From the NCBI RefSeq assembly GCF_004010195.1, contig NC_057718.1:38901263-38965262 (forward strand): 64,000 bases of DNA, read 5' to 3'. The DNA comes from Chiloscyllium plagiosum. Taxonomy: Eukaryota. Position 1 is the first letter of the stretch. Each line of letters begins with the position of its first letter. The position numbers were made by a program, and so were the translations under genes. Below are positions 1-64,000 of this stretch, one piece after another. The notes beneath the pieces were generated by a model that ran no database searches, was not told the origin of the DNA, and was given only the letters and a program-made list of their open reading frames with translations.

Positions 1-1371
1 ATCTGTCTCAACAAGAAGTTGTGGTATATTTTACTTAGATGGCAGCAATGGTGACAGTACGTGGGCACTAAAAGCTAATTGTGACATCTAGTCAGTGGCA
101 GTAAGTGGATGCTAAAAGCTAAAAAGGTGGTGGCAGTGTTGCAGTTGTGAAAAGTTTTATTCCTAATAGTCATCCATTAAATCTAACCAGATTCAGAACA
201 ATAGTGCAGCTATAGCCAAACCTAATGGCTATAAGTCTGTACTGGAGCACTCTATTTCAAAAAGCAGCAATATACATCACGCTCAGTACAACTGCAATTT
301 TTTTAAAAAGTGGCAGATTAAAAGGAAATTGCATGGACAGTTCATAGCTACAGAAAGCATTTCTGGAACACAAAACAGGAGAAAAAACCTGAAAATGCAG
401 TACCCTACATTAGAAATACTTACCTGTTTGCAATTGTTAGTTGATTCTGTCATCTTGCCTCTTGGATAAAGTGTGGAAATAAATCTGTTATCACCACTTT
501 TATGGTGAAACTGCCACCTACAGACAAAAACCTATTATTACAGGCCTGAAATTTTAAAAGTGCAGCAAGAAAGAAATAAACCATCTGCTATTTTTAAAAC
601 TGCAGCAACAAATAGAAAAATACTTTTAAAGCCATCAATAGGACATTTAAAAATGCTACACTTCTTTCATTCTGATACTTGAAAGATTTTGTTAGAACCC
701 ACACTAATTTTTCTCTATTTTTAATTTATTCTTTTATCAACCTGGTTTCGAGCTGTGAACCGTGAACTACGTTCTAAGTATTACTGCCTTTATCTGAATA
801 AATTTCAAAGGTGACCCTATTTGGTATCTTCAGAAAATTAACCAATAAAGCAGCCTCTATGATTGTGGAACAATGCATTGTGAAAACTATTTAAATAATC
901 TGGCCAGCTTTGTTATTTCCTTTTATTCATCCCTTAACTGTGTTTATTGGTCTATTTGTCTGTCTTGTGTATGAATGAGGCTGAAAACAGAAGTTATAGA
1001 CCAATTAGATGACTTTGTTGTTTAATTTTACTCTGCTAAAGTTATGATATTGTTAATAATTGCTAGGTCCTTTGTTTAAGACACAAACTGGTGTCTGGAA
1101 TTGATTATTTGCAGAGCCTGGGAATTGGTGATTCCAAAGTCTAGTTAGGAACCATTGGTGTCAATTTTGAGAGTTTTTTAAAAAAAGATTTTAACTTTAC
1201 TGTGTTGTGAATACAGAGATACAAAGGCTGATTTGATTCAGTAATTGATCTTCATGCCTTGTTTGGAACGAGGTTGGCATGGTGGATTGCATTGAATATG
1301 AGTTCCCACGTTGAGGTTGTTAACCTGGACCAATCAGGGCGTGCCGGCTGACAGATATAAACAGGAGTCTC

Positions 1372-2736
1372 CGTACTCGCGGGTTCGAGTGGCTGTCGGA
1401 GGGGAGGGCCGTGGCGGCGAGGGTGACCAGGGTCGGGGACATGCTGGGTGCCGGTGGCCTGGGCTGGACGCTGCCGCAGGACATAGCGAGCAGGGCAGCG
1501 GTAGACCTCCAGTACGTGGCCACCGCCATCCGACGCCTCAAAACGGCGGTGCTCGGACCTGACGTAGTGCACCAGTTGGAGGACGCTCAGGTGTGCGGTG
1601 GGATCCCGTCCGCGCTCACCCCAGCCCGGACGGAATTTCACATTGGCTCCAAGGTCCCGTACTTCCCGCGGGAGCCTGTGCCCCACAACCTGAGCCGCCT
1701 CCGAAATTTTAATTTTGCTTTGTTTAGGGATATAAAAAGAACCCTGTATAGACTGCTGCTGCACACCGTCCACCTCTTCTCCCTCATCCACCGTCCGGAC
1801 ACGCCTTGGCGTGCCCATTTGCCACCGGGCGGTGGGGATCCCCAGTGGAGGGCTCTCTACGCGGGAGTCCTCCCCCTTTCTCTCGGGGATCTGGGGTGGA
1901 GGGTGCTGCACGCAGCAGTCCCCTACAANNNNNNNNNNNNNNNNNNNNNNNNNNNNNNNNNNNNNNNNNNNNNNNNNNNNNNNNNNNNNNNNNNNNNNNN
2001 NNNNNNNNNNNNNNNNNNNNNNNNNNNNNNNNNNNNNNNNNNNNNNNNNNNNNNNNNNNNNNNNNNNNNNNNNNNNNNNNNNNNNNNNNNNAAAACAGGT
2101 GTGCTTGCCCTTTGATGTGAAGGGCAGTGTTTGTCACTGGCCACCCGGGTGTTTTCCTATCTTCCTGGTGGTGGAAATTGAATAAGGATTGGTGCACTTT
2201 GTGTCTTTCACTGTCTCACACCTGCACACACACACACCATGGGTGCTGGGGATAAAATAAGCACTACCGCACTTAGGTGGTGGTGTGGGGGTTAAAAAAA
2301 ATAAATAAATAAACAGGAGTCTCCCTTCGCTGTGAAGCGCACTGCTTGTCACTGGCCACTCGGGTGTTTCCTTTCTTCCTGGTGGTGGAAATTGAATAAA
2401 GATTCGTGCACTTTGTGTCTTTCACTGTGTCTCACACCTGCACACACACACACCATGGGTGCTGGGGATAAAATAAGCACTACCGCACTTAGGTGGTGGT
2501 GTGGGGGTTAAAAAAAAAAAATAAATAAACAGGAGTCTCCCTTCGCTGTGAAGCGCACTGCTTGTCACTGGCCACTAGGTTGTTTCCTTTCTTCCTGGTG
2601 GTGGAAATTTGAATAAAGATTTGTGCACCTTGTGTCTTTCACTGTGTCTCACACCTGCACACACACACCATGGGTGCTGGGGGAAAATATAAGCACTACA
2701 GCGGTTAGGCGGTAGTGTGGGGTTTTTTTAAAAAAA
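1372..2736 (+). mobile_element. 5'-truncated Tx1/L1-clade non-LTR retrotransposon (ORF2 C-terminus plus tandemly repeated 3' UTR), young
   Basis: Open frame 1411-1928 ends in WRALYAGVLPLSLGDLGWRVLHAAVP, resembling the zf-RVT region of Tx1/L1 ORF2. CpGs are retained. A-rich tail; flanking direct repeat AGGAGTCTC at 1363-1371 and 2737-2745. Contains an N-gap. Confidence 0.8.
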
Positions 2737-2745
2737 AGGAGTCTC
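2092..2745 (+). repeat. Three tandem ~216-bp units forming the LINE 3' region
   Basis: ttgtcactggccac...cttcctggtggtggaaattgaataa...cacacaccatgggtgctgggga...A-run occurs three times. The junction motif at 2309 and 2525 gives a period of 216. Confidence 0.95.
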
Positions 2746-2949
2746 AAGGATTCTCCTCATTCTCTAGGGACAGACTCTGAGACAGTCCATGTACTATGCA
2801 CGTGTAAACAAAGGGTGACTTGGTGATGGGATACCAACCTCCATGGAATTATTTCAATGTTCTATCAATTTTAGATTCTGATATTTTAATGAGCATAAAA
2901 CATTCAATAAAACTGAAAAGCAAACACATAACAATGGATTGGCATTCCA

Positions 2950-3400
2950 TTGACATTCTGACAGAACTTCAGCTATTTAGTCCTATGTGTAGTGCCTTAT
3001 TGATACTTTTTGGACATCCAAATATATTACATCTACCGGCTCCCTTTTATCTATTCTGCTTGTTATGTCCTCAAAGAATTCTATTAAGCTTATCAGGCAA
3101 GATTTCTTCTTTATAAAACCATGCTGACTCTGCTTGATTATTTTATGTATTTCTCAGTGCTTTGCTCTTACATCCTTTATAGTAGGCTCTAGTATTTTCC
3201 CAATGACAGATATTAAGCTAATGAGTAAGTTTTATTTGCCTTCCTCCCTTTTTGAGTAATGATGTTCAAATGACATTGTTTACAATCTTGAAATGTTCCA
3301 CAGTCTAAGGATGTTTGGAAGATTACTGCCACTGCCTCCACTATCTCTGTAGTTATTTCCTTTAATATCCTGGTATGCAACCTATTAGATCCGGGGGACT
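2950..3400 (-). mobile_element. Old CR1 LINE ORF2 fragment
   Basis: Resembles the CR1 RT-upstream region seen at 33000-33350 (ccatgctgact, gattactgcc..ccactatctct). Heavily decayed. Confidence 0.6.
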
Positions 3401-3531
3401 ATCTGTATGTAAAATACAGTAACATATATAAGCACAGAACCTAGACTATGTAAGTCTATGATATTGTAGCCGTTGAAAGCGATAGCAATGTAAATTAATT
3501 TCAAGATATTTATCTGAAAAATTACTTGAGT

Positions 3532-5568
3532 TGAAATAATTCCACATAGGCTGGTATTCTGTCATCAAGTCACCCTTTACTTACACATGCATTGTATTGG
3601 ACACTGATCCAGCTTCCTCAGAACCAGCTCTCAAACTGACCAGAATCTCTGACATTCCTGTCTATATCTGTCAGCCAGGACTCCCTCGTAGGACCAGGTT
3701 AAAAGCCCCAATCAGGGAACTCATATTCAATAATAGCTACCTAGCTGACCTTGTAATAATCACTACATCCCTCCCGCTCTAAGTCCGGGGATGCAGTGCT
3801 GTTCTTTTTCTTGTTGCCTCTCCTGGACCGTTTTCACACCGGGTCCAGTTCAACCACCTCAGCCTCGAATACAGGTGGTATATATAGCATCTTAGTGTAC
3901 GTTTTGAACCCAGAGTCGTTCGGAAGAAATTAATCCTTCACTTTAGGAGGTACAGGTGTCAAATCTGCGACATCTGTTATGTCCAACTCAGGCTCCGATT
4001 TTTCTTCAACACTGTATGGAGTGGAAGAATCCATGTGTTCTGACAGCCTTTTCGGCTGTTCTCAGGGGCCGGGTATGTTTTGATCCTGCCCCGTTTGTGA
4101 ATTTGCAGCTTTCATGTGGCTCATATGCTTGTTCAGGACTGTCTCACCTATCCCAAATATTATATGTTATGGGTCCTTACCTTGCATCAGCCATACCTCT
4201 TAACATGCATGGCCATTTTTGTGATTTTGGCACCAAACTTCGTCCTCTAAAGTAAACAGTTTCTTTTGCTTAGAGGAGTCCTGTGTCCGGCATTGGCGTT
4301 CCTGATGTTATTTCACCTTCCCCTCCAGGATCAGGAAGATGAGAGTTAATCTGTGTCTATTTTGATTGGTTCTGATTTGGATGTTGCTAAGCAATTTGAC
4401 TATTCCAAGACAGCTGTGGGTGTGCTTTCCAGGGTGTGCAGTTTCTAGAATACCAGCCTATGAGTTCTCTTATTTAATTCCAACCTAGTGGCACTCTTTT
4501 GCTGTCTCAAGTCTGCAAACCACCAGCAACTACAATGGCTTGCAGGTCCGGATACTGAAGAAAATGTTAACCGATTGGTCAAGGCTTGGCTTTGTTTTGG
4601 AGGTTTGTTGTAGGCTGATCTGGAGTCCCTCTGTTCAGAATGTGTCTTGAGTGAGGTTATGCAATTGCCTTTACTCAAGTGATGTTCTCCAAGCTCAGTC
4701 GGACTGGTGAGAGTGTTCGCTACCATTGGATTACCCTGCAACTCACATGCTAGATGTATCGCATTTTTTAATGGCAAAGCCAGTTGTACAGCCTGTGTGA
4801 AGTCCAGTTGGGCTTCAATTAGGTGCTTTTGCATGGTTACCTCATTAATCCCACATACCAAATGGTCTCACAGAATTTCATTAAGATGACTTAAACCGAA
4901 GTCACATGCCACTGCCAGGCATCTTAACATTGTCCAAAATCCCAACATAGATTCCCCTGGTTCTCGAACTGCCAAGTAGAACAGATATCAGAATTAGAGG
5001 AGACCTGGGGTCATATTATTCCTTAACTAAATCCATCAACTCTTAAAGGTTTTAGTACCCACTGCCTCGGGAAACATTATCTCTTAACAATGAAAAAGCT
5101 GTGGGTCCACAAGCTGATAGGAGAATTACTCATTGTCTTTCATCTTCCCAAATGTCATTTGCATGGATAGAAGTAACATATTCTTTCCACATACTGGGCC
5201 CAGTCTTCAACGGTAAGATCGACTGAGTCAAGCTTCCCAAATAACGGCATGATGCCAGAAATGTTTACCCCAACTCAAAGACGCTTGTTGCGAGTGAATT
5301 TCTTAAGGAACACTTTTTTTCTCTTTAATCATCACTAAAGTAACTCCACAGAGGCCAGTATCCTGTCGCCAAGATACCCTCGATTCACATATACAAACTG
5401 TACACTATTCTGGCTTTCTCAGAGCCAGCTCTCAGAGTGAACTGAACCTCTGACACTCCTGTTTATATCTGTCAGCCAGGGCTCCCAGCTTGAACCAAGT
5501 TAGCAGCTCCAATCAGGGCACTCATACTGCATGTGGTAAATTTGGCTGACTTGGTTACAATCACTACA
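3532..5568 (-). mobile_element. Internally deleted Gypsy LTR retrotransposon: two ~235-bp LTRs (5336-5568, 3532-3767), decayed gag, integrase 3' remnant
   Basis: Direct LTRs start TGTAGTGATT on the minus strand. Polypurine tract agagcgggaggga abuts the 3' LTR. gag begins at ATG 5250 (MPLFGKLDS..EDWAQYVER) and continues VCGINEVTMQKHLIEAQLDFTQAVQLAL. No RT seen. Confidence 0.88.
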
Positions 5569-6074
5569 TTAGCCTCTGTTACACCTGTCACACAAAGTGA
5601 CATTTAGAAAACCACAAACCACATTACCATTCGTCTGGGAATTCGTAAACTAGTCTTTAAATAATTAGAGTGAACGCCAGGGCCATTCATGCTGCTCCCT
5701 GTCTTAGTTGAGAATGTAAGAAAATTGAAGATTTTCGTCTCTTCAGACAGGACTACAAAGTGGCAAATTTAAAATGTCAGCTTCAACTGGTAATTAAATC
5801 ATTCTTTGACCCTCTGTAACTTCTTCGTGTCATGTTGTACTTTGCACATTCTTATTAACACCTTTCTGTGACCATGTAATAAAAACCCTGACCATTATGT
5901 GGAGTTAGAAAATTTGGGAATGGTGAAGCCCCCTCAGTCCAAACTTGCCTGATCTTTTCTTTCCATCCAGACACTCCTTATATTTAGCTGGAATGTCAAA
6001 ACTCTTGTCTTTATTAAAAAAAAACATCCGATTTTATCCTTCAGATATAGGAGTGTTGAACTCCTACAACTACA

Positions 6075-6445
6075 GGACACGACGCGAATATTTAACAAAG
6101 CTGCGGGTTAACAAACGGGACCTTTCCAGGAGCCGCGACCAGTTTCCCTCCGGTACTCATTCACCGCCGCAACCACCGGCTTGTAACGGTGCAGCCACGA
6201 TCGGCTTTCGGAGGGGAAACATCATCCGCCGGGAGCAGCGCGAGTGTTCGGCAGCTCGGGCGGGTCGCGGGTTAGTGCGGCTGCTGCAGCTCGGTATCAG
6301 ACGCTCATGTTTATTGTTGTTGTTGAAGCTGCTGTGCACCTTTGTGTTTTTGCAGCTGACTTTTCCCCTGTGTGTTTACAGAGCGATGCCGAGCGCCTGT
6401 CTGCCCTCCTGGGAGCTCAGTTTCTACCTCGCCATCACAGTCGGA
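6075..6445 (+). promoter_or_regulatory. CpG island: probable HHAT promoter and 5' UTR, with a candidate short first intron 6271-6381
   Basis: Dense CpGs in unique sequence within an otherwise CpG-poor window. Donor-like cgg|gttagt at 6271 and a strong acceptor 4 nt upstream of the ATG. Confidence 0.7.
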
Positions 6446-6488
6446 TTTCACTTTTACTCCTTCCATGAAGTGTACCAACTCTCCAGAA
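6386..6488 (+). CDS. HHAT: Hedgehog acyltransferase, first coding exon (MPSACLPSWELSFYLAITVGFHFYSFHEVYQLSR)
   Basis: ATG at 6386 follows a pyrimidine tract and acceptor tttacag (ends 6381). Translation matches the recalled vertebrate HHAT N-terminus (LPRWELALY...GFHFYSFYEVYKVSR). Donor gtaaga at 6489, phase 1. Confidence 0.95.
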
Positions 6489-8112
6489 GTAAGAGCGCTT
6501 CCTTCCCCTGCAACACTGGTAGCACCCCTCCCTGCACCTTCTGCGCTGCCTAGAAGTAACTTTTGTTTTTACAATAAATCCTTTTTTTTAAAAACATAAA
6601 TTCAAAACTAATATCTCAGAGAGTTGCCTGGAAAAGTGGACAGTTTCTGCCTTTTAAGCAGATGCACAGTGTATAGGATCAAAACGTTTTTGAGAGGGAG
6701 GGTGATTCATCAGTTATCTGAATGAAAGAGACACTCTATGGCTCTGGTGGTATCGGTGGAGAGAAGCAGAGTCTGAATTGCAACAGTCAGCCTGCTCGAT
6801 GGTGACCTGTCCACTTAAAAGCTGGCTACCCTGCAGACAGACTATCCAGTAACCCCACCATCTCTTGAAAATGGCAGGCAGGTTATGGTAGATGGTGAGC
6901 CGGACACTCATTAGATCTTCCGACTCAAATCTTTCTGCCAACAACTGCTTCTCCCTCCCATGTTTTCAAACTCTCGACCCGGGAATGTAACACATTGCCA
7001 AATATTTCAGGTCAGTGACTTCTGTCACCGAATGCTTCTGAAAGGATTAATGTTGGAGATTGCATTAGGCTGTAACCAGTCTGACTGTGTCACACAATTT
7101 TGGCAGTGAATTGAGGAGTTCAACTGTAGATCTTTCAAACATGAATTATCAATACTGCTAAGTAAGCAGCAGTCCATGTACTGTGACTAAGGATGTGAAA
7201 ATATCCATTTCAATGTGAAGACAGCCATAAAGAATGAATGAAGACCTTCAGCATACTTAAACAATTGAAATAAAGACTTGTTGGGCCTAATGGCCTGTTT
7301 CCACACTGTAGGGATTCTGTGTTTAAAAAAAAAAGATTATATTCAGGCTGACATTTTACCTGGCAGTGGAGAAAAACTAGAAGGTAACATTTCCTGACAC
7401 TCTCCTGGTGGCTATAACTTGCAGCTGGCACCTCCATGTTGGTTAACACCTTGGCACATTCCATGCGCAGTGACTTGCATCTTTAGTCTAAGGAGGTTGA
7501 CAACAGAAATGGACCAGTTGCACCATATTATGACACATTTATGGTTCACTTAGAAAATAGCTCAATTCGTCACTTTGGAATTTACCAGGCACCTGTTTCA
7601 TGCATTGGAAAATAGTACATCTCAGGCTTTTTGCTTACTGTCTTCGTGTTCACTCACTTTACACCTGCTTAGGTGTTCACAGCAGTGTGCATCTTGTCTT
7701 TTGTGCATTGCTGCATCATTCAGAGCTTACAGCCACACTGTACTTCTATTTTGCTTTGCAGTTTTGTGCAGTTACAAAGCCAAATAGCCTGTCATGTTTG
7801 CCACCAGTGATCAGTCAAGGGGTGGACACGTTGCTGTATGGTACCATATGATGCAAGTGTCACACTTGCAGCATATGCCACAACAAACGCACTGCATATG
7901 CTTTAACCAAGTGACCGTGTATGAACATCTAAGGGGAATAGCCCCTCAGTTGGGCCTAGGGTACAACACAGTATTTGATATATGGTCTCACCAATGCTCC
8001 ATATAACTGAAGCATGTTCAGTTCCTCTTGTAATACATGATGCGTTTCATTAGTCTTCTTAATTACTTGCATTTGCACACTAGCATGTACATGTACTCTT
8101 GAACACAAAGAT

Positions 8113-8328
8113 CAGGGATTTCTCAAAGTGGGGTTTGGGACCCAGTTGGGGTTGCATGCCAAAATTGTAGGGTCATGAAATCTGAGGTAGTAATACAATG
8201 GTAGATTGGACCAATTACAGCAGCCGTACCCTGCTCTAACAGACCCTCACTCTAACTGCGTTCATTGATGGGGTCATGATAATTTTCAACTTTCAAAAGT
8301 CTGAATAGGAAATGTTTGGGAAGCACCA
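8113..8328. mobile_element. hAT/Charlie-like MITE
   Basis: Ends cagggatttctcaaagtg ... gtttgggaagcacc resemble MER5/Charlie TIRs. Flanks acaaagat and ccctagat resemble a decayed 8-bp TSD. Confidence 0.55.
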
Positions 8329-8940
8329 CCCTAGATTCCCATGTACCTTGGAGTTTTACAGTTGTTTTCTGTTGTCATCAGCGTTAGTGTTAAGCGACAG
8401 TGTCCTGTCCTTGAGTGATTTAATATGCTCCATCACATTGAGTAACTAAACAGTGTAATTGTGTCAAGTACATGTCCCTGTTGGCGATTTGAAAACGTTG
8501 ACCCACCCCCCCCAATTCACTCAGGGGTTTCAAACAGATCAGTGAGCTTCTTGGAAAGCCGGCAAGCCATTTCTTTTACTTGTCGACAAATATTGTGAAT
8601 AATTGAAATCCAAAGCAAGAGCAAAATTGGCTGGAATAACTCAGTGAATCAGCCAGCATCTATGGAGAACAACAGAAAAACTGACTCAGTTTGTCTGATG
8701 AGCAACTATACGATAAGTATATTTGTTGGAGAAATTTCAATTCAATCACGACTGACTGTAGTGGTTATAAGAAAGACCTTTCTGAATTCCTTTTGTTGGC
8801 TGTTTAAGGGTGTGATATTTTGGCTATATTGCAACAATATATCTGTTTACTTGAAACTATGTGGAGTAAGATCACAAACTAATTAATGATTCAACTCTCA
8901 GTTTACCACCTGTTGATTTTATAATCAAATTAACATATTT

Positions 8941-9135
8941 AGATTAGATTCCCTACAGTGTGGAAACAGGCCTTTCAGCCCAACAAGTCCACACCGACCC
9001 TCGAAGGAGTAACCCATTTCCCTCTGACTGGTGCACCTAACACTATGGGCAATTTAGCGTGGCCCATTCACCTGACCTGCACATCTTTGGGTTGTAAGAG
9101 GAAACCAGAGCACCCGGAGGAAACCCACGCAGACA
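8941..9135 (-). mobile_element. Shark V-SINE (HE1-like), 3' part
   Basis: Reverse complement of the SINE body at 48476-48796, including the tccacactgtagggaatctaatct tail. Confidence 0.85.
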
Positions 9136-11387
9136 TTCTTATGTTAAGAAGAATAATGATGTTTGTATAGGTTGCTAAGAATATTTCTCACGTAGTAATA
9201 TTTATTTCTCAATTTATTGTTTTAAAAAAGTATTAAATTTGTAGACTGAGTCAGAGTGCACATTTTAACACCTTCCAAAGTTGAAATGCTGAAGTACAGT
9301 GGCAAGCTTCAGGCATTTGTTACATTTTCTTTGCTTTCAGCAGGTAATGGTACACTGGTTTGAAAGGAAGTGACATTCGCTATTAGGAGCAGTCTGTAAA
9401 CAAAAGGAGAAAATCTAATGTAAAAATATCACCTCAAAGACATTTGGCAATTCCCATCTGAGATAAAGATCTTAATAATATGTTGATGGACATAGATTCA
9501 GCTGAGGTGCTATGTGCAGGTAAATTGTATTGTATTACATTCTTACTAATCAGAGTGGTTTGATACCTGGGTGCATGACAAACATTGACTGAAGAAACTG
9601 AACAAGTAATTAATATTTATTAATTGTGTGATCATAATTGTATAACAATCCTGCAGAATGGGTATCAAGTTAAACAAGTCAATATTTTAAACAATATAAA
9701 ATGAAAGATACATGAGAGCCTATCTTTCTTAAATTCTGTTTTTTTCCTCGTATTACACTAGGCAGGGTTTTTTAAAAAATAATTTGTGTTAGGTTTTCTT
9801 GTAACAACGAATGCAAAATAGACATTTCACATGTACTGTTAAATGTAGAATTCTGGAATTTGAATCCGAGTTGGCATAGTCTTCCAGAAATCACATGATG
9901 CTAGTGTCTCTCCAAAATACCTGATATTGAAATTTGGAACATTGTGAAATTGGAATTTATTGTTACTAACCTTGGAAATCGCAATACAAAGCTAAATCGT
10001 ATTCATCCCAGTGTAAGTATAATCTCAATGATGTTAGAAGTTCTGCGTATTGTAGTACTACCCATCTGAATTGAAAATTAACATAGAGTTTTATTTTTCA
10101 GATTTTAATTAATGCTGAAATTTTTAAATAAAGGATCTGCCTCTTTTTAGTTTCTCTTAATCCATACTTTCTTCCTTCCCTTATTTTGCACTGCTCATTG
10201 AGCATTCTTCAGTTTATTTGGTTCGTTATTTGCCCTGTTCACAATGGTCTGTAAACAAGCGCAAAAGGAATGAATGTCTGCAAATCTATCCTGTTCTGAT
10301 CTGTTTTGATATTGGGAAAGTCAATTATTTTGTCAGGATAAATGTGTTGCTTGGTAGTTGTTACTTGCAAAATGTTGAGCGAATACTTGATAAAATTCGC
10401 CAGAATACAGGCATTTGAGCATATTTAATTCAGACGGATTGAAAGTGCTGCATGTAGTTTCAAACCATTTTTAAATTTAATCTCCTTTTGCGAATTCATA
10501 CAGATTGCATTCTACATATTTATATACCTTGGTGTACGAAATAAAATTCTTTTGCTAAATTTTGTTTTTAGATCCAACTCCATTTTCTCCATTACCCATA
10601 TTTTACCTACTGGAAAGTAGCCCCGAAATGAAGGAAAAATCAGTAATAATTGTATGATTTTAACTTTTATGACTGAGCAAAAGAGTAAGATGAATTCTTA
10701 CCCCTATGCTGTACTCCTTTTGGACATTTGATTTATTTATCAGCAGAATGGTTTTCTCTAGAATAAAATCTGTCTTTGACAGTAATAAATCTGAACAGTC
10801 ATCAGCAATTCCAATCACACACTTATGCATTCTGACTTTAATTTCCAGTGGTTACCTTTTTTTCCACCAAACTATCGAGATCAATAATGAAGCTATCTAG
10901 GAATTTCCCCCGGTGCTAAACTCTTCCACAAGCTCTTGTTCTTTCAGAAATGTTATTTGTTTTGGGTTGAAGTAAATGTCATAGACTTTCAGAACTTAAT
11001 CGAAAGTATCAGTTGTTTCTTCTACACTTTGGAGAGCAATTACATGATCAGCTAAATTCCCAACTGTATATGAAAGTGCTTTTACTTTTCTCGTTTCTAA
11101 TTTAGTATCTAATCTGGAAACGATTCTATATCTTAAAAATTATTTTCTAGAGGATGTTTAGTTCTATGTTCTATTTGATCCTTTCCAGAAATTAAAACTT
11201 CCTGGCCATGTAATTTCAGCAATCAGGTCTTCCTATTGTGATTTCCTTGATTCACAAATTTTGAATTTAGTATGGCACAGCTTTACCATTATCTTTTCCC
11301 ACATTTTTGTAGCTAAAATGGAGGATTCCTGCTTTTTTTTTCACAGCTTCTCTGGATGAATCCTACAAGTCATGGCCTGAATATATT

Positions 11388-11534
11388 GTAGGCAAAAATG
11401 AGGACTGCAGATGCTGGAGATTTAGAGTCGAGAGTGTGGTGCTGACAAAGCACAGCAGGTCAGGCAGCATCCGAGGAGCAGGAGAGTCGATGTCGAAAAG
11501 CCCTTCGTCAGGAATGGAGGGCTTTTGCCTGAAA
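11388..11534 (-). mobile_element. Penelope-like element terminal fragment with a 12-bp TSD
   Basis: CCTGAATATATT at 11376-11387 and 11535-11546. Body ctgcagatgctggag...caggcagcatccgaggagcagga is shared with the terminus of the RT-bearing element at 49.7 kb. Confidence 0.85.
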
Positions 11535-11847
11535 CCTGAATATATTATATCCTGTTTCCTTAATAGCTTTACCGAATGAATACTGACATTTGCTGCTTTC
11601 GTAACAATATCTGTTTCTTTTAACTGTTTATCTGAATGAATCATTCTCTGATGCCTTTAAAAAAGGAAACATTTTCTTTAATGGATTTTCCTCGATGATA
11701 CTTGCTGTCATCGGCTGTAGGTAATAATCCCTTATGTTTTCACTGCTTTTACCTGAATGAATCCTGGTGCATGTTGGTTTAAGTAAATGCGTACCACCTT
11801 TTCTGCAACCTCAGTAATCTAACTTTTTCTGTTAAACTTTGTCTGTG

Positions 11848-11882
11848 TTCTTAAATTGTTCTTAAATTGTTCTTAAATTGTT
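11848..11882. repeat. 11-bp tandem repeat (TTCTTAAATTG)x3
   Basis: Read directly from the sequence. Confidence 0.9.
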
Positions 11883-12377
11883 TTATTTTGCTTCTGTGGC
11901 CCTTGATTTATTTGACTATAGCTGTGCCTCCTGTTGCATGTTGCTAAGGTGGCAAAGCTTGACCAGAGTTGCAAGTATGTTGCTTACTTCCAGCTTTCTC
12001 TGCCTGTAAATTGTGCCACTTAAAGTTTTCCCCTTACCCACTAGGATTTCAAATTTACTCATGGGACCTCTGCCATTTGCTCTGTGCTGAAGCTCAGCTC
12101 AGGACCACTCCTCTAGATCACTGGCATTTGATGGAGTATGTCATTGCCTTGCTGGAGTTCCTAGCTCACCTTTGTTGCTGTGCATTTCATAACGCCTGAA
12201 ATGCCTTTACTATCATGTGTAGATCCTGCCTTGTTGAATCATGCCATGAGGTTCTCTTCTGAAAGGCTTGTGAATATTTTAACTCTTCTAATATGCTGAC
12301 TATCTGCAAGAATTCTTAAGACCTGCACTACTGCCAGCATGTTAAAAGAAACGAAACAATTGTCAGACCGGCCTATA

Positions 12378-12545
12378 AGGCTGATCTCTCGTTAGAGTGG
12401 GCTGACTGGTGGTGGTTTAACCTGAGGGTCACCACACCTCAGGTGAGGGGAGATGTTGAGATCAAGTGTTCTGCCCAAGATGTGGGAATTGAACCTGTGC
12501 TGTTGGCATCAGTGCTTTGCAGACCAGCTATCCAGCCAACCAGTT
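12378..12545 (-). mobile_element. tRNA-derived SINE (family with ggttaaaccacca core)
   Basis: Same family as 17195-17365, 23590-23790 and 37243-37445. B-box-like ggttcaattccc on the minus strand. Confidence 0.65.
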
Positions 12546-12997
12546 AATCAGTTCCTTGCTAGTATGTGTATAGGACTCTGCTAAATGAAATTCACACCAC
12601 TTGCCACCATGTTGTAAGATGAATCCTTACCAGTGCTCATTATTATAGAACTAACTGGTAGATTTTCTGCTACCTTCCCCTTTCCTGTTGGCGATCTACA
12701 GGCCCTTCTTGGTCTTGTACTCATTAGTCTAACAAGAACAAGCTGTTTTCTTAAATATGATATAAGTTATTGTACGATAGGAACTATGTATGCATTACAT
12801 TAATATTATAGTTTGTATAACAAGGTATATGAGCAAGATCCCTATGGTTGATTGTACTCCTTTTGTAGTCTGAAGCTCTTCACTTTCTTAAACCCATCAT
12901 CATAATGTCATTGTTATGACATCATCATAATGGGTGGTACTTAAGGCAGTCTGCAATATAAATCATTTCAGACTCTCAAGTCCATATAAGGTAGTAG

Positions 12998-13482
12998 ATT
13001 CTGGATCAATGGTGCTGGAAGAGCACAGCAGTTCAGGCAGCATCCGAGGAGCTTCAGCAAAATCGACGTTTCGGGCAAAAGCCCTTAATCAGGAATAAAG
13101 GCAGAGAGCCTGAAGCGTGGAGAGATAAGCTAGAGGAGGGTGGGGGAGACCTCCAGCTCAACACTGTCCCCTTGTCTTGTCCGGACTTGTCCGACCTGCC
13201 CAGCTCCTTTTCCACCTATCCACTCCACCCTCTCCTCCCTGACCTATCACCTTCATCTCCTCCCCCACTGACCTATTGTACTCTATGCTACTCTCTCCCC
13301 ACCCCCACCCTCCTCTAGCTTATCTCTCCACGCTTCAGGCTCTCTGCCTTTATTCCTGATGAAGAGCTTTTGCCCGAAACGTCGATTTTGCTGAAGCTCC
13401 TCGGATGCTGCCTGAACTACTGTGCTCTTCCAGCATCATTGATCCAGAATCTGGTTTCCAGCATCTGCAGTCATTGTTTTTA
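12998..13482 (+). mobile_element. Penelope-like element terminus with ~150-bp inverted repeat and 16-bp TSD
   Basis: TSD CCATATAAGGTAGTAG at 12982-12997 and 13483-13498. Arms ~12996-13146 and ~13300-13452 are near-perfect reverse complements, each with a hammerhead-like core. Confidence 0.92.
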
Positions 13483-13819
13483 CCATATAAGGTAGTAGTC
13501 AACTCATTTCCTCTACTAATTTTAACTTCTAATACCAGGAATATTTGCTGCAAAATATTATGCCATTTTTTGTTCTTGCCTGCTACATTTAGTTTTATTC
13601 AGAATGGGTTCAGCTCAGATAATTGACAATATTTTAGTATCAGGATTTAGTGTAAGAACCATTGATAGTACTTCAAGATCTTTAGGAAGTCAACATAATA
13701 AGAGTGTACTGTACTTTTGGAAGTTCCTAATTCCCTATAAGGTTTAGGGACTTTTACTGGCCTGGGTTTTGCGGGGGGATTTTGAGCGTGGCCTTTCAGC
13801 ATTTGAGCTCCTATTTATT

Positions 13820-14200
13820 TATTATTTCATGGCATGAAGGCATTGCTGGCAAGGCCAGAATTTGTTGCCTATCCCGAATTGCCCTTGACCTGAGTGGCTT
13901 ACTGGCGATTTCAGAAGGCAGTTAAAAGTTAAACCACATTCTTGTGGGCCTGAGGTCATGTGTAGACAAGACTGGGCAAGGACGGTAGATTTCCTTCCCT
14001 AAAGGGTATTAGTGAACCAGATGGGTCTTTACAACAATTGCTGATAATTGTCATGCTCACCATTACTGAGACTAGCTATTATTTCCAGATTTATTAACAG
14101 AATTCAAATTCCAGTAGCTGCTCAGGTAGGATTTAGACTATTGTCTTGTGAACATTTTCATTACTAGACTAATGACAATATTGCAATGTCACCATCTCCC
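13820..14200 (-). mobile_element. Deu-domain-type (SacSINE-like) SINE
   Basis: Reverse complement of the family at 28773-29105 and 29473-29810 (ctggttcactaat.cccttt.aggga.gga, gcaatt.gg.atgggca.aa). Confidence 0.7.
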
Positions 14201-17194
14201 CTAATGGTATATCACTCACAATGTTGCCAGAGATTCTGCTGTTGATCCTACTCTCTCCATTAATCAACAATCATTGAAATCATTTGATCAGTTGAAAACA
14301 TTCCCTCTCTACAGTCTAATGCCATTAAAAAGTAGCCTCCTTCAGTCAGTTGGAACTGGGGTTTTATATTGCAAGCTGAGTAACTGTTGCTGAACAAAAC
14401 ATGTTGTAATATGTTGGCTCATTGGACAGCTTGACATCACTGCAATGCCATGCTGGAAATCCTCATGGGAAGGCACTACAATCCATTGCATGGTGAGAGA
14501 AAGTAAAGTTCTTGCCAAGGAGATGATTGGATCACTCTCAAAGGATTTTTCAATATCAGAGACAAATGTCTTTGCTCTGTTGCTAATCATACTCAGACAT
14601 TTAGACATTGATTTATGCAATATCACAACAAAGTTATGGAAGAGCGCAGCACTTAAAAATCTGTGACAATCAAGTTTTGGTTAAATTATATTGTCCTTCT
14701 AAAGGTTTGGTTGACTGTGAGAGTCAGAATTATTTTTTTGACTGAGCAATTAAATGTGTTTAAAAAACAGAGTAATTCACTGAAGGTCATATCTTTATGT
14801 AATAGGGGTGTTCCATTTCTAACAAGATCGTTTCTAAATATACTCACCTGCGTATATCATACACTTATCCCAGAATATTTATTGTAAAACTTTATTTTAT
14901 TTGGAATGATTCAAGCTAATGGAAACATCTGTGTTTTCTCCAGAACAACCTGTATTGGTGTTCTCTTAATGTCTCTTACTTTGGTTAGAAGTCACCTGGT
15001 CAGGTGTAGAATTCTATGCTTTGATTTGACAACATTTGTCCTGTCAACTTCAAGAGCCTGGTGATTAACTGCAATGGATCAGTAGTTTTGGGTCTACTCT
15101 GTGCTTGCTTCATCCTTAACATTTTAAAGAACAAACATTTTAGACCTTTGAACATCTCCAATTCTCTCAAGTGAATATGAAAAGTCCTATGGCCTTGTTT
15201 TGAAGAATAAGAGAGGCATGACTAACAGATGTTCCTCAGCCAACAGCAATACAAAAGTTATCTGGTCATTTGCACATTGCTATTTGTGCTACTATGCTGG
15301 GTTCAGTTCCGTTCCAAGAATAATTGCACTTCAACATCACTTTGTTACTCGTTTACCCTTTGGGACTTTCTAGGGTAATGAAAGCTGTTTCACCAATGCC
15401 TGTTTTATTTTTTTCTTCTTTATTTTCAGTACTGTTATTGGTCTTACTATCAAACTATCTACAAAATAAATCAAATGGAGCCCCAATATGTTGTGCCACA
15501 AAATATTGAAACATATATTTGTGCCTGTGACTTTTACAGAGTGGAGGTAAAGCATTTTCCCAGAAAATTGAAGAAAAATTGGACATTAGTCCTTTTTTTA
15601 TTGTTCAAAATTTGATTTAAACATACATTGTAATCATTCCTTTTTTAGTTTTCATCATAGTTGACAGTCAACCTTTCCTGTTTGTTAATTTCAGAAATTA
15701 AGGGTTCATTTGCCTTGCATTGCATTTATTAATCCATTAAACTTCAAAAATACAAACCTTTACATTTTTTGCATAATAAATCTATAAAGCCTTGCAGAGC
15801 TCTGTGCCTACAAATTGCTTGTTAACTATTTGAATGGCAGAAACCTGGTGCTTTACTTGGAGCTTGTGAGGTTTGTATTAGATGATTTACAAAAACAGGA
15901 ATTACAGTATAAAAATTACATCCCAATTATAACACATCATTACAATGCACAGGAGCATTTAGGAACATTTGATTTTATGGTTATATGATATTTTACAGAG
16001 CTGTTAGTCTGCTTTTAATTTCCACATTTGTCCAGTGTTTTGCCTTTGCTTGCCAACCAAGCTGTATTTTGCTCGCTATGTTTATTGATATATCTATTAC
16101 AATGTGTTAATATTTATAATAAATCACCTGCAGACCAACTGTATAATCCTGATTTACATGATAACTAAATTTATTTTCTCTCCACTTTAAAAGCTGTTTT
16201 GCAGTTAACCTATTTGCTCAAATGAATTATATTTTTCACAGCAGTTGCATGTTTAAAACCTAAACTATTTAGAAGTAAGCTTGGGAAGAATTGGTTAGGA
16301 ATTATTGCTCTCTTATTGTACTTCTAGTGCCTTTTCTGCTTAAATGTTACTTTGAGGGCTAGCAGAATTCACAGAGGCCAAAAATGGAACATGTTTTGGT
16401 TCTTGACTTCAACTGTATGCTCTAAATGTTTTGTTTCCTGAATAAAAAATTAAGGATTTGAAATCAATAGACTGAATGTGGCTATGGTGAGATGAATGAT
16501 ACAATCAGGCCTAATGTTCTGTTAGCCGCATTTTAAGTTTTTCTCAGGCAGGATACCATCATCACTATTGCTAGGCAGCAGCGTGTTCACAGTTGACATT
16601 CAGTATTGCTTGTTAAAACACTTTGTGAGCAGTCCGAATCCCCACAAGTGGTGATCTTACCAAAGTCACCATACAAACTAATCATTGAGAAAACTTGATA
16701 TGAAACCAGAGGGGATTCTTGGCAGGTTCAACTTGCCACTTGCTTCAAAAGAACTCCATGAGCACCAATGTTTTGGGCATTCTCCATTGACAGCAGTCAC
16801 ACATCATCTATGGACATTAGCATCTGACATGTGCCAGCTTCTATCTCCTCTCATCCCACATCTCTGGTCCACTTACAAGATGCCTCCTAATTTCAGTGTT
16901 GCACCTCTGGCTGCACAGGCAACAATCATTGTAATGCTATTTATGCTCAGGGACATACTGTCAGCTCACAGTATGCATCAGGCTGCATATCTGGCTGTTC
17001 ACTTGCTGTTATAGTGCTCACTCACTCTAAGCAGCATGCCTACCTTTGGATTCAAATCCAAATGTCTAGATTTGTTCTGTGGTACTGTCAAAATTATAAC
17101 TTACATTAAAGTTATGACTCCAAACAAATTTGCCTAACCGTGCCATTGTAATAAAAGGACTTGCCCTGGTGGCCATACTTCAGAAAAGGGGTAA

Positions 17195-17365
17195 ATTAGC
17201 TCACTTGGTTGGACAGCCAGTTTGCAGTACAGAGTGCGTGAGTTCAATTCCCATACCAGCTGAGTTTACCATGAAGGACTCTCCTTATCAATCTCTCCCC
17301 TGACCTGAGCTGAGGTGACCTTGGGTTAAACCACCACAAATTGTCTCTGTCAATGATGGAATGAC
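17195..17365 (+). mobile_element. tRNA-derived SINE
   Basis: A-box-like tagctcacttgg, B-box-like gagttcaattccc, core ggttaaaccaccac. Confidence 0.65.
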
Positions 17366-17621
17366 TGTATGACACCAGTCATGGAGGATAGACACTGCAA
17401 ATAGATCCTGACCGAAGGAATGATTGCACAACAGTGGGAAGACTTCTTGAACTGCTACAGTCCACCTTCTGTGGGTTGGCCCACAATGCCATTGGAGATT
17501 TTAATCCAGCAACAGTGAAGGAATAGTGATATATTTCCAAGTAAGGATAGTGAGTGGCTTAGAGGGGAACCTAATGATGGTGGTGTTCCCATGGATCTGC
17601 TGCGCTTGACCTTCTAGATGT

Positions 17622-17955
17622 AGGGCAGCACAATGGCTCAGTGGTTAGCACTGCTGCCTCACAGCGCCAGGGACCTGGTTTTGATTTCAGCCTCGGGCGA
17701 CTATCTTTGTAGAGTTTGCACACAGTTTCTGCGTGAGTTTCATCTGGGTGCTCTGGTTTACTTCCACATTTCCAAAGATGTGCAGGTTAGGTGAATTGGC
17801 TGTGTTAAATTGCCCATAGTGTTCAGGGATGTGTAGGTTAGGTGCATTTGTTAGGCGTAAATAAAGGGTAGAGGAATGGGTCTGGGTAGGTTACTTTTCG
17901 GAGAGTCATTGTCAACTTGAAGGGCCTATTTCCACACTGTAGGGATTGTATGATT
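17622..17955 (+). mobile_element. Shark V-SINE (HE1-like), full length, diverged
   Basis: Head tggctcagtggttagcactgctgcctcacagcgccaggga, V-domain, tail ttccacactgtagggatt. Confidence 0.88.
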
Positions 17956-18299
17956 CTGTGAATGAGAGAGCAGCCCATTTGATGATAGAGAATTTTGCAC
18001 ACCCATAGTTGTGCTTTGTAAATGAAAGTGTGTTCTTTTAGTTTTTTACTCCAGATTTGCATTTTCTAGACTTGCTTTATTATACATTGCTCTCTCAGCC
18101 AGAGATAACGGGCTCATGTTGCTACTGCCTTCCTGCACCATTTAGCGCATGCATAAAGTCACAAAACTTGCCACAGTTGCAGCAGGCCTAAGTCCATTCA
18201 AGAGATGTAGCCTTTGCTAAGGGAATTCTGGCCCAGCAAGTTGAGGGCAGCCTTCTTTTCCAGTCCAGGCCCTACTTGGGTGGTCATAGTTAGGATCCC

Positions 18300-19080
18300 C
18301 TCCACATAAGAGATGAAGAGACAAATGACGGGCAGCGCACTACCTGTCTTGACACTTTTTGCCTTTATTGGGCTGTTTTGCTCCTGGAGCGGGAGAGAAA
18401 GATAATATGTTCGATGAAAGTGGGTGGTACAGATATTTCTGTTGGTGCAGTTGGGGACATTTCTCAAGCAAATGAGGTAGGCTGTGAAAAGGGTGTGTAG
18501 CATTAGTGGTGTCACAGGTAAGGATGGGTGAGAGCGAATGGAAAAGCATGTGTTAGTGAGAGTTGTTGAGCATGAGCCTGGATAGGAGGTGGATACAGTA
18601 GCATAGAGTGAGTGAGTGAGAATTATCAGAGAGAAAATGATGGTATTTATGCTGGCAGAATGGAGAAGGACAAGGATGTCTTCCTGCAGAGCTGGGCATT
18701 CTTTTCGATTGCGTAAACAGGGTAGCAACCTCTGAGAAGCTGGGCATGGTCTGTTTGTCGTAGGGGAAGGTGAAATCCCACCTATGCTCTACTCTGTCCA
18801 GCAGGACTTCCAGGGCCATGTTCACAAAAGGGACACTGATTTCCTGTCAGCTATGTTTGTGGCAAATGTCAGGGAACCATTCAGGGCAGCTCCAAGCAAA
18901 CCGTGCTTGTCTGGTTTCACAGAGGCTTTTTACATATGGTGCAGCACCAAGGTTGAGGGTCCATTCCAGGATCTTTGGCGAGTGGTAAATTGCTGTGGGA
19001 AAAGTACGTGGTAAGATGGGGCAAAAATTGGACAAGGAATTTGCCATAAGAGCTGAAATGTCCAATTAATGTAACAAGTT
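18300..19080 (-). mobile_element. Probable PIF/Harbinger remnant (Myb/SANT-like ORF fragment)
   Basis: Peptide MALEVLLDRVEHRWDFTFPYD...FSEVAT (ORF 18553..18825) resembles the start of Harbinger Myb/SANT-like proteins. Decayed, with no clear TIRs. Confidence 0.45.
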
Positions 19081-20901
19081 TGGAAAAATACGGCACGAAA
19101 ACTTGCTTGGCTTTGCAGTGAGGGTCACTTCATGAAACTTGATGTGACTTAATCAAAAACCAGAAGGTTCAGCCCAACTTTAGTGGGGTGACTTCAGTGG
19201 AAAAGACTGAAATTTAAAAAGCAGTGGTAAATGAGATTTAGCAGACTTGCTTACCATTTATTCATTGAATGGTGTGGGCAAAATAGTTTTGAAAATACTG
19301 ATGAATTTAAGGTAGAAAGAATTGATTGGAAAGTTTGGTCTAAATATTGCCTTTACTGTTAATATTTATGTGATTGTCAAAATATTTAACCAGATTCTTT
19401 CAGAGCAACAGCAGTGACCAGGAATAGCTGTCTGGCAAACAGCCTGCTGTATAATTAAGATCCACAAAATTGCACCATCTTCTGTAAAGGTGTTATATAA
19501 ATGTAAGTTGCTATATTAGTTGGAATCACAGTTCTTGTGAAATTTTGGCGTTTGAATTTTGACTTTATTATATGGATAGTTCAGTGGATTTCCTATATTG
19601 TTATTAAGTTGTATATTTTGAAACATGTTGTGATACAACTGATGTGGCATATTATGGAAACCATGGTCATTTTTCTTCAAAGTGTTCTTCTTAATTTGTT
19701 TTGAGTTGTCTTTTTGCATATTTCAGTTTACAATGTCAAAAATGACATCATCTTAATTATGGAATCGCTACTATATACTTTACAATTCACATGGGGCTAA
19801 ATTTGAATCAATCCAATGGCTTAAACTTGGGGTAATTGGCCACATGTGTCCGACAAGACATTGCAGAAAAAGGTTGGGCTGTAACATTTACAAGTAAATT
19901 TTTTTTCATGCTATAATTGGTTACATCAAACAACCTCTCTGTTCCTGAAATTTAAGTTTGAGTGTGAATTCTCATTTTTCAGGTTATTCTTGGGAAGTTG
20001 ATTTCTCTGCCTCTTTTAGTTTTTTTTTCTCCTTTTTCTCTTTATCCATTTTTAAAAAATTCATTCAGGGAATCTGGGCTTTCCTGGTTGGGCTGGCATT
20101 TATTGCCCATCTATTAATTCCCTGAAGAAGGCATCTCTAACTTCTCCAGGGCAATAATGGAAAGGCAATAATGCTGGCCCATCCAGGAAAGCCGATGTTC
20201 CTGAATGAATCTTTTTAAAAAAATAGATAAAAAGGAGTGAGTGCACTAATGCAAAACCACAATGTCTAGATGGAATACTGCAGAGAGCTGGTGAATAAAC
20301 AAATATTGCCTGAGCATGCTCACAATACCACAACATTGCGTTGCACTGACAACTGTGAATGATGTTCTCAGTGAACTGTGCTAATCCTTGCAGAGAAGCT
20401 GTTTGATGACAATTGAAGCTGTGCAGTTTGCAAAGGTCAATAAACTGAATACTCACTCAGTAGCGAGGTGAATGTATTTATTGGAGTGATGAAGTTAAGA
20501 AGGTCCTGATTGCTCTTGATAGTGATGTAAGCCTTCCATTTATTCAACTGCTGCGTGAGCACCTGGAAAGCAGATTTCCAAAAGAGAAATTACGAGAATG
20601 CCATGCATTTGATTAGGCTGTAAATATGAAGACAACCAATTATGAATTTGAAAAAATTATTTTGTAATCCACTTTTATACTCAGCTATGACAAAAGTTAA
20701 GCCACAAAGATACGCTCACACTTGGACTTCAAATTTATGGTTGTAGAAAAAAATCAAGATGCATTCCATTCAGACACTGTGATTCAGTGGACTGTGCTGT
20801 AAAAGATGACCAGTTTCTGGAAATGTCCATTCTTCTGGACATTTGAGCAACATTTCAGCTATCAGGTGCATTTGTGAGCATAGACTTAGCCTCATGAACT
20901 T

Positions 20902-21380
20902 AGAGTCATAGAGATGTACAGTACAAAACCAGGCCCTTGGGTCCAACTTGTCCTTGCTGACCAGATATCCTAAATTAATCTAGTCCCATTTGCCAGCACT
21001 TGGCCATGTCGCTCTAAACCCTTCCTGTTCGTATACCCATCTAGATTCCTTTTAAACGTTACCAGCTTCCACAACTTCCTTTGATAGCTCACTCCATACA
21101 TTCACCACCTTCTGCATGAAAACATTGCCCCTGAGCTCCCTTTGAAATTTTTCCTCCTCACCCTAAACTTATGCCATCTAGTTCTGGACACCCCCACCCC
21201 AGGGAAGGGACCTTGTCTGATTATACCATCCATGCCCCTCATGATTTTATTAACCTCTATAAGGTCACTCCTCAGTCTCTAATACTCCCAGGGAAAACAG
21301 TCCCAGCCTATTCAGCTTCTTACTTTAGCTCAAACTCTCCAACCCTGGTAACATCATTGTAAATCTTTTCTGAACCCTTT
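20902..21380 (-). mobile_element. CR1 LINE 3' end (HER1-like)
   Basis: Tail tgtacatctctatgactct on the minus strand. Same family as 46057-46900 and 61535-62372. Confidence 0.9.
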
Positions 21381-21814
21381 GATTAAGTGCAGAGTCCAGA
21401 AAGAGATTAGAAAAAGATTACTTGGGCAATTGATGCAAATTAAGTTGTACATTTCATCTGGATAGAATTTCAACTCGAATGCAGCATATAATCATTGAGC
21501 AGGAAATAAAGATAGACAAGCTGGCAACAAAGGAGTGAATAATTACGTGCCCTTTTTTGGACATGTAGTGCATGTGGTATACATAGCACCAGCATTAAAT
21601 TGCTCCCCAGACTTCTGAGCCAAGCAAACAATTTTGATTATTTAGCAGGTAGAATGTCTGTAGTTATAAAATAATAATATATTTGCACATTATTTTCACA
21701 ATTTGATTATTAGCTATTAAAAGTTGCGAAATTATTTCCGCTCAGTGGGATGCAAGATGTGCTCAGACTACACTGGGTTCTGCACCAGTGCCAGAAAAAT
21801 TTGAGGGAACATTG

Positions 21815-22380
21815 TGGTGGTGATCTGCCTTCTTGAATTACTGCAGTACATTTGGTGTAGTTATACACACAATACTGCTAGGGAAGGGCTCCAGGATTTT
21901 TAACCCAGTGACAGTGTAAGAATAATGATATATTTCCAAATCAGGGTAGTGAGTGGCTTTGAGAAGAACTTGCAGATGGAGTTGTTAATATCTATCTGCT
22001 GGTCTTGTCCTCTGAGGTGGTGATGATCATGAAATTGGAAGATGCTGTGTAAGAAACTGTACTGAATTTCTACAGTTCATCTTCGAATGGTATGCGTTGC
22101 TGCAACTGTGTGTTGGTGTAGGGAGTGAATGTTTGTGGATGTGCCGATTGACTGGGCTGCTTTATTTTGCATGTTGGCAAATTTCTTGAGTATGGTGCAT
22201 AACAGATGATGGACAGGCTTTGGCAAGTCAGATGGTTAGTTTTCACTGAAGGATCCCTAGCCTCTGACTGTTTCTTGGAGCCACAGTATTTATGTGGCTA
22301 GTCCAGTTTAGTTTCTGGTCAGTGGTAATCCTTGTGATGTTGATTTTGAGATATTCAGCAATGGTAATGCCATTGAATGT
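21815..22380 (-). mobile_element. Old interspersed retroposon fragment (second partial copy at ~17440-17620)
   Basis: Shared motifs ccag.gacagtg.aagaata.tgatatatttccaa.t.agg.tagtgagtggctt in both places. Family and strand are uncertain. Confidence 0.55.
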
Positions 22381-23251
22381 TCGCCTTTTTCTTTATTTTG
22401 CTTTTGATATGTGATTGAGATGCAATTCATATTTCCTTCTCTTAGTTCCTGGTTAGACTCTGCAGGCCCAGTTTTAATCTATTTAAAACCAATGCCTCAC
22501 TGAGGATTGTTCAATCTGGTTGACCAGCCTTGCTCCTTCTTGCCCTGTTAACACATGCCATGTATATACTGTAGAGGATGCTGTACTGAAATTACTGCTG
22601 GATTAGAACAAGTCTTTACTTAAAAAGCTTGAAAAAAACATTGTTTTATGGTTATCAGCAAGTTGAACAGAGAATTCATTCACCGCTGACTGCAAAATGT
22701 CTTTGACTTGACTAAACTGACCAAAAGTGAAAGTATCTATTAGTCTTTGTACTTCAAACTGAACTTTGCAAATTGAGTGGATATTGAGATTATAAAATAT
22801 GCATATGAAGGAATATGTGAAATTCTAGTTCTTAAAATATACATTCTTAGAATTTACAGCATAATGGAATGACAGTAGGTTCTGCAGATTTGCACTGGAG
22901 ATTAGTATTTCTTCAGCTGGAACACCTTAAGCATCTCTTAAATGATCCTTCACCTTCCAAGTGTGCTACATTTGAGGTCACCCCATTGATCTGTTTGTTA
23001 ATCAGAATTAGATCAAGTACTGTACCCTTAATGATCTAATACTTTATGGGTGAAGTGATATTCTTAATTATTTGATTTTGTGCATTTTAGCAATTCTGAC
23101 TGTATTGCAATGCCAAACAATGCAGCAGAGCTCTAATCCCAATTTGTTTTTGATTTCAGATTATTAATTGAAATCCCAGTTTTAAAAAAATCAGTTTTTC
23201 ACAGTTGATCTGAAGTATGTTGCTATATTCTGTGTTTTTCATTTCTGACAG

Positions 23252-23319
23252 ATTATGAAGAAGAACTTGATGCTGAATTTGGATTTGAAAAAGGATTCTT
23301 TATTTGGGGTTTTAAGAAG
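23252..23319 (+). CDS. HHAT: HHAT coding exon 2 (NYEEELDAEFGFEKGFFIWGFKK), 68 nt
   Basis: Acceptor tttctgacag, donor gtaatt. Phase 1 to 0 fits both neighbours. Matches HHAT HEEELDQEFELE..GGLKK. Confidence 0.95.
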
Positions 23320-23589
23320 GTAATTTAGTCTTCAGTGATTAATTATGTTGGTTTGATTTTGTAAGTAATACCGAATGCATGATGTAGGTATTATTTCAAG
23401 CACTTAATATGATTTTCAATACTCTCATTGCAAAATCTAGAGATTTTCAAATCCAAATGTTTGGATTTGTTCTTGGTGCTGTGGAAATGATAGCTTATAT
23501 TAAAGTTATAACTTCAAACAGATTTTGCCAATCATACCATTCCAAAACAAAAAGAGACTTGCAGTGGTGACTATACTTCAAAAAGAGGA

Positions 23590-23790
23590 TGGGTTGGTTC
23601 TCTTGGCTGGAGAGCTGGCTTGCAGTACTGAGTGTGAGTTCAATTCCTGTACCAGCTCAGATTACCATGAAAGACTCTCCCACCATTCCCCCTTGTCTGA
23701 GGAGCTGTGGTAGCCTTAGGTTAAACCACTACCAGATGTCTCTCTCTAATGAGAGAACAGCCCTATGCTCTGGCAGGACTTTGGTAGCTT
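23590..23790 (+). mobile_element. tRNA-derived SINE
   Basis: gagttcaattcctgtaccagct...ccttaggttaaaccactacca, same family as 17195-17365. Confidence 0.65.
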
Positions 23791-24464
23791 TACCTTGTAC
23801 TACAAAAGCACTTCATTGACTATCTAGAGTTTTGACTACCCATAGGTTGTTAATCTTGCTTTGTAAATGAAAGTCTGTTCTTTTAGTTTGTTGCATTTTG
23901 GCTTCACTTCAGCTTTGACTCTCCCATCCTTGCCCTCCTCACTTTTCTGATCTAAAGGACTTAGCTAATTTGTCCTATAAGCATGTTAACTTGCATGTGC
24001 ATGGTGTGGTCCTAGACAGAATGGACTCATGCCAGAGGTAGGACCTCTATTATGAATTTAAATGTTTCAAAATGTTTCTTTTTACTGTTGGTAAAGCCTG
24101 CATATGCGTGCAATAGAATAGAAAAGGATCTTTTAAAAATCACAGATGTCAGATATATAATTGAACAGAGTGCGCACAAAAACCACAGCTTCCGGTGTAC
24201 AATGTACAGGTGTATAATTGGTCATTTGCTCCCTGGCCTGGGAGGTGAAGAAAACAATTGGCTACTTTTTTCATTGTTGGTTTCCTGGAATTCTTGCTGG
24301 AAAGTATATATTTAAATTAGTAAGTTGGATGTGGACAGAATCTGGCTTCGCTTTGATATTAATCCTGATCTATTTGGAATTCCATAGAAGCAAACAGTTC
24401 CTTTGGACAGCATTTTTATGTTTTGAGTTATTTTTGGATAACTAATCCTTGCAACACTTTTCAG

Positions 24465-24578
24465 GACCCAACAGACTTTGAATGGAGCTTTTGGACAGAG
24501 TGGACAAAGAACTTGCTGGTGTGGACTCTGCTTGGTCATATAATTGTATCACAAGTGACCATAGCCTTTTTTCCAAAG
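24465..24578 (+). CDS. HHAT: HHAT coding exon 3 (DPTDFEWSFWTEWTKNLLVWTLLGHIIVSQVTIAFFPK), 114 nt
   Basis: Acceptor ttttcag, donor gtttgt. Contains the HHAT/GUP1-type DxTDFEWSFW motif. Confidence 0.97.
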
Positions 24579-24824
24579 GTTTGTACTTTCTGTTAAAACT
24601 ATAATCAAAATATACACATTTACTTTACAGAATATCTATGTGGAAGAGGAGGGTCATATTACAAATAACAGAACTTTTCATCCTCCGAAACATAAATCTA
24701 ATATCTGTTATGTAAATAAGTATAAAACCTTTTGTTTCTATTGCTAAATATTTAGTGAATTACAGGTGTGTTTTTCCATGTGGAATGTTCTCTGGACAAA
24801 TGGAAACTGAAAGAGTTTGAACGT

Positions 24825-25085
24825 TGGACTGTCTATGTGGAATTTGCACATTCTCCCCGTGTCTGCGTGGGTTTCTTCCAGGTGTTCCGATTTGCTCCCA
24901 AAGATATGATGGTTAGGTGGATTGCTCATACTAAATTGTCCGGGGAGTGTGTGGGCTGGGTAAGTTGGCCATGGGAAATGCAGGCACAAGGTAGGGGGAT
25001 GGGTCTTGGTGGGGTGGTCTTCAGAGGGTCAGTGTGGACTTGATGAGCTGAATGGTCTGCTTCCTGCGCTGTAAGGGTTCTATGA
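24825..25085 (+). mobile_element. V-SINE, 5'-truncated
   Basis: gtggaatttgcacattctccccgtgtctgcgtgggtttc V-domain through the tail. Confidence 0.85.
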
Positions 25086-25354
25086 AAGGTTTAGGCTAAA
25101 CATAAATGAGATCTGTATGAAAAATGCTCATTAGTAGGGATGAGCATATACTATAAAACATAACAAAAGAGTATGTCAAATATTTGCATAGTCGTGCCAA
25201 CATTACCCAATATGATGGTTATGCTATACTTTTGCATTAAGTTATGCTTTAAATGTGTTATATGTAATGAGAGGAAATAATGTATTCGAGTGGATGCAGG
25301 CACATGCAGAGCATTTCTAGATAGTGCCTGTACAATAGGTAGTATTTGGACGGT

Positions 25355-25660
25355 GTAGATTAGAGTCGTACTGCAAAAGCACAGCAGGTCAGGCAGTATC
25401 CAAGGAGCAGGAAGATCGACATTTTGGGCAAAAGCCCTTCATCAGGAATGAAGGCAGGGAGCTTCCCGGGTGGAGAGATAAATGGGAGGGGGGTGGGACT
25501 GGCGAGAAAGTAGCCAAGAGTACTTTGGAGGTCGATGGAGGTGGGGATGAAGGTGATAGTAGGGAGAGGAGGGTGGAGCGGATAGGTGGAAAGGAAGATT
25601 GGCAGGTAGGACAGGTCATGAGGGTGGAGCTGAGCTGGAAGGTTGGAAACTGGTGAAGTC
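25355..25660 (-). mobile_element. Penelope-like element terminal fragment
   Basis: Same sequence as 49699-49953, including the hammerhead-like core (rc ctgatgaagggcttttgccc). Confidence 0.85.
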
Positions 25661-25749
25661 CAATTTCTCTACGTGCTTTTCGTCTTTTTTCTTTTCTTCA
25701 TCTTTGAGAACAATGTCGACAGGGCAGTGGTTGCAGCGTTGGCGGCATG

Positions 25750-25920
25750 GACCAGGACTCGTGGCAGCGATGGTGGTGCCTGAAAACTGGACTCCTGGTG
25801 GCGGTATGCTGGGATTTTGGACTACCAGTGCTGGTGGGCTGGGACCTTGGACTCCTGGCGGCTGTAGGCCCAGAGCCTGGACTCTTGGCAGCAGTAGCCC
25901 AAAACCTGGACTCTTGACAT
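25750..25920 (+). repeat. Degenerate ~30-bp tandem array with a (T)GGACTC core, inside a GC-rich insertion (~25660-26170) ending in aataaataaa
   Basis: GGACT cores at 25755, 25789, 25819, 25849, 25879 and 25908. Confidence 0.75.
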
Positions 25921-26985
25921 TGTCGGCAAAATGGCGGCAGCAGCAGAGCCGAGGTCTCCTGAGGCTTCAGCATTGTCATCTCTGTTCACTGAGCGGGACT
26001 GCTTGAGGACCAGAACACCTTGCATAGGCCCTAAAGCTGTGCTTCAGACCCAATTTGAACAGAAGATGAACTCTTATTTAAGTTTTTTTATTGTACCTCA
26101 AAATGACACCAGATTGTGGCGACAAAACAATTTCCATTGTATCTTTAAGATATATTTGACAATAAATAAATTATTCACTCTTCTTTTATTCATTAGCACT
26201 TGCTAAACGTATTAGGATAAATGATCTTTTTGTGCAGATTATGTGGTATTCAGTGTAAAACTGAAAACAATTGAGGAAGAGATTTAGTTCTATGTTGAAA
26301 GACTCATTGATAATAACCACATTATAGATCTATCCATGAGAGAACTGTGTTAGAAAACTTAAAACCAGGGAGCACGTTGCATCTAGACTATATCCCAATG
26401 TGTATCAATTCTTATGAATTTCAAAATGGGTCACATTACATTGAGTAATGACTTAGTGAAATATTTGCAAAAATGAAGTGGAATGAAACCCTCAAGTTCT
26501 TTTTTTATATTCTAGTCTGTTTATTATCCTAAAATTCCAACTAACCTCCTTGTATAATTCAAAAGCAAACTTACCATGCATGCTAAAAATCTAAAACAGA
26601 AAATGCTAGCAAGGAGATAATGATTCAGGTCAATTGATCTTTCATTGTAATGGTACTGAGAACAAGTATTTGACTTGGAATGTTAACTTTTCACAGATGC
26701 TGATAATTTGGTCATGCTGATGCTCAGCTGACTTAGTGAGCTTTTCCAGTATTTTCTGTTTTTGTTTCTTAAGTAATTCAGCATGCTTTACTTTTTTTTT
26801 TACTTATTCAGTTCATGCTGTTACATTCAAATAAATCTGAGCGTGATAATATCAATGCTAGCCTTCTTTTAGCTGTATAAGAATGAATTTTGTTTGTTCC
26901 GAGGAACAGATGATCTGTAATACAGAAAATTTAAACTTCATTTTGTTTCTGTTTCACATGGTGACATAAGGATTTTTTTCTTTAG

Positions 26986-27180
26986 TTTAGGATGTGGTTG
27001 CTGATGATGTATGGGATGTTGGCCTGCTTCCTTACAATGGGCTTCAAAGGCCTGCTAGTAATATTATTGCATGTGTTCATCTCCTATGTGGTGGCCCAGC
27101 TGCAAGTGCCTGTATTATCCTGGCTATGTTCAATATTACTACTATACAGCTTACAAATGGACTCTCTTGGAAAAATTGAG
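26986..27180 (+). CDS. HHAT: HHAT coding exon 4 (FRMWLLMMYGMLAC...SLQMDSLGKIE), 195 nt
   Basis: Acceptor tttctttag (ends 26985), donor gtaaga. Hydrophobic helices are colinear with HHAT HRPWILMLYGMWAC...LHTTISFCVAQ...WLCSLLLL. Overlaps ORF 26992..27192. Confidence 0.95.
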
Positions 27181-28379
27181 GTAAGAGTGTAATTCCCAAG
27201 GTATAGAAGAACTCCAGTCACGACTTTTATAATGATTTCAGAAATGTGCTATAACTTAAAAATCAAGGATAACATGGGAATAATTATTCAAGTACTAATT
27301 GAACCTTGTTCTGATAAGCTATATTACTTGTATGAATATGTATAAAATAATTTGTAGAAGCAGCAGACAAACCTGTGAGAGTTGTAGATAAGCACAAAAA
27401 AAATGAAATCACACCATATGGTAGAAAACAATTGAATGAATTGGGGCGATTGGTAGGTTGAATACCTGGTTAATTGAATATACTCAGCCCTATCAGTAAT
27501 AGGTATTCATAATGACATTGAATTATGCTTAAAATATTTATTTTGCAGTCCAGACAATAGGTATCATTCTTCAAACAAAAAAAAAACACAAAAAGTGTGG
27601 AATTACCAGTCTCATAATGAAATTTGAGTATTGCTGAAAAAAATACATTTTGTCCAAGCTCTTTACAGTGCTTATATTAGGACAATGTGCAAGAAATAGT
27701 AAAGGAAAAAACAGCTTTTGTACTGTATGAGTGGAGACTACTGCTTGGTTGCTATATGGAGATCTGACTAGTAGAAACATTGCCATGGAGAATGCAGCAG
27801 TTCCATCAACTGACAGTTACTATCAAAAATTTGTTTAAATTTTAAACAAGACAAATTGACTTTGATTGGTTAAGGCATTGTCCTGAGAAGTGAACCAGAG
27901 AATGGCTGTCAAGAATTATGAGTTGAAACGGGTGTACTGTGCATATATTTTTATTTTTGTTTTCTAATTATGAATGAATCATTGACTTTTTTTCCTGAAA
28001 ATATTAATCACTTTTGCCTGTTAGATAAATAATGCAGTGGTTTCTCTTGTTCAGAAAACTAATAGTTATTCATCTACTTGTTACGTTAATACTTGATAAA
28101 CCTATTGTGTCAAATGAGTTGTTCCTGTGTTATAGGTTATGACATTCTAAAAGTTGAAAAGAATCTAAGAAATGATCACTGCCTATGTTGAAGGGCTGCC
28201 ATTTGATAATATCTAGAGTATAGACTGTCCTGCTCATGAGGAAATTGTAACTGTTAAGTGATGCCATTGTTTTCAGTCTCCATTCGGAAGTCATTTTCCC
28301 AGCTACTGATTTCATCCCACTCTGCAGTAACAGTCTGAGATTAATTTAATCTGTCTGCAAGCTCTGTGTCACATTTGAG

Positions 28380-29340
28380 CCTGAGCTGACGTTATAATTG
28401 CATTGATAATAAGACCATTCGTTTCACCTCCTTAACATCACTCAGTTTTACCCCTGACTCCTCTCATTTGCTGGTAAAACCCCTAAACCTGCCTATGTTG
28501 CCAATGGATCCAATTATTCCAACAGACTGCTGGCTGGTTTCCCACATTCTATCCTTTGTAAACTTGAGGTGATCCACAATTTGCTTGCCTATATCTCAAT
28601 GCGCAGCAAGTACTGTTACCCCATTGTCCTTGTGCTTGCTGACCTATTTTGGCACCTGGTGAAATACCATCTTGATTTAAAATTCCCATCCTTTTTTCCT
28701 CCTCCAAGGTTTTTTTCACTGCTCTAATTTTGACCTCTTGTGTAATTTCTATTGTAATTGCTTTAGGAAGGTCCTGGTGTAGTGCTATTATCATTGGGAT
28801 ACTAATCCAGAGACCCTGGCTAATTTTCTGTGGACATGAATTCAAATCCCACTTGACAGATGGTAAAATTTGAATTCACTAAACATCTGGAATTAACAGC
28901 TAGCCTAAAGTGATCATGTAACCACTGTCAATTGTTGCAAAGAAACCTATTTGGTTCATTAATGTCTCTTAGAGACGGGAATCTACTATTCTTATTACGT
29001 GTGATTCCAAACAATGTGATTGGCTCTTTACTGTTTCTCTGGGCAATTAGAGATGGGCAATAAATATTAGCCTAGTCAGTGATGCTTACATCTTCTGAAT
29101 GAATAAACATAAACAATGTTGACTACCTTCACTGTCCAAGCCCAAAGGTCCGGAGTTCCCCAATCTGATATTCCTCCTCTAAGGCATTTATTAAAACATA
29201 TCTGGTTAACTAAGGTTTAGGTCATCTGACCTAATATTTCCTTATGTAACGCAGTGTCATACTTTGATTTATAATGATCCTGTAGATCCCCCGTGACATT
29301 TCATTGCGTTAAAGGTGATAAATAGAAACATTGTTATTGT
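28380..29340 (+). mobile_element. L2-like LINE 3' end interrupted by a SINE (28773-29105)
   Basis: aaacttgaggtgatccacaat..ccccattgtccttgtgcttgctgaccta..tgg..tttaaaattcccatcc corresponds to the L2 LQ.IQN...ITPVL.DLHW...FKIL end. Tail ttaaaggtg.ta.atagaaa. Confidence 0.65.
28773..29105 (+). mobile_element. Deu-domain-type (SacSINE-like) SINE
   Basis: tggtgtagtg.tatt head, ttcaaatccc B-box, ggttcattaatgtc core, tgaatgaataaa tail. Confidence 0.72.
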
Positions 29341-29472
29341 ATTTGGCTGGATGCACTATAAATTTGGACTGCACTGTTGCCAGCCAATAAGTTTTGATGT
29401 TCTAGATTTTGTGATGGAAACCCTCTGATCTAACTTAGGCAACTAACAATCTATGGACCAACCAGGGAAATG

Positions 29473-29810
29473 ATGGCCTAGTGGTATTATCACTAGACTG
29501 TTAATCCAGAGGCCCAGAAAATGTTTTGGGGATCCATGTTTAAATTCTGCGAATGGTACCCAGAAGAATTTGAATTCAGTATAAATCTAGAATTCAGGGT
29601 CGTATGCTGACTATGAAACCATAGTTACTTGTTGGAAAAAAAAAATCATCTGGTTCACTAATGTCCCTTAGGGATGGAAACTTTTATACTTACCTGGTCT
29701 GGCCTATATGTGACTTCAGATCCACAGCAATGTGGTTGACTCTTAATGCTCTTTAGGCAATTAAGACAGGGCAATAAAATGCCAGTGAAGCCTACATCCC
29801 ATGAATGAAT
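29473..29810 (+). mobile_element. Deu-domain-type (SacSINE-like) SINE
   Basis: tggcctagtggtattatcactagact head, ctggttcactaatgtccct core, cccatgaatgaat tail. Confidence 0.75.
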
Positions 29811-31041
29811 ATTAAGAAATGAGTTTCTTGTTTGTTGTCTTGATGGGGTCCACAGCTCATATTTAGCACTTTACATGGTGCCATTTTAAATGCTTGCTCC
29901 AATTAAGAACAAAACATCATATTGGCAGCATAGATAAAAGTGTAAGTTGGCAAATACATGATGAAAGATGGAACAGAAAAAGCAAAAAAAAAATTCTGTG
30001 ATGAACAGGACATTCACTTGAGCATCCTGCTCTGACATGTAAAATTGGCAAGCAACCAACTTTAGATGGTCTACCATCGATGGTTGAGGGCTGTCAATTC
30101 CTGACAAAGGGCTACTTTGTGCAAAGCAAATTAATTGAAATTTATTGACCGCCTCTTCATATCAAAAATGAGCTGTTTGGAAATTGGGGCATGTGTAACC
30201 CCATTTCCTTTGCCTGTAACAGCTGCTGACAGAGCTTTGGAAATATAATTGACTCCATGAGTTTGTAGCAATAACTTTCTTCAAAATATCTTCTCTGTCT
30301 GTGTTGCAAATTGAAATTCGGTGATATTGAAGGCATTTGACAGGTTTTACCAATTCTTGTTTATACCAGTAGGTGGAGATAGATTTCTTTCAGGAGTGAA
30401 TGAATGCACTGCTGGACCTTAAGTGAGAAGGAATTGTTCCTCTTGTTTATTGCGTTGTTCAAAACTGGAAAAAAAGATATATGGTAACAAAGCTGCAATG
30501 ATTGGGCTTATGAGAAAAGCTTGTGATAATTCAATAGTTTTCATTTGACTTATTATGCAATGAATTTTTGCTTCTTAAACTAAGAAACATACAAAATAGG
30601 CAATTTGACGACTCGCTTGCTCTGCCATTCCATATGTTCATGACTGATCCCACCCTCCCTCCTTATTCCTTGATCACTTTAGCCACAGGAGCTTAATCTA
30701 CCTCCTCCTTGAAAACGCATTGTTTTGGCTTCAGCCACTTTCTGTGGTAGTGAATTCCACAGGGTCTCTGTGTGAAGAAAGGTTATAAAAGCTTTACCCC
30801 TTATCCTTAAAATATGACCCCTGGTTCTGGACTATCTCACCATTGAGACCATCCTTCCTATGTCTAAACTGTCTAGTTCTGTTGGAATTTTAGATCCACT
30901 CCTCATTCTAAACTCCAGTGAATACAATTCTAACTAACCCTTAGTCTCTCCTCATACTAAGTCCTGTCATCCAGGAATCAGTTTGACATCCTTCACTGCA
31001 CTCCCTCTATAGCAAGAACATTCTTCCTCAGATAAGGAAAT

Positions 31042-32440
31042 ATAGAAGACTGGAGGATAGCAAATGTTGTTCCCTTGTTCAAGAAGAGGAGTAGAGACAA
31101 CACTGGTAATTATAGACCAATGAGCCTTACTTTGGTTGTGGGTAAAGTGTTGGAAAAGGTTATAAGAGATAGGATTTATAATCATCTAGAGAGGAATAAG
31201 TTGATTAGGGATAGTCAACACGGTTCTGTGAAGCATAAATTGTGCTTCGCAAACCTTTATTGAGTTCTTTGAGATGGTGACCAAACAGGTGGATGAGGGT
31301 AAAGCGGTTGATGTGGTGTATATGAATTCAATGTGGCGTTGATAAGGTTCCCCCGGTAGAAAATTGCACAAAAAAACGGAGACGTGGGATTGAGGGTGAT
31401 TTAGCAGTTTGGATCAGAAATTGATTAGCTGAAAGAAGGTGGTTGATGGGAAATGTTCATCTTGGAGTTCAATTACTATTGGTGTACTGCAAGGATCTGT
31501 TTTGGACAAACTGCTGTTTGTCATTTTTATAAATGACCTAGATGAGGGCATAGGAGGATGGGTTTGTAAATTTGTGGATGACAGTCCGGTCAGTGGATTT
31601 GTGGATAATGCTGAAGGATGTTGCAGGTTATAGAGGGACATGGATAAGCTGCAGCGCTGGGCTGAGAAGTGGCAAATGGAGTTTAATGCAGAAAAGTGTG
31701 AGGTGATTCACTTTGGAAGGAGAAACAAGAATAAAGAATACTGGGCTAATGGTAAGATTTTTGGTAGTGTAGATGAGCAGAGAGATCTTTGTGTTCATGT
31801 ACATAGATCCCTAAAAGTTGTCACCCAGGTTGATAGGGTTATTAAGAAGATATTTGGTATGCTGGTTTTTATTGATAGAGGGGTTGAGTTTTGGAGCCAT
31901 GAGGTCATGCTGTAGCTGCACTTCGGTGTATTGCAAATAGTTCTGGTCACCATATTATAGGTAGGCTGTAGAAGCTTTGGAAAGGATTCAAAGGAGATTT
32001 ATTAGGATGTTGCCTGGTATGGAGGGAAGGTCTTATGAGGAAAGGCTGAGGGACTTAAGGCTGTTTTCGTTAGAAGAAGTTTGAGAGGTGATTTAATTGA
32101 GACATATAAGATAATCAGAGGGGTAGATAGGGTGGGCAGTGAGAGCCTTTTTCCTTGGATGGTGTTGGCTAGCACGAGGGGACATAGCTTTAAACTGAGG
32201 GGTGATAGATATAGGACAGATGTCAGAGGTAGTTTCTTTACTCAGAGTAATAGAGGTGTGGAACGCACTCCCTGTAACAGTTGTAGACTCGCCAACTTTA
32301 AGGGCATTTAAATGATCATTGAATAAACATATGGATGTAAATGAAATTGTGTAGGATAGATAGGCTTCAGGTTGGTTCCACAGGTCGGTGCAACATCAAG
32401 GGCCGGAGGGCCTGTACTGCGTTGTAATGTTCTATGTTCT
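31042..32440 (+). mobile_element. CR1 LINE, 5'-truncated (RT domain to 3' tail), pseudogenised
   Basis: GNYRPMSLTLVVGKVLE, SQHG, GVLQGSVL, LFVIFINDLD, KFVDD, WAEKWQMEFNAEKCEVIHFG, LRGDLIETYKI. Tail tgttctatgttct. Confidence 0.95.
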
Positions 32441-33457
32441 GTGAAGCCAAAACTGCACACAGCATTTCAGATATAGGCTCACCAATGCCCAGTATAATTG
32501 CAGAAAGACATCCTTGTTTTGTACCTGAATCCTCTTGCTCTGAAGGCCAATGTGTAGTTTGCATTCTTTACTGTGTGCTGCACCTGAGTGCTTAATTTCA
32601 GAGAATTGTGCACAAGGGCACCCAGGTCTCAGTGAAAGTTCCCCTCTCTCAATTTATTACCATTAGAAATAATAATCTGTCTTCCTATTTTTGTTACCAA
32701 AGTGGATAAACTCTTATTTGCCCACATTATACAGTATTACATTTGCCCTGCATTTGCTCACTCACTCAGCCTGTCCAAATCACACTACAACATTTCTGCA
32801 TTCTCCTCATAGTCACCCTCCCACCCACCTTTGTGTCATCTGCAAATTTGAGATATTACATTTAGTTTCCTCATCTAAATCATTAACATACATTGTGAAT
32901 AGCTGGGGTCCTAGTACCCATCTGTGCCCTACCCCAGTAGTCACTGTAGGACTTTGTCGAAAGCCTTCTAAAAGTCCAAATAAATCACATCCAGTGGCTT
33001 CCTGGTCAACTCTACTAGTTACACCCTTGAAGCATGATTTAAGTGTTCTGTTTTCCATGATAATGGACACTAGCATCTTCCCCACTACCAATGTTAGACT
33101 CAATCATCTATAATTCCCTGTTTTCTGTCTGCCTCCCTTTTTTAAATGGTGGGGTTTCATTACCTATCCTCCAATCTGCAGGAACTATTTCAGAATCTAA
33201 AGAATCTTGGATGATGACCACCAATGTGTCCACTATTTCTAGAGCCATTTCCTTAAGTACTCTGGGACATAAATCCCCAGGGCCTATTAATCTATCAATC
33301 TTCAATCCCATCAATTTCTCCAACACCATTTCTCGCCTAATATAGATTCCTCTACCAATACAGAAATCCCGTGTTCCCCATTATTTCTGTTATGTTGTTC
33401 ATGCCCTTCTTTTGTGAAGGCAGGAACAAAGCAAACATTTAGTTCATCTGCCATTTC

Positions 33458-35120
33458 TTAGAAATAGTAAGGCATCTAGATAGAAATTGTCCCACTGGCC
33501 AGATGCAGCATGTGTTCATGAAGGGCAGGTCATGTTTAAGTCATCTTTTGGAATTCTGTGAAGACATTACGAGCATGATGGACAACGGGGACCCAGTAGA
33601 TGTGGTGTACCTAGATTTCCAAAAGGCGTTTAACGAGGTGCTGCACAAGAAGCTGTTATATACGATAAGGATGCATAGCATTTGGGGTAAAGTATTAGCA
33701 TGGATAAAGGATTGGTTGACTAACAGGAAGCAAAGAGTGGGGATAAATGAGTGCCATCCAAAATAGCAATCAATAACTAGTGCTGTGCTTTAGGGATCAG
33801 TGTTGGGACTGCAAATATTCACAATTTACATAGATGATTTGGAGTTGGGGACCACGTGTAATGTGTCAAAATTCGCAGATGACACTAAGATGAGTAGCAG
33901 ACCAAAGTGTGCAGAAGACTGTGAAACTTTGCCGAGGAACATAGATACGTTAAGTGAGTGGGCAAAGGTCTGGCAGATGGAATACACTGTTAATAAATGT
34001 GAAGTCATCCATTTTAGTAGGAGTAACGGTAAAAAGGATTACTACTTGAATGGTAAAAAGTTGCAGAATGCTGTTACGTAGAGGGACTTAGGTGTCCTTG
34101 TGCATGAGTGACAGAAGGTTGGTCTTTAGGTACAACAGGTAATTAGAAAGGCAAATGGAATTTTGTCCTTAATTGCTAAAGGGATTGAGTTTAAAAACAG
34201 GGTGCCGGTGAGGCTATATTTGAAGTACTGCATGCAGTTTTTGGTCTCCTTACTTGAGAAAAATGTACTGGTACTGGAGTGGGTACAGAAGAGGTTCACT
34301 AGGTTGGTTCCAGAATTGAGGGGGTTGGCTTACAAGGAGAGACTGAGTAGACTGTGATGAGAGGTGGGAGGTTAAAGGATCAAAACTGGTATTGAGATTT
34401 ACACACACACACACATTCTCCCTTCCTTCCCTTTCTTCCTTCCTTCCTTCCTCTCTGGCTGACTCTCTCTGTTGTTCCCTCCCTCTTCCGGTCTGAATCT
34501 CTCTCTAACTATCTCTTTCACTCCCTCTCTCTCCCTCTGTCTGACTGACCCTCTTGGAGAGCTCCATACCTGGGGGAAGTGTGCTCCAGGTAGATGGAAC
34601 TAGGAGCTGACTGGATGAGTTGGGATTTGGGTGAAGAGGGGCCTTTGAGTGACAAACTTGAAGATGGCCTATTACTGAGGGGGCTGGCTTGTGAGGAGAG
34701 ACTGACTAGACTCGGATTATATTCATTGGTATTTGAGGGGGGATTTTATAGAAATTTATGAAGGGAATGGATAAGATAGACATAGAGAGGATGTTTCCAT
34801 TGCAGGTGAAACTAGAATAAGAGGGCATAGCCTCAAAATTAAGGGGAGCAGATTTAGAACTGAATTGAGAAGGAATATCTTCACCCAGAGGGTTGTGAAT
34901 CTGGAATTCCTTCCCTAGTGAAATTGTTGATGCTACTTAAGTAAATGTTTTTGAAGCTAAGATAGATTTATATTTTGAACAATGAAGGAATTGAGGGTTA
35001 CAGTGAGAGGGCGGGTAAGTGGAGCTGAGGCCATGAAAAGATCAGCCATGATTTTATTGAATGGCAGAGAAGGCTTGAAGGGCCAGATGGCCTACTTCTG
35101 CTTCTAGTTCTTCTGTTCTT
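33458..35120 (+). mobile_element. CR1 LINE, 5'-truncated, with a low-complexity insert (~34360-34670)
   Basis: QHVFMKGRSCL, VDVVYLDFQKAF, FTIYIDDL, KFADDTK, WAKVWQMEYTVNKCEVIHF. Tail ctagttcttctgttctt. Confidence 0.93.
34400..34545. repeat. (CA)n and pyrimidine-rich (TTCC/CT) low-complexity tract
   Basis: Read directly from the sequence. Confidence 0.85.
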
Positions 35121-37242
35121 TATTTCCCATTATGAATTCCCTTGTTTCTGACCATAAGGGATGTACATTACTTTTCACCAATCATTTTCTCTTTATGTTC
35201 CTATAGAAACTTTTACAGTCAGATCTTAAGTTCCAGTAAGCTTATTCGTATGCTCTGTTTTCCTGATTCTTAATCAATCCCTTGGTTCTCCTTTCCTGAC
35301 TTCAAAACTGTTCCCAATCTTGGGTCTATTGTTTTATTCTTGGTAATTTGCATACTTTTTTTGCATCTAATTCTGTCTTTAACTTCCTTTATAAGCCATG
35401 GTTTGGCCACTGTTTCTTTCCACTCTTGCAATAAACAATTTTTGGGGTTTACCCAAAACACTCTTTGAATGTTTGCCATTTGAATCTGCTGTCATTCCTT
35501 TCACTACGTTTCCCAATCCATCCTAGCCAACTCACACCTCAAACCAATATAGTTTCCCTTATGAAAATTCAGGGCCCTAGTCTCAGAATCAGTTACCCCA
35601 CTCTCTATCTTGATGGAGAGTTCAATCATATTATGGATCTAAAACTGTATATATTTTCTGAACTTTTACTGAATCCAGGGAAGATCCAGTGATGTCATTT
35701 GGTGTTTAGTTTGAAATGTGTGACAAATGTGTATTCAGTCGTGTTGATTTGTGGCTTTCCAATTTATTTGGTTGGTTACTTACTTTACTATAAATGTTAT
35801 TTAATTAGTACCTAAAACTTTGTAAAGTCAACAGGAGTAAATGATTCTTCCATATGTTTTAGAATCACATCTTTCTTTCCAAATATTACAAAACATTTCA
35901 ACTTGGAAATTATAATATTGTTGGAAAATTCAACTTGTCCACCTCCTGCACGTTCCACTCAATGCAATTGTAATGAACTTGACATTTACAAAACATATTT
36001 CAATTTGGAATGACAAAAATTGCACTAAATATATTGTTCCCTATGCACCACCTTGCTTGAATCAATCTGGGGATCCATCCAGTATTGTCTGGATAGAATG
36101 GTATGCCACCCTATCATGCTGTTGAAGAAGGCAATAAGGTGAGGTTCTAAATGCTGAAGAACTGGGAGAGGGGGGCAGTCTTCCAAGGAGGAGGAAGTCA
36201 TTGGGAAGGTTGAAATTGTCCTTGTACAAGACAAACAGGACCAGATTGACTCCTGGTTCCAGATGAGAACTGGCTGCAACCAGTTATGGAATGTAAAATA
36301 ACATTTGGTCATGATGCCAGCATTTGGTTTGTATTGTGTGGGTAATCTGCAGCCTCTGTTCCTTTTGTTTGTGTTCATTTTTGCTGGCTGCAAATAATAA
36401 CTGAAATGTCCAATTGCTTGCCTGTTTGTGATGTTTCCATTCTGGACAGAGACTAGATATGGATCTACAGTGGGCACTGGGGACAAAGTATCAGTGACTT
36501 AGTGAGGGTATATAGATGGAGCATAGCTAAGGATGTGGTGTTTTTAGCAGCAACTCAGTTGAAGGAATGTTTGGCAGGCCAGCTATGCGCTGTGAGTAGG
36601 TGTGGCTTCATGGCTGCTGCACCATTATGGTGCTGGTGCGGGACAATGCTAGATTTCCAATGTTCGTTTGGGTGTACAACAGTCTTTGCTGAATAGGCAC
36701 ATATGATGCCAGTCATTTGGCTGATATTTGGTGATTGATGTGTTGCTCTGAGAACAGAGCGTGGTAGAATAGGTCTAGAGTCAAATGTGAGGTACACCCT
36801 GAGGTGAGTATCCAGTTAACAAAGTGAATTTGGTAAAATACTGTGAGAAATCTCACATCAAAAACTCTGCAAAAACCTTGATGCAACTCACAATTAGCCA
36901 AAAAAAAGCCGAAGATTCAGCCTTGTTCTTCTGATATTTGTGTAGACAAGTTGGATCCAATTGCCACTTCCTTCCCTAAATCCTATTTTGGGAGTACATA
37001 AATTAAATAAAGTTTTTTTTATAGTGATTTTATGCTAATACCAGTTTTAATACAAAATTTACCTTTCATATCCCACATTGCTGTAATCCTGTCAGTTTGA
37101 TCATTCTGCCTTACATTGATTTTTTTGACAGTTTATTAATATTTTGTATGCTTTCTTTTTTTTTGCTGAATTATATACTTCATAGTCAATGGGAAAGCAG
37201 AAAGACAAACTATCTCAGTAATGGCATTATATAAGTAGAGTC

Positions 37243-37870
37243 GTCATAGTCCCACTGGACCAAAGGGTTGGTATCTCATTAGAGAGAGATAGTAGTGGTG
37301 GTAGTTTAACCTGAAGGTCTGCATGCCTCAGGCAAGGGGAGAGGATGAAAAGGAGAGTCCTTCATGTTGACTCCAGCTGATGTGGAAATTAAACCCATGC
37401 TGTTGGTATCACTGTGCATTGTAAACTAACCATCTGGCTAATTGAGTAAGCATTTATTGTCTGTCCATAATTGGCTTTGAGGAAATGGTGGCGAACTGCC
37501 CCAATCTATGTGGTTTGGGTTACATGCACAGGCTTTCTTTCTGTAGTGACTTAATACAACTGAATAGCTTGCTATGCCATTTCACGGGGCATTGAACAGT
37601 CTACCACATTAGTATGGTTTTGGAGTCATGTCTAGGTGAAGATGGCAGATTTCCTCCAATGAAAGATGTTTATAGACTAGTTGGATCTTTAGAACAATCT
37701 GGTAGTTTTACAATCCATTTTAATGAGAGTAACATTCCAGATTTATTAATTATATTTAGATCCTCATCCCCAGCCCTTGCTGTTATCATGGGAGTTTGAA
37801 CTCATGCCTCCAGAATGGTAGCCTGTGACTCTGGATTATTAATGCAATAACTTTGCTGTTATACTGCCAA
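37243..37870 (-). mobile_element. Two adjacent old SINEs (tRNA-type 37243-37445; Deu-type ~37450-37870)
   Basis: Reverse-complement similarity to 17195-17365 and to 29473-29810 respectively. Confidence 0.6.
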
Positions 37871-38041
37871 CCCTTTGGTGATATTCATTAAAAAATAACA
37901 TGAAAGTATTTAATGTCAGAATGGTTGGTTGAGCTCTTTCTTTGTATATTTGTGGAACCTATTTCAGTTCAATCTTAATTTTTAAGACTACGTATTTATT
38001 TCTTCTCTTGATGTCAAGGTAATACTTCTTATTTATTTTAG

Positions 38042-38257
38042 AAAAGCTGGTATGAGACAGAGAATGAATACTTCCTGCTTTTATTCTGCTTGGCTCTTTG
38101 CAATCTGCGATACACAAGTTTCAGTTTAGAGTACTGCTGGTACTATGATGGACCTCGAAGGCTTGGTGTATCCTTCTGCTGGCTGTTGGCATATATATTC
38201 TATTATCCTATATTTCACAATGGACCCATCATATGCTACGATGACTTCATTAATCAG
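38042..38257 (+). CDS. HHAT: HHAT coding exon 5 (KSWYETENEYFLL...YTSFSLEYCW...FYYPIFHNGPIICYDDFINQ), 216 nt
   Basis: Acceptor ttattttag, donor gtaaat. Contains the MBOAT motifs SFSLE and FYYPxFHNGPI. Confidence 0.97.
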
Positions 38258-39759
38258 GTAAATTAATAGATTCACTTTTATTTGAACATATAACATTCCC
38301 TTTATAACTTAAACCTGACTTCTAATTACGACACTTTTTTTTTGTTTTTGGACTTTATCCTGTAAGTTATTGAAGGGCAATATTTATATTTTAGTGACTA
38401 ACATGGTAACACTTCATTAATTATTTTGTTCAAAGTTATATAAGCAATTTTCAAAGCTTACACCTTGAAAAGTGATGTATTTGGAATTTTTGATGAAACA
38501 CTGATTTTGTATGATCAATCTGCTCTCTGTCACGCTGTTAACATGATTCTGGTTTCTGTAGTTTTCCCACAAACTGTTATGGGTCATTCAGCTCATTTAT
38601 GCTGGGTCTTGCTGTATTCATCCTGGCTATTGTGTTACACCAATAGTAAGTTATTGAAACTAAAATGCTTTGAACGAAGGTAATTTTTACAACAGTGGGA
38701 CTAAAAGAGATATGGCAAGATAAAAAAACTCTTGACATAGCTGAAGATTTGATGTTGTTTCTATCATTTTAGATATTTTGTTTCTCTTTGGTTGTCTTTA
38801 ATTTCAAGCCCCTCTGGCCCTTTTAAATGGCTGCTGCCTTTGAACTGCTACACCAAAGTGGCATTCCATTCCCTCCAAGGGAATAAAAATGTAGCTCGAT
38901 CTGGCCCTGTGTATCAAGTTAAATGCCTTCTAGAAAAATGCAGCGATTCTCTGTCAGTGACCCTATCATGTTTCCAGAAGAAGGAAGAAAGGAAAGTCCA
39001 ACCCCATAATGTCTATTGCCGCCTTCTCACAGCAACATAATTTTCATGTTTACCTGTCATGGATCCCATCATAAAAAGTTTTAACCTGCTCAGTTATGAC
39101 TGGAGTGAGGAAAGTTCCCTTTTTTTGTAAAATAGAAAGTGAGCAAGTTGAAAATAAAGCGCAATTAATACAAGGTGATTTTTATAAAAATGTCTTCACT
39201 TTTCCAAGTGGAAGACTAACTTCAAAAAGATTGAACATTTGTGGAATGTTATTTTTTTTTATTTGCTAGTTTGATTAAAATAAAACCAAACCAGTTGTAG
39301 AGGGGCTAATGATGTGAGGCTTTGATTTGATGGATGAATGATAAACAGCAAGTTATGTTTTGAAGGTACCTACTAACCCAAACCACAACTTTGTTTACAC
39401 CTTTAAGTGTAAAATATGACTTTCACTTACAGAGGAAATCATCAAATTAATAGAATGGTACTTGTCAGTAAAACCAAAAGGCACACTGGGACTTGAGGAT
39501 ACAGCTTAAAAGTAAGGGGGTTCCCACTGAAGATGGAGGTGACAAGAACATTTTTCTCAGTGGGTCATTTGTCTGTGGATAAATACAGAAGTTGCTGGAG
39601 ACTATTGGATGCTGTTCAACAGCATTGCATGATGCTCGCTCAGCATTGCACCACTCCGCTGTTCTACTTCATCCTCGGGCTCATTTGCAATGCTAACAAA
39701 AAACTTTTTATTTTCCTTTCAGGCATCAAAGCACACAATATGCAACAACTCAGAGACAG

Positions 39760-39961
39760 CTGCTGAAAATGTGTTGTTGGAAAAGCGCAGCAGGTCAGGC
39801 AGCATCCAAGGAGCAGGAGAATCAACGTTTTAGGCCTGAAGAAAGGCTCATCCCCGAAATGTCAATTCTCCTGCTCCTTGGATGCTGCCTGATCTGCTGC
39901 GCTTTTCCAGCAACACATTTTCAGCTCTGATCTCCAGCATCTGCAGACCTCACTTTCTCCT
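39760..39961 (+). mobile_element. Nested Penelope-like inverted-repeat terminus
   Basis: gctgaaaatgtgttg.tggaaaagcgcagca... and ...tgctgcgcttttccagcaacacattttcagc are reverse complements. Decayed TSD ca(a/g)ctcagaga. Confidence 0.85.
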
Positions 39962-41125
39962 ACAGCTCAGAGATACCCATGGCCCTCTGGGACCTTCCTT
40001 CCTCTTCCTTCTGACTCCATCCCCTCCCACAACCCCACCTCCTGATGGGTATTCACCATCTCTCCTAACCTTCAGCTCTCCAATGCTGAACGTTTTGCGC
40101 TCAGCAAATGTCTCAGTTTTATCCATTTGCATCCCCACCTTATTGAACTTCAGGCATGACATGACGTAGAACTCTTTCTCTGTCATCTTCACCTCCATGC
40201 CCATTTCTTTGGACAAGAGTCCTCTCCTCATCCCACAGATTCCTTTGCCCAACTTTCTCCACCTGGACCCCTCCCTCTGGCCTGGTACCTGCACTTGATC
40301 TATTCATTGAGAATTGGTTGCCTCAATTTCTCTGACCCCCTTCATCCAAACCAACCTGTCTTCCACAGAACTGACTGCACTCCATGCGCTTATTTCCAAC
40401 CCTGACTTTGTTATTAAGCCTGTCGATAAGGTTGGAGCTGCTGTACTGTGGCGGATCGACCTCTACATTATAGAGGCGGTGCACCAGCTCTCAGATTCCT
40501 CTTCCTATATTCCCCTAGACCATGACTCCAGCATGGAACATCAGGCCATTGTATCAACGACAGTCACTGACCTCATTTCATCTTGTGACTTCCCCTTCCT
40601 ATTACCTCCAAGCTGAGAGTCGTGCAAAAATCCACAAGCAAGCAAGGCTGTCCAAGCAGACCCATTGTTTCTGCCTGCTGCTGCCCCACAGAACTCATCT
40701 CTTCCTACCTTGACTTGGTCTTTTCTCCTCTGGTGCTGTTCCTGCCCACTTACATCCACGTTTCCTCTGATGCTTTATGCTAGTTTTAGAATTTCCACTT
40801 TGCAGGCTCCAGCCACCACCTCTTTATCATGGATGTACAGTCCCTTTCCACATTCATCTCCCACCAGGATGGTCTTTGCTACTTCCTGAAGCAAAGGTCT
40901 GAACCGACACCACCACCACCATCCTCCTCTGCCTGGCTGAGGTCATCCTCACCCTATACAACTTCTCTCTTAACTCCTCTCTTTTCTTCAGGTCAGAGAG
41001 GTGGCCATGGGCATGTGCATTGGGCCACAGTTAAGCCTGTCTCTTCATGGGATACGTGGAACATTCCTTTTTCCAGTCCTAATCTGGCCCCCACCCACAA
41101 ATGAACCAAGGATTCCCCAGCACCA

Positions 41126-41439
41126 TTAGATTAGATTACTTACAGTGTGGAAACAGGCCCTTCGGCCCAACAAGTCCACACCGACCCGCCGAAGCGCAAC
41201 CCACCCATACCCTTACATTTACCCCTTTAACCTAACACTACGGGCAATTTAGCATGGCCAATTCACCTGACCCGCACATTTTTGGATTGTGGGAGGAAAC
41301 CGGAGCACCCGGAGGAAACCCACGCAGACACGGGGAGAATGTGCAAACTCCACACAGTCAGTCGCCTGAGTCGGGAATTGAACCCGGGTCTCTGGCGCTG
41401 TGAGGCAGCAGTGCTAACCACTGTGCCACTGTGCCGCCC
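41126..41439 (-). mobile_element. V-SINE (HE1-like), full length, young
   Basis: Near-identical reverse complement of 48476-48796, with CpGs intact. Confidence 0.95.
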
Positions 41440-41830
41440 ATAATTGTCGACAGGGTCCTCAGCTGAGTCTGACCTATTTCCTACACTTTCCTCCCACAAC
41501 AGTGATAGGATTCCCCTTGTCCTCACCTACCATCCTACCAGCATCCATATCCAGAGGATCATCAGTCACCGTTTCCACCACCTACAACGAGATGCCACCA
41601 AGGGACACATATTCCCCTCTCCTCCCTTGTTCACCTTCCACAGGGACTGTTACCGCTGGGACATACTGGTTCACTCTTCCTTCACTCCCAGCACCACCAC
41701 CACAGCCCCAGGGCATCTTCCCCTGCAACCTTTGAAGGTGTAGCACCTATCTCCTCCCTCCTCAGTATCCAAGGGCCTAACCATATCTCCTGGGTGAAGA
41801 AACACTTTACCTGCACTACACACAATCCAG

Positions 41831-42070
41831 GCAAAAGTGGGTACTGCAGATGCTGGAGATTAGAGTCAAGATTAGAATAGGGTTGGAAAAGCACAGCAAG
41901 TCAGGCAGCATCTAAGCAGCAGGAAAATCAATGTTTCGGACAAAAGCCCTTCATCAGGCTTCATCAGCCCTCATTCCTGATGAAGGGCTTTTGCTCGAAG
42001 CATTGATTTTCCTGCTTCTCAGATGCTGCCTGACCTGCTGTGCTTTTCCAGCACTACTCTAATCTTGACT
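41831..42070 (-). mobile_element. Nested Penelope-like inverted-repeat terminus, 15-bp TSD
   Basis: CTACACACAATCCAG at 41816-41830 and 42071-42085. Two opposed hammerhead-like cores near the centre. Confidence 0.9.
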
Positions 42071-42440
42071 CTACACACAATCCAGTTTACTGCATTCACT
42101 GCTTTACATTGTGGTCTCCTCTACACTGGGGAGATAAAGCATAGACTGTGGACTTCTTCGCAAAATATCTACATTCTGCCTGCAAAAAAAGACCCTGAGC
42201 TTCCAATGCCTGTCACTTTAACACACCACCCAGTTCCCTGGCCAACATCTCTGTCTCAGGCTTGTTGCAGTGCTCCAGTGAAGCTCAGTGCAAGCACATT
42301 TTCCACTTGGGGCTCTGCAGCCCTCTGGATTCAATATTGAGTTCAATAGTTTTAGTGCCTGTACTCCCCCATGTCCTAGCCCCAACCCACACACAGACCT
42401 TGTTATCACATAGTCTGCCATTGCACACTGTTTATTGTTG

Positions 42441-42836
42441 AGGAGAAAGTGAGGTCTGCAGATGCTGGAGATCAGAGCTGGAAATGTGTTGCTGGAAAAG
42501 CGCAGCAGGTCAGGCAGCATCCAGGGAACAGGAGAATCGACGTTTCGGGCATAAGCCCTTCTTCAGGAANNNNNNNNNNNNNNNNNNNNNNNNNNNNNNN
42601 NNNNNNNNNNNNNNNNNNNNNNNNNNNNNNNNNNNNNNNNNNNNNNNNNNNNNNNACCTCTTTCCACCTATCACATTTCTGACGCCCCTCCCCCAAGTCC
42701 CTCCTCCCTACCTTTTATCTTAGCCTGCTGGACAAACTTTCCTCATTCCTGAAGAAGGGCTTATGCCCGAAACGTCGATTCTCCTGTTCCCTGGATGCTG
42801 CCTGACCTGCTGCGCTTTTCCAGCAACACATTTCCA
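42441..42836 (-). mobile_element. Nested young Penelope-like inverted-repeat terminus, 16-bp TSD (contains an N-gap)
   Basis: ACACTGTTTATTGTTG at 42425-42440 and 42837-42852. Arms 42480-42569 and ~42746-42835 are perfect reverse complements. Confidence 0.92.
42745..42781 (+). ncRNA. Minimal type-I hammerhead-ribozyme-like motif
   Basis: CTGAAGA-A-GGGC-TTAT-GCCC-GAAAC-GTC: conserved CUGANGA and GAAA boxes, 4-bp stem II, GUC triplet. Mirror copy on the minus strand at ~42535-42569. Confidence 0.75.
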
Positions 42837-43022
42837 ACACTGTTTATTGTTGTCCATTAATAGTCTCCAAAACAGCTAATCACTCTCCTAGCCTGATTGT
42901 TATCCACTCCTTTGTCTGTCCAACTCTTCTCTCTCTTTGGGCTCCAACCCCACCTATTGTTTACTCCTTACCTCTCCCCACATCCTATCTTCTGCAGATA
43001 AACCAACATTTTTCTAGCTACC

Positions 43023-43068
43023 ATCAGTTCTGAGGAAGGGTCACCGGACCCGAAACATTTACTCTGAT
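43023..43068 (+). ncRNA. Hammerhead-like motif of a second Penelope subfamily
   Basis: atcagtt-CTGAGGA-A-GGGTC-ACCG-GACCC-GAAAC-att..ctctgat. Stem II differs from the other subfamily but still pairs, and flanks atcag/ctgat can form stem I. Confidence 0.65.
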
Positions 43069-43594
43069 TTCTCTTCATGGATGCTGCCAGACTTGCTGAG
43101 CTTTTCCAGCGACTTCTGTTTTTGTTTCTGATTTACAGCAACTGCAGTCCTTTTGTTTTTCCTTAGTCTGTGGAACTTTTTTCCCTAGAGTAGTGGAAGT
43201 AGGATCAGTCAATAATTTTAAGACTGACTTCTTGACTGATAAGGGAGTCAAATGGTTTAGGGAATAGACAGGGAAGTAGACAGCCTGATCATAATTAGAT
43301 TACCCATGATCATGTTAAAAGTGGCGTAGACTCATGGGACCAGAAGGCCAACTCCTGCTCCTGATTGTTATATTAATATGCATACTACATGTTGACTTTA
43401 TATCAGGGAAAAACAATTGGGGATTTAATAAATCTTGTTTGAAACTGAAATAGAATTTCCTTGATTGTCATGATTTTATAATGAATTTTGTTGGTGATTG
43501 TAGTAAAAACAAATAAAATGAGACAAGTAAGTACTTCTCTACTTCAATCTGGATTTACTTGCTTTTGTTTTCTTTTTACTTTCAAATGAAACAG

Positions 43595-43766
43595 ATGAGA
43601 AAACCAAAGGTGTCAGTTCCCAAAAAAGACCTTGCATGTTTGTTGCTGAGTGGAGTGCGCATTTTGTTCTGGTGGTGTCTGACAGAGTCCATGCTTCAAC
43701 TCATGTATATTCATGCAATTCAGCAGCAAGAAACAATATTGGAATCTGCCTCTTACTGGACTTTAG
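43595..43766 (+). CDS. HHAT: HHAT coding exon 6 (MRKPKV...VRILFWWCLTESMLQLMYIHAI...ASYWTL), 172 nt
   Basis: Acceptor aaacag after a T-rich tract, donor gtttgt, phase 0 to 1. Matches RLLCWWWLAELMAHLMYMHAI..SCWTLG. Confidence 0.96.
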
Positions 43767-43886
43767 GTTTGTGCGATATCTGTCACTTTATAATAAAATG
43801 TACAAATGATCTTGTATTGAAGAATATATTATGAGTTGATAGAATAATAAGATTGGACAGCAGTTCTTTGCTTTCACATGAGTGCC

Positions 43887-45097
43887 ATAAGACGCAGGTG
43901 CAGACATAGGCTATTCAGCCCATCGAGTCTGCTCTGCCATTTGATGAGATCATGGATGATCTAAATAGTCCTCATCTGTCTTTCCTCATAAACCTAGAAT
44001 TCCCTTAATGATTAAAGATTTGTCTGTCTCGATGTTGAATAGACATAATGAGCCTGTCTTTACAGCCTGCTATGTAAAGAATTCCACAGACTACAACCCT
44101 CTAAGAGAAGAGAGTCCTCTTCAACTCTGTCTTAAATGGGTGATGCCTTATTCTGAGATAATGCCCTCTGGTTCTAGACTCTCTCACAAGACGAAACAAC
44201 CTCTCAATAGCTCCACTGTCGAGTTCCTAAGAAACCTATGTGTTTCAATAAGGTCACCTCTCACTCTTCTAGATTCTAGTGATGCCAACCTACTCAACTT
44301 CCCATAAGACATTCCCACCAGACCTAAGGTCAACCTAATGAACCTTCTTTGCACTGCCCCCAATGCAATTAAATCTTTCCTTCGTTAGGGATCCCAAAGC
44401 TGTTAACTGTTCACTTTTCCGACTGTTCTCTGTATCATTTTAGTGTTACCTCCCTGATTTGATACTCCATTCCCTTTGAAATTAAGGACAACATTTCATT
44501 TGTCTTCTTTATTACCAGCTGAACTTTTACGTGAGCATTTTGTGACTTTAGCAAGAGGATTCCTAGATTCCTCTGTGCTGTAGTTTTCCACAGTCCTCTC
44601 CATTTAAATTATGTTGAGCTCCTCTATTCTTCTTGCCAAAGTGTTTAGCCTCACATTTTCCCACATAATCCATCTGTCAATTTTTTGCTCACTTGCTTAA
44701 TATCCCTCTGCAAACTCTTTGTGTCATCCACATCACTTGCCTTCCAGCTATTTTTGTGTTATCTGCAAATTTGGCTATAGTTTATTTACTTTCCTCATCC
44801 AATCAGTAATAAATGTTGGGAATAATTGTGGCCCTAGCACTGAACCCTGTTCCACTTCACTAGTTATCATCCTGAAAATGCCCCCCTTTTCATAACTCTC
44901 TGTCTTCTGTGAGACAACTATCTATCCTAGCTAATATACTCCACTGATACCATGAGCTTTTATGCTAAGTAGCCTAAATTATTGTACCTTCTCAACTGTC
45001 TTCTGAAAATCCAAATATATTACATGCACTGCTTCCGCTTTATCCATCCTGCTTATTAGCTCCTCAAAGAATTCTAATAAATTTGTTCAGCGTGATT
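43887..45097 (-). mobile_element. Old CR1 LINE 3' portion
   Basis: Tail (cataagacgcaggtgcagacataggctattcagcccatcgagtctgc) and RT remnants (atctgcaaattt = rc KFAD). Confidence 0.85.
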
Positions 45098-46056
45098 GAA
45101 TCCCTTACAGGTATTTAAACACATACTTATGCTTAATTCTTAATTAGTTCAAAAATTCTGTAAGCATCGTGGTACATTTGGCACATAGTTGGGAGTTCAT
45201 TCAGTTTAGACAATGGACTGAAGCGACTGAAATCAGCAGCACTCCATCACTGATTAAATTCAAATCAACTTGCATACTTCATTTGCTTCTTCTTTCTTGA
45301 AGGTCATATGTCTTCTGTATGGAGCTCATGTATTACATGGGCCTCACTGTGAGCTAACAAAACGTTATAATTGCTCTTTTCCATTGGCGTGGCAATGCCA
45401 TAGAACAAAGGTAGCCTGTTCGTTTTGAACTGAATCTGTAAGTTGTTTTGAACTGAAAGTTTCTACAGTTTAAGTTGATGAAAGAAAGTACTTGCATTTA
45501 AACAGTAGCTGTCACAAACTCAAAATATCCCAAAGTGTTCCACAGCCAGTTAGGTACTTTATGATATATATTTGCAGCGGTTATGTCAGGAAAATTGACA
45601 ATCAGTGTGCACACAGCGAAACCCTCTGAATGCTGTGAATTAAATGGAGAATCAATATGTAGTGATGCTGGTTGAATGGTAATTATTGGGTTTGGACATA
45701 TAAAACGATGTAAATTATTAGTATGGTCTATTTTACAGTTCTGTTATAGCTTGATAGTCGTAAACAGTGAACAGAATCACAACACCAATTTTGTTTATCA
45801 AATGGAAATTCACTTATTTTGATGAGGGAACCACGATTCACCCTTCCTTCCCATGTGCTTTAACTTTATCCCCCTCTCGTCCATCACCTCATTATATTCC
45901 AGTTACCCAACTCTCTTACCACTTCCTTCAGCCTCCCCTTTAGTTTCATTATTCTTCTCTATATAGGACAACAAGCAGTGTCTTATTAAATTTGGTACGT
46001 ATTGCCATTTTCTGTTGAAAGTTATAAGTCATTATTTTCCTACCTTATATATGACT

Positions 46057-46900
46057 TAGAGTCATAGAGTTCGACAGCATGGAAACAGACCCTTCAGACC
46101 AACTTGTGCATGCTGACCAGATATTCTAAACCGATATAATCCCATTTGCCAGCATTTGGCCCATATCCCTCTAAACTCTTCCTATACATGTAATTGTGCC
46201 AGCCTTCACTTTTAAATCTTTTCCCTCTCACCCTAAATCTGTGCCCTCTAGTTTTGGACTTCCCTATCCTGGGAAAAGGATCTTGGCTAATCACCCTATC
46301 AATGCCCCTCATGATTTTGTAAATCTCCATTTGGTCATCCCTCAGTCTCTGATGCTCCAGGGAAAACAGCCCTGGTCTCTTCAGCCTCTCCCCATAGCTC
46401 AAACTCCCCAACCTCAGCAACATGCTTGTAAACCTTTTCTGAACTCTTCCAAATTTCACAATATCCTTTCTGTAGCAGAGAGACCAGAATTGAATGCAAT
46501 ATTCCAAAAGTGGTCTACCAATATCCTGTATAGCTGCAACATGGCCCCTCCCAACTCCTATACTCAATGCACTGACCAATAAAGGCAAGTGTACTGTCAC
46601 TATCCTGTCTACCTTGACTCCACTTTCAAGGAACTATGAGCTTGCACCTCAAGATTTCTTTCTTCGGCAACACTCCCCAGGACCCTACTACTAAGTGTAT
46701 AAGTCCTGCCCTGATTTGCCTCACTAAAATGCAACACCTCACACTTAGCTAGATTAAATACCATCTGCCACTCCTCAGTCCATCAGCCCACCTGACCATG
46801 GTCCCATTGTACTCTGAGATAATCTTCCTCATTGTCCCCTACAACCATCTATTTTGGTGTTATCTGCATTCCTTCTAAATTCACATTCGAATCACTTTCC
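46057..46900 (-). mobile_element. CR1 LINE 3' end (HER1-like)
   Basis: ORF 46094..46600 reads RPLLEYCIQFWS...RVQKRFTSML...FSLEHQRLRDD...KTRGHRFRV. Confidence 0.93.
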
Positions 46901-48475
46901 AATGTCTTGCTGCAAATGCATATTCTGATGAAATAGAGCTGTTGAACAATAACTGTTTACATTTGTATAGTGCCTGATAAAACTGCTACAATTGGGTCTT
47001 GAGTCAAAAATGGAGATGTTGTGAGGGGCAAGCAACAGAATGTTCAAAGAGGTGGATGTCTTTTCACCTGGTCTGAGCTTTCTTTGTATTAAAAGAGGTG
47101 AAACCTGTATTTTGATTTTGAATTAATTTTGACAGGGAAAACAAAGTAATGGTTTTATTCAACGGTTTCTTGTATCTACAGCTGCAGCACATTAAGTGTA
47201 TAGTGCGATTATTTATGCAACTGTGGTATATGAGGGTTTGTAGAGATAAAAAAAACCACCAGGGTTATGTTTCAGTGAGGGAAGGAAGAATTGTGTGCTT
47301 ATAACCTACAGTTGCAGCCGGAAGAGATTGTGGTTTCGGGAGGAGGATTGGGTATGAGGATACTGTCATATTTGATGAATTCATTCCTACAGTTAACTAT
47401 AGCCTTTGGATTGATTGCTCCTGTGATGGTGATCACCATCTCCAACCTCAGTGTGAAGGCCTACAGCTGTGCCCATCTCCTGACTCTTAGATACTCTTGT
47501 TTCTGGTTCTGCAACACTTTGTCCTACAAGAGAGAAGGTAGCATGTCAGTGAGTGTGATGCAGCATGTTTGGGTGATGTGGCTGCCATAATGCAAAGTGT
47601 GAAGCTTGTAGCACTGCTAAGTTTGAGAGGGTGAAGCTGTGAATTTCAGGTAAAATCACGATTGATAGAGATTGTTATTGTGAAGGATGGTATATAGAGC
47701 AGTAAGTGCGATTAGTGACATATTTTGTGAGATATAACATTTGAAGATACTCCCTCCTGCACCAGATGTGTGTCATAACATTGCTGAATAGTTTGATTGG
47801 ATGCTCCCAAAGTTGCGATGGGCCTCACCGGACACGTTGTTCAGTCCTGCCTTAATTCTCACCACAGCCCTTGTTGCTCAGACCCCTATAAGATTCTGAT
47901 CATTATATTATCCACATATTCTTTCAGTGTTCTGGGGAATTATGTTTGGGGATTACAAAAGATTGGATTGAGATTTAGATTAACTTATATATCCTAGAGT
48001 ATTTGTGTATCCACCATGCTATTTGTAAAGTGAGCCTGACAATATAGTCATCTAACTGGTAATGAAATCTTGACAAAACAAGTTACAAAATACAGTATTG
48101 CATCTAACAATATCAGAAGAAAACTCCTTACTTTGAAGGTTAGTAATAAGTTTAAAAATCAAAGATTTGTTGAATAAAAGATCCATACTTGAGAAGGCAA
48201 TCATTTTTAAATTGGACTCAATAGTTTTCCTTTAAAAGAAAGGAGACTGAGCGCACAGTACCAGTTTTTTTTAGTATTCTAAAATGTAGAGTGTAAGATT
48301 CACTTTAATGCAGTTTTGACACTTCTGAGTAAAAGTGCTGTGCTGTGCTGTGTTGGATGCTAGTTGAGTTGAATGCTGACAACTGAAGTGAAAACTGCTA
48401 TAATTTAAAAAAATTAAAAGGTGAACTGAAATGTGCAATATTGTGACCAATAGGTGCAATGTACTCAACTACCTG

Positions 48476-48796
48476 TGGGCGGCACGGTGGCACAGTGGTT
48501 AGCACTGCTGCCTCACAGCGCCAGAGACCTGGGTTCAATACCCGCCTCAGGCGACTGACTGTGTGGAGTTTGCACGTTCTCCCCGTGTCTGCGTGGGTTT
48601 CCTCCGGGTGCTCCGGTTTCCTCCGGTTTCAGTCCAAAGATGTGCAGGTCAGGTGAATTGGCCGTGCTAAATTGCCCGTAGTGTTAGGTAAGGGGTAAAT
48701 GTAGGGGTATGGGTGGGTTGCGCTTCGGCGGGGCGGTGTGGACTTGCTGGGCTGAAGGGCCTGTTTCCACACTGTAAGTAATCTAAGTAATCTAAT
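48476..48796 (+). mobile_element. V-SINE (HE1-like), full length, young
   Basis: tRNA-like head with A/B boxes (tggcacagtgg; ggttcaataccc), V-domain, (taatc)n tail, flanking CTACCTG repeats (48469-48475; 48797-48803). Confidence 0.95.
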
Positions 48797-48930
48797 CTAC
48801 CTGCAAGGAAATGGAGAAAGTCAGCAGTGAGGAAAGCCACAATACAAACAAACGTACCTGGTTCAGAAGACTATGCGGAGTGGGAAAGAGCAGAATAGGA
48901 ATATGTGTAAATAGGTACTCTAATTAGAGG

Positions 48931-49018
48931 AAAGGTCACTGGACCCAAAACATTAACTTTGATTTCTCTTCATGGATGCTGCCAGATTGCTGAGCTTTTC
49001 CAGCAACCTCTGTTTTGT
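48931..49018 (+). mobile_element. Very short Penelope-like 3' terminus, 13-bp TSD
   Basis: CTCTAATTAGAGG at 48918-48930 and 49019-49031. Body matches 43035-43125. Confidence 0.85.
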
Positions 49019-49698
49019 CTCTAATTAGAGGGAATGGGAGGACGGATGATTTGTTGCCTACCTGGGACTAAGATATATTTCGGGGCAGCTGGAGAGGAAC
49101 TTGGAAAGAGAAGGGGGTAATTGAGTTGTCATTGTACATGTTGGACTCATTACCCTACCTATGAACAGGCAAGCAGGATTGCTGAAAGAGTAGCAAGAGT
49201 AAGGCTCTAATTTAAATGCAAGACATTGAAGGTAATTATTTTCAGATTTGGTTTCTAAGGCTTGTGCAAATTGGCACAGGAGCAGATAGATCAAGAGCTA
49301 CGCGGCCAGAGGGTTGGTGTGGGGGAGAAAAGGGTTGCTCTTTTTTTTTTGAGATATTGGCTCCTGTTCTAAGATTGGAAAGAATAATTCTGATGTGGCA
49401 TGCTGAAGAAATGATCAATAGGAGGTGGTAAAGGCTTTAAAATAGTAAGGAGTGTTTTCTCTGGGGATAATACTGACAAAACAGAGCAGGAGGACTTAGG
49501 AGCAAAAGGAAGTAAGAGAGGATATTGATGACAAGACAATAAATAGTTATAGAACAAGGGTCTTAAAAAGTTGATTTAAACATAAAGAGAGCACTATTTA
49601 AACAAGTGGAAGTGTCTGTACAGCAATAAGCACAGTCAAATAAAACAGAGGAGTTGGAGGCAGTCAAGCACTGGGAGCAATAGGCATTACGGAGATAT

Positions 49699-51176
49699 TA
49701 GTCGAGAGAGTGGTGCTGCAAAAGAACAGCAGGGCAGGCAGCATCTGAGGAGCAGAAATCGATGTTTCAGGCAAAAGCCCTTCAGGAATGAGGCTGGGAG
49801 CCTTGGGGGTGAAGAGATAAATGGGAGGGGAATGGGGCTTGGGGAAGGTAGCTGAGAGTGCAATAGGTGGATGGAGATGGTGTAATGGGTGTGGATGGGT
49901 GGGAAGGAAGATGGGCAGGTAGGACAGGTCATGAGGGCAGTGCTGAACTGGAANNNNNNNNNNNNNNNNNNNNNNNNNNNNNNNNNNNNNNNNNNNNNNN
50001 NNNNNNNNNNNNNNNNNNNNNNNNNNNNNNNNNNNNNNNNNNNNNNNNNNNNNNNNNNNNNNNNNNNNNNNNNNNNNNNNNNNNNNNNNNNNNNNNNNNN
50101 NNNNNNNNNNNNNNNNNNNNNNNNNNNNNNNNNNNNNNNNNNNNNNNNNNNNNNNNNNNNNNNNNNNNNNNNNNNNNNNNNNNNNNNNNNNNNNNNNNNN
50201 NNNNNNGGGTGGGGGGGGCAGATGCGTGGACCTGACAAGGTAGTCGTGAAGGAAATGGTCTTTACGGAAAGTGGATAGGAGTGGTGAGGGAAATATACCT
50301 CTGGTGGTGGGGTCCATTTGTAGGTGGTGGAAATGGTGGAGGATGATGCAACGTATACGGAGGTTCGTAGGGTGGAAGGACTGGGGGGGGTGCTGGCGTT
50401 GTTGCGGTTGAAGGGGTGGGGTTCGAGGGTGGAGGTGCAGAAAGTGGATGAGATGCGTTGGAGGGCATCATTAACCATGTGGGAGGGGAAATTGCGGCCT
50501 TTAAAGAAGGTGGCCAGCTGGTGTGTTCTGTGGTGGAACTGGTCTTGCTGGGAGCAGATGCGGCGGAGGCGGAGGAATTGGGAATAAGGATAGCATTTTT
50601 AGAAAAAGCAGGGTGGGAGGAGTTGTAATCCAGGTAGCTGTGGGAGTCAGGTTTGTAGAAAGTGTCAGTGTTAAATCGGTCACCGTTAATGGAGATGGAG
50701 AGGTCCAGGAAGGGGAGGGAGGTGTCTGAGATGATCCACGTGAATTTAAGGTCGGGGTGGAATGTATTGGTGAAATTGATGAACTGTTCAACGTCCTCAT
50801 GGGAGCACAAGGTGGCGCCAATGCAGTCATCAATGTAGCGGAGGAAGAGGTGGGGAGTGATGCCGGTATAACTGCGGAAGATGGACTGTTCCACATAGCC
50901 GACAAAGAGGCAGGCATAGCTGGGGCCCATACGGATGCCCATGGCTACCCCTTTTGTCTGGAGGAAATGGGAGGATTCGAAGGAGAAATTATTGAGGGTG
51001 AGGACCAGTTCAGCCAAAAGAATTAGTGTCAGTGGAAAGGTGTGGTGGGGACGTCGGGAGAAAAAACAACGGAGGGCTTGGAGGCCCTGGTCATGGCGGA
51101 TGGAGTTATATAGGGATTGGATGTCCATGGTGAAGATTAGGCATTGGGGACCAGGGAAACGCCTATTGTGGAGGGC
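49699..51176 (-). mobile_element. Penelope-like element, 5'-truncated, with RT core (frameshifted; N-gap)
   Basis: ORF 50262..51278 reads IFTMDIQSLYNSI, FSFESSHFLQTKGVAMGIRMGPSYACLFVG, FLRYIDDCIG, LPFLDLSI, FYKP..SHSYLDY.SSHP, which are PLE RT signatures. Confidence 0.93.
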
Positions 51177-51643
51177 ATGGCTAAGAAAGATCAGAACTGG
51201 GAACGAAACACTGTAGGGTATAGTACATAATAGATGAAAAGATAAAGGGAGAAATTGGAGAGGTGAAGTAGCTGACAATAGAAAAAATAAAGAGTATTGG
51301 CGAGTCTAAAATAAAAGCCATATAGATGGAGATAAAAGATGATAAAATATCCATTATACTATTGATGTAATCCACAGATCATCTAATAGATAGAAGAGAA
51401 ATGGAGGAAGAAATATACAAATGTTCTTCAGAATTAATAAATGGAAGAATAACCATGGTGAATTTCAAAAGCCCTGATGGACAGAAACAGTACATAAAGG
51501 AGATACAGGAATTGAGTTCTTGTGGTGTTCACAGGACTTTTTAAAATAAAATATGTAAAAGCACAACAGCTAAAGGTTCACCACTGGATTTGGTAATGGG
51601 AATGAACCAGAGCAGAAACGTTAAGTAAAAGTTGGGGAATATC

Positions 51644-51814
51644 TAGGCAATAATGTCAATAATCTTTATATTCTTTCAAGTGTAAGTGCATCATGACCTC
51701 AGGACTCCGGCACTCAATTCCTCTACCAATAAAAGCCAGTACGCCATATGCCTTCCTCACCGCACTATTTAGGCAATAATGTCAATAATCTTTATATTCT
51801 TTCAAGTGTAAGTG
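51644..51814. repeat. Perfect 45-bp direct repeat flanking an 81-bp CR1 internal fragment
   Basis: taggcaataatgtcaataatctttatattctttcaagtgtaagtg at 51644-51688 and 51770-51814. Confidence 0.95.
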
Positions 51815-52499
51815 TGACAAATAAACAAATTTATAGATCGGAGAAAAGGTGATTTTGAGTGGCTGAGAATGAAACTTGCAGGAAACAAAATTGGCAAAAT
51901 ATGTTGGCAAACAGCAATGTAGAACTACAATTGGAAGCACTCTTTTTAAAAAAAAAAGTGTTCAACAGAGTGCAGCAAAAATATGTTTCATTAAAAAGAA
52001 AGAGCAAATTAAACACATGAGACTCCACGGATGAATAAAAACTTAAGGAAGCAGTTGAGAGATAGCAAAGAGGCGTGCAATAATTATATACACCCTGCAG
52101 AGGAATGCATAATTAAAGAAGTTTTAAAGAGATTAGGCAAGAAGTCAGAAGTACAATTGGGGAGGCAAAGAGGAACTATGCAATTAACGTTTTTAGGAAC
52201 ATAAGCAAAAATAGTAAGATATTTTACATACAGGTCAATAAAGAGGGAAGGGTGTGATTAGAATTAAGAGGAAATACCACAGCACATGCTGGAGAGATGG
52301 CAGAAATGTAAAGCTGTTATTTTATTTTGTTATTTGCCAGGGAGATAGCAAATGTAAAGATGACACTTAATGATAACTTGAATAATGAGATAAGTACAAA
52401 TGCCATGCATAAATAATGTTGTACCAATGTGTCTGATCGGAGAAAATTCCAGGCTTAGACAGGCTTGGCCCAGCCAGTCCATACAAATATTTCAGCTTC

Positions 52500-53320
52500 A
52501 CATGAAAGACACCTATTCAATTTGCTTCAATCACTCCCTGTGGTAGTGAATTCTACATTCTCACAACTCTTTCGATAAATAAGCTTTGTTTCAATTTTCT
52601 AATATATTTATTGCTGATTTGCATTGATGGCCTAAAAAATTGCTTTCCTCTCTTCCTCCTCTCCCTCAAATAAATGGAAAGATTGTTTCTATATTCACTC
52701 TTTCAAAACCTTTCATTATTTTCAAATACATTTATTAGGTCACCCCTCAGCTTTCTCTCTTTGATATCTTTTCCAGAAACACCACCCATTTCTTATATCA
52801 TCCTTTATAAATCTTCTCTGCATCATCTCCAGTCCTTCAATATCATTTTTGCAATAGCAATCTGAACTGCATGCAATACTCAGATGGGGACTGAACTAAG
52901 GCTTGATACAAGTTTAGCATAACTTCTCTCTTTTTTTTTCAATTGCAGACAACTGCTTGGTTTGTTTTTGTAATAGCCTTGTGAACCTGTGGCAGAACTT
53001 TGTAGAGATATATTTATTTCTTTTCCAACAATCCTTTATTCCCTTACCCCACCTAAATTTACACTTTCCATGTAATGTCACTCTTCTATTCTGTACACAT
53101 ATTTGTTTTGAAATTCATTTGCCAATTATTTATTTCCTTTGTAATTTGTTGCAGTCCTCTTCAGTGTTGACTATCCCTCTCAATTTGATGGTCAGCTCCA
53201 GAGGTAGAACTTGTGTCCACATCATTAAAACAAATCGGAAACAGTCTTGTCTCAGCAGTAATCAGTGTGGAACATCACTCCCCACCTATTGCTGCTCTGA
53301 ATAATTACTCTTTAATCTCA
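52500..53320 (-). mobile_element. Very old CR1 3' fragment
   Basis: Remnants tgtggtagtgaattctacattctc, tgaactgcatgcaatactc and aagtttagcataac. Confidence 0.6.
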
Positions 53321-53536
53321 AGATGTATTGACCATTACATATAACATACCGAGTAATAGTTATGTAGTTTATGAGACCATGTCTCCTCTATGTTTAACAG
53401 ATCATGCAAAATATATTATTATTCTATTCATACCACAAGAGGGCACTATTGTTACATCCATATGTTAAACTAATGTACAGAGAGGTTTTGGGAAGTGAAC
53501 AGTTCCAGTGTAGATTATCATATTTTTCTCTCCTAG

Positions 53537-53687
53537 GTGGCCTTGGTTTTGCTCATACTTTATTTTTCTATATGAAATATCTGCTGTTTTATGGCATTCC
53601 ATCAATTATCATGCATTTGGATGGAATTGAACCACCAAGATTGCCAAGGTGTACCAGTAGTTTGTACAGTTTTACAGGAACATGGAG
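53537..53687 (+). CDS. HHAT: HHAT coding exon 7 (GGLGFAHTLFFYMKYLLFYGIP...LDGIEPPRLPRCTSSLYSFTGTWR), 151 nt; gene continues beyond it
   Basis: Acceptor ttctctcctag, donor gtaagt. Matches GGLALAQVLFFYVKY...DGLTPPALPRCVSTMFSFTGMWR. Confidence 0.97.
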
Positions 53688-54049
53688 GTAAGTCTTACAG
53701 TGTGTATTTTGAAAGTCAAGGTTAAGAACAGAATGACATCTTGCAAATGCAGCTATACTAATTTCTGACTCATTTACAATAATGTGATTATTATTTCCTC
53801 AGTATATTTTGCCTGAGGAATAATTTTACAAGATAGTTTTATACGTTTCTTCTGAAGTAGTCACATTGGACTCAATGTTGTTTGCTCTCTCCCAAGACGT
53901 TGCCAGACCTATTGAGTTTCTCCAGCATTTTCCCTTTTTATTTCATTAGTTCAAAGTTTGTGTTTTAAAATAAAGCTGTTTGGGGTCACTTTAAGTTGAT
54001 GAAACATGATTATTGTGTTGACTAAGCAGATGTGGCCAATGTATCCTTG

Positions 54050-57000
54050 ACGAAGTGCAGCAAGACCCAGGCCTGTGGCAGTATAAGAGTGGCTCAGCTG
54101 TGTAGGAGGAAGGAAGAAGAATGGAAGGACAATACTGATAGGGGATTGTTTATTTAGGGGTCAGGCATTTCTGTGACTGCCAACATGACTCTAGGACAGT
54201 TTGTTGCCTCCCTGGTGTTAGGATGAAAAGAATGGCCACGGGACATTTTTCTGGGGCAGGGCAAGCAACCAGAGGTCACGGTTCACATTGGTATCAGTGA
54301 CCCTGCATGAATGTGAATGCACAGAATGTAGTTAATAAGATTGGGGAGTTACAGGCACAGATTGCCTGATTTGTTTATAATGTTGTGGTTATAATAAGCC
54401 CTCATTTAAGGAAGGCTTATCTGGATATTAAATGTTCCCAGTTACAAGGTGCTCAGAAAATATAGGGAATGGAAAACACAGAGTAGGTAGCATTTTTGGT
54501 TTAAGGATAGCATAGCAGTAATGGAGGAAGAGAATGTTTCAGAGGGTTAAATAATTCTGTTGCTGTGGCTAAAATGAAGGGATAAGGATGCTCAGAATAA
54601 AATACAGGCCATTAGCTAATGGGTAGGAGGCAGAGAAACAAATCTGCAAGGAAATTACAGAGAGGTGAAAACATCATAGAGTGGTTGTAAAGGGGGACTT
54701 TCATTACCTGTATGTGAATGGGGTTAGTGATCGTGTTAAAGGGCGGTGAGGGACGAGCATTCATAGATTGTATTCAGGAAAATTTTCTACCGTAGAACGT
54801 GTCCAATTCAAAAAGAAAGGAGACCCTGCAAGACCTTGTTCTTAGGAATTGGGTGGCCTAAGTAGATCAAGTATTAGTGAGGGAAGATTTAGTGGACAGT
54901 GATCATTTTGTCATAAGGCTTAGGGTGATGGCGGAAAGTGACGTTTGTCAATCCAGAGTAAGAATGATTGAAGCATGGCAAGCAGATTTCAATGGGGCAA
55001 GAACTGAATTGGGCCAGACAGGCTGGAACTAAAGGTTGGTGGGTAAATAATAGCTGGATAGTGGGCTACCTTCAAAAACGAAATTGTTTAGTCATAGTCA
55101 AAATATATTTTTTTGAATGGGAAATGTAGGACAACAAATCCAGAGCTCACTGATTAACAAAGGAGACAGAAATTAAGATAACAAATGTGATTATGACAGG
55201 TGTCATAAGGCAGATAAGAAGCAAAGAGAAAATTAAAAACACAAGCTGACAGCTAACATAAAAGGAAATCCTCTGTAAGCACATCAATAGTAAAAGATGG
55301 TGGAAGGAGTAGTGGGGGGCAGGTTAGAGATCAAAAAGGGGTTTTACAAGCCTAGAGAAACGGTTGAGGTGTTGATTAAAAGCCTTACATTTGTGTTGAC
55401 CTCTGAGGCAGAGGCTGCTCAGATAGTGGTGATAGAGGAGGAAGCTCAGTTATGAGAAGAGTTTAAAATTGAGCACAGCCTTGTGAAGAAAGTTATAGAT
55501 CATGAACAATCTAGAACTTCGAAAGGCATTGCCACATTAGTCAGGTGAGCAGAAAGGTACCAGATGGAGCTCAGTGCGAAAAATTGTGAGGTGATATATT
55601 TTGCCAGAAAGAACATGGGGAGACTGTGTGAAATAAAATATACTATTCTAAAGGGCATACAAGTGCAGAAAGACCTTGGTGTATATGTACGTCAGTTACT
55701 AAAGGTGGCAGGACAGTTTAATAAGGCATGCAGCATTCTTGGTTTCATAAGTAGGGACATATAAAATACAAGCAGGGAGATTATGATTAATTTACATACA
55801 ACACTGGTTAGGCCTCAGCTGGAGTACTGTGCACAGTTCAGGACCCCACACTATAGTGGAGAATGTGAATACATTGATTAAAGTATAGAACAGGTATGTA
55901 AGAGTGGTTCCAGAAATAAGACATTTCAGTTATCAGGAAAGATTGGAGAAGTTGGGACTGTTTTCCTTTGTGAGAAGAAATTAAAAAGAAGTTTTCAAAA
56001 CCATGAGGAGTTAGCTAAAAAGGTGAAATTGTTCTCACTCATTAGCAGATCAAGAGCTTGGGCACAGTTTTGAAGTGCTTCGCAAAAGAAGCAAATGTGA
56101 GGTGAGAAAATAAAGTTTATTACAGAGGAATATCAATTATCTGAATATCGGATTATCCAAAGGAGATCTCGAGGTTCCTATAGAAACATTACATCAAAGA
56201 CGTGTTTCCAACGCTGAACATGTCTTTTGTTTACAGTGATTAAAAGTGAACTTGGCTTATTGAAATGCTGCTGAGAACAGTCCTGGACATCGATGGGAGC
56301 ACAGGCACGGTCTCCAAATGACTGACCTCCCGCCTTCTCTTTCCCTCCCCACACTTTCCCTGGAGTTCTACACGTGTGTGTACCCTGAACCTCCCTTCCC
56401 CAGATAATCTCTCCAACATTGTCCTGTACAGGGCAAAGGTGGAACCTGTCAAAATGTCCTGCAGTAATCTTGTTGGTGTTCAGTCCGGCTGCCCCAGAGT
56501 GGGGTTGGGGGTGGACGGGGGGGTGCACAGGTGGTGGACGGGGGACGGTGTTGGACAGGTTTGGGGAGGCGGGCAGGCATGCATGGGTGGACGGGGGCGG
56601 GTGGGGGCGAGTGAGGANNNNNNNNNNNNNNNNNNNNNNNNNNNNNNNNNNNNNNNNNNNNNNNNNNNNNNNNNNNNNNNNNNNNNNNNNNNNNNNNNNN
56701 NNNNNNNNNNNNNNNNNNNNNNNNNNNNNNNNNNNNNNNNNNNNNNNNNNNNNNNNNNNNNNNNNNNNNNNNNNNNNNNNNNNNNNNNNNNNNNNNNNNN
56801 NNNNNNNNNNNNNNNNNNNNNNNNNNNNNNNNNNNNNNNNNNNNNNNNNNNNNNNNNNNNNNNNNNNNNNNNNNNNNNNNNNNNNNNNNNNNNNNNNNNN
56901 NNNNNNNNNNNNNNNNNNNNNNNNNNNNNNNNNNNNNNNNNNNNNNNNNNNNNNNNNNNNNNNNNNNNNNNNNNNNNNNNNNNNNNNNNNNNNNNNNNNN

Positions 57001-57830
57001 NNNNNNNNNNNNNNNNNNNNNNNNNNNNNNNNNNNNNNNNNNNNNNNNNNNNNNNNNNNNNNNNNNNNNNNNNNNNNNNNNNNNNNNNNNNNNNNNNNNN
57101 NNNNNNNNNNNNNNNNNNNNNNNNNNNNNNNNNNNNNNNNNNNNNNNNNNNNNNNNNNNNNNNNNNNNNNNNNNNNNNNNNNNNNNNNNNNNNNNNNNNN
57201 NNNNNNNNNNNNNNNNNNNNNNNNNNNNNNNNNNNNNNNNNNNNNNNNNNNNNNNNNNNNNNNNNNNNNNNNNNNNNNNNNAGGCAGGTGGGGGCGGTTG
57301 GGAGCTGGCGGGGTTCGGTATTGGACGGGATTGGGGATGGGGGGACGGGGGGGCGGTGTTGGACGGAGGCGGGGTTGGACGAATGCAGGGGATGAGGAAG
57401 GGGCGGGAACGCACGGGATGTGGGGGAGGAGGAGGAGGGGTTTGGGGGCTTGCGCGCAGTGTGTTGCTGCCTAGTCTCGTGAACAGGGAGCAGACTTCAC
57501 AGAAAACTCTGAGCCCCAGAGGAAAGGCATTGAATCAATTAACCAAATAATCAATTATCTGAACGTAACAGTGCCCGTCCATCTTGTTCAGATAATCGAG
57601 ATTCCTCTGTACATAGTGAATAATTAGGATATGGATTGCAGTATCTGGAAGTGTGCTGGAGGGAAGTTCAATTGAGGCATTCAATTGAACTTCCTGAGAG
57701 AGATTGGCTAATTGTTTTTATTTAAATAATGTGCAGGGCTACAGGGAAAAGATAGGAGAATGATGCTGAGATAACATAATTAGAGACCCCATGCAGGCAC
57801 AATACACCAAATGGGCCTTCTACTGCACTG
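54050..57830 (+). mobile_element. Old internally deleted CR1 (ORF1, EN and 3' remnants) hosting a DNA transposon
   Basis: IGD..FRG and VCCLPG esterase-like ORF1 remnants, VVVKGDFH.P, KNCEVIYF, RPQLEYCAQF. Sequence resumes after 57611. Confidence 0.75.
56123..57609. mobile_element. Tc1/mariner-pogo (Tigger-like) non-autonomous element with TA TSD
   Basis: TA|CAGAGGAATATCAATTATCTGAA ... TTCAGATAATCGAGATTCCTCTG|TA: 23-bp TIRs with 2 mismatches. G-rich interior with a large N-gap. Confidence 0.88.
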
Positions 57831-59199
57831 TTTTAAAAAGGAATCTGAGTCCAAGTTTGTTTAGAAAATAAACCGATCAACTTGAGGGGAAAAACCGTGC
57901 TGATTCATATTTAAATGTTGCAGAGGGGTTGGTGCAAGGTGAATAGGAGCTAAAGTACTACTGTGCACTAAGTTTTGTTATATATTGTTAGTATATAGTC
58001 TGTAAATGATGTGCTTTTACAAACATGGTAATTGTATTAAAACAATTTAAGGCACTTTTTAAAAATGTTGCATATGTGAAAAATCTAAAACGAAAACAGA
58101 AAACACTTAAGTAAACAATTCGCCCATCAAGCACTTGCAAAGAGAAGACTTTTCAGGTATATGTTGTGTTCCTGAAGCAGAAACTCAGGGTGCATGAGAA
58201 TAAAATCAAAGCTCTTGATTATCATTTTTAATTTTCTAGAACTGGCTATTATAGCACAGTGTAACTGAGAATTTTCTTTTGACAAAACAGCTTAAATAAT
58301 TTAACATCTACTACTCAAATATGGTGGTTTGACATTTTTCAGCTGTTAAAGAAACTCCAGCAAGTTACTTTTTTTAAAGTAGTAAGGAATATCCTGAACA
58401 GAAATAGTTTTAAAAAAACACTCTAAAACAGTTCCCCCTTGCAGAGATTCCTGGCAGATTTCTTTTTGTGATGATGCACAAATTAGTTTAAGCAGAAGTT
58501 CAATCTGGATTGTTGTTGGCACCCAAAAGAGGTACTCAACCCAGATCTCTCAATGTTCTGAAGAAGCTGCTTTTTGGAATGAACCTGATGTAGTTGTATA
58601 CAAGTAATCTGTTAAATATATAAAAGATCCATTTCAGTGGAGTAACGATCAGACATTCAGTTTGATGTTAATTGAAATACTGCAAATGCATTTGATGCAA
58701 TTTGTATTTACATATTGATTACAGCCAGAGTTTCTCTGACAAACAAACTATATAAACTAAAAGGAGGAATTTGAAAGTTTTGACAATCTTGCTTCAGAAC
58801 TTGAAACTTCTAGTCAAAAAAACATTGAATACAGAAATGTGCTAACATAAAGAGACAATCTAATCATTGTCAAAAGCAGGCAAATATTGGTCTAAATATG
58901 CAATAGAGAAATAGAAACTCACTAACAATTAAGTAATGCAAAACAGCAATTTGAAGGTCAGGAATGAAAAAGAACTTTGCTTGCAAAGTGCAAGTTGTCA
59001 TTGTCTCTGTTATGCTGATTGAGAAGAACACCCAGTCTACTAATGTGGTGAGCATTTTCACAGTGAAGTCATTCATTATCAAGGGAACCAGTATATTTTA
59101 TTAAGAATGTATGTCACTGAATTAATTCCAGACAGTAAGATATATAAGAAATGACACCTTTTGATATTTGCAAACATGTGTGTGTGTGCACTTATACAT

Positions 59200-61490
59200 T
59201 GTGATAGAAAGTATATGATTAAATGTAATTTTGACAGTTTAGATATCAAAATGGTGGCATATTGATGTTGGTTACTTTTGTGAGGGGTCTAAAAACAAAG
59301 TCAGAGAGCTGATAACTACAAGCCCCCTGGAGTGTTAATGGAGTATTGTTTGTTTATACTGTGAGGTTTACAAGCAGTAAGCACTGAAAGGCATTCGCTT
59401 GTTTTTTGCTTTAAGATAATCAAAGATTGGTTTCATCTTAGAAAAACTCAGATTGAATAATTTTAGAAGAGACATGATTCGGGTCAGAAACAAGTATAGT
59501 TTTTCTCCTTGGAAAAAGTAAAGGACAGTTCAGGGAAAACAGTTACCTAATGTAAACATTTACTTTGCTAAACTTCCAGACCAAGACAGTTCAGTTAGAA
59601 ATCTCCAGATTATCATAAGACTGTGAAAGGGTAAGTTTTCAGTTTCGTAAGTATTCATGTAAGATTACTTTACAGTTCACAGTACAACTGGGCAGTCACA
59701 GTTAAGTCAAACCTAAAGGTTTGATGCCGAATGATAATTTATCTTGATTTGAAATGTTATAAAGTAATGGTTTTGTGAAAAGATGAGATTTTATAATGTG
59801 TTTTGGGTCTTAAGATCTTTCAAACTGTTTCTTCAAATTTAGATAGCTTAGTTTGTTTTTTTTCAGTTTGTGTAATGAACTTCAGTTTCATTGTCAAAAT
59901 CTGAAACCTATATGTTTGTTTTATTGAATGGCCAACTTGTTAGTGCATAAGAAGACAGTCGAGCCAGTTTTCATTCTGGGATCTGACATGTCCAGTACTA
60001 ACATCAGCTGGGATCATAACAATTAGACTTTCGCTAGATTTGAGCTCATTGAACTTAAGAGGAATTCTATGTCACTTTTAAAGAAACGGGGTGAATGGAG
60101 GCTCTGAAGAAAATGCAGGAGTATTGCTGTGAAGATTAGATTTAACGATGGCTTTGAGTATTGCTAAGAGTTTTCTGTGAATGGATGACATAACATTGAA
60201 TCATTTGAAATCTTTGCAAACGGCTAGGCTAAGAGAATTAAAAGATAAGTTGAAAGTTAAGTAAAAGCACAACTTCATAAGGAGCATATGCTTTAAGTGA
60301 TTATCCAACATTTAGAATTAGAAAAGTGGAAACCTGAAATTGAGATGCCAAAGCTACAGTTGGCTAAGATATGGTTAGAAATGAAGAAAAAAAAAGAAAA
60401 AGGAGATGAAAATAGGAATGGAAAGGAAGTAAGACTAGGAAATAAGAACGATTGAAATGAATAGGGAGGAAGGAAAAAACACCAATAGAAAAAGAGATGG
60501 AATTAAAGCATGAACTTAAAAGAGATCAGGCAACTAGCCAACAGGAATTGGCCAGACAATAGCTTAAAGAAGTAAAGTAAAGGTTGTATTTGAGAGGATG
60601 ATTCTGATTCCAGTGAGGGATTTGATTTAACTAAAAATCTGTTTTAGATTTTAAATCTAAATTTACTGAGACTGGAGTCTAAAGATATTACACCTCATTT
60701 GAAAAGGTAGTTGGACAGATGTTTGGACCTCAATGTTAAAGAGTGCTTTGACTTCCACAGCTGTGACCATATATGTAAGAACAATCAGCAGATTGTGAAA
60801 CTGGAAAAAAGCAATACTATGAACTTGTCCCCATAGTTTAACAATTAGCATTTAGAATGACAAGAAAAAATATACAGTCAGAAATTTGCAGAGCTTGCAA
60901 GAGAAAAGAAAATGTTGTAGGATCACTGGTTTCAATTACTCAAGCTAGAGAAGTGTTTTAAAAATCTAAGGGAAATTATGATTATGGAAGAATTCATCAA
61001 TAGCATTCTTGAAATCCTAAAAATGCATGTAGATGAGCTCAAGTATCAAAATTCTGAGAAGCAACAGTTCTGGCATGAAATCTAACACACACGGTTACAT
61101 GTGGAAAGATGGTTATTTTTGTATCGATATGGAAATTAGAGGAATAGAATATCTGAAGGTGGAAGAAGTACTAGTCCTAGAGACCAAATAGGAAGATGCC
61201 AGAGTATTAAAGGAGAAGAGCTAGAACCAAAAACTAAAGAAACGTAGCGAAAATAACATGCCTCTATTGTAGTAAAACCAAAGTGCTTGAAGTTAAGTGG
61301 GCGCCCAGTTATGGTAGCAGAAAAGTCAAAGGAATCTTCAGAAAAGGGGGCATCAGGAAAGAAAATGGACATTAAACCTGTAGCAGTGGTTGAATATGTT
61401 CACTTTAAATGGGAGAGAAAAGAAATGATTCCTAGCAGTCAGGAAAATTGTTCATCGAATATTAATAGAGAATCAGACCACAATAGTTTC
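59200..61490 (+). mobile_element. Decayed Gypsy element: putative LTR (~59200-60021) and gag with a SCAN-related capsid segment
   Basis: TG...gggatcataaca LTR-like block, then MALSIAKSFL start and ELAREKKML*DHW...KNLREIMIMEEFINSILEILKMHVDE (~60890-61040). Confidence 0.65.
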
Positions 61491-61534
61491 TGAATACTTA
61501 ATTAAAATGAGAGGTGTTTCCTTACTGAGGTTTG

Positions 61535-62372
61535 GTGCTGAGTCAATTGCTTTTAGTCATTTATATAAATGATTTTGATGTGAATATAAGAGGAGTTGTA
61601 GTGGACATCGAAGAAGGTTGCTTCGGAGTACAACAGAATTTTGATCTGATGGGGCAGTGGGCCACGGAGTGGCAGGTGGAGTTTAATTAATTCAGATAAA
61701 TGTGAGGTGCTGCATTTTGGAAAGACAAATTAGGGCAGGACTTGTACTCTTAATGGTAAGGTCCTGGAGAGTGTTGCTGAACAAAGAGACCTTGGAGTGC
61801 AGGTTCATAGCTCTTTGAAAGTGGAATCACAGGTAGATAGGATAGTGAAGAAGGCGTTTGGAATGCTTTCCTTTATTAGTCAGTGCGTTGAGTATAGGAG
61901 TTGAGAAGTCATGTTATGGCTGTACAGGACATTAGTTAGGCCACTTTTGGAATATTGCATGCAATTCTGGTCTCCCTGCTACAGGAAGGATGTTGGGAAA
62001 CATGAAAGAATTCAGAAAAGACTTCCAAGGATGGAGGGATCTGAGCTATAGGGAGAGGCTGAGTAGGCTGTGGCTATTTTCCCTAGAGCTGAGGGGTGAT
62101 CTTACAGAGGTTTATAATATCATGATGGGTGTGGATAGGGTAAATACTTTAAGGTCTTTTCCCCAGAGTGGGGGAGTCCAAAACTAGAGGGCATAGGTTT
62201 AAGGTGAGGGGAAAGGTTTAAAAGAGACCTAAGGAGCATGAATAGGAAGGGTTTGGAGGGATAAGAGTCAAATGCTGGTAAATGGGACTACATTTATGTA
62301 GGATATTTGGTTAGCATGGTCAAGTTGGACAGAAGGATCTGTCTGTGTGCTGTACATCTATATGACTGTATG
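61535..62372 (+). mobile_element. CR1 LINE 3' part (HER1-like)
   Basis: FVIYINDFD, KCEVLHFG, RPLLEYCMQFWSP, LRGDLTEVY. Tail tgtacatctatatgact. Confidence 0.92.
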
Positions 62373-62379
62373 ATCATGA

Positions 62380-63690
62380 GACGTGCAATAAACAGATCCC
62401 AAATTAAGTGTAATGTGAATAGCCAACTCAGGAATTAATTCAGAGTCAATACCTGAGTGTGATTACTTGAACTAAGTAGGAAGTGAAACAAAAATATCAG
62501 AATAATTGAAATTAACTATAAGAGTAAGGATGTTTCGTGTCAATCATACAGGGCATTGGTGACACCACATCTCAAATGCACTGTGCAGTTTTTGTTTCCC
62601 TATTTAAGAAAGGACGTAAATGCATTTTAGATGGTTTGGAGGAGATTGATACCTAGAATGAGGAGGTTGTCTTATGAAGATAGGCTGGGCTTGGTTTAAT
62701 TTCATTGAGTGTATAAGATCCTAAATAGTTTTGACAAGATGGACATGGAAAGGATGATTCGTCTTAGTTGAGTCATGATCTAGAGTGCACTACTTTAAAG
62801 TTAGTAGTGGTTCTTTTAGGACAGACAAGAGAAGGAATTGTTCCCCCTGAGGCTTGTGTAATTTTCGAACACTTTGCCTTAGAAAGTGATGGAGGCTGGG
62901 TCACTGAATATTTTCAAGACAGTTCTGGATAAATTCTTGTTAATCAGGTGTTTTGGACTAGGCCAGACCTCAAAACAATTTTAAACAGGTAGCCAAGACT
63001 GTAATTTTGCTATTTGTTTAGCTAGATGTATAGTGGATATTCCCATTGTAAATTAGCTGGGTCGACGGCCAAGTTTTAAAAAACAAAATTTATTTATAAA
63101 ATTCCAGAATGAAACACAAAGAGCAGAAAATTAGAATACCCGATAACTTATCCTGTCCAAACCCGACTTAATGATGTTGTTCCAAAAACACACACATCCC
63201 TTAGCACAAACAGTAAAAAATGGCACAGGCTTACAGTTTGCAAGGAGAGAGAGTAGTCCAGCAGCATGTTTCACACAACCCCTGCCGTAACTAAACTGAA
63301 GTTCTGAACTGAACTAAAGAGCTGGCCACACCCCCTTTACTATATTGTTTCGTTAAGACATGAAAGGCTTAGGCTTGAGGTATCATCTGTTTAGGGGGTA
63401 AACAAAAAGAGCCCAAATAAACCATTCATCTCTGCACCAACTCAGCCATTTTGGAGCTTAGGCTGTTTTACAGTCCCACTGGAAAAAAAACCAAGGATGC
63501 AGTACCTTTGAGAAAAAGGAACAGCTTTGAGAAAAGGATCAGCTTTGTGTCACGGGGGATCCAAAGCCTATTGGGATAGATGGGATTGTGGAATTCAAAC
63601 CAAAAAAAATCAATCATGATCTTTTTGAATGGTAGAGCAGGCTTAAGGGACCAAATGGTCGATTTCTAGTTCTATTTAGTATGCTCACAT
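62380..63690 (+). mobile_element. Older CR1 3' fragment interrupted by a solo LTR-like insertion
   Basis: CR1 3' motifs run to ttcttgttaatcagg (62948) and resume at 63553 to ...gaatggtagagcaggcttaagggaccaaatgg. Confidence 0.7.
62949..63552. mobile_element. Solo LTR-like insertion (604 bp, TG...CA)
   Basis: Cleanly interrupts CR1 sequence. Ends tgttttgg...gtgtca; flanks cagg/cggg resemble a 4-bp TSD. Confidence 0.65.
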
Positions 63691-64000
63691 GTTCCAGCAA
63701 TTAACCAATCAAATCACTGAGGCATATTGTATTCAGCCCACCTGGGAAGAACATTTACAGCAATTTACTAGATAGTTTCATCATTTTAAACATGCATAGA
63801 AATTAAAAGGAAAATTTAAGGCAGGGTTTAGGAAACCACTGGAAAGAAAAGGTTATTTCTGAAAAGGTGTGTCCCTGGAAAGAAAGGATTAAGGAAAGTG
63901 ATGAGAAGGCAATTGGATTGTTTTATTCGGCTTATACATTCTTAATGTTCTTTTTAGGTTACATATTTCACACATTCTGCTTAAAGTTGGATTATACATA

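Follow-up and report, generated by a model that had tools for sequence, protein, structure and literature searches.

Tandem retrotransposon tails at a duplicated LTR target site in a shark genome: a probable case of repeated insertion at one preferred site

A short motif native to an LTR recurs at the starts of tandem retrotransposon tails in the genome of the shark Chiloscyllium plagiosum, which raises the question of whether the element encodes a copy of its own insertion site or whether a single site was hit repeatedly, each hit regenerating the target. The initial annotation of this DNA had favoured the former, on the ground that the second and third tail units start identically. The evidence presented here suggests instead that 5'-truncated retrotransposition products have most probably been stacked at a single preferred site, which overlaps the TATA box of the LTR. 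The tandem array extends over 2108-2722 of the window, i.e. the whole 64-kb stretch of DNA that was analysed, with a period of 216 and 2.9 copies. The previously reported positions of the 16-mer ATAAACAGGAGTCTCC are correct, the match being exact at 1357-1372, 2309-2324 and 2525-2540, and AGGAGTCTC, described as closing the element, is the longest exact match common to both outer junctions (1363-1371 and 2737-2745). Only 15 letters of the 16-mer constitute the target, the last letter (C) deriving from the inserts, since the LTR resumes with A at 2746. A gap of 163 N at 1929-2091, which the initial annotation did not mention, lies between the ORF2 piece and unit 1. The features of the locus, numbered from the first letter of the window, are:

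1261..1371 (+): 5' half of the solo LTR-like repeat that hosts the insertion, identified by nhmmer and BLAST matches to the direct repeats 3534-3768 and 5338-5569; start approximate
1356..1361 (+): TATAAA box of the LTR, with the target running from its second letter; read from the sequence, promoter function presumed
1357..1371 (+): target 15-mer, left copy (target-site duplication)
1372..1928 (+): 5'-truncated Tx1-clade ORF2 fragment (putative), downstream of the RT domain, with a 185-aa open frame running into the gap
1929..2091 (no strand): assembly gap of 163 N, which could not accommodate the rest of ORF2
2092..2103 (+): target-like letters bordering the gap, perhaps a degenerate fourth copy of the target; low trust at this contig edge
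2104..2308 (+): unit 1, a 3' tail belonging to a very abundant retroposon family whose members end in poly(A); its own end is A-rich
2309..2323 (+): target 15-mer, internal copy 1
2324..2524 (+): unit 2, a chimera of unit 3 head and unit 1 tail (local duplication or misassembly)
2525..2539 (+): target 15-mer, internal copy 2, the same junction as 2309-2323
2540..2736 (+): unit 3, a 5'-truncated tail with T/A-rich end; body 85.6% identical to unit 1
2737..2745 (+): right target-site duplication AGGAGTCTC, 13/15 when continued into the A tail
2746..2856 (+): 3' half of the solo LTR, with CA end
3534..5569 (-): neighbouring degraded element whose two LTR copies (3534-3768 and 5338-5569) are intact and uninterrupted, serving as empty-site comparator

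The segment 1372-2745 interrupts one solo LTR-like copy, both flanks of which align with the two intact copies. An LTR origin of the motif, as originally proposed, is borne out by these homologous copies, which carry versions of the target with one mismatch (5452-5466) and three mismatches (3651-3665), and in both of them the second letter of the TATA box is the first of the target (offset 103). At three mismatches or fewer the 15-mer has nine matches in the window, three of them exact, against an expectation of 2.34, and none of 100 shuffles reached nine. The internal spacers display the variant of the local LTR copy (GTCTC), unlike the other two LTR copies in the window, as predicted by duplication of the local site. 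The letters at 2092-2103 match the local LTR target at 9/10 positions and the copy at 5452 at 10/11, at a contig edge that deserves low trust. No further unit, ORF2 piece or LTR copy, beyond the three LTRs described, was found within the 64-kb window. Rfam returned zero matches in 1-7000, and the predicted RNA fold of unit 2 was not clearly better than that of shuffled sequences (z -1.78; 11 of 200 fold as well).

The open frame at 1372-1926 comprises 185 residues and is 37% identical to residues 963-1146 of Xenopus Tx1 ORF2 (186 aligned residues, E 2e-27), which supports the assignment to the Tx1 clade made initially; a fish protein named LORF2 provides no real match (E 0.061). The closest relative, P0001 (57% identity), is itself 41% identical to Tx1 ORF2 across 99% of its length and displays RVT_1 and zf-RVT matches, both below the Pfam cut-offs, while Pfam gave no match for the 185-aa fragment. 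Judged by this homology, the coding piece is a 5'-truncated Tx1-clade LINE carrying a putative homologue of Tx1 ORF2. It is truncated at 1372 and lacks the endonuclease and RT domains. A target-site duplication (nine exact letters at the outer right end and 15 inside) and an A-rich 3' end, which is poly(A) in other copies, are also as in the Tx1 clade. Some 450-480 bases of ORF2 are still missing after 1928; the gap is therefore under-sized, with its 163 N, or hides a deletion. The tail unit would represent the 3' UTR of the Tx1-clade LINE, from whose ORF2 it is separated by the gap.

The three units are not equivalent. Unit 2 is 95.3% identical to unit 3 in its 5' part and identical to unit 1 in all 79 columns of its 3' part; the 24 informative differences join units 2 and 3 in 11 of 15 cases before column 124 and in none of nine after it (Fisher p 0.0006; 1/2000 permutations). 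In addition, the letters that unit 2 has in common with its neighbours are rare in the tail family, reaching across the four public runs described below a maximal share of depth of 1.0-8.6% (C2544), 0.8-2.3% (C2546) and 0.2-2.0% (C2554) for letters common to units 2 and 3, and at most 0.2-2.8% for G2498, common to units 1 and 2. This mosaic pattern, together with rare letters shared with both neighbours, identifies unit 2 as a chimera formed locally, and what units 2 and 3 share at their starts is a single junction present in duplicate. The stretches 2212-2360 and 2428-2576, junction included, are identical at 148 of 149 letters, and the identical starts thus lose their value as an argument for an element-encoded target. 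Three independent insertions were also considered and rejected, as unit 2 would then have to carry rare letters from each neighbour. Of the six differences in the duplicated period, five fall within the last 67 letters (p about 0.013); because of this clustering a single clean duplication is too simple, and later conversion or assembler stitching in unit 2 is possible. No contig spanning the junction of units 2 and 3 was present among those listed for the runs, which were aligned on 2460-2900.

Other copies of the tail family were compared, on 2460-2900 only, in four of 24 public runs, comprising three contig sets (two from samples of organism A, the third from organism B) and the raw RNA reads of a further run (organism A). 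The tail is very abundant, with a summed depth, which is no copy number, of up to about 160,000x unique flank in run X1. The right junction of the locus is spanned by contigs in X1 (2708-2822, no differences) and X5 (2670-2822, two differences), and loose ends with unrelated flanks accumulate behind 2856 in all three contig runs. Before 2539, the loose ends display family sequence unlike the motif in all four runs (31, 50 and 54 contigs and 237 reads; agreement 0.68-0.80), and family sequence reaches 30 letters or more beyond the unit start in the upstream direction. Among the rows listed, those of X9 (101 contigs) and X21 (92 reads) run into plain poly(A) after 2722, and the unit bodies contain no target-like word above chance. 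The check proposed with the initial annotation, namely whether the motif lies between units whatever the flank, thus returns other copies with different upstream letters and a poly(A) 3' end, which argues against an element-encoded target. As other copies continue differently upstream, the motif is best read as LTR target duplicated at insertion and lying outside the element.

Junctions of target and tail are nevertheless not confined to this locus. One X5 contig runs from a tail end and A tail through ..GAACAGGAG into position 2559, a truncation 20 bases further in, and at this junction target and tail have a few letters in common. RNA reads crossing the target-tail junction at 2538 number 24, five of which contain four more family letters behind the target; the RNA reads show a strong bias to one strand, as expected of sense transcripts, and are not assignable to this locus. 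Of 15 joints listed (169 more exist), five connect the tail with the LTR's 3' half in the same orientation, the sides being short (25-35 letters) and the middles unread. In X1, depth through the target is about 80-160x unique flank and 2x just beyond the right duplication, suggesting many loci with tail-plus-target junctions. Repeated hits regenerating the target, the second alternative of the initial annotation, gain support from the duplicated target, the local-variant spacers and these junctions elsewhere. Tail-end depth is 7,900-23,000x unique flank and target depth at most about 2% of that, a share that may differ from the real one because contigs break at poly(A); family-wide site specificity may thus be weak.

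The starting points of unit 1, unit 3 and the RNA variant lie no more than about five letters apart, a clustering not expected from random truncation. Immediately ahead of the unit start (2530-2539), about 8 of 13 letters of the family's own sequence agree with the target if the register is shifted by one base, a resemblance noticed by eye and post hoc (about 0.04 over seven registers). Searches in more distant material gave zero matches in a 24-mer scan of a metagenome collection and in a 21-mer scan of a viral collection. A viral 20-mer scan produced one match of 25 letters, between two genes of a phage-like contig (L001:1496-1525), which was taken as chance. A metagenome 17-mer scan returned 108 stretches, and none of 110 loci extends as a family copy; the best is a 569-base metagenome locus at which 54 of 71 letters (L104:204-272, minus strand) match unit 1 beyond the seed, reflecting chance or a distant relative.

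In the proposed sequence of events, the machinery of a Tx1-clade LINE would nick members of the LTR family at a ~15-bp site overlapping the TATA box, and a poly(A)-ended RNA would be copied into the nick by target-primed reverse transcription, as expected from the clade. In the literature, target-primed reverse transcription with staggered nicks is described as duplicating the site (PMC4494074), 5' ends as joining by annealing or directly (PMC4245944), and the Tx group as target-specific (PMC3747384). Duplication of the site at each event would leave a fresh target beside the insert, open to a further hit, producing the order target-insert-target-insert-target. Units 1 and 3 would account for at least two events at the locus, and the ORF2 piece would add a third, provided that it terminates within the gap. 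Unit 2 would have been added without reverse transcription, through duplication of a 216-bp segment across the junction of units 1 and 3 by unequal crossover, slippage or the assembler.

Similar arrangements have been described. Kojima 2015 (PMC4494074) reports that the crocodilian Tx1 families Tx1-8_Crp and Tx1-4_AMi insert preferentially into specific LTR retrotransposons; like the shark element they are Tx1 families with LTR-element targets, but they belong to another host lineage, and a TATA-box position is not known to be common to them. The same paper describes SINEU-3 tandems that sandwich a target-site duplication and were first taken for a subfamily ('SINEU-3B'), then for sequential insertions into a regenerated target in another transposon. 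The shark stack is likewise formed by tandem copies with a target-site duplication between them. It differs in that SINEU-3 is a U2-derived SINE in Mariner-N4_AMi, whereas the shark units have no Rfam match, an LTR target and one local chimera. Tx1L of Xenopus laevis is reported to possess a sequence-specific endonuclease and to use one site inside another transposon (PMC1950540). The shark element resembles Tx1L (YTX2, P0004) in the identity over 186 residues given above and in insertion within another transposon. In contrast, the target of Tx1L is the DNA transposon Tx1D, and the endonuclease domain is missing from the truncated shark copy. By the criterion of Kojima 2015, a target-specific family has more than 20% of its flanks in one sequence type (PMC4494074); against this, the shark family displays recurrent LTR junctions and the low target share reported above, subject to the same breakage of contigs at poly(A). 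No published report on the target sequence of a Tx1 retrotransposon in a shark was found in a search that excluded most subscription journals and Repbase, a result that does not establish absence from print.

The alternatives differ in how far they depart from repeated insertion. A built-in address label, in which each tandem unit of the master element's 3' UTR opens with the target sequence and the RNA pairs with the site for priming or joining, would account for an exact motif at the start of two units and a target-like one before the remaining unit, and it would also have precedent, since target-like RNA sequence is described as aiding priming in SART1Bm and R1Bm (PMC7265360). Those elements resemble this proposal in carrying target-like letters in the 3' UTR or in read-through RNA, while the shark family sequence lacks the motif: its letters ahead of the unit start are different in all four runs, its 3' end is poly(A), and no target-matching 3' end of the SART1/R1 kind, present regardless of flank, was found. 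As units 2 and 3 represent one junction, the motif comes after the A tail, as a duplication would, and other junctions are truncated at other places, we regard an encoded label as very improbable. It is somewhat less far-fetched, though still improbable, that a label was acquired, with stacks of repeated insertions giving rise to read-through RNAs (LINE, poly(A), old target, next tail) that are retrotransposed as blocks, so that the ORF2 piece and unit 1 would be one block from another LTR locus. The slightly better fit of 2092-2103 to the other LTR variant, the RNA reads crossing the junction at 2538, and the target-like family sequence before the unit, where three junctions cluster, point in this direction. 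Yet 2092-2103 lies at the gap edge, both clear internal spacers match the local LTR variant, the 8/13 resemblance was noticed post hoc, and such dimers are read as sequential insertions by Kojima 2015 (PMC4494074).

Two further proposals are sub-cases of the stack rather than departures from it. The ~200-bp tail could be a separate non-autonomous, SINE-like family mobilised in trans to this site. Any link between LINE and tail lies hidden in the gap, target-like letters precede unit 1, the starts of a very abundant family are clustered, and SINEU-3 offers a precedent (PMC4494074), but the family continues for at least 30 more letters upstream, so that the unit start is no fixed 5' end, and there is no Rfam match in 1-7000; we hold a separate family to be unlikely. 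Slightly more credible, while still on the unlikely side, is that unit 2 is an assembly artefact and the DNA contains two units, which would leave target duplication and repeated insertion intact. The under-sized N gap adjoins the array, the duplicated junction is nearly identical in its two copies, and tens of thousands of near-copies in the family invite stitching; on the other hand, five middle differences from unit 3 show that unit 2 is no plain repeat of the same reads, and the right junction is confirmed in two samples. A more elaborate scheme is doubtful to a similar degree as the acquired label. The LINE, lying in sense behind the TATA box, would capture the LTR promoter, target-carrying read-through RNAs would re-insert as blocks, and a degenerate word in the 3' UTR would channel 5' joining, yielding units of nearly constant length (~200 bp) and a self-renewing label. 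Promoter capture with an RNA-borne target would constitute a new principle only if this scheme were true.

Repeated insertion at one LTR site thus remains the preferred reading, and the novelty of an address label is not upheld: insertion at a repeated site with target regeneration is a known habit, a real feature with an ordinary mechanism. The locus adds a further Tx1 family to those that favour a site within another transposon, which helps to annotate a poorly curated vertebrate genome, and it warns that such insertion stacks mimic tandem 3' repeats. If it holds true, a Tx1 endonuclease reading a TATA-proximal 15-mer would extend the small set of sequence-specific APE endonucleases.

The degraded element that provides the empty-site comparator contains two direct terminal repeats of 235 and 232 bp, 73% identical, which start with TGTAG, with a CA end in the 3534 copy and at 2856; an inner part enclosed by two direct terminal repeats with TG..CA ends, as defines an LTR retrotransposon, is therefore present. 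The host LTR repeat may be of Gypsy type. The element spans ~2 kb (3534-5569, minus strand) and displays gag-like remnants, which are a weak lead, with no pol seen. One of four inner fragments has a Pfam match, to DUF4305 and below its cut-off, and in the Atlas these fragments match gag and zf-CCHC clusters with scores below 0.9. Directly after the solo LTR, at 2983-3398 (minus strand), fragments read like a LINE reverse transcriptase of another clade, presumably of CR1/L2 type. The LTR cluster lies 0.8-5 kb upstream of the first coding exon of an HHAT (hedgehog acyltransferase) orthologue at 6386-6488 (plus strand; E 1.4e-08 to the human N-terminus). Elsewhere in the window, abundant short repeats form young inverted pairs at 12996-13452 (97% identical), 41131-48786 (94%) and 42473-42842 (98%).
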